Part shown: one piece after another, positions 1 to 28,641 of the stretch
How the letters are laid out: each line of letters starts with the position of its first letter
How positions within the stretch are numbered: the first letter of the stretch is position 1
IMG/VR virus record: IMGVR_UViG_2802429249_000009
DNA: 28,641 nt
Reading direction: 5' to 3' (one strand)
Source of the DNA: a virus
Lineage: Duplodnaviria; Heunggongvirae; Uroviricota; Caudoviricetes
The notes under the pieces: model-generated
What the model was told of the DNA's origin: nothing
Seen by the model: only the letters and a program-made list of their open reading frames with translations
Database searches by the model: none
Made by a program: the position numbers and the translations under genes

Positions 1-53
1 CCAGCGACCAGCGACCAGCGACCAGCGACCAGCGACCAGCGACCAGCGACCAG
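1..53. repeat. Perfect tandem heptanucleotide repeat (CCAGCGA) x7 plus partial unit CCAG; array runs off the 5' window edge
   Basis: Read directly: units at 1-7, 8-14, 15-21, 22-28, 29-35, 36-42, 43-49, then CCAG at 50-53. Lies in the open frame 1 that continues into the RM enzyme gene. Confidence 0.95.
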
Positions 54-2103
54 TAAATCCAGAAAGACGGTAAAATCGGTTGAGCCGCAAATTTCCGACC
101 TCGCGAACTCATGGCTTAAATCTTACGGGCTTGATTACAGGCTGGAGCAGGCACCACTTAACAGCGAGATAGATAACGCCCTAGACGCCTATTTTTCGAA
201 AAATGGCGGCGCAGGTGGTAACCGTCCCGATGTAAAACTCCTTATTCAGGACAAATACGGCAGGCAGTATCCCGTCCTCATCGAATACAAAGGCTATAAA
301 GACAGGCTTATCCGGCTTGACAGTAACGGTATCATCGAGAATAAAGATTCCAGAAAAGAATGGAACTTTAAAAACATTAATGGATATGCGGTTAATGGTG
401 CAGTCCATTATGCTAACGCACTTCTCCAGTTTACCAACTACCCAGATATTATTGCGATCGGTATGACAGGCTGGTGCGATGATGATACAGGAGAACTTCA
501 TCATGAAATTGGCGTGTGGCATGTATCAAAGAATAATTTAGGGGCCGGGCAGAAGGTTGGTGAATACACTGATCTGTCGTTCCTTGCGGATAAAAATGTT
601 GACGGATTTATCGACAAGATAAAGCACCTTAATCTGCCGCCTGAGGAACTGGAAAAAATTAAGGCCAGCAAAGAGGAAGAGATAGACACTCGACTTTCCC
701 GTCTGAACAACGATATTTATCAGGATGAAAATGGGCTTGGCGAAAGTGATCGGGTTTATCTTGTTGTGGCCACGGTTATTGCCACTCTGGGTATTCCCGG
801 AAAACTTACCCCATTGGATAAAAGCGAGCTTGTATCTTCAACGGAAGAAGGGGAACGTGATGGCGATATTATTTTCAGAAAAGTTAGGAATTTTCTTACG
901 ATAAAGGGCGTCCCGAAAGACAAAAAGGATATGATCCTTCGTACTATGCAGAATACGCTGTGGACTGAAAATATTAATAAACCTGTCGATGGTGAAAGTA
1001 AGTTAAAACAAGTATTTATTAAAATTGTTAATGACCTGGGGGAATACTACAAAATCGGACTGACGACCGATTTTACCGGAAAGCTGTTTAATGAGATGTA
1101 CCGCTGGTTAGGGTTTACTCAGGATAAGCTGAACGATGTTGTTCTGACACCACCTTATGTGGCTACATTGCTGGCCAGACTCGCCAGAGTTAACCGGGAT
1201 TCGTATGTGTGGGATTTTGCCACGGGCTCTGCCGGGTTGTTGGTGGCTGCAATGAATGAGATGCTTATTGATGCCAGAGAGAACATTAACTCACCGGATG
1301 AGCTCAGACTGAAAGAAGCGAAAATTAAGGCTGAACAGCTACTTGGCCTTGAGAAGTTATCCAGTATTTACATGCTGGCGATTCTTAACATGATCCTGAT
1401 GGGCGATGGCAGCGCCAACATCCTGAACAAAGACTCACTGACCGAGTTTGACGGCAGATATGGTTTTGGTAAACCGGGAGAGAAATTTCCGGCTACTGCA
1501 TTCGTGCTGAACCCGCCATATTCAGCGAAAGGTAATGGTATGATCTTCGTGCAGAAGGCTCTTTCAATGATGGAAGGGGGGTATGCCGCGGTGATTATTC
1601 AGGGGTCCGCAGGTTCAGGTAAGGCGAGGGAGTACAACCAGAAAATACTTCAGGAGAATACGCTACTGGCCAGTATAAAAATGCCTGCTGATTTGTTTAT
1701 TGGTAAATCAAGTGTCCAGACATATGTTTATGTATTCCAGGTGAAACTGCCGCACAATTCAAAACATCCGGTGAAGTTTATCGACTTTTCGAATGATGGT
1801 TATGCCCGCTCGAACCGGAAAAAGGCACGAAACAACCTTGTGGATGTGGATCGTGCAAGAGAACGCTATCAGGAAGTTGTTGATTTGGTGCATTTTGGCA
1901 GAAGCCGCCTCAGTATATTTACGGAAGATGAATATTTTGAGGAGGTGATAGATCCACTCCGGGGGGACGACTGGAATCAGACAAAGCCTGTGGATACCAG
2001 GCCAACACTGGATGATTTCAAAAAAACGGTGAGTGACTACCTTGCGTGGGAGGTGTCGCAATTACTGAAAAAGCAAGGTAAAAACAATTCTGTGGGAAAG
2101 TAA
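1..2103 (+). CDS. Restriction-modification enzyme, fused PD-(D/E)xK nuclease + gamma-class N6-adenine DNA methyltransferase (Type IIB/IIG-like); 5'-partial, start lies upstream of window
   Basis: Frame 1 is open from base 1 to TAA at 2101-2103, with no ATG/GTG/TTG in frame before 463. Nuclease signature RPDVKLLIQDKYGRQYPVLIEYKGYKD is encoded before 463. Methyltransferase motif I (VWDFATGSAGLLVAA) precedes motif IV (AFVLNPPYSAKG), the gamma-class order. Motif recognition only. Confidence 0.75.
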   Translation, partial: PATSDQRPATSDQRPATSKSRKTVKSVEPQISDLANSWLKSYGLDYRLEQAPLNSEIDNALDAYFSKNGGAGGNRPDVKLLIQDKYGRQYPVLIEYKGYKDRLIRLDSNGIIENKDSRKEWNFKNINGYAVNGAVHYANALLQFTNYPDIIAIGMTGWCDDDTGELHHEIGVWHVSKNNLGAGQKVGEYTDLSFLADKNVDGFIDKIKHLNLPPEELEKIKASKEEEIDTRLSRLNNDIYQDENGLGESDRVYLVVATVIATLGIPGKLTPLDKSELVSSTEEGERDGDIIFRKVRNFLTIKGVPKDKKDMILRTMQNTLWTENINKPVDGESKLKQVFIKIVNDLGEYYKIGLTTDFTGKLFNEMYRWLGFTQDKLNDVVLTPPYVATLLARLARVNRDSYVWDFATGSAGLLVAAMNEMLIDARENINSPDELRLKEAKIKAEQLLGLEKLSSIYMLAILNMILMGDGSANILNKDSLTEFDGRYGFGKPGEKFPATAFVLNPPYSAKGNGMIFVQKALSMMEGGYAAVIIQGSAGSGKAREYNQKILQENTLLASIKMPADLFIGKSSVQTYVYVFQVKLPHNSKHPVKFIDFSNDGYARSNRKKARNNLVDVDRARERYQEVVDLVHFGRSRLSIFTEDEYFEEVIDPLRGDDWNQTKPVDTRPTLDDFKKTVSDYLAWEVSQLLKKQGKNNSVGK

Positions 2104-2162
2104 ATTTCCCGCTCAGCGATAAATTAAAAAGTGTTGAGTGGGGAGAATTCAGGATTGGCGAT

Positions 2163-3239
2163 TTGTTCAATGTGAGCACTGGTTCGCTTATTTCCTCAGG
2201 GAGATTAAAACCTGGCAAAATTAAACGTGTTTCAGCAAAGAGCGAACAAAATGGCATCATAGGAGAATTTGATACGGAGTTTATGGATGATGCAAGACAT
2301 TATGAAAATTTCATAAGCGTTAATTTCTTTGGAGATGCTTTTTATCATCCTTATTGTGCCAGTGTCGAAATGAAGGTACATGTTCTTACATTAAAATCAA
2401 ATAAGTCTGGCTTTAATACAAAGTGCGGATTATATATTACCAGTATGATTAATAAAACTTTAAAAGGGCGTTTTAATTATGGTCAACAGTTATCGAGTTC
2501 CAAACTTAGGAATGGAGAATATTTCATAAGGTTACCGGTAAAAAATAATGTAATTGACTGGGATTTCATGGATGATTATATAGAAGAGCTGGAAGCGGCC
2601 CACATAGAAGAGCTGGAAACATACATGGTTGCTGCTGGACTGAGCGATTACCAACTCACGGAAAAAGATCATCTTATTCTGGAGCACTTTAAGGATGTTG
2701 AATTTTCAGGTTTCCCTGTTACTGAATTATTCTCTGTGTGCAATACGAGAAACATATTGTCCAGAGATATCACAGAAAACAGCGGAGATATTCCTTATCT
2801 TTGTGCCAGTCGTGAGAATAACTCTGTCAGTACTTATATATCCTATGATTCTTCTCTCTTGGAGAAAGGGAACTGTATTTTTATTGGTGGTAAGACATTC
2901 GTTGTAACTTATCAGGAAAGAGACTTTTTTTCAAACGACAGTCATAATTTACGACTTTATGTTAATAACGAAGATGGTAGAACAATGTTTACTCATTTGG
3001 GGCTAATTACATGTATTTATAAATCTATTTCACATAAATACTCTTGGGGTAATAGTGTTAGCAATAAAAAAATCAAAAATGATGTTATCTGGTTGCCAGT
3101 AAAAAACAAGTTACCCGACTTTTGTTATATGCATAACCTTATTTCAGTCATGCAGAAACTCGTCATCAAAGATGTCGTCCAGTACGCTGATAAAAAACTG
3201 GCAGCGTACAGGCATGTTACATCTGAAAAAATCGATTAG
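2163..3239 (+). CDS. RM specificity (S) subunit with two target-recognition domains (HsdS / BcgI-B-like); N-terminus uncertain
   Basis: Frame 3 ORF with two variable blocks separated by a helical spacer (DYIEELEAAHIEELETYMVAAGL). TTG 2163 preceded by AGGA is the first canonical start, but the frame is open from 2082 and a TRD-entry-like motif (FPLSDKLKSVEWGEFRIGDLFNV) lies upstream of 2163. Second half is markedly AT-rich. Confidence 0.7.
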   Translation: MFNVSTGSLISSGRLKPGKIKRVSAKSEQNGIIGEFDTEFMDDARHYENFISVNFFGDAFYHPYCASVEMKVHVLTLKSNKSGFNTKCGLYITSMINKTLKGRFNYGQQLSSSKLRNGEYFIRLPVKNNVIDWDFMDDYIEELEAAHIEELETYMVAAGLSDYQLTEKDHLILEHFKDVEFSGFPVTELFSVCNTRNILSRDITENSGDIPYLCASRENNSVSTYISYDSSLLEKGNCIFIGGKTFVVTYQERDFFSNDSHNLRLYVNNEDGRTMFTHLGLITCIYKSISHKYSWGNSVSNKKIKNDVIWLPVKNKLPDFCYMHNLISVMQKLVIKDVVQYADKKLAAYRHVTSEKID

Positions 3240-3370
3240 CAGAAACATCATACTTCCTTGCCAGGCAGGGGAGAGCGGTCAGATTATCGCGTTACGATGC
3301 ATGAAAAGCAGTTTACAATCGTAAAAATCTGGATACTCTGTTAAGAGTGGTCACTTCGCCACACAGCTTA

Positions 3371-3396
3371 AACCCGTCGCCAGGCGGGTTTTTTTG
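3371..3396 (+). terminator. Rho-independent terminator downstream of the RM locus
   Basis: AACCCG (3371-3376) pairs with CGGGTT (3385-3390), followed by a T-run through 3395. Confidence 0.55.
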
Positions 3397-3486
3397 TGTC
3401 CGAAAAGTGGTGCAGTACGTTAAATGCGCATGTTGTTTTTTCTAAAATTCAGAAATAACAAAAACACATACGTATATTTACGAATA

Positions 3487-3530
3487 TTGACATGGTTTTC
3501 TATTGAAAAAAGAATCGGCATTATTAATAT
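3487..3530 (+). promoter_or_regulatory. Candidate sigma70 promoter(s) for the tRNA pair
   Basis: TTGACA at 3487-3492 with AAGAAT about 17 nt downstream; alternatively TTGAAA at 3503-3508 with TAATAT at 3525-3530. AT-rich upstream, about 60 nt before tRNA-Thr. A CTTCGG-TT-CCGAAG palindrome (3535-3548) sits in the leader. Pattern-based only. Confidence 0.35.
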
Positions 3531-3592
3531 CCGTCTTCGGTTCCGAAGGGGATGTAAAGCGCGGTCATTTTTATTTCTCTTGAGGAACCAGT

Positions 3593-3668
<76 letters not shown>

Positions 3669-3671
3669 TAT

Positions 3672-3746
<75 letters not shown>

Positions 3747-4012
3747 GAGAAACAAGCCTTATTGTATCGTGGCACTGGCGTATTTTTTATTACGTGGGGT
3801 GGGTTGTTTAAAAAAGACATTCTGTTCTCTGACTATGATTGGAGGTCGGTTGTAGTCACAGTGCTAATTTTTTACGGCAGCAGAATGGTGCATTATCGGT
3901 GGAGATTTTGTATTTCCTGGCAGGGTCGGTGATGCATCATTCTGGTGTTGTAAATAACACCATGACATTGAGATTAATCATATATTAAACAAAACCTGGA
4001 AATACATCCTTA

Positions 4013-4037
4013 ACCGCCTCTACCGGGCGGTTTTTTT
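4013..4037 (+). terminator. Rho-independent terminator after the tRNA pair
   Basis: ACCGCC (4013-4018) pairs with GGCGGT (4026-4031), followed by a run of 7 T (4031-4037). Confidence 0.55.
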
Positions 4038-4059
4038 ATTCTTAATTCAAAAAAAGAAA

Positions 4060-4084
4060 ACACGGACACTGATAATGTCCGTGT
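4060..4084. repeat. Perfect 9-bp inverted repeat with 7-nt loop (ACACGGACA-ctgataa-TGTCCGTGT)
   Basis: Read directly; no T-run follows, so more likely an operator or RNA hairpin than a terminator. A smaller GGCAATGCC palindrome follows at 4085-4093. Confidence 0.8.
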
Positions 4085-4321
4085 GGCAATGCCATGTAAG
4101 TCAGCGATGAATATGGCGCCAAAAAAGCGCGGCTGTCGGATTAACGCCGCGGGACAAAGTCCATGAAGAATAATAAGTATCAGCCTCCTACAGGAGACGA
4201 GTTGATATTACTAAGCTTTAAAAATGGTTTAAATCCTCAGATTAACCTTAATTTCAGGTAAGTCTTATTTCATTTCTTCGCGCCACGCCCGGCGCACATC
4301 AAAAACCACAGAGCCTTTCAG

Positions 4322-4390
4322 GGGTGAGCTTACGGGATGGTCAGTGTGACTTTCTCTGTGGGCTGGTCACCCCCGGGCGGAGGCTCACCC
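4322..4390 (+). promoter_or_regulatory. Structured leader immediately upstream of the TerB-like gene
   Basis: GGGTGAGC (4322-4329) is the exact reverse complement of GCTCACCC (4383-4390), enclosing nested palindromes (GTGAC/GTCAC, CCCGGG). Ends 5 nt before the AAGGA Shine-Dalgarno of the 4410 start. Fold not computed. Confidence 0.4.
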
Positions 4391-4409
4391 ACTAAAAGGA
4401 AAAGTCACG

Positions 4410-4835
4410 ATGTTTGGTATTTTCAAAAAGAAAACCCGCAAGGCCATTACTGAAGTGAAGAAGATGGAGAACCGCGACGCAGTGGAGGCGACCGTCTGGG
4501 GTGCGTATTCCATTGCATACGCTGACGGCACCTGCGACGCGAAAGAAATCGCAGTACTGGAGAAAACCATTGCAGCACTTCCTGCCTTTGCGCCGTTCTC
4601 CGGCGAGATTGCACAAATGAGTGCAAATATCCGCGCCCGTTATGAAGCGTCGCCGCGCTCTGCCAATGCTGAAGCCCTTCGTCAGCTGGCTGATGTTGCC
4701 GGTACTGATGATGCAGTTAATGTACTGTGCCTGTGTCTGGATATCGCTGACCAGGATGGCATTGGTCCGGATGAAGAAGCACAGCTCAAGAAAATTGCGC
4801 AGGCGCTTCAGCTACCGCTGGAGCAGTACCTGTGA
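4410..4835 (+). CDS. TerB-family protein (tellurite-resistance TerB-like domain), 141 aa
   Basis: ATG 4410 with AAGGA 9 nt upstream. The protein has the two TerB-type helical segments with acidic Asp-Gly motifs (AYSIAYADGTCDAKEIAVLEKTI and CLCLDIADQDGIGPDEEAQLKKIAQAL), matching the pattern I remember for plasmid TerB. Needs HMM confirmation. Confidence 0.7.
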   Translation: MFGIFKKKTRKAITEVKKMENRDAVEATVWGAYSIAYADGTCDAKEIAVLEKTIAALPAFAPFSGEIAQMSANIRARYEASPRSANAEALRQLADVAGTDDAVNVLCLCLDIADQDGIGPDEEAQLKKIAQALQLPLEQYL

Positions 4836-4984
4836 AAAGTGCGCGCCTTGTGCTGGCTGCCATCCTGCTGTTTCTGGTAGTGGCGGTGGATTTCACCGGA
4901 CGGCTGATGTCGGTGCTGGCAGATGGTGTGCTGGTGGCGGCTGTGCTGGCCGTACTCTGGCCTTTACTGCGTAAATCTGAATAA
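4832..4984 (+). CDS. Small hydrophobic protein, 50 aa, two predicted TM helices; translationally coupled to the TerB-like gene
   Basis: GTG 4832 overlaps the TerB TGA (GTGA). Product VKSARLVLAAILLFLVVAVDFTGRLMSVLADGVLVAAVLAVLWPLLRKSE. Below the track length cut-off. An internal ATG would give only 25 aa. Confidence 0.4.
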   Translation: MKSARLVLAAILLFLVVAVDFTGRLMSVLADGVLVAAVLAVLWPLLRKSE

Positions 4985-5072
4985 CACCACACAAAAGGCA
5001 TCTGCGGGTGCCTTTGACGGGGTGTTTTTTACGGGCCGCTGGTGGCCCTTTTTTATTTACAGGAGAAAAAGT

Positions 5073-5465
5073 ATGTCTGAACCCTTATCCGGTTCCGGCA
5101 CGGCTGCGGCGCTCGGCGGGGCGACGGTATTCGGGCTGTTTACCGGAACGGATTTCGGGATTGTGTTTGGTGCGTTCGCCGGGGCGTTATTTGTGGCAAC
5201 GATGCCGCAGACGCTTTCAGCCTGGCGTGTGGCAGCGCATTTTCTGGTGTCGTTCATTATTGGCGTGCTGGGAGCAGAGGTTCTGGCATCCTGGCTGGTC
5301 AGGCATACAGAGTTTGACGGTGCACCTGTCGACGCATTGTGTGCAGTACTGGTGTCAGTGGTGTCGGTGAAGATTCTCTCGTTCATCCACCAGCAGGATA
5401 TTGCATCACTGGTGTCCGGCCTGTTCTCCCGCCTGCGGGGGGGAGGAGGCGGTAATGTTAAGTAA
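5073..5465 (+). CDS. Holin-like membrane protein, 130 aa, about 3 TM segments (glycine-zipper rich)
   Basis: ATG 5073 with AGGAG 7 nt upstream; track ORF 4923-5465 same frame. Hydrophobic glycine-rich segments, position directly upstream of the endolysin. C-terminus RLRGGGGGNVK is encoded by a G7 tract. Confidence 0.55.
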   Translation: MSEPLSGSGTAAALGGATVFGLFTGTDFGIVFGAFAGALFVATMPQTLSAWRVAAHFLVSFIIGVLGAEVLASWLVRHTEFDGAPVDALCAVLVSVVSVKILSFIHQQDIASLVSGLFSRLRGGGGGNVK

Positions 5466-5730
5466 CCTTCCCGGATTACTGAATGTGGCGTTATGCACGG
5501 TTATCGTGCTGACGCTCTTTTTTTATCGTCGCCGTGATTCCAGACATAAACCGCTGATGTCATGGCTGGCCTGGCTGCTGATGCTGCTGTATGCCTTTGC
5601 GCCCCTCAGCTATCTGTGTGGTCGCCCGTTAGCAACGGGCTGGCTGGAAGTGTTTTTTAACCTGCTGTTCTGCGTGCTGGTGATACGCGCACGCGGGAAC
5701 GTCACAAAAATCTTTCCATTGTTGAGGTGA
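5455..5730 (+). CDS. Second lysis-cassette membrane protein, 91 aa (holin or antiholin candidate)
   Basis: ATG 5455 overlaps the end of the preceding gene; three hydrophobic stretches; stop 2 nt before the endolysin start. Confidence 0.5.
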   Translation: MLSNLPGLLNVALCTVIVLTLFFYRRRDSRHKPLMSWLAWLLMLLYAFAPLSYLCGRPLATGWLEVFFNLLFCVLVIRARGNVTKIFPLLR

Positions 5731-5732
5731 AT

Positions 5733-6110
5733 ATGTCGGGTAAATTTAGATTTAGTCGTCGCAGCGAAAAGAATCTGGAGGGCGTTAAACCACAGCTGGT
5801 TGCTGTCGTTCGCCGTGCGCTGGAGCTGACGGAGGTTGATTTCGGTATTACGGAAGGGCTACGCACGAAAGAACGCCAGAAACAGCTGGTCGCGGAAGGG
5901 AAAAGCCAGACCATGAACAGTCGCCACCTGACCGGTGATGCGGTGGATGTTGTTGCCTGGGTTGGCAGCCAGGTGTCATGGGACTGGCCTCTGTACGAGA
6001 AAATCGCGCAGGCATTTAAGCAGGCTGCCGCAGAGCTGGGAACTGCCATCGAATGGGGCGGGGACTGGAAAACACTGAAAGACGGACCTCACTTTCAGTT
6101 GAAACGATGA
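5733..6110 (+). CDS. Endolysin, L-alanyl-D-glutamate peptidase (peptidase M15 family, T5-type)
   Basis: Conserved blocks shared with T5-type M15 endolysins as I recall them: KFRFSRRSEKNLEGVKPQL, VRRALEL, DFGI, HLTGDAVD, GGDW, GPHFQL. ATG 5733 after GAGGTG; the track starts at GTG 5727. Confidence 0.88.
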   Translation: MSGKFRFSRRSEKNLEGVKPQLVAVVRRALELTEVDFGITEGLRTKERQKQLVAEGKSQTMNSRHLTGDAVDVVAWVGSQVSWDWPLYEKIAQAFKQAAAELGTAIEWGGDWKTLKDGPHFQLKR

Positions 6111-6262
6111 CAGCTTTTATTCTGCAGGAGAATGTTTTGAAAAAAAATAAACAAAAAGCCGCAGCATCGGCAAATGCAGCGGCTGGCACAAAAACCGAAT
6201 TGTCATTTTTTGAGCAAATTCAGTCAGAGATTATGGCAATATTTAATGAAGTAGTCCGTTAA
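6107..6262 (+). CDS. Small hypothetical protein, 51 aa, coupled to the endolysin stop
   Basis: ATG 6107 overlaps the endolysin TGA (ATGA). No TM segment or lipobox, so not an obvious spanin. Weak RBS. Confidence 0.3.
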   Translation: MTAFILQENVLKKNKQKAAASANAAAGTKTELSFFEQIQSEIMAIFNEVVR

Positions 6263-6512
6263 TCTCTCCTCTGATGTTCTCTTGTGATTGTTCCTCGCCT
6301 GCCTCAATACCCCTGGCAATCTGGCTGAAAATAACATTGGCGAGCTTGCCATTGTGTCTGGTTAGCAGGCGTTCACCCTCCTGAAGGAATGAATTGGCTA
6401 GCTCCTGCTTGTCGCAGCCGGTGAGGCTTGCGACTTTTAGTGAGAGGTGAGTCAGAGCCATTTGCTGGCTGCTGATTAAGGCGACAATTACTTCCAGTTG
6501 CTCTTTAGTCAT
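6243..6512 (-). CDS. Hypothetical protein, 89 aa, minus strand (moron-like insert in the lysis-packaging region)
   Basis: Minus-strand ATG at 6512 with AGGAG 5 nt upstream; TACAAT -10-like hexamer further upstream on that strand. Product MTKEQLEVIVALISSQQMALTHLSLK.., helical, no family recognised. Confidence 0.5.
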   Translation of the reverse strand: MTKEQLEVIVALISSQQMALTHLSLKVASLTGCDKQELANSFLQEGERLLTRHNGKLANVIFSQIARGIEAGEEQSQENIRGEINGLLH

Positions 6513-6596
6513 GAACACTCCTTTTTGCGTTTAGTTCAGCGGGGATTGTATCAAGTGAATTGCAAAATTATGAGCCGAAAGCACTGGACACACAGA

Positions 6597-6752
6597 ATGC
6601 CGCGAGCGGCGGCGAAATGGGCGCTGGTAGCGATACTGGTGCCTTTTTTATTGGTGGGCTGTGTCAGCTTAAATAAGGCGAGCCGGCTTTTTGACGCTGC
6701 TTCTCAGGTCTGTGAAATTGTCGATGGTGTCCGGCAGTGTACGCAGAATTGA
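6597..6752 (+). CDS. Small lipoprotein, about 51 aa (lipobox LVGC); alternative start ATG 6570
   Basis: MPRAAAKWALVAILVPFLLVGC: positive n-region, hydrophobic core, L-V-G-C lipobox. Short Cys-containing mature peptide. Spanin versus exclusion lipoprotein cannot be resolved from sequence. Confidence 0.5.
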   Translation: MPRAAAKWALVAILVPFLLVGCVSLNKASRLFDAASQVCEIVDGVRQCTQN

Positions 6753-6836
6753 TACCAGCATTACAGCAGCCCTTCAGTGTGAGGGGCTGCGATAATGCTG
6801 TTGGCCTGAATATCTCCATTGAAAACAGGAGGCGAA

Positions 6837-7133
6837 ATGTCTGAGCGAAACTATGAAGCGATTGGACGCTGCGTTGTTCTGCGAAAGCGTATTGAAGAAA
6901 ATCTTTGCGCGCTGCAAAAAATAAAATCGGAAATTGTTTCTGTTGACTCTCCATTTTTATTGGATGGGCGGTTGTGTGGGAGCCATTCACTGGTGCTTAG
7001 CATAGAAACGAATGCAAATCGCTGCCGTGAATTGCTTGATGAAACAATGCAGTTGGTCAGTGAACATAATCAGCACGCTGTGGCGGCGGGACTGAATGCA
7101 ATACACGTTATCCCCGAGAGAGAAACGTTTTAA
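6837..7133 (+). CDS. Hypothetical phage protein, 98 aa
   Basis: ATG 6837 with AGGAGG 6 nt upstream; track ORF 6819-7133 same frame. No motif recognised. Confidence 0.5.
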   Translation: MSERNYEAIGRCVVLRKRIEENLCALQKIKSEIVSVDSPFLLDGRLCGSHSLVLSIETNANRCRELLDETMQLVSEHNQHAVAAGLNAIHVIPERETF

Positions 7134-7153
7134 TCGGTGGAGAATGAAATTCC

Positions 7154-7504
7154 ATGCCATCACGAATCCCCCGCGCATGCCGTAAGCGAGGCTGCGCAGG
7201 CACCACGACAGACAGCTCTGGCTACTGCGATAAACATCGTGGTGAAGGCTGGGTGCAGCACCAGCGCGGACTGAGCCGCCACCAGCGTGGCTATGGCTCA
7301 AAATGGACGGTGATTCGTGCCCGTATTCTGAAGCGCGATAAAGGTCTGTGTCAGTTGTGTCTGCGTGTCGGTGTGGTGAGCGAGGCGAAAACCGTCGACC
7401 ACATCATCCCGAAAGCGCATGGCGGAACAGACGCAGACAGCAACCTGCAGAGTCTGTGCTGGCCCTGCCACAAAGCGAAAACAGCGCGCGAACGAATCAG
7501 GTGA
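7154..7504 (+). CDS. HNH homing-type endonuclease (terminase-associated, HK97 gp74-like)
   Basis: HNH core DHIIPKAHGGTDADSNLQSLCWPCHKAKT with Cys pairs (CRKRGC, CQLC); directly upstream of the terminase genes as in HK97-like cos phages. Confidence 0.85.
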   Translation: MPSRIPRACRKRGCAGTTTDSSGYCDKHRGEGWVQHQRGLSRHQRGYGSKWTVIRARILKRDKGLCQLCLRVGVVSEAKTVDHIIPKAHGGTDADSNLQSLCWPCHKAKTARERIR

Positions 7505-7520
7505 TAATTATTCTCACTTG

Positions 7521-7573
7521 TGGGGAGGGGCGGGTCAAATCCCTGCAACCCTGGCTGTCCGGGACCGCCCGCC
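7521..7573. other. Candidate cos / packaging-recognition region between HNH and terminase genes
   Basis: GC-rich imperfect inverted repeat (GGGGCGGGTC at 7527-7536 and GGGACCGCCCGCC at 7561-7573) in the 147-bp gap. Position matches the HK97 arrangement HNH-cos-TerS. Exact nick sites not determinable. Confidence 0.3.
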
Positions 7574-7651
7574 AACCCTTCTTCGCATCGCCGCAGGTTC
7601 GAAAACTTTTTTTTGGGAATGCGATCAAACGATTGATAGGTAAAATCGATT

Positions 7652-8134
7652 ATGTCAGGACCCCCGAAAACCCCGCCACGCCTGCATTTGATACGAGGCA
7701 ACCCCTCAAAGCGCCCCGTTAAAGACCCCAAAAAAACCGCTAAAAAGGACGAAAAAGGTCTCCCTAAAATTCCGCAGCATTTAGGGGCGCAGGGGAAGTA
7801 CTGGTTCAGGCGAATGGCAGAGGAGCTGAATGCGGAAGGGATCATTTCCCAGCTTGATGCGCGTGCACTCGAGTTGCTGGTGGAAGCCTACACCGAATAC
7901 CGGCATCACTGCGAAATACTCGATGTTGAGGGTTATACCTACCGCACGGAAACGCAGAATGGCGATGTGATGATCAAGGCACATCCGGCTGCGGCGATGA
8001 AGGCGGATGCCTGGAAGCGGATCCGGGCGATGCTTGCAGAGTTTGGTATGTCACCGGCAAGCCGGGCGAAAGTAAATACCACCGGACCGGATGATATTGA
8101 TCCGCTGGCGGAGCTTTTAAAAGCGAGAGACTGA
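7652..8134 (+). CDS. Terminase small subunit (P27-family type)
   Basis: Basic N-terminus (RGNPSKRPVKDPKKTAKKDEKG), size and position immediately upstream of and overlapping the large subunit. Confidence 0.8.
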   Translation: MSGPPKTPPRLHLIRGNPSKRPVKDPKKTAKKDEKGLPKIPQHLGAQGKYWFRRMAEELNAEGIISQLDARALELLVEAYTEYRHHCEILDVEGYTYRTETQNGDVMIKAHPAAAMKADAWKRIRAMLAEFGMSPASRAKVNTTGPDDIDPLAELLKARD

Positions 8135-9891
8135 TGGCAAAAGTGGCTGACGGGATCCGCTACGCCGAACGTGTTGTTGCAGGAGAAATTGTCGCTGGCG
8201 AATTTGTCCGTCTGGCCTGCCAGCGTTTTCTTGATGATCTGAAGTACGGCGAAGAGCGGGGGATTTATTTCAGTGAACCCCGTGCGCAGCACATCCTGAA
8301 TTTCTACAAATTTGTGCCCCATGTAAAAGGGGCGCTGGCAGGTCAGCCCATTGAGTTGATGGACTGGCATGTTTTTATCCTCATTAATATTTTTGGTTTT
8401 GTCATTCCGCTGGTGAATGAAGAGACCGGGGAAGTTGTCATGCGCAGCGATGGCAGCGGACGCCCGGTGATGGTGCGCCGGTTCCGGACGGCGTACAACG
8501 AAGTCGCCCGTAAAAACGCAAAATCAACCCTGTCATCGGGTATCGGTCTGTATATGACGGGGGCAGATGGTGAAGGCGGGGCTGAGGTGTATTCAGCCGC
8601 AACCACGCGTGACCAGGCCAGAATCGTGTTTGAAGACGCCAAAAATATGGTCAGAAAAGCCCGGTCGACACTCGGGCGGTTGTTTGATTTCAACAAGCTG
8701 GCGATTTACCAGGAGCAGAGTGCATCAAAATTTGAACCGCTTTCCTCGGATGCAAACAACCTGGACGGTCTGAACATCCACTGCGCCATTATTGATGAGC
8801 TGCATGCACATAAAACCCGTGACGTGTGGGACGTTCTGGAAACGGCAACCGGTGCCCGTCTGCAGTCCCTTTTATTTGGTATCACCACGGCAGGGTTTAA
8901 CAAGGAAGGGATTTGTTACGAGCAGCGTGATTACGCCATTAAGGTATTGCGTGGCTATAACAGTGACGTGGAGGGCGCGGTAAAAGACGACTCTTACTTT
9001 GCGATTATTTACACGCTCGATGAGGGAGATGATCCATTTGATGAAACGGTCTGGCAGAAAGCGAATCCGGGCCTGGGCATCTGTAAACGCTGGGATGATC
9101 TGCGTCGTCTGGCGAAAAAAGCGAAGGAGCAGGTCTCTGCGCGGGTGAATTTTTTTACCAAACACATGAATGTGTGGGTAACAGCAGAGTCTGCCTGGAT
9201 GGACATGATTAAGTGGGAGAAATGCGAATATATTGCCCCACGACATGAGCTTAAAACGTATCCCATGTGGGTCGGCGTCGACCTTGCTCATAAGATTGAT
9301 ATCTGTGCGGCGGCAAAACTCTGGCGAACCGATAACGGACATGTTCATGCTGATTTTAAATTCTGGCTCCCGGAAGGACGGCTGGAGCGGTGCTCGCGGC
9401 AGCAGGCAGAACTTTACCGGAAATGGGCGGAGATGGATAAGCTCATCCTGACGGATGGTGATGTTATCGATCATGCTCAGATAAAAAGTGACTTACTGGA
9501 ATGGATTGGTGGTGAAAACCTCAGGGAACTGGGATTTGACCCGTGGAGTGCAATGCAGTTCAGTCTGGCGCTGGCTGAAGAAGGGATACCGCTGGTGGAA
9601 GTTCCGCAGACGGTCCGCAATCTGTCAGAGGCCATGAAGGAAACGGAATCACTGGTCTATGCCGGGCGTTTCCATCACAGTAATCACCCGGTCATGAACT
9701 GGATGATGTCTAACGTTACGGTAAAACCGGACAAAAACGACAATATCTTCCCGAATAAATCCACGCCTGAAGCCAAAATCGACGGCCCTGTTGCGATGTT
9801 TACAGCAATGAGCCGGATGCTGGTCAATGGCGGTGAACCGGAGCCGGATCTGTCTGAACACCTGATCAGTGTTGGTATCCGCTCGCTTTAA
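8134..9891 (+). CDS. Terminase large subunit
   Basis: 585 aa; ATPase-like region and C-terminal nuclease-like acidic motifs ([24 protein letters not shown]); start overlaps the TerS stop. Confidence 0.9.
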
Positions 9892-9902
9892 CCGAGGTCA
9901 TT

Positions 9903-10085
9903 ATGTTTCTGATAATTCTCACGCCACTGGTGGGCGTGCTGGGGGCGCTTTTGCTGTCGTATGGCGCATGGCTGATTTATCCCCCAGCAGGTTTTGTTGT
10001 TGCCGGGGTGCTGTGCCTGTGCTGGTCGTGGCTGGTTGCGCGTTATCTCGATCGCGGTCACCGGGGCGCCTCCGGAGGTGAGTAA
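9903..10085 (+). CDS. Small hydrophobic protein, 60 aa, between terminase and portal
   Basis: ATG 9903 after GAGG; two hydrophobic helices; stop overlaps the portal start. Could be spurious. Confidence 0.35.
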
Positions 10086-11326
10086 TGTTTTTCCAGGGGC
10101 TTTTTCAACGTAAAAATAATCCCCCCGTCACAACGCCCGGGATGCTTGCGGAAGAACTTGGGTTGTCATATGACACCTATACCGGAAAGCGGATCAGCAG
10201 TAAGCGGGCCATGCGGCTGACGGCAGTGTATTCCTGCGTCAGGGTGCTGGCAGAGTCTGTTGGTATGCTGCCCTGCAGCCTCTACAAAATCACCGGCACC
10301 CTGAAAACACGGGCGGTGGATGAACGACTGCATAAGCTGATTTCGGCAAAACCCAATGGCTACATGACGCCGCAGGAATTCTGGGAACTGGTCATTGTCT
10401 GCCTGTGTCTGCGGGGTAATTTTTACGCCTACAAGGTAAAGGCACTGGGGGAAGTGGTGGAGCTTCTTCCGATAGATCCGGGCTGTGTGGAACCGAAGCT
10501 GAACAGCCAGTGGCAGCCGGTTTATCAGGTGACGTTTCCGGATGGTTCCGTGGATGTGTTGACCCAGGATGAAATCTGGCATGTGCGCACCCTGACGCTG
10601 GACGGACTGGTGGGGCTGAATCCCATTGCGTATGCGCGTGAGGCCATTTCACTGGCAGCGGCAACCGAGGAGCACGGTGCCAGGTTGTTTGGTAATGGTG
10701 CGGTGACATCCGGTGTGTTGCGTACGGAACAAAAGCTCACGCCGGATGCTTACGAGCGTCTGAAGAAAGATTTTGAGGAGCGTCACACGGGGCTTGGCAA
10801 TGCTCACCGCCCGATGATTCTGGAAATGGGGCTGGACTGGAAGTCGATGGCGCTGAACGCCGAGGACAGCCAGTTCCTGGAAACCCGCAAGTTTCAGCTG
10901 GAAGAAATCTGTCGTCTTTTCCGCGTGCCACTGCATATGGTGCAGAACACTGACCGCGCCACCTTCAACAATATTGAAGAGCTGGGGCTTGGCTTCATTA
11001 ACTATTCCCTTGTGCCGTATCTGACCCGTATTGAACAGCGGATCAATACAGGGCTGGTCAGGGAGAGCAAACAGGGGAAGTTTTACGCCAAATTTAATGC
11101 CGGAGCATTGTTGCGTGGCGACATGAAATCCCGCTTTGAAGCGTATGCCACGGGGATCAACTGGGGAATTTATTCCCCTAATGACTGCCGTGATCTGGAG
11201 GATATGAATCCCCGACCGGGCGGTGATGTGTATCTGACACCGATGAACATGACCACCAGTCCCTCTGCTGGCGATGACAACGGTAAGAAAAAGGAGAGTG
11301 GAGATGCAGACAAAACAGCGTCTTGA
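10085..11326 (+). CDS. Portal protein (HK97 family)
   Basis: 413 aa; GGAGGTGAG RBS; N-terminal LTAVYSCVRVLAESVGMLP block typical of HK97-type portals; position after terminase. Confidence 0.9.
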   Translation: MFFQGLFQRKNNPPVTTPGMLAEELGLSYDTYTGKRISSKRAMRLTAVYSCVRVLAESVGMLPCSLYKITGTLKTRAVDERLHKLISAKPNGYMTPQEFWELVIVCLCLRGNFYAYKVKALGEVVELLPIDPGCVEPKLNSQWQPVYQVTFPDGSVDVLTQDEIWHVRTLTLDGLVGLNPIAYAREAISLAAATEEHGARLFGNGAVTSGVLRTEQKLTPDAYERLKKDFEERHTGLGNAHRPMILEMGLDWKSMALNAEDSQFLETRKFQLEEICRLFRVPLHMVQNTDRATFNNIEELGLGFINYSLVPYLTRIEQRINTGLVRESKQGKFYAKFNAGALLRGDMKSRFEAYATGINWGIYSPNDCRDLEDMNPRPGGDVYLTPMNMTTSPSAGDDNGKKKESGDADKTAS

Positions 11327-11954
11327 TATACCGCTGAACCTGAAATCCGTCAGTGATTCCGGGGAATTTGAAGGTTACGGTTCTGTTTTTGGTGTTAAGG
11401 ACAGCCACGATGATGTGGTGGTCCCCGGAGCCTTTACCACAACACTCCAGAAATGGAGCGAAAAAAAGGCGCTGCCTGCGTTGCTCTGGCAGCACCGCAT
11501 GGATGAGCCCATCGGTGTGTACACCGAAATGAAAGAAGATGATGTCGGGCTTTATGTCAGGGGACGATTACTCATTGATGATGATCCCCTGGCAAAACGT
11601 GCACATGCCCATATGAAGGCCGGTTCTTTAACCGGCCTTTCTATTGGCTACATCCTGAAAGACTGGGAGTACGACCGGGAAAAAGGGGTATTCCTGCTGA
11701 AAGAGATCGACCTGTGGGAGGTCAGTCTGGTGACGTTTCCTTGCAATGATGAGGCACGTATCAGCGATGTGAAAAATGCGCTGGCGCGTGGGGTGATCCC
11801 TGATCAGAAAATTATTGAGCGGGTCCTGCGCGATGTTGGACTCTCGCGAACCCAGGCCAAAGCATTCATGGCCGGGGGATATGGCGCTTTATCCCTGCGT
11901 GATGCTGAGGATGTGGATGCCGCACTGAATGCACTGAAAAATCTTACTTTTTAA
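11304..11954 (+). CDS. Prohead maturation protease (HK97 family)
   Basis: ATG 11304 after AGGAGAG (track start 11274, same frame). EFEGYGSVFGVKDSHDDVVVPGAF block; sits between portal and capsid. Confidence 0.85.
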   Translation: MQTKQRLDIPLNLKSVSDSGEFEGYGSVFGVKDSHDDVVVPGAFTTTLQKWSEKKALPALLWQHRMDEPIGVYTEMKEDDVGLYVRGRLLIDDDPLAKRAHAHMKAGSLTGLSIGYILKDWEYDREKGVFLLKEIDLWEVSLVTFPCNDEARISDVKNALARGVIPDQKIIERVLRDVGLSRTQAKAFMAGGYGALSLRDAEDVDAALNALKNLTF

Positions 11955-11967
11955 TCAGGAGTAAATA

Positions 11968-13194
11968 ATGGCTGTTGATATTAAAGACGTGGAACAGGTC
12001 GCGCAGGATTTGCAGCAGAAGTTTGACGATTTTAAGGCAAAAAACGACAAACGCATTGATGCGATCGAACAGGAAAAAAGCAAGCTGGCCGAACAGGTGG
12101 AAAGCCTGAACGGGCAAATCAGCGAGCTGGAGAGTCTGAAAAGCGACCTGGAAAAAGAGCTGGCAGACATCAAGCGTCCGGTAGGCGGCACGCAAAATAA
12201 AGTTGCCGGTGAACATAAAGAAGCGTTTATCGGATTTATGCGCAAGGGGCGTGAAGACGGTCTGCGTGAACTTGAACGTAAGGCGCTTCAGGTGGGCAAT
12301 GATGAAGATGGTGGTTATGCCATTCCTGAAGAACTGGATCGTACCATCCTGACGCTGCTGAAAGATGAGGTGGTGATGCGCCAGGAAGCCACTGTGATCA
12401 CCCTCGGTGGCTCGGATTATAAAAAACTGGTGAATCTGGGCGGCACTAAGTCCGGATGGGTGGGGGAAACGGATGCACGTCCGGAAACCGCCACCTCAAA
12501 ACTGGGGCTGATTGAACCCTTTATGGGGGAAATCTACGGCAACCCGCAGGCCACTCAGAAAATGCTCGATGACGCTTTCTTCAATGTGGAAGACTGGATC
12601 AACAGTGAGCTGGCGCTGGAATTTGCCGAACAGGAAGAAATTGCCTTTACCAGTGGCGACGGCAGCAAAAAACCAAAAGGTTTTCTGGCTTACGAGTCCA
12701 CCGATGAAGATGACAAGACCCGTGCGTTTGGCAAACTTCAGCACATTGCTTCCGGTGCGGCTTCCGGCGTGACTGCCGATGCGATCATTAAACTGATTTA
12801 CACCCTGCGCAAGGCGCACCGCAGCGGCGCGAAGTTTATGATGAACAACAGCAGCCTGTTTGCCATTCGTCTGCTGAAGGATAACGACGGAAATTATCTG
12901 TGGCGTCCGGGTATTGAGCTGGGTCAGCCTTCTTCTCTGGCAGGGTATGGCATCGTTGAGAATGAGCAGATGCCGGATATTGCCGCCGATGCAAAAGCCA
13001 TTGCGTTTGGTAACTTCAAACGCGGCTATACCATCGTTGACCGCATCGGTACCCGTATCCTGCGCGATCCGTACACCAACAAACCGTTTGTGGGTTTTTA
13101 TACCACCAAGCGAACCGGCGGTATGCTGGTGGATTCTCAGGCGATTAAGCTGATGAAAATTGGGGCTGCAACCCGCCAGAAAGCCGCTGCGTAA
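11968..13194 (+). CDS. Major capsid protein (HK97 fold) with N-terminal coiled-coil delta/scaffold domain
   Basis: 408 aa; charged coiled-coil N-terminus (KLAEQVESLNGQISELESLKSDLEKELADIK) followed by a capsid domain; gene order protease then capsid. Confidence 0.9.
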   Translation: MAVDIKDVEQVAQDLQQKFDDFKAKNDKRIDAIEQEKSKLAEQVESLNGQISELESLKSDLEKELADIKRPVGGTQNKVAGEHKEAFIGFMRKGREDGLRELERKALQVGNDEDGGYAIPEELDRTILTLLKDEVVMRQEATVITLGGSDYKKLVNLGGTKSGWVGETDARPETATSKLGLIEPFMGEIYGNPQATQKMLDDAFFNVEDWINSELALEFAEQEEIAFTSGDGSKKPKGFLAYESTDEDDKTRAFGKLQHIASGAASGVTADAIIKLIYTLRKAHRSGAKFMMNNSSLFAIRLLKDNDGNYLWRPGIELGQPSSLAGYGIVENEQMPDIAADAKAIAFGNFKRGYTIVDRIGTRILRDPYTNKPFVGFYTTKRTGGMLVDSQAIKLMKIGAATRQKAAA

Positions 13195-13206
13195 TGCGGT
13201 TTTTTT
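13184..13206 (+). terminator. Possible weak intrinsic terminator/attenuator just after the capsid gene
   Basis: CCGC (13184-13187) pairs with GCGG (13196-13199) followed by T7 (13200-13206). A separate perfect 9-bp hairpin GTGCCCGC..GCGGGCAC (13207-13228) precedes the next RBS. Confidence 0.35.
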
Positions 13207-13239
13207 GTGCCCGCGTAATGGCGGGCACAGGAGGAAAAT

Positions 13240-13563
13240 ATGCTCCTGAAAGAAGAGGAAATTAAATCTCACCTCCGGCTCGATGATGGTTTGTACAGTG
13301 ACGGCGATTTTCTGAAACTGCTGGCGCAGGCGGTACAGAAAAGAACAGAGACATACCTGAACAGGAAGTTGTATGCCCCGGAAGAGACGATTCCGGAAGA
13401 CGATCCTGACGGGATTCATCTGACCGATGATGTTCGTCTGGCAATGCTGATGCTGGTCAGTCATTTTTATGAGAATCGCTCAACGATCACCGATGTGGAG
13501 AAACTGGAAACGCCAATGAGTTTCAGATGGCTCGCTGGCCCTTACAGGATTGTCCCACTATGA
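13240..13563 (+). CDS. Head-tail connector protein (gp6-like)
   Basis: 107 aa; GGAGGA RBS; size and position after the capsid gene. Family from pattern recall. Confidence 0.75.
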   Translation: MLLKEEEIKSHLRLDDGLYSDGDFLKLLAQAVQKRTETYLNRKLYAPEETIPEDDPDGIHLTDDVRLAMLMLVSHFYENRSTITDVEKLETPMSFRWLAGPYRIVPL

Positions 13564-13976
13564 AAATCAGGCAAAGTCAGACCAGTGCCACTTACCTTTT
13601 ACCGGATCCCGGAGAACTGAATCGCCGGATAAAGATCCGCCTCCGTGTGGATGAACCCACAGATGATTTTGGTACGGAGCCGACATATACGGAATCGTTT
13701 GATGTCTGGGCAAAAGTGGCTCAGCCAGGTGCTGCCGCTTATCAGGGCTCAGTGCAGACAGAAAATGTCGTTACGCATTATTTTACAATCCGTTTCCGGC
13801 ACGATATCACGGCAGATCATGAGGTGGTTTATTACGGTCAGGTGTACCGGATCCGGCGAATACGCGACCTGAATGGTCAGCGCCGTTTTTTATTGCTGGA
13901 ATGTGAGGAATTGTGCACAGAGCGGCGACGGGGTGAATGCCATGAATCAGACAGCATTTTTACACGTCGACTTTAA
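13560..13976 (+). CDS. Head closure / head-tail adaptor protein
   Basis: ATG 13560 overlaps the upstream stop (ATGA); track ORF 13527-13976 same frame; HYFTIRFRHDIT..VYRIRRIRDL..RFLLLECEE resembles the head-tail joining family. Confidence 0.7.
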   Translation: MKIRQSQTSATYLLPDPGELNRRIKIRLRVDEPTDDFGTEPTYTESFDVWAKVAQPGAAAYQGSVQTENVVTHYFTIRFRHDITADHEVVYYGQVYRIRRIRDLNGQRRFLLLECEELCTERRRGECHESDSIFTRRL

Positions 13977-14466
13977 ACAACCAAAGGAGCTGGAGTTTAA
14001 TCGTGCCCGTCTGCGGCGGGCATTTGTGCAGATCGGGCGCGTCTATATGCGCGACGCCAGACGTCTGGTGATTAAACGCGGACGCTCCGGTCAGGGAGAG
14101 AACCCGGGATATCAGACCGGGCGTCTGGCCCGCTCCATCGGTTATTACGTTCCCAAAAAAACGACGCGTCGCCCCGGACTGATGGTGAAAATTTCCCCTA
14201 ACCAGAAAAACGGGCAGGGGAATCGCCGTTTTCCTGAAGGCGCTCCTTATTATCCGGCGTTTCTGTATTACGGTGTTCGCCATTCAGCGTATGGAATGGA
14301 TAAAAAGGATAAGCGGCAGAAGAAGCACCATTCTTCGACTTTCCGGCTGGCCCCGCGTAATAACTTTATGGCTGACGTTATTGAGCGGCGGCGTCACTGG
14401 ACGCAGGAACTGTTGTCCCGTGAACTGCAGCGTTCGTTACGTCCGGTAAAAAGGAAGCATAAATGA
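13942..14466 (+). CDS. Virion morphogenesis / tail-attachment protein (HK97 gp10-like)
   Basis: ATG 13942 after GGGGTGA (track start 13873, same frame); basic protein; stop overlaps the next start. Confidence 0.65.
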   Translation: MNQTAFLHVDFKQPKELEFNRARLRRAFVQIGRVYMRDARRLVIKRGRSGQGENPGYQTGRLARSIGYYVPKKTTRRPGLMVKISPNQKNGQGNRRFPEGAPYYPAFLYYGVRHSAYGMDKKDKRQKKHHSSTFRLAPRNNFMADVIERRRHWTQELLSRELQRSLRPVKRKHK

Positions 14467-15026
14467 AACTGACAACGATAATTGCGGCGCTGCGTGAGCG
14501 ATGCCCGCGTTTTGAGAACCGTATTAGTGGTGCGGCGCAGTTTAAGGCGATCCCTGATGTCGGAAAACTGCGACTGCCTGCTGCCTATGTTGTCCCCTCT
14601 GACGATGCGCCGGGGGAACAAAAATCACAGACCGATTACTGGCAGGATTTGACAGAAGGCTTCTCCGTTATTGTTGTGCTCAGCAATGAGCGTGATGAAA
14701 AAGGGCAGTGGGCAGCCTATGACGCCGTTCATGATGTCCGGAGAGAACTCTGGAAAGCCCTGCTTGGATGGATGCCGGATCCGCAGGGGGGCGAGATTGT
14801 TTATGCCGGTGGCACCCTGCTGGATCTGAACCGTTACGAACTGTATTACCAGTTTGATTTTACGGCGAAGTATGAAATCACGGAAGAAGACACGCGACAG
14901 GCAGAGGACGTGAATGCCTTGCCGGATTTATCCCTGCTGAGTATTGATGTGGATTACATCGATCCTGGTACTGGCCCGGATGGTGACATTGAGCACCATC
15001 TGGAAATGCGTTTCCCTCAGAAATAA
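14463..15026 (+). CDS. Tail-associated structural protein (Mu gp37-like, tail terminator/neck candidate)
   Basis: 187 aa; ATGA overlap with the upstream gene; position immediately upstream of the sheath gene. Function inferred from synteny. Confidence 0.6.
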   Translation: MKLTTIIAALRERCPRFENRISGAAQFKAIPDVGKLRLPAAYVVPSDDAPGEQKSQTDYWQDLTEGFSVIVVLSNERDEKGQWAAYDAVHDVRRELWKALLGWMPDPQGGEIVYAGGTLLDLNRYELYYQFDFTAKYEITEEDTRQAEDVNALPDLSLLSIDVDYIDPGTGPDGDIEHHLEMRFPQK

Positions 15027-15035
15027 GAGTCCCTC

Positions 15036-15197
15036 ATGTTTGTGAAACCCCTGAAAGGGCGGTCAGTTCCTGACCCTGCCCGTGGAGACCTTTTGCCTTC
15101 TGACGGGCGAAATGTGGAAGAAAGCAGCTACTGGCTCCGCCGTATAGCGGCGGGTGATGTGGTACGTGTTAAACAGGATAAGGCTAAAGAATCATGA
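15036..15197 (+). CDS. Small protein, 53 aa, upstream of the sheath gene
   Basis: ATG 15036, stop overlaps the sheath ATG (ATGA). Below track cut-off; a short gene before the sheath is common in Mu-like tail clusters. Confidence 0.4.
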   Translation: MFVKPLKGRSVPDPARGDLLPSDGRNVEESSYWLRRIAAGDVVRVKQDKAKES

Positions 15198-16690
15198 CAA
15201 TAAGTTTTAGTGCTGTTCCGTCGGATACGCTGGTGCCGTTGTTCTACGCCGAGATGGACAATTCTGCGGCAAATACAGCAGTGACCAGCGCGCCTGCATT
15301 ATTGATCGGGCATGCCAGCAACGATGCCGCCATTGAGGTTAACAGCCTGGTGCTGATGCCGTCGGCAGATTATGCCCGTCAGATTTGTGGGGCCGGGAGT
15401 CAGCTGGCGCGTATGGTTGACGTCTACCGTCAGACAGATCCTTTCGGTGAACTGTATGTTATTGCAGTACCGGAAGCCAAAGGGGCGGCGGCGACGGTCA
15501 GGGTGACAGTTACCGGAGAAGCAGAGGAAAGCGGCACCCTGAGTCTGTATGTCGGGCGCTCCCGTGTACAGGTGCCTGTGGTGAATGGCGATGATGCCAC
15601 TGCGGTTGCCACCGCGATTAAGGAAGCGGTAAACGGGGTTATCACCCTGCCGTTTACGGCGTCATCTGATGCGGGTGTGGTGACGCTGACTGCCCGCCAT
15701 AAGGGGCTGTATAGTAACGAGTTGCCTGTCTGCCTGAATTATTATGGTTCTGGTGGTGGTGAGATTCTGCCTGCGGGGCTTCAGGTCGTGACGGAAGCCG
15801 GGACTGCGGGGAGTGGCGCGCCTGATCTTACCGCCGCTGTTGCTGCTATGGGCGATGAGGCATTCGACTTTATCGGTCTGCCGTTCAACGATGCCGCCTC
15901 CATCAATATGATGATGACCGAAATGAATGACAGCAGCGGTCGCTGGAGTTATGCGCGCCAGTTATACGGGCATGTCTATACCGCAAAACTGGGAACGCTG
16001 TCAGAGCTGGTTGATGCCGGAGATATGCATAATCAGCAACATATCACGCTTGCCGGTTACGAAAAAGAAACCCAGTCGCCTGTCGATGAACTGGTTGCCA
16101 GTCGCCTTGCCCGTGAAGCGGTATTTATTCGCAATGACCCGGCCCGTCCGACACAGACGGGGGAACTGGTGGGGATGCTTCCGGCACCGAAAGGTAAGCG
16201 ATTCATCATGACAGAGCAGCAGACCCTTTTATCTCACGGGGTGGCGACGGCTTATGTGGAAGGCGGCACGTTGCGGATCCAGCGTTCCGTAACCACATAC
16301 AAAAAAAATGCATATGGCGTGGCAGACAACAGTTATCTGGACAGTGAAACACTGCATACCAGCGCATACGTTCTTCGCAAACTGAAATCGGTCATCACAA
16401 GCAAGTACGGACGTCACAAGCTGGCAAATGATGGTACCCGTTTTGGTCCGGGGCAGGCGATTGTTACTCCTGCCGTTATCAAAGGGGAGCTTCTGGCGAC
16501 ATATCGTCGGATGGAGCGTGCCGGTATTGTGGAAAATTACGATCTGTTTAAACAGTATCTGATAGTTGAGCGTGATGCGGATAACCCGAACCGACTGAAC
16601 ACGCTGTTCCCGCCGGATTATGTTAACCAGTTACGTGTCTTTGCGGTGGTTAACCAGTTCCGTCTCCAGTATTCAGAGGAGTCAGCATAA
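15194..16690 (+). CDS. Contractile tail sheath protein (Mu gpL-like)
   Basis: 498 aa; size, position before the tube gene and Mu-like module context. Confidence 0.85.
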   Translation: MTISFSAVPSDTLVPLFYAEMDNSAANTAVTSAPALLIGHASNDAAIEVNSLVLMPSADYARQICGAGSQLARMVDVYRQTDPFGELYVIAVPEAKGAAATVRVTVTGEAEESGTLSLYVGRSRVQVPVVNGDDATAVATAIKEAVNGVITLPFTASSDAGVVTLTARHKGLYSNELPVCLNYYGSGGGEILPAGLQVVTEAGTAGSGAPDLTAAVAAMGDEAFDFIGLPFNDAASINMMMTEMNDSSGRWSYARQLYGHVYTAKLGTLSELVDAGDMHNQQHITLAGYEKETQSPVDELVASRLAREAVFIRNDPARPTQTGELVGMLPAPKGKRFIMTEQQTLLSHGVATAYVEGGTLRIQRSVTTYKKNAYGVADNSYLDSETLHTSAYVLRKLKSVITSKYGRHKLANDGTRFGPGQAIVTPAVIKGELLATYRRMERAGIVENYDLFKQYLIVERDADNPNRLNTLFPPDYVNQLRVFAVVNQFRLQYSEESA

Positions 16691-17046
16691 TGGCAAAGAT
16701 CGCCGGAACCTGTTTTTTAAAAGTGGATGGTCAGCAGTTATCGCTGACAGGTGGCATTGAAGTGCCGATGAACACCAATGTCCGGGATGATGTCGTCGGC
16801 ATGGCAGGGGATGTGGATTACAAGGAGACCTGGCGGTCACCTTACGTTAAGGGCACGTTTAAAGTGCCCAAAAACTTTCCGGTCGACAAAATTACCACCT
16901 CAGACCAGATGACGATTACCGCTGAGCTGGCAAACGGCATGGTGTATGTGCTTTCGGCTGCATGGCTGCATGGAGAGGCTAACCATAATGCCGAAGAAGG
17001 CACGGCAGATCTTGAATTCCACGGCGAAGAGGGAGGATATCAGTAA
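16690..17046 (+). CDS. Tail tube protein (Mu gpM-like)
   Basis: 118 aa, start overlaps the sheath stop; followed by chaperone and tape-measure genes. Confidence 0.8.
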   Translation: MAKIAGTCFLKVDGQQLSLTGGIEVPMNTNVRDDVVGMAGDVDYKETWRSPYVKGTFKVPKNFPVDKITTSDQMTITAELANGMVYVLSAAWLHGEANHNAEEGTADLEFHGEEGGYQ

Positions 17047-17375
17047 TGAACGTGACAGAAATTGTTTTAAAAAAACCGGTGACAGCGCATAAAGAAACGT
17101 TGCATGTGCTGGAGTTGCGTGAACCCACGTATGACGAAATCGAGGCGCTGGGTTTTCCTTTCATTATTTCCGGTGAAGGCAGTATTAAACTGGACAGCCA
17201 GGTGGCACTGAAATATATCCCGTTGCTGGCGGGGATCCCGCGTTCATCGGCAGCGCAGATGGCAAAACTGGATATTTTTAAGACCAGCATGCAGATCCTG
17301 CGTTTTTTTACCCAGTCGGAGACGGGAAGCACCTCCGGAAACGACTCTACAATGTTGCCTGGTTCTGGAAACTGA
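17046..17375 (+). CDS. Tail assembly chaperone (short, in-frame product)
   Basis: 109 aa; immediately upstream of the tape measure gene. Confidence 0.75.
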   Translation: MNVTEIVLKKPVTAHKETLHVLELREPTYDEIEALGFPFIISGEGSIKLDSQVALKYIPLLAGIPRSSAAQMAKLDIFKTSMQILRFFTQSETGSTSGNDSTMLPGSGN

Positions 17376-17467
17376 ATCCACTGGAGCTGCGACGGGTGGC
17401 TATTTCGCAGTTTACAGAACTGGAAGCCGAGGCCGTCCGCATTAACGAGGAGATGAAGCATGGCTGA
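17046..17467 (+). CDS. Tail assembly chaperone, predicted -1 programmed frameshift product
   Basis: T7 tract at 17303-17309 inside the chaperone ORF; the -1 frame is open from 17282 to TGA 17465-17467 and reads YPVGDGKHLRKRLYNVAWFWKLNPLELRRVAISQFTELEAEAVRINEEMKHG, ending after the tape-measure start. Confidence 0.5.
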
Positions 17468-19409
17468 CAGTTTTCAGCTGAAGGCGATCATCACTGCCGT
17501 GGATAAGGTGTCGGCACCGCTGAAGGGGATGCAGCGCCAGCTGAAAGGCTTTAAAAAGGAGTTTGCCAGCCTGTCTCTGGGCGCAGCGGGTGCCGGAACC
17601 GCAGTACTGGGGGCGCTGGCGCTCCCGGTCAAATCTGCCATTGCCCTTGAATCAAAAATGGCGGATGTCCGGAAAGTGGTGGATGGTCTGGATACGCCGG
17701 AAGCGTTTAAGGCAATGACGGAACAGGTGCGCGACCTGTCAACAGAACTGCCCATGTCGGCGGAAGGTATCGCCGAAATCGTGGCGGCGGGTGGTCAGGC
17801 TGGCATCGCCCGTGACGAGCTGATGCAGTTTACTGACGACGCCGTGAAGATGGGGGTGGCCTTTGACACCACGGCGGAAGAATCCGGTCAGATGATGGCA
17901 CAGTGGCGCACTGCCTTTAAACTGACACAGGGAGAGGTGGCAGGACTTGCGGACAAGATTAACTATCTTGGTAATACCGGTCCTGCAAGTGCGAAAAAGA
18001 TTTCTGATGTTGTGACCCGTATTGGCCCTTTAGGCAGTGTTGCGGGTGTGGCCTCCGGAGAGATTGCCGCAATGGGGGCAACCATTGCCGGAATGGGGGT
18101 GGAATCAGAAATTGCGGCGACGGGGATAAAGAATTTTATGCTGTCGCTGACAGCGGGGAATTCTGCCACCAAATCGCAGAAAAAAGCGCTTCGCCTGTTG
18201 CGCATTGACCCGAAAAAGCTGGCGGCGGATATGCAGAAAGATGCCCGGGGTGCCATGCTGCATGTACTGGATTCTCTGGCGAAAGTGCCGAAAGAAAAAC
18301 AGGCTGCTGTGCTTAATGCGCTGTTCGGGAAGGAATCTCTGGGAGCCATTGCGCCGCTGCTCACGAATCTGGATTTGTTGCGAACCAATTTTAATCGTGT
18401 GGCGGATGCGCAGCAGTATGGCGGCTCAATGCAGAAAGAATATGCCGCCCGTGCCGCGACGACGGAAAACCAGTTGTTGCTACTGCAGAACCAGATCAAT
18501 GCGATTTCTTCCACGCTGGGGGAAACCTTCCTGCCTTCAATCAATGAAGGCATAAAAGAGATGAAGCCTTTTCTGGAAGAAGTGCGCACGTTTGTCAGAG
18601 AAAATCCTGAGGTCGTAAAAACCATCGCGAAAACGGGGCTGGCACTGCTGACATTTGGTGTTGCCATTGGCTCGCTGTCGCGGATGGGAAAAATCCTTAG
18701 TGGCGTGATGAATATGACACCGGCAAAGGGACTCATTACGTTACTGGTAGCGGGGGCGTATCTCATTATTGACAACTGGGAAACGGTCGGGCCGGTTGTG
18801 AAAAAAGTCTGGCAGGAGGTTGATCAGGTTGTCAGGGCTATGGGGGGATGGGAACAGGCAGTAAAAACAATTGCAACGGTTTCTGCCCTGTATATTGGTG
18901 TGAAAGCGGTGGCAGCCATTCGTGCAGCAACAGTCGCCCAGAATCAATGGACAACGGCGGCAGGAAAAACAGCGCTGAAATTAAAGGGGCTCGGAAAGAT
19001 CAGCCTCATTGGGGGATTGCTTGAGCTGGGCATGATGGCGCAGGAGTTTGAAAAAGAACATCCCTGGCTTGTTAAAAATTTTGTGGCTGATGCACTGAAC
19101 AGTGGATTTGGTCTGAATGATAAGTTCGACGAGTGGGGCAAACAGTTCCATGATTTTGTCTATGACATGACCGGATGGCAGATGCCACGTGGTGATGGGT
19201 ATTTATCTCCCGATAAACGCTACACCCCGAATGTATCACTGGAAAGGAATCAGCTGTTAAGCCTTTCATCTTCACCGGCAACCCGCAGCGAACTTAAGGT
19301 GACGTTTGACAACGCGCCGCCGGGAATGCGTGTCATCGATTTGCCGAAAACAGGCGATCCCTTTATGAAAATCACCCATGACGTTGGGTATTCACCTTTC
19401 AGGCGTTAA
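17460..19409 (+). CDS. Tail tape measure protein
   Basis: 649 aa; Ala/Gly-rich helical protein with hydrophobic segments; canonical position after the chaperone. Confidence 0.85.
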   Translation: MADSFQLKAIITAVDKVSAPLKGMQRQLKGFKKEFASLSLGAAGAGTAVLGALALPVKSAIALESKMADVRKVVDGLDTPEAFKAMTEQVRDLSTELPMSAEGIAEIVAAGGQAGIARDELMQFTDDAVKMGVAFDTTAEESGQMMAQWRTAFKLTQGEVAGLADKINYLGNTGPASAKKISDVVTRIGPLGSVAGVASGEIAAMGATIAGMGVESEIAATGIKNFMLSLTAGNSATKSQKKALRLLRIDPKKLAADMQKDARGAMLHVLDSLAKVPKEKQAAVLNALFGKESLGAIAPLLTNLDLLRTNFNRVADAQQYGGSMQKEYAARAATTENQLLLLQNQINAISSTLGETFLPSINEGIKEMKPFLEEVRTFVRENPEVVKTIAKTGLALLTFGVAIGSLSRMGKILSGVMNMTPAKGLITLLVAGAYLIIDNWETVGPVVKKVWQEVDQVVRAMGGWEQAVKTIATVSALYIGVKAVAAIRAATVAQNQWTTAAGKTALKLKGLGKISLIGGLLELGMMAQEFEKEHPWLVKNFVADALNSGFGLNDKFDEWGKQFHDFVYDMTGWQMPRGDGYLSPDKRYTPNVSLERNQLLSLSSSPATRSELKVTFDNAPPGMRVIDLPKTGDPFMKITHDVGYSPFRR

Positions 19410-19424
19410 CAATGGGGTATCAGA

Positions 19425-20816
19425 ATGGATTTTCCCTCCTTACCTTCTTTGTCCTCTTTGTTTTCTTCATCTTCCGGAACGACCTGGCGCGATAATCTTT
19501 ACGACGCTTCATTTCGTGGTGTTCCGTTTTCGGTGGAAAGCGATGAGGGTACGTTCGGACGCCGCGTTCAGGTCCATGAATATCCAAACCGTGACAAACC
19601 GTACACGGAAGATCTCGGGCGTGCCACGCGACGGCTGACGATTAATGCGTATCTCGTTGGTGATGATTACGCAGAGCAGCGCGATCGGCTGATTACCGCG
19701 ATTGAAACCGCCGGGCCGGGGACGCTGATCCATCCGCAGTTCGGTGAAATGCAGGGCTGTATTGACGGACAGGTGACCGTTTCTCACTCCAGCACTGAAG
19801 GCCGTATGTGCCGGGTTTCATTTCAGTTTGTTGAGAGCGGGGAACTGTCATTTCCGGTCGCCGGAGCCGCAACCGCCAGAAAACTGGAGGAGTCGTCAGG
19901 ATTCCTGGATGAGCTGATTGAAGACATGTTCGGCGATTTTGATCTTGCGGGAATATCGGACTTTATTCAGAACGATGTTATTGCCCGGGCAACCGATATG
20001 CTGGGAACCGTTCAGACGGCTTTCAGAATGGTTAATTCTGCTGTTTCTGCCGGAATGAGGCTGATGCAGGGCGATTTATCCGTCATTCTGATGCCGCCAT
20101 CGGTTGCCAGTGATTTTGTGCATACGTTGCAGGATACCTGGCGGGCAGGAACCAGACTGGTGGATAACACACAGGATCTGGTGCAGTCCATAACAACAAT
20201 GTCAGGCATTACGCTGGATCCAGGACTGGCACCGCGTGCGGTGTGGCCCACAGATTCCGCATCAGTTGTCAGGCAAAAACAGCAGACAAATCTGGTGGCT
20301 GCAGTCATCCGGACGACGGCAATCAGCGAGGCTGCAAGGGCGGTCACTTCACTGCCGCAACCCGGAAGTCTGGTGAAAAATCAGCAGGCGGTTGCGGCTG
20401 TTGGTGGTTCCACTGAACGTCAGTCCGATATTATTCATGTTTCTCATCCGGCACTTGACAGCGTGGCAGCCAGCACAGAACAGGATGAGACAGCGCAACC
20501 ACCCACGCGGGAAAATCTCACCATCATACGCGAATCACTGAACGCGGCGATTGAACAGGAGCTCAGACGAACGACGGATGACAGGCTGTTTTTTCAGCTG
20601 ACGTCATTACGTACAGAACTGAACCGGGATATTCAGGCCCGTCTGGTTCAGACGGAGGAAACCGCAGAGCGAACGCCAGCGGAAGTTCTGCCTGCGCTTG
20701 TTCTGGCTGCATCATGGTACGACGATGCGTCCCGTGAAACTGATATCCTGGATCGAAATGCCATCTCCCATCCGGGCTTTGTTCCGGTCAGAGCATTAAG
20801 GGTACCCGTCAGATGA
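19425..20816 (+). CDS. DNA circulation protein (Mu gpN / gp43-like)
   Basis: 463 aa; N-terminal block SFRGVPFSVESDEGTFGRRVQVHEYPNRDKPYTEDLGR; follows the tape measure as in Mu. Confidence 0.8.
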   Translation: MDFPSLPSLSSLFSSSSGTTWRDNLYDASFRGVPFSVESDEGTFGRRVQVHEYPNRDKPYTEDLGRATRRLTINAYLVGDDYAEQRDRLITAIETAGPGTLIHPQFGEMQGCIDGQVTVSHSSTEGRMCRVSFQFVESGELSFPVAGAATARKLEESSGFLDELIEDMFGDFDLAGISDFIQNDVIARATDMLGTVQTAFRMVNSAVSAGMRLMQGDLSVILMPPSVASDFVHTLQDTWRAGTRLVDNTQDLVQSITTMSGITLDPGLAPRAVWPTDSASVVRQKQQTNLVAAVIRTTAISEAARAVTSLPQPGSLVKNQQAVAAVGGSTERQSDIIHVSHPALDSVAASTEQDETAQPPTRENLTIIRESLNAAIEQELRRTTDDRLFFQLTSLRTELNRDIQARLVQTEETAERTPAEVLPALVLAASWYDDASRETDILDRNAISHPGFVPVRALRVPVR

Positions 20817-21868
20817 ATAATACCGTTTTACTTCGGGTTTCCGGTCGCGAATGGGGCGGCTGGACATCCGTCCGTATCAGTGCGGGCATTAACCGTATTG
20901 CCCGGGATTTTAATGTTGCCATCACCACCCGCTGGCCCGGAAGCCGGGATTATCAACCCCGGATAAAAAATGGTGAGCTGGTTGAAGTGCTTATCGGGGA
21001 TGAGCCCGTGCTTACCGGATATGTGGAGGCACTACCGCTTCGTTATGACGCCAGCAGCGTCAGCATGGGAATTGTCGGGCGAAGCAAAACAGCCGATCTG
21101 GTTGACTGCTCTGCTTTGCCACTCCAGCAGAGCGGAAAAAACCTGCTCAGAATAGTCAGTGAACTGGCTGCGCCATTTGGCATCACCGTTGTTGATGCTG
21201 GCGTGCCACAGACAGCGGTGATTGATGCCCAGCCGGAACACGGCGAAACCGTTGCCGATTGTCTTAACCGGTTGCTGGGGCAGGTTCAGACGCTGGCTTA
21301 TGACGATGAATGCGGGCGACTGGTTCTGGGAAAACCCGGAACAGGCAAAGCGGCGACAGCACTGGTGCTGGGAGAGAATATTCTTTCCTGTGACACGGAA
21401 AGAAGCATCAGAGAGCGGTTTTCTGAATATCAGGTCAGTGGGCAGCGCCCGGGCAACGACGATGATTTTGGTGAGGCCACCATTGCCGCAATACGTCAGG
21501 CCATTCAGGACAGTGGCGTGACCCGTTATCGCCCTTTGTTGATTCAGCAGTCAGGTACAGCAACGACAGCAACCTGTAAGGCCCGTTGTGAATTTGAAGC
21601 GCGCCAACGGGCTGCGCTTACCCGTGAGACAACATATACGGTTCAGGGCTGGCGGCAGGGCAGTGGCGCGTTATGGCGTCCGGGGTTATCTGTCATCGTT
21701 TTCGACCCGCTGAATAATTTTGATAATGATGAACTGGTGATCGCAGAAGTTACCTATAACCATGACGACCGGGGCACAACGACCGAATTACGGGTTGGCC
21801 CGGCAGATGCTTATCTCCCTGAGCCTGTCACCGCCAGGAAGAAAAAAAATGTTGAGGAGGATTTCTGA
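20813..21868 (+). CDS. Baseplate hub protein (Mu gpP / gp44-like)
   Basis: 351 aa, ATGA overlap with the upstream gene; Mu-order synteny. Confidence 0.8.
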   Translation: MNNTVLLRVSGREWGGWTSVRISAGINRIARDFNVAITTRWPGSRDYQPRIKNGELVEVLIGDEPVLTGYVEALPLRYDASSVSMGIVGRSKTADLVDCSALPLQQSGKNLLRIVSELAAPFGITVVDAGVPQTAVIDAQPEHGETVADCLNRLLGQVQTLAYDDECGRLVLGKPGTGKAATALVLGENILSCDTERSIRERFSEYQVSGQRPGNDDDFGEATIAAIRQAIQDSGVTRYRPLLIQQSGTATTATCKARCEFEARQRAALTRETTYTVQGWRQGSGALWRPGLSVIVFDPLNNFDNDELVIAEVTYNHDDRGTTTELRVGPADAYLPEPVTARKKKNVEEDF

Positions 21869-22401
21869 TGAACGGGTTTTCTCTTCGCAATCTGATTTCC
21901 CGGGCTGTCATCACGGCGGTGGATTCTGCCAGAAAGTGTCAGTCTGTAGGGTTGAAAATGATAGCCGGAGATCAGAAACAACACGTTGAGCACCTTGAAC
22001 CTTATGGTTTTACATCTGCTGCACAGAACGGTGCTGAGGGCGTTGCTTTATTCCCGGCGGGCGATCGTTCTCATGGTGTGGTTGTGGTCGTGTCTGACAG
22101 ACGTTACCGGCTGAAAGGACTGAAACGTGGGGAAGTGGCGCTTTATGACGATCAGGGGCAGTCAGTTGTCCTGACCCGTTCCGGTATTGTGGTGAACGGG
22201 GCCGGTAAGCCCATTATTTTTAAAAACGCGCCTAAAGCGCGCTTTGAAATGCCTGTCGAATCCACCGCTGATATTACTGACAATTGCGACAGTGGCGGAC
22301 TCAGCATGCAGCAAATGCGGCAGACCTACAATGCCCACAAACACACCGAAAATGGTGATGGTGGCGGGATCACTGACACGCCGGATCAACCGATGGGCTG
22401 A
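21868..22401 (+). CDS. Baseplate spike / assembly protein V-like (Mu gp45-like)
   Basis: 177 aa; gpV-type pattern (VALFPAGDRSHGVVV.., LKRGEVALYDDQG); Mu-order synteny. Confidence 0.8.
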   Translation: MNGFSLRNLISRAVITAVDSARKCQSVGLKMIAGDQKQHVEHLEPYGFTSAAQNGAEGVALFPAGDRSHGVVVVVSDRRYRLKGLKRGEVALYDDQGQSVVLTRSGIVVNGAGKPIIFKNAPKARFEMPVESTADITDNCDSGGLSMQQMRQTYNAHKHTENGDGGGITDTPDQPMG

Positions 22402-22406
22402 AAATC

Positions 22407-22820
22407 ATGATGATTAATGTTAACGGGCGACCCGTGTCGACCGGGGCTTCGAACGACCTTCTGACGCGTGCTGTGATTATTTCGCTTTTTACCTGGCGGC
22501 GTGCCGGGCGGGATGATGATGCACCGCAGATATTTGGATGGTGGGGGGATACCTGGCCTGCGGTTCAGAATGATCGCACGGGGTCGCGTCTGTATCTGTT
22601 GCGACGCAGCAAGCTGACAAATAAAACCCCGCAGCTTGCCAGAGATTATGCCCGTGAGGCGCTGGCGTGGATGGTGGAGGATGGTGTTGCTTCCCGTCTT
22701 GATATTAACGCTGTCCGGACCGGGACAGACTCGCTGGCACTTGCCATTACCATTTACCAGCGTGACGGCAATATTCACAACATTATTTTTGATGATATCT
22801 GGAGTGAACTGAATGGCTGA
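22407..22820 (+). CDS. Baseplate protein, GP46 family (Mu gp46-like)
   Basis: 137 aa; synteny between the gp45-like and J-like genes. Confidence 0.75.
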   Translation: MMINVNGRPVSTGASNDLLTRAVIISLFTWRRAGRDDDAPQIFGWWGDTWPAVQNDRTGSRLYLLRRSKLTNKTPQLARDYAREALAWMVEDGVASRLDINAVRTGTDSLALAITIYQRDGNIHNIIFDDIWSELNG

Positions 22821-23895
22821 CAGTCAGTTTTATCGCCCCGGCCTCCCGCAACTTATTTCTATGATCCGGAGCGATTTATTAACCCGCTTTGAGCAGGATA
22901 CGCTGCTTCGTCGTATGGATGCGGAAGTGTATGCCCGTGTACAGGCTGCAGCCGTACACACGTTATACGGGTATATCGATTATCTTGCCAGAAATCTGTT
23001 GCCGGACATGTGTGATGAAGACTGGTTGTACCGGCACGCCAGAATCAAACGCTGCCCGCGAAAAGATGCGGTGGCAGCCCGGGGATTTGTGCGCTGGGAT
23101 GGCGTAGAGGGAGCGCCGGTATTGCCAGCGGGAACGCAGATCCAGCGTGATGATCAGGTGACCTTCACCACGACGGCGACGGTGACCGCAGCCGATGGTC
23201 TTCTCCGGGTGCCTGTTGTGGCAGACGAACCGGGATCGGCGGGGAATACGGATGATGGTATTGCCATGCAGCTGGGAACACCCGTCAGTGGTCTGCCGTC
23301 CACAGGGTACGCAGACACCATTACAGACGGTGAAGATATTGAAAATCTGGAAATATGGCGTGCCCGCGTTATGGAACGTTATTACTACATTCCACAGGGG
23401 GGCGCAGACCCTGATTATGTTATCTGGGCGAAAGAAGTTCAGGGTATTAACCGTGCATGGACTTTCAGACACTGGAAAGGGATTGGAACGGTTGGCGTGA
23501 TGGTGGCGACAAACGATCCGGAACACCCGGCCCCGGATGAAAGCGTGATTAACGCAGTCAGGGACCACATCCTTCCTCTGGCACCTGTTGCCGGAAGCGG
23601 ATTGTATGTATTCGGTGCCACAGAAAAAGTCATCCCGATGACGATTGCGTTATCGAAAGACACACCGCAGATCAGGGCGGCAATAAAATCAGAACTGAAT
23701 GCGCTGATGTTCCGGGATGGTGTGCCGGAAGGGCGCATGTATCTGTCCAGAATCAGCGAGGCTATCAGTTTATCTGCAGGTGAGGTGGCCCATCGACTTA
23801 TCGACCCTTCATCGGATATTGACCTGGGGGAAACTGAGCTTCCGGTGCTCGGGGAGATCACATGGCAGGCTTATGACCCGGTAAGGAGTAAATAA
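22813..23895 (+). CDS. Baseplate J-like protein (Mu gp47-like)
   Basis: 360 aa; size and position; overlaps neighbours at both ends. Confidence 0.8.
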   Translation: MADSQFYRPGLPQLISMIRSDLLTRFEQDTLLRRMDAEVYARVQAAAVHTLYGYIDYLARNLLPDMCDEDWLYRHARIKRCPRKDAVAARGFVRWDGVEGAPVLPAGTQIQRDDQVTFTTTATVTAADGLLRVPVVADEPGSAGNTDDGIAMQLGTPVSGLPSTGYADTITDGEDIENLEIWRARVMERYYYIPQGGADPDYVIWAKEVQGINRAWTFRHWKGIGTVGVMVATNDPEHPAPDESVINAVRDHILPLAPVAGSGLYVFGATEKVIPMTIALSKDTPQIRAAIKSELNALMFRDGVPEGRMYLSRISEAISLSAGEVAHRLIDPSSDIDLGETELPVLGEITWQAYDPVRSK

Positions 23896-24485
23896 TGGAT
23901 ACGTTACAGGATGATTATACAAAATTGTTGTATGACCTGATGCCGCCGGGACCTGCATGGTCAGATACCGACGGTGTACTTGACGGTCTGGCACCATCGC
24001 TTGTGCGTGTTCACCAGCGGGCTGATGAACTGGTGATTGAAATCGATCCCGGTCAGTCCACAGAGCTGATTGAACGTTATGAAGAATTGTATGGTTTACC
24101 TGATTCCTGTTCCCCTGTCGGAACCCAGACATTACGCCAGCGTCAGCAACGTCTTGAAGCAAAAGCCAATGTGGCTGGTGGCATAAACGAGCAGTTCTTC
24201 CTGGATCAGCTTGAGGCGCTGGGATATACCGGCGTAACGATCGAACAGTTCCAGAATCTGGACGCAAGCCCCGATCCGGAATGGGGTGATCGCTGGCGTT
24301 ATTTCTGGCGTGTGACGTTGCCGGTGGATGCCGGTGCTCAGTGGCAGACATGTACGGATGCCTGCAACACACCGATTCGGACGTGGGGCGATACGATTGC
24401 GGAGTGCGTGATTAATAAATTATGTCCGTCGCATACCGTTGTTTTATTTTCCTATCCAGATGAGGATGAAGATGCACAGGATTGA
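23895..24485 (+). CDS. Tail protein, Mu gp48-like (e14 YmfQ-like)
   Basis: 196 aa; AAGGAG RBS; precedes the tail fibre gene as in Mu/e14-type clusters. Confidence 0.7.
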   Translation: MDTLQDDYTKLLYDLMPPGPAWSDTDGVLDGLAPSLVRVHQRADELVIEIDPGQSTELIERYEELYGLPDSCSPVGTQTLRQRQQRLEAKANVAGGINEQFFLDQLEALGYTGVTIEQFQNLDASPDPEWGDRWRYFWRVTLPVDAGAQWQTCTDACNTPIRTWGDTIAECVINKLCPSHTVVLFSYPDEDEDAQD

Positions 24486-25527
24486 TACGCTGACAGCGGT
24501 AAAAGATAAGTTTGGCCCGGGCAAGAACGGATTTACTGATGGAAATCTTCGCACAGGACGTCTTGCCACCTGGCTGAACAGTGCCATGTGGGATGCCATT
24601 CAGGAGGAAATCTGTGGTGTCATTGAGAAGGCCGGGATAGAACTGAATAAAGAAGAACACGATCAGCTCTATAAAGCCATATTATTACTGGTGGGTGGTG
24701 CAATTAACGAAGAGGCATTGCTGATAAAAAATAACCTTTCGGATGTGGAAGACAAGGATGAGGCTGTTGAAAACCTCGGATTAAAACCCACGGTGGACAA
24801 GGCAAAAAATGCCGTTCAGCGTGATGGTGACACCATGAGTGGTGATTTGACGTTTGAAAATGACTCAATCCTTGCGTGGATTCGAAATACAGATTGGGCA
24901 AAGATTGGGTTTAAAAATGATTCGGATTCAGACACCGATTCATATCTGTGGTTTGAAGCGGGGGATAATGGAAACGAATATTTCAAGTGGCGGAGTAAGT
25001 CTGGAACCACAACCAAAGACCTGATGAATCTCAAATGGGATGCGCTGTATGTTCTTGTTAAAGCCCTTTTCAGTAGTGAAGTAAAAATATCTACACTCAA
25101 TGCACTGAGGATATTTAATTCATCTTTTGGTGCCATTTTTCGCCGTTCTGAAGACAGCCTGCATATCATTCCCACACGAGAAAACGAAGGGGAAAATGGT
25201 GATATTGGGCCGCTACGACCATTTTCGATTGACCTCAGAACTGGTCGCATAACTATGGGGCATGGATTAAATGTTGGTGGACAAGTGGTTCCGACAGACT
25301 ACAGCAATTTTGATGCCCGTTATAAGACCAAATCGGAAGGGGTGCAGGACGTGCGCCTTGGCGGTTATCAACAGATGGGCAGTACAGGCTCAAACCTGGC
25401 TCCCTCTGGTTATGTCAGTGTGGGTGGCTACTGCCACGGAGACTGGGATAACTCTGCCGACGGGTGGTTTATCCGACCGCTTCAGAAACTGATTAACGGA
25501 ACCTGGTATAACGTCGCGAGTATGTAA
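24472..25527 (+). CDS. Tail fibre protein (Mu/P2-type, receptor-binding C-terminus)
   Basis: ATG 24472 after GAGGA (track start 24439, same frame). N-terminus MHRIDTLTAVKDKF..; Gly/Trp-rich C-terminal tip (GYVSVGGYCHGDWDNSADGWF). 3' half is AT-rich. Confidence 0.8.
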   Translation: MHRIDTLTAVKDKFGPGKNGFTDGNLRTGRLATWLNSAMWDAIQEEICGVIEKAGIELNKEEHDQLYKAILLLVGGAINEEALLIKNNLSDVEDKDEAVENLGLKPTVDKAKNAVQRDGDTMSGDLTFENDSILAWIRNTDWAKIGFKNDSDSDTDSYLWFEAGDNGNEYFKWRSKSGTTTKDLMNLKWDALYVLVKALFSSEVKISTLNALRIFNSSFGAIFRRSEDSLHIIPTRENEGENGDIGPLRPFSIDLRTGRITMGHGLNVGGQVVPTDYSNFDARYKTKSEGVQDVRLGGYQQMGSTGSNLAPSGYVSVGGYCHGDWDNSADGWFIRPLQKLINGTWYNVASM

Positions 25528-25529
25528 TT

Positions 25530-26075
25530 ATGTTGCATTTAAAAAATATTACGTCGGGCAATCCGAAAACAGCCGAACAATACGAACTGACCAAAAGGTA
25601 TGGCGTCGAGTGGTTGTATACAGAATCCGGTGAAAACTGGTATGAAATCCAGAAAAATTTTTCACCTGACACATTAAAAGTTGAATATCTGGATACAGGG
25701 AAAGTTACCTGGGTTGGAAAAGATGCTGCGTCAATTAATCCCAGAAACCGGAGCGTGATTGAAATTACCGATAACACAGCGAACCGACAAATTGATGCCT
25801 CAGGTTACTGGTTTTACCGGGATGACAAATTCATATTTGACTACGGTAAAAAGGCAGAAGATGAGCGGGTGAGTAAGCTCAAGGATGTAAGTCGGTTAAC
25901 TGCTGAATGGGAAAAAGACCTGCTGCTGGGGTTAATCAGCGACGAAGACAAAGAAAAGCTGAAAGCCTGGCGGATGTACGCGAAATCGCTGCAGGCGCTG
26001 GATTTCAGCACTATCACCGATAAAACCTCATACAGAGCCATTGAATGGCCTGTCTCTCCGGAAGCCTCTTCCTGA
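25530..26075 (+). CDS. Tail fibre assembly protein (Tfa chaperone) for the upstream fibre
   Basis: 181 aa directly downstream of the fibre gene; Tfa-like C-terminal block (KLKAWRMYAKSLQALDFS..AIEWPVSP). Confidence 0.75.
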   Translation: MLHLKNITSGNPKTAEQYELTKRYGVEWLYTESGENWYEIQKNFSPDTLKVEYLDTGKVTWVGKDAASINPRNRSVIEITDNTANRQIDASGYWFYRDDKFIFDYGKKAEDERVSKLKDVSRLTAEWEKDLLLGLISDEDKEKLKAWRMYAKSLQALDFSTITDKTSYRAIEWPVSPEASS

Positions 26076-26098
26076 TTTAATTAATCGCGAGAAAAACT

Positions 26099-28641: not shown

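Follow-up and report, generated by a model that had tools for sequence, protein, structure and literature searches.

A hypervariable heptanucleotide repeat as a probable frame switch of a phage-borne, BcgI-like restriction-modification system in Escherichia

The neuO gene of the Escherichia coli K1 prophage CUS-3 carries a heptanucleotide variable-number tandem repeat (VNTR; unit AAGACTC) that begins 2 nt after the start codon and is found in 2-93 copies (PMC3046976). [quoted passage not shown] In 64 complete genomes the tract ranges from 3 to 53 repeats with a mode of 20, and 65.6% of the genomes are OFF (PMC13001214); in a strain with 21 repeats, 93% of the cells have 21 repeats (PMC13001214). 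This poly-psi VNTR has been termed a 'mobile contingency locus' (Deszo et al. 2005, PMC555961, as described in PMC3046976 and PMC13001214).

Restriction-modification genes that are switched by repeats are familiar from Haemophilus, Neisseria, Moraxella, Helicobacter and Campylobacter. The genes concerned include those for Type III mod (Haemophilus, Neisseria and Moraxella), Type I hsdM/hsdS and the Type IIG cj0031 of Campylobacter (PMC5909438, PMC7383803, PMC4889913). The Type I systems of E. coli have been described as non-phase-variable (PMC8287963), and the main text of a survey of repeats in Type I systems mentions neither Escherichia nor heptanucleotides. A different organization is found in the separate-subunit Type IIB enzymes, such as BcgI (A2B) and BsaXI (PMC11997821; PMC3592470). 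BsaXI assembles as (RM)2S, and its RM subunit begins with a PD-(D/E)xK domain that is flexible and tolerates N-terminal tags (PMC11997821). Single-chain R-M-S Type IIB enzymes also exist, TstI being an example given in PMC4027205.

We analysed a stretch of 28,641 nucleotides from a virus of the Caudoviricetes (IMG/VR record IMGVR_UViG_2802429249_000009), referred to here as the window. All features discussed lie on its plus strand. The window opens within the gene for an RM (alpha) subunit (1..2103), which is truncated at its 5' end by the window edge and occupies frame 1 as far as the TAA stop at 2101-2103. Translation of frame 1 from the first base gives PATSDQRPATSDQRPATS KSRKTVKSVEP... The protein consists of a repeat-encoded tail, a putative N-terminal domain of PD-(D/E)xK type, a helical connector and a gamma-class N6-adenine methyltransferase. 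Pfam identifies the methyltransferase (N6_Mtase, E 1e-18) and matches the N-terminus only weakly (VRR_NUC, E 9e-5, with 23.0 bits against a Pfam cut-off of 23.8). The nuclease-type motif P76-D77 ... E95-Y96-K97 (window frame-1 numbering; 226..291, comprising nt 226-231 and 283-291) and the catalytic NPPY motif of the methyltransferase domain (1510..1521) are invariant in 10 homologues. The reading frame of the S (beta, specificity) subunit follows at 2100..3239, in the -1 frame relative to RM. It matches Methylase_S over two stretches and corresponds to a Type I-like (HsdS-like) subunit with two recognition domains.

In the databases the RM protein is annotated as belonging to the 'HsdM family', which would imply a classical Type I system. 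This was rejected because HsdR is missing and because the supposed 'HsdM' has a nuclease-type domain of its own at the N-terminus. The search for an HsdR gene covered the window and every relative's locus examined, and none was found. The neighbours of RM and S are tRNAs (two tRNA genes follow S in the window), TerB and phage genes, and the remaining genes of the window are those of a phage (large terminase (TerL), portal, tail sheath, tape measure and tail fibre). The two-gene layout points to a Type IIB system resembling BcgI and BsaXI, and membership of this family is plausible; the depositors of phage PhiR12_3 and of one public protein (P0003) also name the RM protein BcgI-alpha-like. Comparison with PDB chains, including BsaXI, gave no match either with single sequences or with a 10-sequence profile (E up to 10), and an AlphaFold model of RM built from a 10-sequence alignment is too poor for fold comparison (pLDDT 52, pTM 0.34).

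The first 53 nucleotides of the window (1..53) are the 3' end of a (CCAGCGA)n tract. Tandem Repeats Finder reports a period of 7, 7.6 copies, 100% matches, a score of 106 and the consensus CCAGCGA, in agreement with the initial annotation, which had counted at least 7.5 perfect copies. That count holds for the part that is visible: the tract is cut off by the window edge, which puts the copy number of the source at a minimum of 7 full units, and tracts in relatives can be far longer. A three-unit pattern is matched six times in the window, always within 1-56, where 0.00 matches are expected from 100 dinucleotide-preserving shuffles. All six frames of the tract are free of stop codons, the repeat itself contains no start codon, and the tract encodes the heptad PATSDQR in all plus-strand frames. 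The two out-of-frame readings end shortly after the tract, one directly at a TAA in frame 3 (54..56) and the other six codons past the tract at a TAA in frame 2 (71..73). Relatives that are out of phase likewise have only short ORFs, ended by a TAA 1 or 6 codons past the tract.

The missing upstream end can be read from relatives. Those from E. coli comprise 30 complete genomes and one sequenced phage (PhiR12_3), with approximately 82-85% identity, and the locus always lies in lambdoid prophages. Closer relatives are found in IMG/VR, among them a contig (L026) that is 97% identical to the window. The gene order is the same in all: a Q antiterminator, a PR'-like promoter, hok, a spacer of approximately 130-180 nt, the sequence AAGGA-TG (which includes a first start codon, ATG1), the tract and the RM frame. 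The relatives also have lysis genes. A promoter scan from Q to the tract detected only the PR'-like site just after Q and no separate RM promoter. Between ATG1 and the tract lie 5 nt followed by a second start codon, ATG2, in the context ATG-CTG-CCAGA. ATG2 is located 8 nt 5' of the tract, and ATG2-CTGCCAGA runs straight into (CCAGCGA)n. The two start codons are in different frames. The Shine-Dalgarno sequence (AAGGA) is separated from ATG2 by 7 nt and from ATG1 by 0 nt, and ATG2 is therefore likely to be the main start. Use of ATG1, for which conservation is the argument, is doubtful given the zero spacing; it reads ATA in contig L010 and in strain 48.

The initial annotation proposed that translation starts upstream of the window and crosses the repeat. 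Its supporting observations were reproduced: frame 1 is open from 1 to 2103, its first in-frame ATG, GTG or TTG is at 463, and the nuclease motif lies 5' of this position. The upstream sequences of relatives also agree with the proposal, since no stop separates either ATG from the tract, and this includes the closely related L026. Homologues from Neisseria and Providencia (71-73% identity, 679-686 aa) have an ATG of their own and start M..KKSNKSIEPNIADLANGWLKSY. Their N-termini align with the residues that immediately follow the tract in the window (KSRKTVKSVEPQISDLANSWLKSY); the tract thus occupies the position of the native N-terminus. The stretch of 136 codons that separates the tract from the first internal start has a dN/dS of 0.05-0.09 when the window is compared with diverged Escherichia alleles, similar to the value for the whole RM gene (0.06, with dS about 1.1). 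Judged by this strong purifying selection, the 136 codons, which lack a start, are conserved coding sequence. As the repeat offers no start either, initiation would take place at the upstream ATGs, and, on the comparative evidence, translation of RM must pass through the repeat. Six in-frame expanded proteins, starting from both ATGs, are already present in public data (P0003, P0145 and four others); P0145 is a window-type protein from a complete E. marmotae genome.

NCBI annotation presents the locus differently: the enzyme starts downstream, which would leave the tract as an intergenic spacer or an untranslated leader. In E. coli alleles the start chosen by PGAP is a TTG located 90 nt beyond the tract (equivalent to position 145 of the window), giving a protein of 653 aa, and in others it is an internal ATG, giving proteins of 545-570 aa. 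However, the annotated TTG is a CTG in the window, where frame 1 would have to wait until 463, and initiation there would remove the PD...EYK motif. The codons skipped in this way are those that are conserved in the Neisseria and Providencia proteins and under purifying selection, and a Shine-Dalgarno sequence and an ATG stand directly before the tract in every allele. We regard a downstream start as very unlikely in general, and have rejected it for the window.

In all complete E. coli genomes that were inspected, the same annotation pipeline calls a minus-strand ORF spanning the tract (a 'YXWGXW repeat-containing protein' or 'hypothetical protein' at NCBI), which would make the tract the body of another gene. 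Such an ORF arises automatically in a repeat that is stop-free in six frames, and its length merely follows that of the tract. Its product consists of pure SLVAGRW repeats and does not fit YXWGXW. In addition, the TTG that starts it in E. coli alleles is replaced by CTG in the window type, so that the ORF would there depend on different starts that are not homologous. A minus-strand gene is hardly credible on these grounds and was discarded. The tract misleads automated annotation in two ways: a 'YXWGXW repeat' protein is called on the antisense strand where none is credible, and the 'HsdM' genes are called in truncated form. The tract also breaks assemblies: ten public contigs start or end within it, which suggests that short-read assembly stops at this point.

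The length of the tract varies greatly between otherwise almost identical loci. Among sixteen complete E. coli genomes with 0-3 mismatches in the 3 kb downstream of the tract, 13 lengths between 30 and 98 units are represented; over the 700 nt upstream, most of these genomes differ by 0-2 bases and two by 51. For example, Symbioflor G1/2, G6/7 and G8 have no flank differences at all but carry 91.7, 82 and 98 units, in three different phases, and three O111:H8 isolates carry 55, 82 and 57 units. The full set of complete tracts, in which these sixteen are included, numbers 27 (26 from E. coli chromosomes and one from a sequenced phage) and spans 23-120 units with a median of about 65; draft assemblies contain further tracts of 8-33 units. 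When two-unit 'unexpanded' alleles are included (L162 and the window-type L164, both in frame with ATG2), the tracts of the relatives extend from 2 to 120 units. An invariant length, which the initial annotation had named as evidence against a switch, is clearly not observed. The tract is nevertheless not maximally unstable, since 82 units occur in four strains. In Salmonella, 202 contigs share one identical short-tract allele, which encodes 691 aa. In the alleles compared, short tracts are stable and in frame and long tracts vary freely.

At least four diverged allele types carry a tract at the same junction, and ORF decay is seen in none. In another Salmonella allele (L179), (AACAGCC)3 directly follows the ATG. 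The Neisseria N-terminus contains one to three copies of an in-frame 9-nt unit encoding SNK. Repeats have thus formed recurrently at this end of the gene in different lineages; large frame-shifting expansions are found only in Escherichia phage alleles. A search of species-representative genomes gave 0 matches to the junction pattern, and the matches listed for bare (CCAGCGA)4 in these genomes were only to unrelated high-GC genomes.

All three phases occur. In 12 of the 27 complete tracts no start is in frame with RM, while eight are in frame with ATG1 and seven with ATG2, a distribution indistinguishable from equal thirds (chi-square 1.56, p about 0.46). These assignments should be read with the quality of the sequences in mind: tract lengths are those of the assembly consensus, long-read indel errors can set the phase wrongly, and irregular units are present in 5 of the 27 tracts, where they may reflect errors of sequencing or, in one case, a poly-C artefact of assembly. 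For the allele type of the window, the rule derived from L026 and L164 is that n = 2 mod 3 places RM in frame with ATG2, n = 0 with ATG1 and n = 1 with neither. The claim of the initial annotation that gain or loss of one unit flips the frame is thus borne out in that every phase is observed. It needs amendment in another respect: because the upstream ATGs are two in number and lie in different frames, a switch with three states is possible instead of a simple ON and OFF.

We propose that this hypermutable heptanucleotide VNTR, placed just after the RM start, is probably a slipped-strand frame switch of a phage-borne BcgI-like system. A perfect repeat whose unit is not a multiple of three lies inside the ORF, its length varies between close relatives, and the resulting frame shifts lead to early stops, as in phase-variable genes. 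The locus belongs to the late region of temperate Escherichia phages, short-tract alleles being present also in Salmonella. Replication slippage would add or remove 7-bp units, and each step would rotate the RM gene among three phases with respect to the fixed upstream ATGs. In the ATG2 phase, the well-spaced Shine-Dalgarno sequence would direct synthesis of the complete enzyme, extended at its N-terminus by a (PATSDQR)n tail. In the ATG1 phase, where the start codon abuts the Shine-Dalgarno sequence, expression would probably be weak or absent. In the phase with no start the gene would be OFF, with translation stopping at the TAA 1 or 6 codons past the tract. The resulting heterogeneity could be used biologically, as bet-hedging of restriction and methylation in lysogens and in phage progeny. 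The anatomy of the locus, the position of the tract at the native N-terminus, its extreme polymorphism on near-identical backgrounds and the three phases are seen directly in the sequences, whereas slippage as the mutational process, control of enzyme production by the phase and biological use of the heterogeneity are inferred. MutS-dependent mismatch repair in E. coli does not act on 7-nt loops, and slippage could therefore be frequent even in a repair-proficient host.

The random distribution of phases fits rapid switching and a neutral minisatellite equally well. The tract could, in the latter case, be a chance expansion at the 5' end of a cargo gene, mostly inactivating and not a switch. 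A switch would work with far fewer than the 50-120 units found in many tracts, and many database annotations already call the RM gene truncated. Purifying selection is, however, detected in every tract-bearing lineage (dN/dS 0.06 at the dS of about 1.1 given above, in a gene whose four or more diverged tract-bearing types show no decay), and this argues against simple degeneration. Out-of-frame stops directly follow the tract in both junction types, and similarly random phases are found in neuO, which has been proven to be phase-variable. We therefore consider that a purely neutral origin is distinctly unlikely.

The excessive length of the tracts could be explained if the locus were a rheostat as well as a switch, with the length of the (PATSDQR)n tail tuning the activity, stability or assembly of the enzyme. 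[quoted passage not shown] On the other hand, the sequence data are silent on activity, neither a fold nor a motif is predicted in the tail, and the short-tract alleles that are common and conserved in Salmonella indicate that a tail is not required. This addition to the frame switch is conceivable, although we think it rather unlikely.

A second possible recoding signal is found at the other end of the RM gene. The RM frame of the window ends GTG-GGA-AAG-TAA and includes a G_GGA_AAG heptamer (2094..2100) that is in the phase X_XXY_YYZ, stands directly before the stop and is a candidate -1 frameshift site. Five nucleotides past it, a 13-bp hairpin (2106..2144; -18.4 kcal/mol, z = -3.7) is a candidate stimulator of frameshifting. 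The S frame is open across the RM stop, and its first canonical start is a TTG at 2163 (codon 21), which lies after the conserved WGEFRIGDLF of the first recognition domain. The heptamer is also G_GGA_AAG in Neisseria and G_GGA_AAA in Providencia and L179; in the other Escherichia and Salmonella alleles an in-phase A_AAA_AAG of the dnaX type is separated from the stop by one codon. In all of them S is in the -1 frame and, except in Neisseria, has no start for 21-41 codons; only in Neisseria does an ATG precede the conserved region.

A hairpin of 12-14 bp is predicted a few nucleotides past the heptamer in 10 of 11 sequences (-17 to -24 kcal/mol, z -2.3 to -4.6; L179 was not folded), and the two junction classes make it from different stem sequences. 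In an alignment of six sequences, 91% of the cells are paired in register compared with 37-55% when the register is slid. Substitutions that keep the pairing in these six sequences are one-sided in seven cases and two-sided in one, and the covariation is not statistically significant at this depth. The junction therefore combines an in-phase heptamer, a -1 ORF that is mostly without a start, a downstream structure and conservation, as at -1 frameshift sites, and the RM-S fusion that would result is putative.

Tentatively, and with the balance tipped slightly against it, we suggest that a single mRNA carries two recoding devices: a 5' VNTR that would set RM production stochastically and a conserved -1 frameshift that would yield an RM-S fusion beside free RM. 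Production of tau and gamma from dnaX is an analogous case in which a frameshift gives two products. If correct, frameshifting would provide the 2 RM : 1 S composition of a Type IIB enzyme from one transcript. We know of no frameshift-dependent specificity subunit in any restriction-modification system, and a literature search linking frameshifting with specificity subunits found none. The junction should be treated as a lead and not as a result.

E. coli is usually described as having no repeat-switched restriction systems. If the proposed switch operates, E. coli and E. marmotae lysogens would possess a restriction-modification enzyme that is turned ON and OFF stochastically and is carried by a mobile phage. 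Shiga-toxin-producing strains are among the hosts, one of which carries the system directly upstream of stx1c. Phage resistance, DNA uptake and methylation patterns would then differ within a clone, as would the methylation state of the phage particles released, and methylome-based typing of such strains would be affected. The tract itself could serve as a VNTR typing marker of very high resolution.

A literature search with two-unit tract strings (both strands) and with every rotation of the encoded heptapeptide found no papers containing them, and a search with the single unit returned primer noise only. Neither this tract nor any repeat-switched restriction system of E. coli phages was found described in the literature. 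The mechanism is already known; the target, a phage-borne Escherichia restriction enzyme that occurs also in Shiga-toxin phage backgrounds, and the scale, with up to 120 units, appear to be undescribed.

Compared with the Type IIB enzymes, the system shares with BcgI and BsaXI the two-gene plan, a subunit with a putative N-terminal PD-(D/E)xK-type motif ahead of an N6-adenine methyltransferase (NPPY), a separate HsdS-like subunit and the absence of HsdR. It is placed beside BcgI by its layout and by the names given by depositors, and has no detectable similarity to BsaXI. It also differs from the Type IIB enzymes in that its S frame has no start codon of its own and is perhaps reached by frameshifting.

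The restriction-modification switches of pathogens are similar in having a simple-sequence repeat in the coding region of the methyltransferase-bearing subunit, with changes in length shifting the frame ON or OFF. These are, however, chromosomal genes of mucosal bacteria with small genomes, and have units of 1-5 nt, usually in fewer than 40 copies. The present tract is found in phages of Enterobacteriaceae and has a 7-nt unit in up to 120 copies, and the subunit that it would switch also bears the putative nuclease. A precedent for three states is provided by the (CAAT)n repeat of lic1 in Haemophilus influenzae, where alternative starts upstream of the repeat give strong, weak or no expression depending on the number of repeats. 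As here, the alternative starts lie in different frames 5' of the repeat; lic1 differs in being a chromosomal LPS gene with a tetranucleotide unit.

The nearest parallel is with neuO. The initial annotation contrasted this locus with the pathogens, in which such switching is indeed well known, and judged it unusual for an enterobacterial prophage; the second part of this statement is weakened by the neuO gene of CUS-3 (PMC3046976, PMC13001214). Both genes are cargo of temperate E. coli phages with a perfect heptanucleotide repeat just after the start (2 nt in neuO and 8 nt after ATG2 here) and a wide range of copy numbers (2-93 and 2-120, respectively). In both, full-length translation is possible in one phase for each start codon, in-frame reading of the repeat adds a tail of hydrophilic heptads, and the phases are distributed roughly at random in complete genomes (65.6% OFF for neuO and 12 of 27 without a start here). 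The differences are also clear. The neuO product is a capsule O-acetyltransferase and the unit is AAGACTC, whereas the present gene encodes a restriction-modification enzyme with the unit CCAGCGA, and there is no homology in either unit or protein. Only the RM locus has two upstream ATGs in two frames and a position in the late region 3' of Q and hok, and its tracts are longer (median about 65 units, compared with the neuO mode of 20). Switching of neuO has been proven experimentally, whereas that of the RM gene is proposed from sequence comparison. The RM tract is an analogue and not a homologue of neuO. Together, the two suggest that 5' heptanucleotide VNTRs are a recurrent route to switchable cargo genes in temperate coliphages.

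The gene of the predicted nuclease-methyltransferase subunit (RM) ends at a stop codon at window 2101-2103. Immediately 5' of this stop is an in-phase slippery heptamer (window 2094-2100), and 3' of the stop is a stable hairpin (window 2106-2144). The reading frame of the specificity subunit (S; window 2100-3239) is -1 relative to RM and, at the junction, runs for 21 codons without any start codon. Escherichia, Salmonella, Neisseria and Providencia all keep this arrangement of heptamer, -1 S frame and hairpin, built from different heptamers and stems. From its sequence features, we consider window 2094-2144 to be a candidate programmed -1 ribosomal frameshift site; if so, the product would be an RM-S fusion.

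The S gene also differs between the window and L026, a relative that is 97% identical to it. Approximately 520 nt (window 2058-2580) cannot be aligned between the two, while beyond position 2580 they are 99% identical once more. Judged from this alignment, the segment is a swapped target-recognition domain, which would give a different DNA specificity to an otherwise near-identical system.

Automated annotation deals poorly with both the tract and the RM system. The NCBI pipeline calls a minus-strand 'YXWGXW repeat-containing protein' or 'hypothetical protein' consisting purely of the repeat (for example, 4405-5064 in relative locus L001 and 4570-5064 in L002). Every complete E. coli genome that was examined has an equivalent repeat-only ORF annotated; its counterpart in the window is 1-53 on the minus strand. 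The start of the RM gene is placed at internal codons, giving products of 653, 570 or 545 aa that lack the repeat-encoded tail and sometimes also the nuclease motif. Annotation of the S gene is inconsistent: some genomes have it as an intact gene and others as a split pseudogene, despite an identical 3 kb (L029 versus L031).

A tract of exactly 82 units occurs in four different backgrounds (loci L029, L032, L040 and L165), these being Symbioflor G6/7, O111:H8 7-32 9A, UCPROB-002 and phage PhiR12_3 from ECOR13. The recurrence may mean that the ancestor of a recently spread phage had 82 units, or that this length is preferred. In E. coli 2015C-3121 (L171), the tract is broken up by a long poly-C run, probably an artefact of an older long-read assembly, and the phase of this locus was counted as unreliable. 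Its S gene is interrupted by IS1A.

In one Planctomycetota MAG (JALHRW01; many contigs, L059-L121), dozens of loci also contain short CCAGCGA arrays, and three viral contigs (L003, L012 and L019) have the heptamer at one other locus. None of these occurrences is related to the enterobacterial RM gene. Within the RM family itself, a Salmonella enterica allele (L179 752-780; protein P0023) carries (AACAGCC)3 immediately 3' of the ATG, and the Neisseria homologues P0033, P0069, P0101 and P0119 carry one to three copies of an in-frame 9-nt unit encoding SNK. Both repeats occupy the same N-terminal spot.

Genes for tRNA-Thr(TGT) (window 3593-3668) and tRNA-Gly(TCC) (window 3672-3746) lie shortly downstream of the S gene; the equivalent place in E. 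coli relatives holds tRNA-Ile, Arg and Arg. In E. coli 2013C-3033 (L034 5287-6003), stxA1c is directly downstream of the repeat-bearing RM system, at a place where other relatives have tRNA Ile-Arg-Arg; the RM system there sits in the Q-proximal late-region cargo slot that Shiga toxin genes also use.

Follow-up and report, generated by a model that had tools for sequence, protein, structure and literature searches.

A candidate programmed -1 ribosomal frameshift cassette joining the nuclease-methyltransferase and specificity parts of a Type IIB-like restriction-modification system

In the stretch of tailed-phage DNA analysed here (28,641 nt, hereafter the window), the reading frame of a nuclease-methyltransferase (RM) ends where that of a specificity protein (S) continues in another frame. 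How is the S part translated, and do the two parts belong to one enzyme? An earlier note on this DNA suggested that a single A inserted in an A5 tract would fuse the two frames into one chain, and listed a two-subunit system, phase variation, gene decay and sequencing error as alternatives. Ribosomal frameshifting was absent from that list, and it is the explanation that our data favour. Sequence comparison makes it quite likely that RM and S are joined by a programmed -1 ribosomal frameshift cassette, which would yield both RM and an RM-S fusion.

Reading frames at the junction and their relatives

The coordinates of the two ORFs in the earlier note were correct: RM ends at TAA 2101-2103 in frame 1, and frame 3, which contains S, is closed by TAA 2079-2081 and then open from 2082 to TAG 3237-3239. 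The features of the region are as follows.

1..52, + strand: CCAGCGA heptanucleotide repeats, within the 5' portion of the RM ORF
1..2103, + strand: RM (nuclease-methyltransferase) ORF, frame 1, 5' end outside the window; zero-frame product
2014..2052, + strand: codons for DFKKTVSDYLAWE, a near-invariant C-terminal helix motif of RM
2080..2084, + strand: A5 tract of the earlier note; not conserved and not likely the shift site
2094..2100, + strand: slippery heptamer G_GGA_AAG in the RM frame; proposed -1 slip site
2100..3239, + strand: S part in the -1 frame (frame 3), with TRD1, central repeat and TRD2; stop TAG 3237-3239
2101..2103, + strand: zero-frame stop TAA directly after the heptamer, which ends the RM-only product
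2106..2144, + strand: predicted stimulatory hairpin of 12 pairs, starting 5 nt after the heptamer (5' arm 2106-2117, 15-nt loop 2118-2132, 3' arm 2133-2144)
2163..2165, + strand: TTG, earliest canonical start in the S frame; AGGA lies 8 nt before it
3370..3391, + strand: terminator-like hairpin followed by a T run, 3' of S

The RM protein contains a PD..ExK nuclease motif (RPDVKLL...IEYKG, 226-294) and an N6_Mtase domain (68 bits) with NPPY at 1510-1521, as in gamma-class N6-adenine methyltransferases. PADLOC REase_MTase_IIG matched RM over its full length (752 bits), a PADLOC profile of 637 positions, which we take to be the length of BcgI A, matched across RM with 148 bits, and Pfam VRR_NUC scored 23.0 bits, just below its cut-off of 23.8. 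Two Methylase_S stretches (Pfam) in the S ORF point to two target recognition domains (TRDs), and PADLOC Specificity_II also matched in two stretches; a lack of similarity to specificity subunits, which the earlier note had named as evidence against its proposal, was thus not found. NCBIfam returned only a sub-threshold MAD2 methyltransferase match, and a PDB sequence search with the fused protein and a 9-sequence profile gave no match, BsaXI included. An AlphaFold2 model of a natural fused homologue (P0019), based on an 18-sequence alignment, was poor (pLDDT 45.6). The hairpin at 3370-3391 is the probable end of an RM-S transcription unit. As for the CCAGCGA repeats, relatives have an ATG first (MILCCQTSDQR...) and then 9 to about 100 copies; they are an on/off switch of RM that is separate from the RM/S junction.

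An uninterrupted R-M-TRD1-TRD2 ORF is absent from the window, in which TAA 2101-2103 and the frame change intervene and the zero-frame product ends in ...NNSVGK*. As the earlier note had stated, an A inserted in the A5 tract at 2080-2084 would create a single ORF, which we computed to be 1079 codons from the window start. To compare loci, DFKKTVSDYLAWE was used as an anchor and was present in 113 of them; the genome-contig part covers the best 80 of at least 552 matches. A long S ORF in the -1 frame was found in 104 of 106 split homologous loci, which came from viral contigs and from genomes of Proteobacteria, Clostridia, Bacteroidota, Lentisphaeria, Saccharibacteria, Campylobacterota and others.

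The proposal that the two ORFs belong together as nuclease-methyltransferase-TRD1-TRD2 was borne out by collinear single-chain relatives (1036-1084 aa, 52-57% identity), including Campylobacter concisus and C. showae proteins, which cover 99-100% of the conceptually joined protein. The idea of a single-chain-like fusion appears to hold with regard to the joining of RM and S; the A5 tract as its site does not. Relatives do not keep the tract (it is GAAAAC in E. coli), and in several of them it lies outside the frame overlap, with the -1 frame still closed there; for these reasons it was rejected as the relevant indel site.

The slippery heptamer and the downstream hairpin

Among 82 distinct junctions (alignment A2), a slippery heptamer was found directly before the stop in 81, always in the RM frame. 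GGGAAAA (53) and GGGAAAG (25) together account for 78 cases of G_GGA_AAR, AAAAAAA occurs in three, and the exception is one locus with the non-slippery GGGACAA (L081). A stop directly follows the heptamer position in all 82 junctions of this alignment; displacement by one codon (L104) or eight codons (L028) was also seen, with heptamer and hairpin retained. Eight different amino acids are encoded by the codon before GGA, yet its third base is always G, which indicates synonymous-site constraint; this base is A exactly where the heptamer is A_AAA_AAA. In three loci (L025, L091 and L100), the overlap of the RM and S frames consists of the heptamer's 7 nt only. It should be noted that GGGAAAG alone is not unusual in the window (4 copies versus 4.6 expected); what exceeds chance is its frame, its position and its conservation across relatives. 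G_GGA_AAG has been described as very prone to shifting in E. coli (PMC5009743). About half of the relatives have a Shine-Dalgarno-like element (GGAGG, GAGGA or GGAG) 9-11 nt upstream of the heptamer, and the window's own element is a weak AAGG 15 nt upstream.

The hairpin begins 5-6 nt after the heptamer across relatives. Its pairing is kept in 93.6% of alignment cells, compared with 33-50% when the partners are slid. Compensatory change was observed in five pairs and none of 500 shuffles reached any of the measures, although the sequences are related and these values overstate their independence. At columns 26/48, for example, UA (33), CG (19) and UG (19) occur and C-A never does (Fisher p = 2.5e-7). 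RNAalifold recovered the hairpin independently, and a covariance model gave 62-85 bits for held-out split loci and 24-37 bits for fused loci; in the window its sole match in 28.6 kb was the junction (70 bits). For the homologous 50 nt, the mean folding energy was -19.0 kcal/mol among split loci (n = 80) and -5.9 kcal/mol among fused loci (n = 7), without overlap (p = 1.3e-5), and some fused loci keep weak hairpin remnants (-6 to -11 kcal/mol). Since both arms also encode a conserved peptide, PL(N/S)xKL...V(K/E)WGE, the conservation of the hairpin is partly at the protein level. A role as an intrinsic terminator was considered and rejected, as no T run follows, and an Rfam search of window positions 1900-2400 found no matching element.

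Fused relatives lack both the heptamer and the strong hairpin, with the exception of one locus (L033) in which a single extra A in GGGAAAA has produced a natural fusion reading exactly ...LGK-ID.... Two other natural fusions (L093 and L102) have lost 20 nt corresponding to the heptamer, the stop and the 5' arm. Relatives with two genes (47-51% identity) have an S ATG at the RM stop, in the +1 frame, and neither heptamer nor hairpin. Enterobacteria also have a second type of junction, in which A_AAA_AAG is followed by one codon, TAA and another hairpin (ACTCCCG...CGGGAGT); it appears to be an independent case of heptamer plus hairpin.

Frameshifting and its alternatives

The junction of the window has a zero-frame heptamer in the ORF overlap, a downstream ORF in the -1 frame and a hairpin with covariation, whose spacing falls inside the 5-9 nt typical of programmed -1 sites. 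In the proposed mechanism, a ribosome translating RM would reach G_GGA_AAG at 2094-2100 with TAA next in the A site and the 12-bp hairpin 5 nt downstream; the TAA probably slows decoding at the shift site. One fraction of ribosomes would terminate and release RM, with its nuclease and N6-adenine methyltransferase. The others would slip back by one base, with tRNA-Gly now paired to GGG instead of GGA and tRNA-Lys to AAA instead of AAG, and continue in frame 3. From GTA 2100 the S part would then read VNFPLSDKLKSVEWGEF..., so that ...GK-VNFPLSDKLKSVEWGEF... leads through both TRDs to an RM-S fusion. Because S has no start codon of its own, it would occur only as the C-terminal part of RM-S. RM and RM-S are predicted to assemble into a complex in which two RM modules are combined with a single specificity module of two TRDs, and shift efficiency would set the RM:RM-S ratio.

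The main alternative, which we regard as improbable, is an ordinary two-subunit BcgI-like system in which S is translated separately from TTG 2163, GTG 2172 or, by termination-reinitiation, a non-canonical codon close to the RM stop. The earlier note was right that TTG 2163 is the first canonical frame-3 start, and its AGGA lies 8 nt upstream. In E. coli, PGAP annotates the S start (L002) at a GTG equivalent to window 2172, an ATG overlaps the TGA stop in 5 of 82 relatives, the hairpin loop contains ATG in 10 and TTG in 16 (about 26 in all), and two-gene RM+S systems do exist among more distant relatives. However, the codon equivalent to 2163 is TTG in only 40 of 82 relatives and otherwise TTA, CTN or others, being a non-start codon in 41; since it varies synonymously, it is best read as an ordinary Leu codon of a GDLF motif. 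Neither TTG 2163 nor GTG 2172 could be retained as a conserved S start. The S frame of the window has no ATG, GTG or TTG between 2082 and 2162, and such codons are absent upstream of the WGE motif in 42 of the 82 junctions. Directly after GGG AAA, the codon is GTA in 25, ATA in 52 and ATG in 5, which indicates no conserved start there either, and the Shine-Dalgarno-like motif is 16-17 nt away, too far for initiation at that codon. A separate-subunit S with its own start codon, as in BcgI, was thus not found in the window. S-start annotations also disagree among annotators (GTG, CTG, a downstream ATG or a pseudogene flag).

The protein sequence gives further evidence against a separate start. 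A start at 2163 or 2172 would drop the conserved PLSxKLxxVEWGE, a peptide that both the Pfam and the PADLOC profile include and that fused relatives have in their linker. The Pfam alignment begins at profile position 2, which falls on residue 18 when the ORF is translated from 2082 and lies 10 residues before TTG 2163, and the PADLOC Specificity_II alignment starts at profile position 3, at about nt 2109. The TRD-entry-like motif that the earlier note had placed upstream of TTG 2163 is real, in a peptide homologous to the linker of fused relatives. Conservation extends from the shift site as GK(I/V)xx(S/P)L(N/S)xKLxxV(K/E)WGE, and homologues starting at 2163 without the upstream motif, the outcome that would have spoken for separate subunits, were not what we observed. 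Moreover, a separate start leaves unexplained the heptamer, the synonymous-site constraint and the loss of the hairpin in fused loci, and the true two-gene relatives look quite different.

Transcriptional slippage would give the same RM-S product if RNA polymerase inserted an additional A at GGGAAAG or in the A-run and some mRNAs thereby encoded the fusion; we consider it very improbable. Seven consecutive A residues are present in the second junction type and in four class-1 loci, and the additional A in the L033 tract does restore the frame. Bacterial transcriptional slippage usually needs runs of about 8-9 or more, whereas most loci have only three or four A. It would also not explain why X_XX is GGG or AAA, why the preceding third base is constrained, or why a hairpin at the spacing of ribosomal frameshifting is lost on fusion.

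The weakest alternative, that the split is a mutation (in a pseudogene, or in a phase-variable A5 homopolymer one indel from an active single chain), is hardly credible. In its favour, one inserted A would fuse the ORFs, fused relatives exist, the RM 5' end does have a genuine repeat switch and one copy (L070) has decayed with several indels. But more than 100 independent loci across many phyla are split at the same codon and have an intact downstream ORF of about 370-430 codons, which excludes a decaying gene or a sequencing error, and phase variation at the junction is contradicted by the unconserved A5, by the lack of any long tract (A5 or G3A3-4 only), by identical junctions in 12 E. coli prophage copies and by almost no length polymorphism, L033 being the sole homopolymer-length variant among the loci examined.

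Comparison with known systems and significance

The window resembles BcgI and BsaXI in that RM combines an N-terminal PD-(D/E)xK nuclease with a gamma-type N6-adenine methyltransferase (NPPY) and the specificity part has two TRDs. The proposed assembly of two RM with one two-TRD module matches the 2RM:1S composition of BcgI and BsaXI (PMC3874165, PMC11997821). Unlike in these enzymes, S of the window has no start codon of its own and would be reached from RM by the proposed -1 shift; a BcgI-type junction is exemplified by the distant two-gene relatives with a real S ATG. The predicted transframe product has the R-M-TRD1-TRD2 layout of AloI/CjeI-type single chains, to which it is likened by layout; relatives of about 850 aa with a single TRD are likened in the same way to the HaeIV-type (R-M-one TRD). 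In contrast to AloI/CjeI, the chain of the window is broken by a stop and a frame change, and RM alone is a second predicted product. Single chains have 1RM:2TRD, a ratio called 'a mystery' in a review that also lists CspCI, a single-chain example in the earlier note, as RM+S (PMC3874165). We tentatively suggest, as a possibility that falls somewhat short of probable, that a widespread Type IIB family may use programmed -1 frameshifting as an assembly rule, with a two-RM, two-TRD particle of RM plus RM-S in which S never occurs alone, and that it might be a natural intermediate between BcgI and AloI/CjeI. The RM:RM-S ratio would then be fixed by heptamer, stop and hairpin on one mRNA.

Established frameshift systems offer parallels. 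The tau and gamma proteins of E. coli dnaX are two products of one mRNA and are assembled in one complex. The dnaX signal (PMC5009743) is similar to that of the window and its relatives: its X_XXY_YYZ heptamer ends in AAG (A_AAA_AAG, the heptamer of the second junction type), a hairpin follows after about 6 nt, and about 10 nt upstream lies a Shine-Dalgarno-like element, of a kind that about half of the window's relatives have. The dnaX shift leads almost directly to a stop and gives the shorter protein, whereas in the window it is the zero frame that ends immediately, and a shift would add about 380 residues. As proposed for the window, the shifts of phage lambda G/GT and of the OrfAB of the IS3 family join an upstream protein to a downstream domain without a start codon; those proteins are a tail chaperone and a transposase, and the window encodes a restriction-modification enzyme. 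The lambda G/GT heptamer is G_GGA_AAG, the same as in the window, and shifts at a few percent without need of a downstream structure. With regard to restriction enzymes, M and S are also in different frames at the EcoKI hsdM-hsdS junction; unlike in the window, EcoKI S has its own ATG in a 1-nt overlap with the hsdM stop, and coupling is by reinitiation. An engineered EcoKI M-S fusion was active when extra M was supplied (PMC3510504), which is the assembly proposed here for RM plus RM-S.

If the proposed frameshift is true, a defence enzyme of many phyla would provide a large and easily tested example of a conserved frameshift. It would also show how a single mRNA can yield a 2:1 complex in a simple manner, and would let the unexplained 1RM:2TRD ratio of the single-chain Type IIB enzymes be viewed from a new side. 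Apart from insertion sequences and phage tail genes, few bacterial genes are known to have a conserved programmed frameshift, the classic case being dnaX. No report of frameshifting in a restriction-modification system of this kind was found in the literature searched in full text (including PMC3711429, PMC5009743, PMC4066793, PMC3510504, PMC11997821, PMC3874165, PMC6211672, PMC6789123 and PMC4996451). There are also practical consequences: annotation pipelines give S genes arbitrary starts or pseudogene flags, and an inactive enzyme may result when 'the two genes', or only the S ORF, are cloned.

Two additional observations concern the prophage context. A phage tRNA-Gly(UCC) gene is located 350 nt downstream and reads the heptamer's P-site codon; this tRNA might tune the RM:RM-S ratio in the prophage. 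In Shiga-toxin-producing E. coli, the restriction-modification system occupies a late-operon slot, adjoining or replacing stx, and the rules of its expression therefore matter for prophage biology.

The RM and S reading frames and their relatives

The following features of RM, the nuclease-methyltransferase ORF, and S, the two-TRD specificity ORF in the -1 frame, were obtained from the reading frames and motifs:

Window start (already inside the ORF) to TAA 2101-2103, + strand: RM, frame 1
226-294, + strand: PD..ExK nuclease motif (RPDVKLL...IEYKG) in RM
1510-1521, + strand: NPPY of an N6-adenine methyltransferase in RM
TAA 2079-2081, open from there to TAG 3237-3239, + strand: S, frame 3, with two Methylase_S/TRD stretches

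RM scored 752 bits over its full length against PADLOC REase_MTase_IIG and 68 bits against Pfam N6_Mtase; its start is 5' of the window, on the far side of a repeat tract. As the earlier note had described, RM ends at this TAA in frame 1, and frame 3 is open from 2082 with TTG 2163 as its earliest ATG, GTG or TTG. The similarity of S to specificity subunits was confirmed by its two Methylase_S/TRD stretches, and so was the TRD-entry-like stretch suspected upstream of TTG 2163: the Pfam alignment began at profile position 2 (residue 18, counting the ORF from 2082), that of PADLOC Specificity_II at profile position 3 (∼nt 2109). One A added to the A5 run at 2080-2084 does give a single ORF, of 1079 codons.

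We then used RM joined to S by a -1 shift (a conceptual protein) as a query for fused relatives. Enterobacterial matches (84-93% identity) covered the RM part only. Near-complete coverage (99-100% of the query, at 52-57% identity) was given by dozens of 1036-1084-aa proteins, among them ones from Campylobacter concisus and C. showae, and other matches of ∼850 aa covered RM and one TRD. The stretch 5' of TTG 2163 was homologous to the linker of fused proteins (LSDKLKSVEWGEF in the window versus LNEKLQSVKWGEY in the homologous protein P0112), and the spacing from the WEVS helix to the WGE motif in the joined product equaled that in fused relatives to within one residue. Thus, RM and S constitute one functional chain in many relatives, collinear with the nuclease-methyltransferase-TRD1-TRD2 layout proposed in the earlier note. 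The ∼850-aa fused relatives at homologous loci L126 (P0112), L127/L128 (P0027) and L131 (P0093) extended no further than TRD1 and the central helix; a 311-codon gene that might supply the other half of the specificity module began ∼60 nt downstream in L126.

Whether homologs are fused or split at the junction was examined in a census of 125 loci, with 41 loci fetched from viral contigs and 80 from species-representative genomes, anchored by the near-invariant motif DFKKTVSDYLAWE. Both forms occurred. Among the anchored loci (viral loci and the best 80 of at least 552 genome matches), RM stopped 26-37 codons past the anchor in 106 of 113, and only seven read on without a stop. Of the 106 split loci, 104 had their long downstream ORF in the -1 frame; the exceptions were a decayed copy with several indels (L070) and a contig ending 3 nt past the RM stop (L098). 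Hosts included Neisseria, Pasteurellaceae, Gilliamella, Shewanella, Clostridia, Bacteroidales, Lentisphaeria, Saccharibacteria, Gracilibacteria, Campylobacterales and cyanobacteria. Judging from these comparisons, the split is conserved and no accident.

Heptamer and hairpin at the junction

Two elements flank the RM stop:

2094-2100, + strand: slippery heptamer G_GGA_AAG, in the RM frame
2106-2117 and 2133-2144, + strand: arms of a stem-loop 3' of the heptamer (12 pairs, 15-nt loop; centroid structure)

The lambda G/GT shift uses G_GGA_AAG as well. In 82 distinct main-type junctions, the 7 nt ahead of the stop were GGGAAAA (53), GGGAAAG (25), AAAAAAA (3) or GGGACAA (1), and all except the last matched X_XXY_YYZ when read in frame with RM. 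The first heptamer base, at the third position of a codon for L, S, E, V, A, P, G or Q, was G in 79 junctions and A precisely in the three A_AAA_AAA ones; being fixed under varied amino acids, it points to a constraint at the nucleotide rather than the protein level. At three loci (L025, L091 and L100) the -1 frame opened only at GGG, so that the RM/S frame overlap is the heptamer alone, and at L104 and L028 the stop was displaced 1 and 8 codons 3' with heptamer, 6-nt spacer and hairpin retained. The heptamer by itself was not rare in the window (four copies of GGGAAAG observed versus 4.6 expected). G_GGA_AAG is described as highly shift-prone in E. coli (review PMC5009743). About half of the relatives carried GGAGG, GAGGA or GGAG 9-11 nt 5' of the heptamer, the same spacing as the Shine-Dalgarno-like element of dnaX; this element is weak in the window itself. 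The single junction with non-slippery GGGACAA (L081), in which the rest of the cassette was intact, may represent a copy that is inactive or an error in sequencing.

The stem, which begins 5-6 nt 3' of the heptamer, was also returned by RNAalifold. In a gapless alignment of the 82 junction sequences, 93.6% of cells paired versus 33-50% with partners slid by 1-3 columns, and 0 of 500 shuffles attained any of five hairpin measures. Compensatory change was observed at five pairs. At columns 26/48 (UA 33, CG 19, UG 19, GC 3), C was never opposite A (Fisher p = 2.5e-7), a synonymous Leu third position covarying with a Lys/Glu first position. All of these figures overstate independence, because the sequences are related. 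Independent of this kinship caveat, mean folding energies of the homologous 50 nt were -19.0 kcal/mol (z = -6.0) for 80 split loci versus -5.9 kcal/mol (z = -0.9) for seven fused loci, with no overlap of ranges (p = 1.3e-5). A covariance model trained on the 82 junctions gave 62-85 bits for held-out split loci, 24-37 bits for fused loci and a single match of 70 bits in the 28.6-kb window; neither a second junction type nor two-gene relatives matched it.

Natural variants were examined as well. Fused loci lacked the heptamer except L033, in which one extra A (GGGAAAAATAGAT) gives exactly ...LGK-ID... and the hairpin is retained; in L093 and L102 a 20-nt deletion removed heptamer, stop and 5' arm. 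In the two-gene relatives (L037-L043, 47-51% identity), the S ATG overlapped or just followed the RM stop in the +1 frame, 3-8 codons ahead of an x(E/K)(Y/F)x(I/V)x(D/E)LF motif, and neither heptamer nor hairpin was present. The second junction type, found in enterobacterial prophages (L004, L005 and L013-L016), had a different linker (…LEREF…GG…), with A_AAA_AAG, then a single codon and TAA, and a 12-13-bp hairpin unlike that of the main type (AAACUCCCG...CGGGAGUUU); Campylobacter fused proteins sharing this linker had neither heptamer nor hairpin. The RM closest to that of the window (L005, 93% identity) has this other junction type and a different S, whereas L012 and the E. coli Stx1c prophage had the closest junction and S. 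It thus appears that the proposed frameshift cassette moves together with linker and TRD1, with recombination 5' of the heptamer.

Proposed -1 frameshift and alternative explanations

From these signals and their evolutionary behavior, both established at the sequence level, we infer a -1 slip, its efficiency and the complex that would result. When a ribosome is at G_GGA_AAG, its A site would hold the stop and its mRNA entrance would face the hairpin. It would either terminate, yielding RM, or slip to GGG_AAA and read on into S, yielding the transframe fusion RM-S; RM and RM-S could then assemble with two RM modules per two TRDs. Such an arrangement would have a functional rationale, because BcgI and BsaXI are 2RM:1S particles (PMC3874165, PMC11997821), an engineered EcoKI M-S fusion works given extra M (PMC3510504), and the 1RM:2TRD ratio of AloI/CjeI-type single chains has been called 'a mystery' (review PMC3874165).

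Separate initiation of S may apply to the minority of relatives whose stop or loop coincides with an ATG; it leaves the heptamer, the synonymous-site constraint and the loss of the hairpin on fusion unaccounted for. TTG 2163, considered as the S start in the earlier note, did not hold up: the aligned codon was TTG in only 40 of the 82 junctions (TTA 21, CTN 11, remainder other), and it is the Leu codon of GDLF. No ATG, GTG or TTG occurred in the S frame 5' of the WGE motif in 42 of the 82 junctions, and in the others the positions were scattered. The GGAGG, GAGGA or GGAG elements are too distant to serve a start codon at the RM stop. Annotators also differ on S: in L002 PGAP starts it at a GTG that corresponds to window 2172, in L003 it annotates a pseudogene and in L004 it takes a CTG 55 nt inside RM, and a phage record has an ATG 180 nt downstream. 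Transcriptional slippage is unlikely, as the tract has just three or four A and slippage would need no hairpin. Finally, a pseudogene, a sequencing error or an A5 phase switch, all allowed for in the earlier note, is contradicted by the conservation of the split across relatives.

The -1 frameshift would place the window system between BcgI-type systems, whose separate S start is absent here, and single-chain enzymes, whose one uninterrupted ORF is likewise absent. Rfam contained no such element, and a search of the literature, including the main recoding and R-M reviews (REBASE lay outside it), turned up no R-M system with such a frameshift. The window system would be a Type IIB R-M enzyme reaching its specificity module by a dnaX/IS3-like -1 frameshift.

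Genomic setting and neighboring features

The following features surround the locus, which is part of a lambdoid prophage's late region:

1-52, continuing 5' beyond the window: CCAGCGA heptanucleotide repeats, read through by the RM ORF
3370-3391: terminator-like hairpin after S
3593-3668 and 3672-3746: tRNA-Thr(UGU) and tRNA-Gly(UCC) genes, just 3' of S
16690-17046 and 17046-17375: ORFs 5' of the tape-measure gene (17460-19409)

In E. coli relatives (84% nucleotide identity) the order was Q antiterminator, hok, RM, S, then tRNAs or stx1, lysis genes and terminase. In the window, S is followed by the terminator-like hairpin, the two tRNA genes, terB, and holin, terminase, portal, capsid and tape-measure genes; no promoter-like site was found on the + strand at 1700-2170. 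In L002 (Shiga-toxin-producing E. coli 2013C-3033, locus 5287 onward), the RM-S pair is directly 5' of stxA1c in the late operon, a place occupied in the window by the tRNAs and terB. The tRNA-Gly(UCC) reads GGA/GGG, the P-site codon of the heptamer, which may be coincidence or mere codon supply; where the window has its two tRNA genes, E. coli relatives have tRNA-Ile, Arg and Arg.

Through its copy number, the CCAGCGA tract seems to act as an on/off switch for RM, distinct from the junction, and may be able to turn the whole system off. Relatives (L002, L004, L005, L009 and L014) have an ATG (MILCCQTSDQR...) preceded by AAGG and followed by 9 to ∼100 copies; the ATG is in frame with 9, 63 or 66 copies (divisible by three) and out of frame with 55 or 82. 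PGAP instead places the RM start at a TTG 3' of the tract, or covers the repeats with a minus-strand 'YXWGXW repeat' protein.

The ORFs ahead of the tape-measure gene are the usual site of the G/GT-type -1 frameshift in tailed phages, and a GTT TTA AAA AAA CCG run was observed near the start of the small ORF there (window 17046-17100).

Follow-up and report, generated by a model that had tools for sequence, protein, structure and literature searches.

Covarying leader helices and a small RNA-like minus-strand unit upstream of the TerB-family gene tciA in a lambdoid prophage

Introduction

Does the hairpin-rich sequence that separates a phage tRNA terminator from a TerB-family gene form one RNA leader, and how might it govern the gene that follows? 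The question is raised by positions 4040–4409 of a 28 641 nt stretch of viral DNA (IMG/VR record IMGVR_UViG_2802429249_000009, Caudoviricetes), which is referred to in its entirety as the window and which constitutes the late part of an E. coli-type lambdoid prophage. An earlier note, drawn from the sequence alone, took these 370 nt to be a structured 5′ leader (a riboregulator, thermosensor or attenuator), or else a set of repressor-binding sites, that could hold the TerB gene off.

Composition of the region upstream of tciA

Beyond the type I-like methylase genes, the window presents two tRNAs, the hairpin-rich region, the cargo genes tciA and tciB, two holins with an M15 endolysin and then the terminase, portal and tail genes (Table 1); in close relatives within E. 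coli chromosomes the antitermination gene Q is found a few kb upstream. This is the position at which Stx phages carry stx and at which extra genes ('morons') accumulate. The terminator closing the tciAB cassette recurs as a near-identical hairpin upstream of holin S in the relatives L008 and L009. Upstream of the tRNAs lies a promoter-like site (3487–3515), which fits a report of phage tRNAs with a promoter of their own (PMC7547250). The tRNA unit ends in a Rho-independent terminator that is conserved in the aligned relatives, with a varying loop, and that stands between this promoter-like site and tciA. The same terminator is possibly the 3′ end of an sRNA-like tail on the + strand (3968–4037), for which a CyaR-like Rfam match is weak (28.8 bits, under the gathering score of 47).

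The density of hairpins beyond this terminator, to which the earlier note had drawn attention, is above chance, with the + strand of the 370 nt folding to −125.3 kcal/mol against −95.4 ± 5.2 kcal/mol for 100 dinucleotide shuffles, none of which was as good (z = −5.72); the minus strand gives a z of −3.82. BLAST reveals a mosaic, in which separate parts match separate sets of genomes. Positions 4040–4120 have matches in close relatives only, a copy of 4118–4164 (88 %) resides between yodB and serU in the core genome, 4121–4303 match the spacer from the tRNAs to holin S in Rac/DLP12-like phages, and 4268–4409 form a widespread module that lies directly before tciA in every phage examined, whatever the upstream context. 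As these parts differ in distribution, a single continuous leader of 370 nt is ruled out, and the region holds two independent units, namely a minus-strand sRNA-like unit and a leader to tciA. What stands of the proposed structured leader is the last ~130 nt (4278–4409), where a covarying fold includes pairing of an anti-Shine–Dalgarno (anti-SD) sequence with the Shine–Dalgarno (SD) sequence; the other ~240 nt are unrelated modules, in which the inverted repeats read as terminators, or as small hairpins, of the minus strand.

Table 1. Features of the window in and around the region upstream of tciA
Feature	Position	Strand	Sequence or layout	Basis
Type I-like methylase M and S genes	463–3239
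tRNA-Thr and tRNA-Gly	3593–3746
Rho-independent terminator ending the phage tRNA unit	4012–4037	+	8 bp stem and T-run	Terminator scan
Unit 1 terminator hairpin	4060–4084, U-run (+ strand A-run 4049–4059)	−		Scan; two compensatory pairs
Unit 1 small hairpin	4085–4093	−	GGC-AUU-GCC	One compensatory pair
Spacer between units 2 and 1		−	~25 nt
Unit 2 terminator hairpin	4128–4151, U-run 4120–4127	−	CGCGGC..GCCGCG	MFE fold
Unit 2 small hairpin	4152–4162	−	GGAC-UUU-GUCC	MFE fold
Unit 2 AU-rich single strand	4163–4182	−	20 nt	MFE fold
ORF, 32 codons	4163–4261	+	MKNNKYQPPTGDELILLSFKNGLNPQINLNFR	Start (ATG or GTG) and stop kept in most relatives
Unit 2 5′ hairpin	4183–4198	−		MFE fold
Putative promoter-like site	−35, 4228–4233; −10, 4205–4210	−	TTTAAA, 17 nt spacer, TAATAT	Read from the sequence
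PL hairpin	4280–4295	+	GCGCC-ACGCCC-GGCGC	Both-side changes at 5 of 5 pairs in the family
P0	4286–4292/4373–4379	+	CGCCCGG (PL loop):CCGGGCG	Inverted-repeat search; alignment not fitted to P0
P1	4306–4313/4354–4361	+	CCACAGAG:CUCUGUGG	Both-side changes at 6 of 8 pairs in the family
P2a	4314–4318/4395–4399	+	CCUUU (anti-SD):AAAGG (SD)	98 % of cells paired, 50 distinct sequences
P2 (long-range stem of the earlier note, extended)	4322–4331/4381–4390	+	GGGUGAGCUU:AGGCUCACCC	Both-side changes at 8 of 10 pairs; pairing in 96 % of cells
P3, variable inner hairpin	4337–4353	+	GGUCA-GUG-UGACU	Other hairpins at the same site in other members; both-side changes
tciA (TerB family)	4410–4835	+		Pfam TerB; PHROG category 'moron'
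tciB (DUF3927)	4832–4984	+		Pfam DUF3927; PHROG category 'moron'
Terminator closing the tciAB cassette	5033–5054	+		Terminator scan

Conserved structure of the tciA leader

All the inverted repeats that the earlier note had picked out close to tciA were recovered. The long-range stem spans 4322–4334 and 4378–4390 (13 nt, 85 % complementary; core 4322–4329/4383–4390) and ends 4 nt before the SD, with the ATG at 4410; the nested palindromes that it was said to enclose are confirmed as 4306–4313/4354–4361 and a GTCA-GTG-TGAC hairpin. With the folding and covariance analysis that the earlier note had proposed, five leader helices are found to covary in 50 distinct sequences. The pairs of PL change in concert to GUGCC:GGCAC and GCUUC:GAAGC in other members. 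For P0, the central pair is AU in 21 cases, UA in 14 and CG in 7 across the family; its cognate duplexes reach −11.3 kcal/mol against −6.5 kcal/mol for non-cognate ones, and strands matched by eye include CGCCCGG:CCGGGCG, CGCUCGG:CUGAGCG, UCGCACG:CGUGCGA and UCUCAC:GUGAGA. P1 occurs as CCAAAGA:UCUUUGG, CCACCGAG:CUCGGUGG and CCGUAGA:UCUACGG (by eye). P2 alone comprises 10 bp, mostly G–C, worth −15 kcal/mol, with cognate duplexes of −18.4 kcal/mol against −6.2 kcal/mol for shuffled strands, and cognate strands by eye of GGGUGAGC:GCUCACCC, GAUGAGCCCUG:CAGGGUUCAUC and GUGAGCCUG:CAGGCUCAC. P2a is mostly invariant, changing on both sides in one sequence only (leader L180:1345-1491), in which P2 and P2a are seen by eye to form an unbroken helix of 18 bp. 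This pairing is near-invariant, and conservation of anti-SD and SD could reflect two independent constraints.

P0 and P1 cross P2 and P2a, with no bases in common. The 5′ strand of P0 extends 1–2 nt into the stem of PL, and the 3′ strands of P0 and P2 are 0–1 nt apart in every leader type inspected. Also conserved are the junction bases, being CAG after the anti-SD, GGGCUGG and YYCC, together with an A-rich single strand after PL that reads CAUCAAAAA, or CAUCAAAGAAAG in other types. G·U pairs are frequent in the + sense of the leader, which points to a + strand RNA. In energy, the nested closed state (PL, P2a, P2 and P3) reaches −49 kcal/mol, near the unconstrained MFE, versus −40 kcal/mol for P0, P1 and P3, and it stays 7–12 kcal/mol below the alternative from 20 to 45 °C. 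Several other candidates within the leader were rejected: the helices UCAG:CUGG (4318–4321/4363–4366) and GGGGUGA:UCACCCC (4321–4327/4367–4373) both fail in divergent leader types, a minus-strand terminator (CCACAGAG..CTCTGTGG followed by TTTTT) loses its T-run in other leader types, and a conserved peptide is contradicted by indels and changes in poly-G length that break every frame.

Taken as a set, PL, P2a, P2 and P3 are paired in 97.5 % of cells, against 28–52 % in slid controls; both-side changes are seen at 17 of 25 pairs, and none of 500 shuffles scores as high. The model-fitted alignment of the 50 sequences leans towards PL, P2 and P2a. P0 and P1, on the other hand, are absent from the covariance model behind it and thus played no part in how the sequences were aligned; here 88.4 % of cells are paired (slid controls 33–62 %), 8 of 15 pairs are changed on both sides and again no shuffle in 500 is as high. 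A smaller set of sequences yields the same outcome. These counts are made per sequence rather than per evolutionary event, with helix registers of the most divergent members placed by eye, and, because the family was gathered from related phages, common ancestry inflates the shuffle test. Better guides are the slid controls and the comparison of strands, in which cognate helix strands pair better than strands of other types or shuffled ones. For tciA leaders alone covariation is weak, with 3 compensatory pairs from a hand-drawn structure, and RNAalifold returns a plain long hairpin with 0 compensatory pairs, which is uninformative due to these sequences being too alike. The leader helices, their covariation and the complementarity to the SD are thereby established as properties of the sequence.

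Distribution of the leader family

The tciA loci display 72 distinct versions of the leader. Between tciA clades the leader is 80–89 % identical, with coding sequences at ~50 % (protein 41–43 %) and the 130 nt upstream of the leader unrelated. Directly before the leader, a hairpin with T-run resembling an intrinsic terminator is present in 69 of 82 distinct upstream contexts, the window being an exception in having none at this point. A scan for sigma-70-like promoters, the type that it covers, finds none in 4040–4409, and nothing convincing is seen, by eye or scan, within the leader or overlapping the upstream terminator.

A search with a tciA-leader profile (nhmmer), the covariance model R1 and a pattern scan of viral contigs returned more than 40 distinct family leaders of 105–140 nt. 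All of them end in CUAAAAGGAA and the start codon, and most start right after a terminator. The genes that follow are mutually unrelated, encompassing TciA, KilAC and P22_AR_N anti-repressors, KilA-N and Rha-like regulators, a glycosyltransferase and several families without known function, with four types of anti-repressor or regulator cargo, phi80 rha among them. A sister version of the leader precedes ant in 274 phage records, mostly of Stx-converting phages, and further members are found at phi80 rha, phi80 gene 66 and in mEp phages, as well as at gene 13 of HK639, where the cassette, located among the tail genes, has an annotated terminator on either side. The window itself harbours a single copy. 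By a leader-only search, the tciA type by itself is found 2345 times among 5426 complete E. coli genomes, 952 of which carry it; among the matches listed, 0 of 12 carry an annotation of it.

The Rfam search that had been proposed brought no family match for the leader. No riboswitch or other cis-regulatory family reaches gathering score, 4258–4382 gives only chance-level miRNA-type matches at E ≤ 10, and six other family members have no match at E ≤ 0.1. Likewise, the fold, its crossing helices and its portable, promoter-less use are undescribed in a full-text literature search, with most subscription journals outside its scope. The leader is thus one member of an apparently undescribed portable family, common to accessory genes of lambda-like phages.

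Proposed action of the leader

On this evidence the leader (4278–4409) is probably, if by no means surely, a cis-acting translational lock on tciA. The PL hairpin would form first and the long P2 and P2a helix next, pairing CCUUU with the SD; with the SD held in P2a, ribosome loading would be blocked, which is the proposed default state, and in the model translation would thus be repressed. As P0 and P1 cross P2 and P2a, either a pseudoknot or a two-state switch is to be expected. The helices may coexist, P0 being stacked on P2, in which case a double pseudoknot would lock the leader closed, or P0 and P1 may form earlier during transcription, leaving the SD briefly free before the closed state is reached. 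Since the leader in most phages directly follows an intrinsic terminator and no promoter is visible in it, its RNA is expected from read-through only, presumably by Q-modified polymerase. We infer that the leader and the minus-strand unit are both transcribed as proposed. The likely role of the leader would be to silence accessory genes embedded in the late operon, or to limit them to very weak translation, as long as it is not opened. To dampen translation a simple hairpin would suffice, and the lock leaves the extra helices unexplained.

Sequestration of the SD by a long-range helix is already well known, as is RNA control of anti-repressors. Inhibitory leaders that hide the SD include that of E. 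coli rpoS, the lambda cIII mRNA with its two structures (Rfam Lambda_thermo) and lambda N, which is opened by RNase III. Like these, the tciA leader has its SD paired with an upstream anti-SD strand, and the pairing lies at the foot of a long helix; the conserved CCUUU:AAAGG extends the covarying P2, as is characteristic of SD-sequestering leaders. It shares with cIII and N the lambdoid phage setting and with rpoS an A-rich single strand upstream, and it may have two conformers. Its sequence and architecture are, however, unrelated to all three, with a pseudoknot at the PL loop and crossing helices, and it is portable and common to unrelated genes, with no sRNA, RNase III or temperature dependence as activator apparent.

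The thermosensor envisaged by the earlier note is unlikely. In RNA thermometers a weak, mismatched helix at the SD opens at temperatures from 30 to 42 °C; here the helices are GC-rich, P2 contributes −15 kcal/mol and the closed state remains the more stable throughout the range from 20 to 45 °C, and there is no match to Lambda_thermo, so that an element of the ROSE, fourU or lambda cIII type was rejected. A transcription attenuator is similarly unlikely, as no leader helix is followed by a T-run on the + strand.

Phage anti-repressors are also subject to antisense control, by sar RNA on ant in P22 and by C4 RNA on icd-ant in P1 and P7 (Rfam C4); in P1, C4 comes from the same transcript as its target, further upstream, and pairs through its loops with sites near the RBS. 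Common to these systems and the leader family are anti-repressor genes in or near late regions that are kept down at the RBS by RNA pairing. The leader pairing differs in being intramolecular and nested, with no separate processed RNA, and its cargo extends beyond ant. A C4-like antisense identity is not supported, there being no match to Rfam C4.

A moron, as attributed to Juhala and colleagues, is reportedly an additional gene preceded by a promoter of its own and followed by a terminator. HK639 gene 13 and the tciAB cassette resemble this in being extra late-operon genes closed by their own terminator. Classical morons bring their own promoter; here the upstream terminator is followed by a structured leader in which no sigma-70-like site is seen. 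Morons of lambdoid phages are the subject of the portion of Juhala et al. 2000 that is quoted in PMC4104026.

Two further structural comparisons were discarded. HDV-like ribozymes form a nested double pseudoknot with a 3 bp P3, a 7–8 nt L3, a 2 bp P1.1 and a catalytic C in J4/2. The leader has the same order of strands (P1-P2-P3-P1′-P2′), but its P3 is a variable hairpin of 4–7 bp with a 3–7 nt loop, bases for P1.1 are absent, and there is no Rfam match (by eye and Rfam). The core motifs of an integron attC-like site are absent by eye.

Alternative explanations for the leader

It is doubtful, although conceivable, that the leader is primarily a sensor, either an aptamer whose ligand, be it a small molecule, a protein or an sRNA with Hfq, would determine by binding if the SD is accessible, or an RNA of two alternating states, in which PL, P2 and P2a exchange with P0 and P1 and the open state is made first during transcription. 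Both sets of helices are under selection and the nested states lie only 6–13 kcal/mol apart; the intrusion of P0 into PL, its closeness to P2, the conserved junction bases and the A-rich strand are all features that such an RNA might display. The sets share no strand, however, unlike those of usual switches, and as the cargo genes are functionally unrelated no ligand logic is apparent. Nor is there a match to a riboswitch in Rfam, and a complementary sRNA was not identified. Over the Sakai Sp10 leader no EcOnc Hfq peak is reported. One candidate for pairing with the anti-SD, the + strand tail at 3968–4037 (CCUGGAAA), was rejected, since its 7 bp match is not conserved in relatives.

A bolder form of this proposal, which we regard as speculative and rather improbable, is that the whole family is a phage-borne RNA switch, either an aptamer with a pseudoknot or a two-state fold under kinetic trapping, that frees the RBS of anti-repressor, Rha-type and other accessory genes upon a signal from the cell or the phage. 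Candidates for that signal would be RNase III, a small molecule, an sRNA acting with Hfq, or how fast the antiterminated polymerase moves. If so, one RNA device would time the expression of those genes through which prophages communicate with other prophages and with the host.

That the leader instead acts as DNA, as a boundary or linker for cassette exchange by homologous recombination or as a protein-binding site with an incidental RNA fold, is very unlikely. Family members do share the same start (GCGC..GCGCACAUCAAA) and the same end (CUAAAAGGAA) around variable interiors and different cargo, their 5′ halves occur fused to unrelated DNA, and a PL-like hairpin precedes holin S also where tciAB is absent. 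Of the two halves of the IHF consensus, ATCAA and TTR, the first is resembled by the region after PL, but the second is absent. Homology for recombination needs no compensatory changes in five helices, G·U pairs are tolerated in the + sense only, and the anti-SD pairs with the SD. By the same token, repressor-binding DNA sites, as raised in the earlier note, are disfavoured by compensatory changes and by G·U pairs that are workable on one strand only. A role at the DNA level is in any case compatible with an RNA function, rather than an alternative to it. One family leader precedes phi80 rha, the IHF dependence of which has long been known with its mechanism unexplained; PMC4936722, citing Henthorn and Friedman 1995, describes this gene as IHF-regulated.

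If the leader does work as the lock inferred from its fold, a single unannotated RNA device would control a whole class of phage accessory genes, which would explain how extra genes can reside inside a strongly transcribed late operon without over-expression. Such sparing production matters for anti-repressors, and the leader would offer a testable handle on their control, and hence on prophage cross-induction in pathogenic E. coli. It would further supply rules for start codons and boundaries in annotating such cassettes.

A putative sRNA-like unit on the minus strand

Positions 4046–4233 read best on the minus strand, in which orientation they are shaped like an Hfq-type small RNA. The earlier note had recorded here a perfect 9 bp inverted repeat without a T-run. 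The repeat is present (4060–4068/4076–4084), but so is a T-run on the minus strand, and 4084→4060 followed by TTTCTTTTTT is a minus-strand terminator by scan, with 9 bp in the hairpin, or 11 pairs in the scan. The inverted repeat of CGCGGC (4128–4133) and GCCGCG (4146–4151) was also correctly noted, being paired in the computed fold and counted as a helix. It is followed on the minus strand by CTTTTTT (CUUUUUU in the RNA) and its stem covaries; the 12 nt loop of this second hairpin (4128–4151) exceeds the limit of the scan. Rho-independent terminators are consequently recognized on the minus strand at 4046–4084 and 4119–4151.

The proposal is that 4046–4233 would form a transcription unit with a promoter-like site and two tandem Rho-independent terminators, converging on the phage tRNA terminator at 4012–4037. 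The putative promoter matches consensus at 8 of 12 positions and therefore lies under the scan threshold. In L008 and L009 the −35 is identical, the −10 has one base changed (TAGTAT) and four bases of the spacer differ. The fold predicted for 4198→4119 matches the layout of unit 2 exactly, and unit 1 (4046–4093) folds with a z of −3.6. Among 16 relatives, 8 of the 29 pairs of the whole unit are changed on both sides and 92.5 % of cells are paired, with no shuffle in 500 as high; several of its G·U pairs exist in the minus sense only. An Hfq-type sRNA is characterized by its own promoter, a single-stranded seed, a 3′ hairpin with U-tail, Hfq binding and targets. In its predicted fold the minus-strand layout fits this class, and the promoter-like hexamers are kept except for one base.

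A possible, if somewhat unlikely, alternative is that the left 240 bp serve as an insulator only, composed of back-to-back terminators with no sRNA product, where one terminator stops read-through from the tRNAs and the other stray antisense transcription, and where the 32-codon ORF may be a real gene. The terminators are indeed convergent and could be plain bidirectional ones, and of 5426 E. coli genomes 5417 have the 88 % copy of the module of the second hairpin and its terminator (h2+T2) downstream of yodB, where it looks like an ordinary terminator. On the other hand, there are two tandem terminators, each after a conserved small hairpin, with a conserved −35/−10 pair 70–80 nt upstream, a layout typical of sRNAs, and abundant Hfq-bound convergent sRNAs are carried at the equivalent site by EHEC prophages (PMC4104026). 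As to the ORF, the earlier statement that none is convincing holds in so far as no frame exceeds 38 codons, but it passes over the + strand frame at 4163–4261, which overlaps the minus-strand unit and is mostly kept among relatives, with several synonymous changes (AGG to CGA included). Against a gene, this frame suffers a frameshift or internal stop in 7 of 19 distinct variants (~17 of 37 instances). It is present in two phage records and annotated in neither (0/2).

The sRNA-like reading of the minus strand invites comparison with Hfq-bound convergent sRNAs described by Tree et al. at the moron site of EHEC prophages (PMC4104026), a set of convergent prophage sRNAs that takes in the anti-sRNAs AgvB and AsxR, STnc100/PasD and PasA/PasC (PMC4104026, PMC8550237, bioRxiv 10.64898/2026.05.13.724894). 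Like them, the unit lies in a late region, close to tRNAs and a moron, where a pair of units runs convergently into terminators placed back to back, and the RNA would be short, with a 3′ hairpin, a U-tail and a CAUGNNAUUGCC-like motif before the terminator (by eye). Its sequence differs, however. AgvB and AsxR (RF02702 and RF02703), as defined by a covariance-model match, a conserved ~42 nt 3′ region and an RNA of 51–60 nt, have no match in 3740–4480 at E ≤ 10, and within the window that 3′ region is matched at best with more than 7 mismatches. STnc100/PasD (RF02076) has no match in the window, to which the published PasA–D northern probes show either no match or 7 mismatches. With no covariance-model or probe match, identity of the unit with AgvB, AsxR, STnc100 or the Pas RNAs was rejected. 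As controls, the same Rfam scan finds AgvB, AsxR and STnc100 in Sakai, with AgvB in Sp10 at 96.5 bits and STnc100 at 145.8 bits. If transcribed as proposed, the minus-strand unit would be one more candidate among the prophage sRNAs that rewire host regulation. Its placement is also distinct, as it lies upstream of tciAB rather than downstream, which is where STnc100 and AgvB are located in Sakai Sp10.

Borders of the tciAB cassette

The tciAB cassette is followed in the window by a terminator hairpin, GGGCCGCTGGTGGCC(C), located 3′ of tciB at 5033-5048. A nearly identical hairpin lies upstream of holin S in two related phage loci without tciAB (L008 and L009), where it is preceded by the hairpin GCGCCACATCTGGCGC, which resembles PL, the first hairpin of the tciA leader. 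With both elements standing before holin S in phages that lack the cassette, tciAB therefore looks to have been inserted between the PL-like hairpin and the terminator hairpin. In prophage Sp10 of O157 Sakai, Rfam matches to STnc100 (+) and AgvB (-) adjoin each other back to back at L232 4228-4482, immediately after tciAB, and on these positions a convergent sRNA pair therefore lies 3′ of the cassette. Thus, whilst such a pair follows tciAB in Sakai, the analogous minus-strand unit of the window precedes it.

Variation of the leader and a family member at phi80 rha

Some relatives (L005, L131 and L185) have 11-12 G in place of the GGGGU run that begins the long-range helix P2 (leader 4321-4325), a difference that may have arisen through strand slippage or as a sequencing artefact. 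In a further six related sequences (L190, L183:7994-8122, L200, L132, L209 and L120), 5′ halves of the leader are fused to unrelated sequence, and these junctions are breakpoints of recombination within the leader. In some copies tciA is truncated to 16 codons. A member of the leader family (49 bits) is also found upstream of phi80 rha (L346 402-537, corresponding to about 43642-43777 of JX871397), and its Shine-Dalgarno sequence and AUG indicate that translation begins 12 codons 3′ of the annotated start. The gene rha underlies the classical IHF-dependent Rha phenotype and is reported to be IHF-regulated (PMC4936722).

Sequences upstream of the leader

Window 4120-4162 forms a module of a small hairpin, the CGCGGC hairpin and a U-run, of which an 88 % copy is present in 5417 of 5426 E. 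coli genomes. This core-genome copy occupies the yodB strand approximately 240 nt 3′ of yodB and adjoins the serU phage attachment site; it is the terminator of yodB or else a relic of an ancient prophage. In most relatives the adjacent 32-codon ORF (4163-4261, +) is retained, beginning with ATG or GTG and ending at an unchanged stop codon, and it displays synonymous changes (e.g. AGG to CGA). A frameshift or internal stop occurs in 7 of 19 distinct variants, and the ORF is unannotated in both phage records containing it.

The tRNA terminator is the 3′ end of a 70 nt AU-rich tail (3968-4037, +), which is predicted to adopt a short-sRNA-like fold and has a weak CyaR-like Rfam match (28.8 bits versus a gathering score of 47). 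In other relatives this terminator is attached to a different body, which contains a AUCUCAUGCAUUGACC motif resembling that of AgvB. A pair of methyltransferase genes separates the phage tRNAs from the presumed Q region.

Additional features of the window and module copies
Feature	Position	Description
Orphan type I-like methyltransferase pair	463-3239	N6_Mtase (546 aa) and specificity subunit (358 aa)
Promoter-like site	3487-3515	TTGACA-17-AAGAAT, 5′ of tRNA-Thr
Imperfect inverted repeat	3868-3898 / 3927-3957	31 nt arms, 77 % complementary; between tRNA-Gly and terminator
Copy of 4120-4162 module	L007 (related locus) 2501-2550	
Copy of 4120-4162 module	K-12, between yodB and serU

Follow-up and report, generated by a model that had tools for sequence, protein, structure and literature searches.

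By sequence similarity, the two overlapping genes at positions 4410–4984 of the window (the whole stretch of 28,641 nucleotides that was analysed) are a copy of the mobile phage P1-type tciA/tciB cassette, in which a protein of PHROG 632 is followed by one of PHROG 1470/DUF3927. The first product showed 86% amino acid and 80% DNA identity to tciA of phage P1, and the second showed 49% amino acid identity to P1 TciB. A sequence-only reading of the same DNA had presented the pair as a candidate for an uncharacterised defence or lysis-control module; the idea that it is unrecognised had to be abandoned, since the genes already are P1 tciA/tciB by homology, are contained in the PHROGs and in E. 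coli bear the RefSeq names "tellurite resistance TerB family protein" and "DUF3927 family protein". Identical proteins are public, and the P1 genome record has for a long time carried the annotated prototype. As to function, the favoured reading is a tentative one, put at slightly under an even chance: the mobile P1-type TciA and TciB would form a membrane-associated pair that conditions or protects the cell envelope during lytic growth, with no role in the timing or execution of lysis.

The positions of the two genes and of their junction in the window were as follows.

4410–4835, plus strand: tciA homologue, 141 amino acids, ATG start codon, AAGGA 9 nt upstream.
4832–4984, plus strand: tciB homologue, 50 amino acids, DUF3927 membrane protein, GTG start codon inside GTGA.
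4820–4835, plus strand: coupling junction, GGAG at 4820–4823 and GTG at 4832–4834 overlapping TGA at 4833–4835.

The tetranucleotide GTGA is common to the start of tciB and the stop of tciA (4833–4835), with GGAG 8 nt 5′ of the GTG, and the 4-nt overlap of start and stop codons was preserved in 88 of 94 related loci. The overlap of the GTG of a 50-residue ORF with the stop codon of the 141-residue ORF, as described from the letters alone, was found at exactly those coordinates, and translational coupling of the two genes is supported. Calculated over 62 distinct copies, the median dN/dS was 0.056 for tciA and 0.35 for tciB. Both genes are genuinely coding and under purifying selection, and the small ORF, with its dN/dS value and its conserved overlap, is a real gene.

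TciA passed the Pfam TerB profile (PF05099) with 32.4 bits against a cut-off of 24.4 (E = 1.2e−7, in two stretches) and matched PHROG 632 "tellurite resistance" over its full length (E = 4e−65). It showed the TerB-type helical fold, and its two acidic DG motifs were located at residues 36–46 (AYADGTCDAKE) and 112–123 (IADQDGIGPDEE). Residues D39, G40, E46, D111, D114 and G117 were invariant among 20 homologues, and three cysteines (42, 107 and 109) were invariant in the TciA clade. In full agreement of profile, fold and motifs, TciA is a soluble cytoplasmic TerB-fold protein, which upholds the TerB pattern of two helical DG segments noticed earlier and adds a Pfam match above threshold. Single-sequence and profile searches of TciA against PDB chains gave chance-level matches only, which made a comparison of folds necessary. 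The N-terminus of TciA is basic and hydrophobic (MFGIFKKKTRKA); this "MFGxFKKK" segment was conserved in every phage TerB protein examined and was disordered in the model.

TciB matched Pfam DUF3927 with 57.8 bits (cut-off 25, E = 1e−15) and PHROG 1470 "TciB-like" (E = 9e−25). The exact 50-residue protein was present on 382 public contigs. Alignment of the Enterobacterales copies showed R5, D20, F21, T22, S27, D31 and P44 to be invariant; in homologues from jumbo phages D20 and D31 were replaced. The hydropathy profile contained hydrophobic stretches at about residues 4–19 and 25–46, split by D20-F-T-G-R24, and both ends of the protein are basic. The two hydrophobic helices proposed for this ORF in the sequence-only reading thus stand as two hydrophobic stretches; the AlphaFold2 (AF2) model instead gave a single continuous helix from residue 2 to 48 (pLDDT 93), and TciB may contain one helix or two. 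No match to a holin or antiholin family was obtained for TciB in the Pfam and PHROG searches.

The window copy shares with P1 tciA-tciB(-tciC) the gene order, the overlapping start and stop codons, the DUF3927 family and the adjoining tRNA genes. It differs in several respects. The overlap in P1 is a 1-nt ATG, whereas that of the window is GTGA. P1 has a third gene, tciC, encoding a 35-residue single-TM peptide, which is absent from the window, where the 88-nt gap between tciB and the holin gene consists of two hairpins and holds no ORF. The P1 copy lies in the early, C1 repressor-controlled ban operon beside the helicase gene ban, while the window copy lies in a Q-dependent late region before a holin gene. 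The function of P1 TciA and TciB has been assigned from homology only, and no experimental study on the function of either protein was found in the literature. A CRISPRi screen of P1 classed tciA, tciB and tciC as non-essential (PMC10695390), and the operon has been lost from about half of P1 subgroup 1 of the P1-like phage-plasmids (PMC9603915). A megablast search with tciAB alone found the cassette in 352 of 5426 complete E. coli genomes (about 6%), in 165 of them at full length. With tblastn, TciA was found on 800 plasmids, of which 782 were non-mobilizable, which means P1-like and SSU5-like phage-plasmids.

Around the pair, the following elements were recognised.

3593–3746, plus strand: tRNA-Thr (UGU) and tRNA-Gly (UCC), found with ARAGORN and Rfam.
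4012–4040, plus strand: intrinsic-terminator-like hairpin and T-run, AACCGCC...GGCGGTT then TTTTTATT, downstream of the tRNAs and upstream of the cassette.
4268–4409, plus strand: conserved GC-rich 5′ leader, including the tciA Shine-Dalgarno sequence AAGGA at 4396–4400.
4983–5058, plus strand: tandem terminator hairpins with U-runs (4983–5030 and 5033–5058), between tciB and the holin ribosome-binding site.
5073–6110, plus strand: lysis cassette of two holins and an M15 endolysin, in the same order as in phiP27.
5073–5465, plus strand: first holin, Phage_holin_8, 88 nt downstream of tciB.
5455–5730, plus strand: second holin, Phage_holin_3_7.
5727–6110, plus strand: M15 endolysin.

The late region of the window is phiP27-like, with two holins, the M15 endolysin, an HNH endonuclease, a P27-family small terminase and a large terminase; a methylase and a specificity subunit of an RM system are encoded upstream of the pair. 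The corresponding phiP27 interval, from the tRNAs to the first holin, is filled by stx2eA/B, and directly after stxB there follow a frameshifted 3′ remnant of tciB of about 95 nt and then the same two hairpins. The content of the phiP27 slot and this tciB tail indicate that, in an ancestor, tciA and the 5′ portion of tciB gave way to stx2e. The two cargoes are unrelated genes, but they occupy the same tRNA-to-holin-holin-M15 endolysin interval and are followed by the same double hairpin, an equivalence that shows the turnover of the cargo site preceding the lysis genes. The tRNA–holin interval is a lambdoid cargo hotspot, in which tciAB is here bracketed by terminators. The placement of the pair in an accessory "moron" slot near tRNAs and an RM system and upstream of the lysis genes, proposed earlier, was in this way substantiated, and the pair is accessory, not a conserved core lysis gene.

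In the lambdoid prophages the cassette is accompanied by a leader of about 140 nt, upstream homology there starting at window position ~4268–4279; the leader often follows a terminator, which in the window occupies 4012–4032. Between different genomic contexts, homology begins at the tciA start codon, with nothing upstream in common. In two of the loci (L073 and L079) a terminator was present at the position equivalent to 4012–4040, immediately 5′ of the conserved leader. The tandem element downstream of tciB had an MFE of −33.5 kcal/mol (z = −3.3) and was conserved in phiP27 and in loci with different holin types. A consensus scan of positions 4033–4409 found no sigma-70-like promoter (weak or non-canonical sites could escape such a scan), and no conserved promoter block was seen upstream of tciA among the lambdoid loci compared. 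Since no promoter of its own was detected and terminators flank the cassette, tciAB is probably transcribed here mainly by Q-antiterminated late transcription, and a weak promoter of its own is possible. The tandem terminators 3′ of tciB are also compatible with a moron expressed in the lysogen, if the scan missed a promoter.

The two genes were found together far beyond the close relatives of the window. TciB lay immediately 3′ of TciA in all but one of 80 IMG/VR loci retrieved with TciA; in the exceptional locus tciB was truncated and unrelated sequence stood in its place. The reverse search, starting from divergent DUF3927 proteins, returned a TerB gene directly upstream with the same overlap. 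In the P1-like plasmid pP136-6 the TerB protein was 34% identical to TciA of the window and lacked its cysteines, and its TciB was of the P1 type. A local HMM search over the ORFs downstream of TerB in a phage collection revealed the order TerB then DUF3927-like ORF in the N4-like phages Pollock, As2 and FSL SP-058, in the lambdoid PPyecE, in Pantoea phage LIET2 and Pseudomonas phage ZY21 and, more distantly, in the jumbo phages Caitlin and pSal-SNUABM-04, these ORFs scoring from 83 down to 19 bits with our own DUF3927 profile. The linkage of tciA and tciB was thus shown to persist down to about 30% identity between the TerB proteins. The Vibrio N4-like phage BUCT194 carried TerC (141 bits) between two TerB-like genes; because TerC is found beside TerB there, a TerB protein with a membrane partner looks like a general rule, of which DUF3927 looks like the minimal partner. 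Prophage PP2 of EPEC E2348/69 contained an orphan DUF3927 gene without TerB, in which the otherwise invariant Ser27 was lost; this orphan and the phiP27 remnant of tciB, the exceptions to pairing, look like decay. A TerB-DUF3927 fusion (P0171) was considered as evidence of interaction and rejected, as it occurred on a single contig and its junction resembles a frameshift.

The genomic surroundings of the pair varied widely. In the window, as in about 64 of the 80 close relatives, it lay directly upstream of the holin, and among the close relatives it also preceded unrelated lysis cassettes (S-type holin and SAR endolysin), sometimes with intervening cargo. Elsewhere it was located within the C1-controlled ban operon of P1, far from the lysis genes; between repressor and integrase in an Enterobacter prophage; between repressor and KilA-N/Kil in the early region of a Yersinia prophage; among RNase T/H, Dam and HD genes in putative SSU5-like phage-plasmids; and in the early regions of virulent N4-like phages. 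The cassette was thus shown to move among unrelated phages, both temperate and virulent, and to switch between operons of early and of late expression. The gene-neighbourhood comparison suggested by the sequence-only reading accordingly gave many unrelated contexts and no constant adjacency to a holin; because the contexts vary so widely, holin adjacency is a property of the slot and not of the cassette.

Since the 1990s the TerB domain has been associated with resistance to tellurite and colicins and with phage inhibition. TciA and the TerB protein of terZABCDEF operons share the Pfam family, the fold and the paired acidic DG motifs. Unlike the ter-operon protein, members of the TciA clade have three invariant cysteines, and in the window terZ, terA, terC, terD and terE are absent nearby, the partner being instead the 50-residue DUF3927 protein. 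The neighbours are tRNAs, the RM system, holins and the endolysin, and the flanking ORFs matched no Ter family. The TerB domain also occurs with membrane-embedded components in the defence systems Shango (SngA), Bunzi (BnzA) and Dionysus (DinB with the pore-former DinC), for which a "membrane surveillance" role of TerB has been proposed. None of the partners found in those systems (helicase, ATPase, MAEBL, four-TM toxin) accompanies TciA/TciB, and the latter are phage-borne, virulent phages included, whereas Shango, Bunzi and Dionysus belong to bacterial defence islands. Neither protein matched any family of PADLOC-DB v2 at E ≤ 0.1, a collection that includes Shango and Bunzi and not Dionysus (2025). 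The proposal of a defence or exclusion module may hold but is unsupported, neither protein having a PADLOC match. The wide spread of contexts, virulent phages included, argues against a role in the lysis cassette and against a purely lysogen-protecting one.

In the favoured reading, TciB would tether TciA to the inner membrane or be its partner there, and the conserved basic and hydrophobic N-terminus of TciA may help to hold it there; TerB has been described in the literature as membrane-associated or amphitropic, and a TerB domain with a membrane-effector partner has been described in Dionysus and Bunzi. The partnership would parallel that of TerB with TerC in ter operons, as TerC beside the TerB genes of BUCT194 may illustrate. 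The complex, produced in the window mainly with the late transcripts, would condition or protect the cell envelope during lytic growth, the candidate roles being to exclude superinfecting phages or to make the cell resist insults that depolarise the membrane, e.g., pore-forming colicins. Such an envelope role is suggested by analogy, because of the phage inhibition and pore-forming-colicin resistance associated with ter and because of the membrane surveillance proposed for TerB. As virulent phages carry the pair, a role restricted to the protection of lysogens is unlikely, and the variability of the genomic context makes the timing of one particular holin unlikely as well; TciA and TciB would have no part in timing or executing lysis. 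Counting against the favoured reading are the long single TciB helix of the AF2 model, the orphan DUF3927 of PP2 and the missing PADLOC match, and also the fact that D20 and D31 are not kept in the jumbo-phage versions of TciB.

A more specific form of this proposal is considerably more doubtful. TciA/TciB could be a minimal TerB sensor with a membrane effector, used in the lytic cycle by temperate and virulent phages to exclude superinfection or to neutralise membrane-depolarising attack, as by pore-forming colicins, thereby averting premature collapse of the proton-motive force and holin firing. If true, a molecular role of TerB would be defined for the first time, and in the simplest two-gene system known. 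The finding itself is ordinary and would not surprise phage genomicists; its value lies in a compact entry to TerB biochemistry, since a pair so small, strongly conserved and widespread (E. coli, phage-plasmids and virulent phages of several genera) is probably the simplest experimental handle on TerB at the membrane.

A defence moron protecting the lysogen was the alternative that survived best, and it is unlikely. Here the pair would be expressed from the prophage, TciA would sense how an incoming phage perturbs the membrane or the ions, and TciB would be the membrane effector of abortive infection or exclusion. The validated systems Shango, Bunzi and Dionysus, the last with its membrane pore-former, give the idea precedent, as does the phage-inhibition phenotype historically shown by ter determinants (quoted in PMC7371120); the cargo hotspot beside an RM system and the tandem terminators that insulate the lysis genes make a moron-like layout. 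The absence of a detected promoter upstream, or of one common to the different contexts, speaks against it, as do the lack of PADLOC matches for both proteins and the placement of the pair in repressor-controlled early operons by P1 and other prophages. The virulent N4-like, Pantoea, Pseudomonas and jumbo phages carry the pair yet have no lysogen to protect, and the very strong purifying selection on TciA is unlike that of typical fast-evolving sensors of an arms race.

Ion or metal homeostasis, which becomes a candidate by analogy with TerC, is improbable. TciA would bind a divalent cation through its acidic motifs and TciB would be a minimal stand-in for TerC that forms or gates a small cation path, the pair adjusting Mn2+/Ca2+ or related metal stress in infected cells and tellurite resistance being a by-product. 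The full-length TerB fold with both acidic motifs and the three invariant cysteines of the TciA clade are consistent with this, and so are D20 and D31 of TciB, which lie in or beside the hydrophobic helices and are invariant among Enterobacterales copies. Moreover, the Vibrio N4-like phage has TerC, a membrane transporter family, where the E. coli and Salmonella N4-like phages have DUF3927. However, the genes scanned, over about 4 kb upstream and 2.7 kb downstream, included no TerC, TerD or TerZ, a second TerB type paired with the same TciB lacks the cysteines, and both aspartates are replaced in the jumbo-phage homologues. Envelope protection or exclusion is preferred to ion or metal handling with modest confidence, from analogy.

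A regulator of lysis timing of the antiholin kind, in which the TerB protein and the small membrane protein would attach to the neighbouring holin and so hold back or set off the formation of holes, is very improbable. It would suit the position of the pair immediately 5′ of the holin in the window and in most close relatives, the small size of this membrane-embedded pair, and the antiterminated transcription that it shares with the lysis genes. But the cassette also precedes unrelated types of holin, at times with other genes between, and lies far from the lysis genes in early operons of P1, of the Enterobacter and Yersinia prophages and of SSU5-like phage-plasmids, and in the early regions of virulent N4-like phages. 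TciB resembles no holin or antiholin family, and phiP27 has the same lysis cassette with stx2e in place of tciAB. The lysis-control idea of the sequence-only reading is for these reasons disfavoured.

An inhibitor of host cell division, which is what "tci" stands for in its third sense in P1 and which would resemble Kil or Icd in early lytic development, is scarcely credible: the P1 annotation places a dicF-like region within the ban operon, about 1.3 kb before tciA, and the Yersinia pair precedes Lambda_Kil and KilA-N genes by about 2 kb, but the idea rests on a naming convention only, no phenotype has been reported and the family searches gave no similarity to known division inhibitors.

RNA elements were also considered. 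The tciA leader did not stand out as a structured RNA, its folding being unexceptional (z = −1.8) and its outer stem not being kept in L079. At the Rfam gathering threshold only the two tRNAs were found; at a relaxed threshold a sub-threshold CyaR-like match appeared upstream and none within the tciA leader. PasA and PasD are prophage sRNAs reported close to TerB genes and holins; their diagnostic sequences were absent from the window. In EPEC E2348/69, PasD2 is located after the orphan DUF3927 gene.

Comparison of the phage phiP27 genome (L003, NC_003356, about 4960–5130) with positions 4890–5060 of the window revealed a 3′ remnant of tciB, comprising the last ~95 nt of the gene with a 1-nt deletion. 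Both hairpins located 3′ of tciB are also kept in phiP27, and the remnant together with the hairpins lies directly 3′ of stx2eB. The Shiga toxin 2e operon thus displaced tciA and took the place of the 5′ part of tciB in an ancestor that carried tciAB. The same tciB remnant pattern was observed in a porcine ETEC chromosome (H28).

The TerB-DUF3927 pair is present not only in temperate phages but also in virulent phages of several genera, namely in N4-like phages (L102, L106, L107), in jumbo Machinavirus phages (L103, L110), in Pseudomonas phage ZY21 (L109) and in Pantoea phage LIET2 (L111). The TerB and DUF3927 genes of the virulent phages are mostly without annotation or named "hypothetical". 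In four unrelated phage lineages the pair is contained in, or adjoins, a tRNA gene cluster: P1 (L001), the lambdoid phages (the window, tRNAs at 3593–3746), the Erwinia/Salmonella jumbo phages (L103, L110) and Pseudomonas Nickievirus (L109). This co-location could be meaningful or could reflect chance within accessory regions. The N4-like Vibrio phage BUCT194 (L105) contains three consecutive genes at 424–2426: a weak TerB-like gene, one encoding a membrane protein of the TerC family (141 bits), and another TerB gene that is a clear match. Together they form a phage-borne TerB/TerC set.

The AlphaFold2 model of TciB (m8042698ff115; gene at 4832–4984) is a high-confidence prediction (pLDDT 93) of a single unbroken helix of 47 residues, not a hairpin. 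Among close relatives the central core DFT...S..DG is fixed, and residues 40–46 are hypervariable, dN there roughly matching or exceeding dS. One P1-type TerB-DUF3927 fusion protein (P0171, 196 aa) was found in the database, in one Logan contig. Its junction (…PLEQLYLMVIKARL…) resembles a one-base indel where the genes overlap, probably an assembly error.

Two features were located upstream of tciA:

3968–4037, + strand, CyaR/RyeE Rfam match (28.8 bits, E = 0.008, sub-threshold against a gathering score of 47)
4268–4409, + strand, GC-rich tciA leader of ~140 nt

The CyaR/RyeE match covers the whole Rfam model and its 3′ end falls in the terminator at 4012–4032; this stretch between the tRNAs and tciA may be a small-RNA gene. 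The leader is 86–99% identical across all lambdoid copies, and is absent from the P1, SSU5-like, Enterobacter and Yersinia contexts. Nested inverted repeats are present in the leader, whose folding z is only −1.8.

In prophage PP2 of E. coli E2348/69 (L100, NC_011601, 740958–741328) a DUF3927 gene is found without a TerB gene upstream. This orphan has a TTG start and has lost the otherwise invariant Ser27. PasD2, a published Hfq-binding sRNA, begins ~40 nt past its stop codon, and in loci L017 and L073 the sequence 3′ of tciB is similar to the stretch just downstream of the PP2 gene.

The DNA of PP818812.1 ("Actinobacillus phage vB_Apl-pPE4", L002), whose labelled host is Actinobacillus pleuropneumoniae, is 96% identical to the E. 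coli prophage region of the window, and its gene order is that of the E. coli plasmid-like element p727A3-47K (L097). The Actinobacillus host assignment looks doubtful.

Among the other genes of the window are:

1–2103, + strand, methylase ORF, open from base 1
2163–3239, + strand, separate specificity subunit
5073–5465, + strand, Phage_holin_8 gene
5455–5730, + strand, Phage_holin_3_7 gene

The two distinct putative holin genes overlap by 11 nt and are followed by the endolysin gene, as in phiP27; they possibly represent a holin/antiholin or two-component holin arrangement. The methylase was classified by PADLOC as a Type IIG REase-MTase (623 bits), and its extra N-terminal part contains a PD...ExK-like nuclease motif (RPDVKLL...LIEYK). 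Together with the separate specificity subunit, this enzyme resembles a BcgI-like system (type IIB). An odd in-frame repeat, PATSDQR, is encoded in about 2.5 copies by the first ~50 nt.
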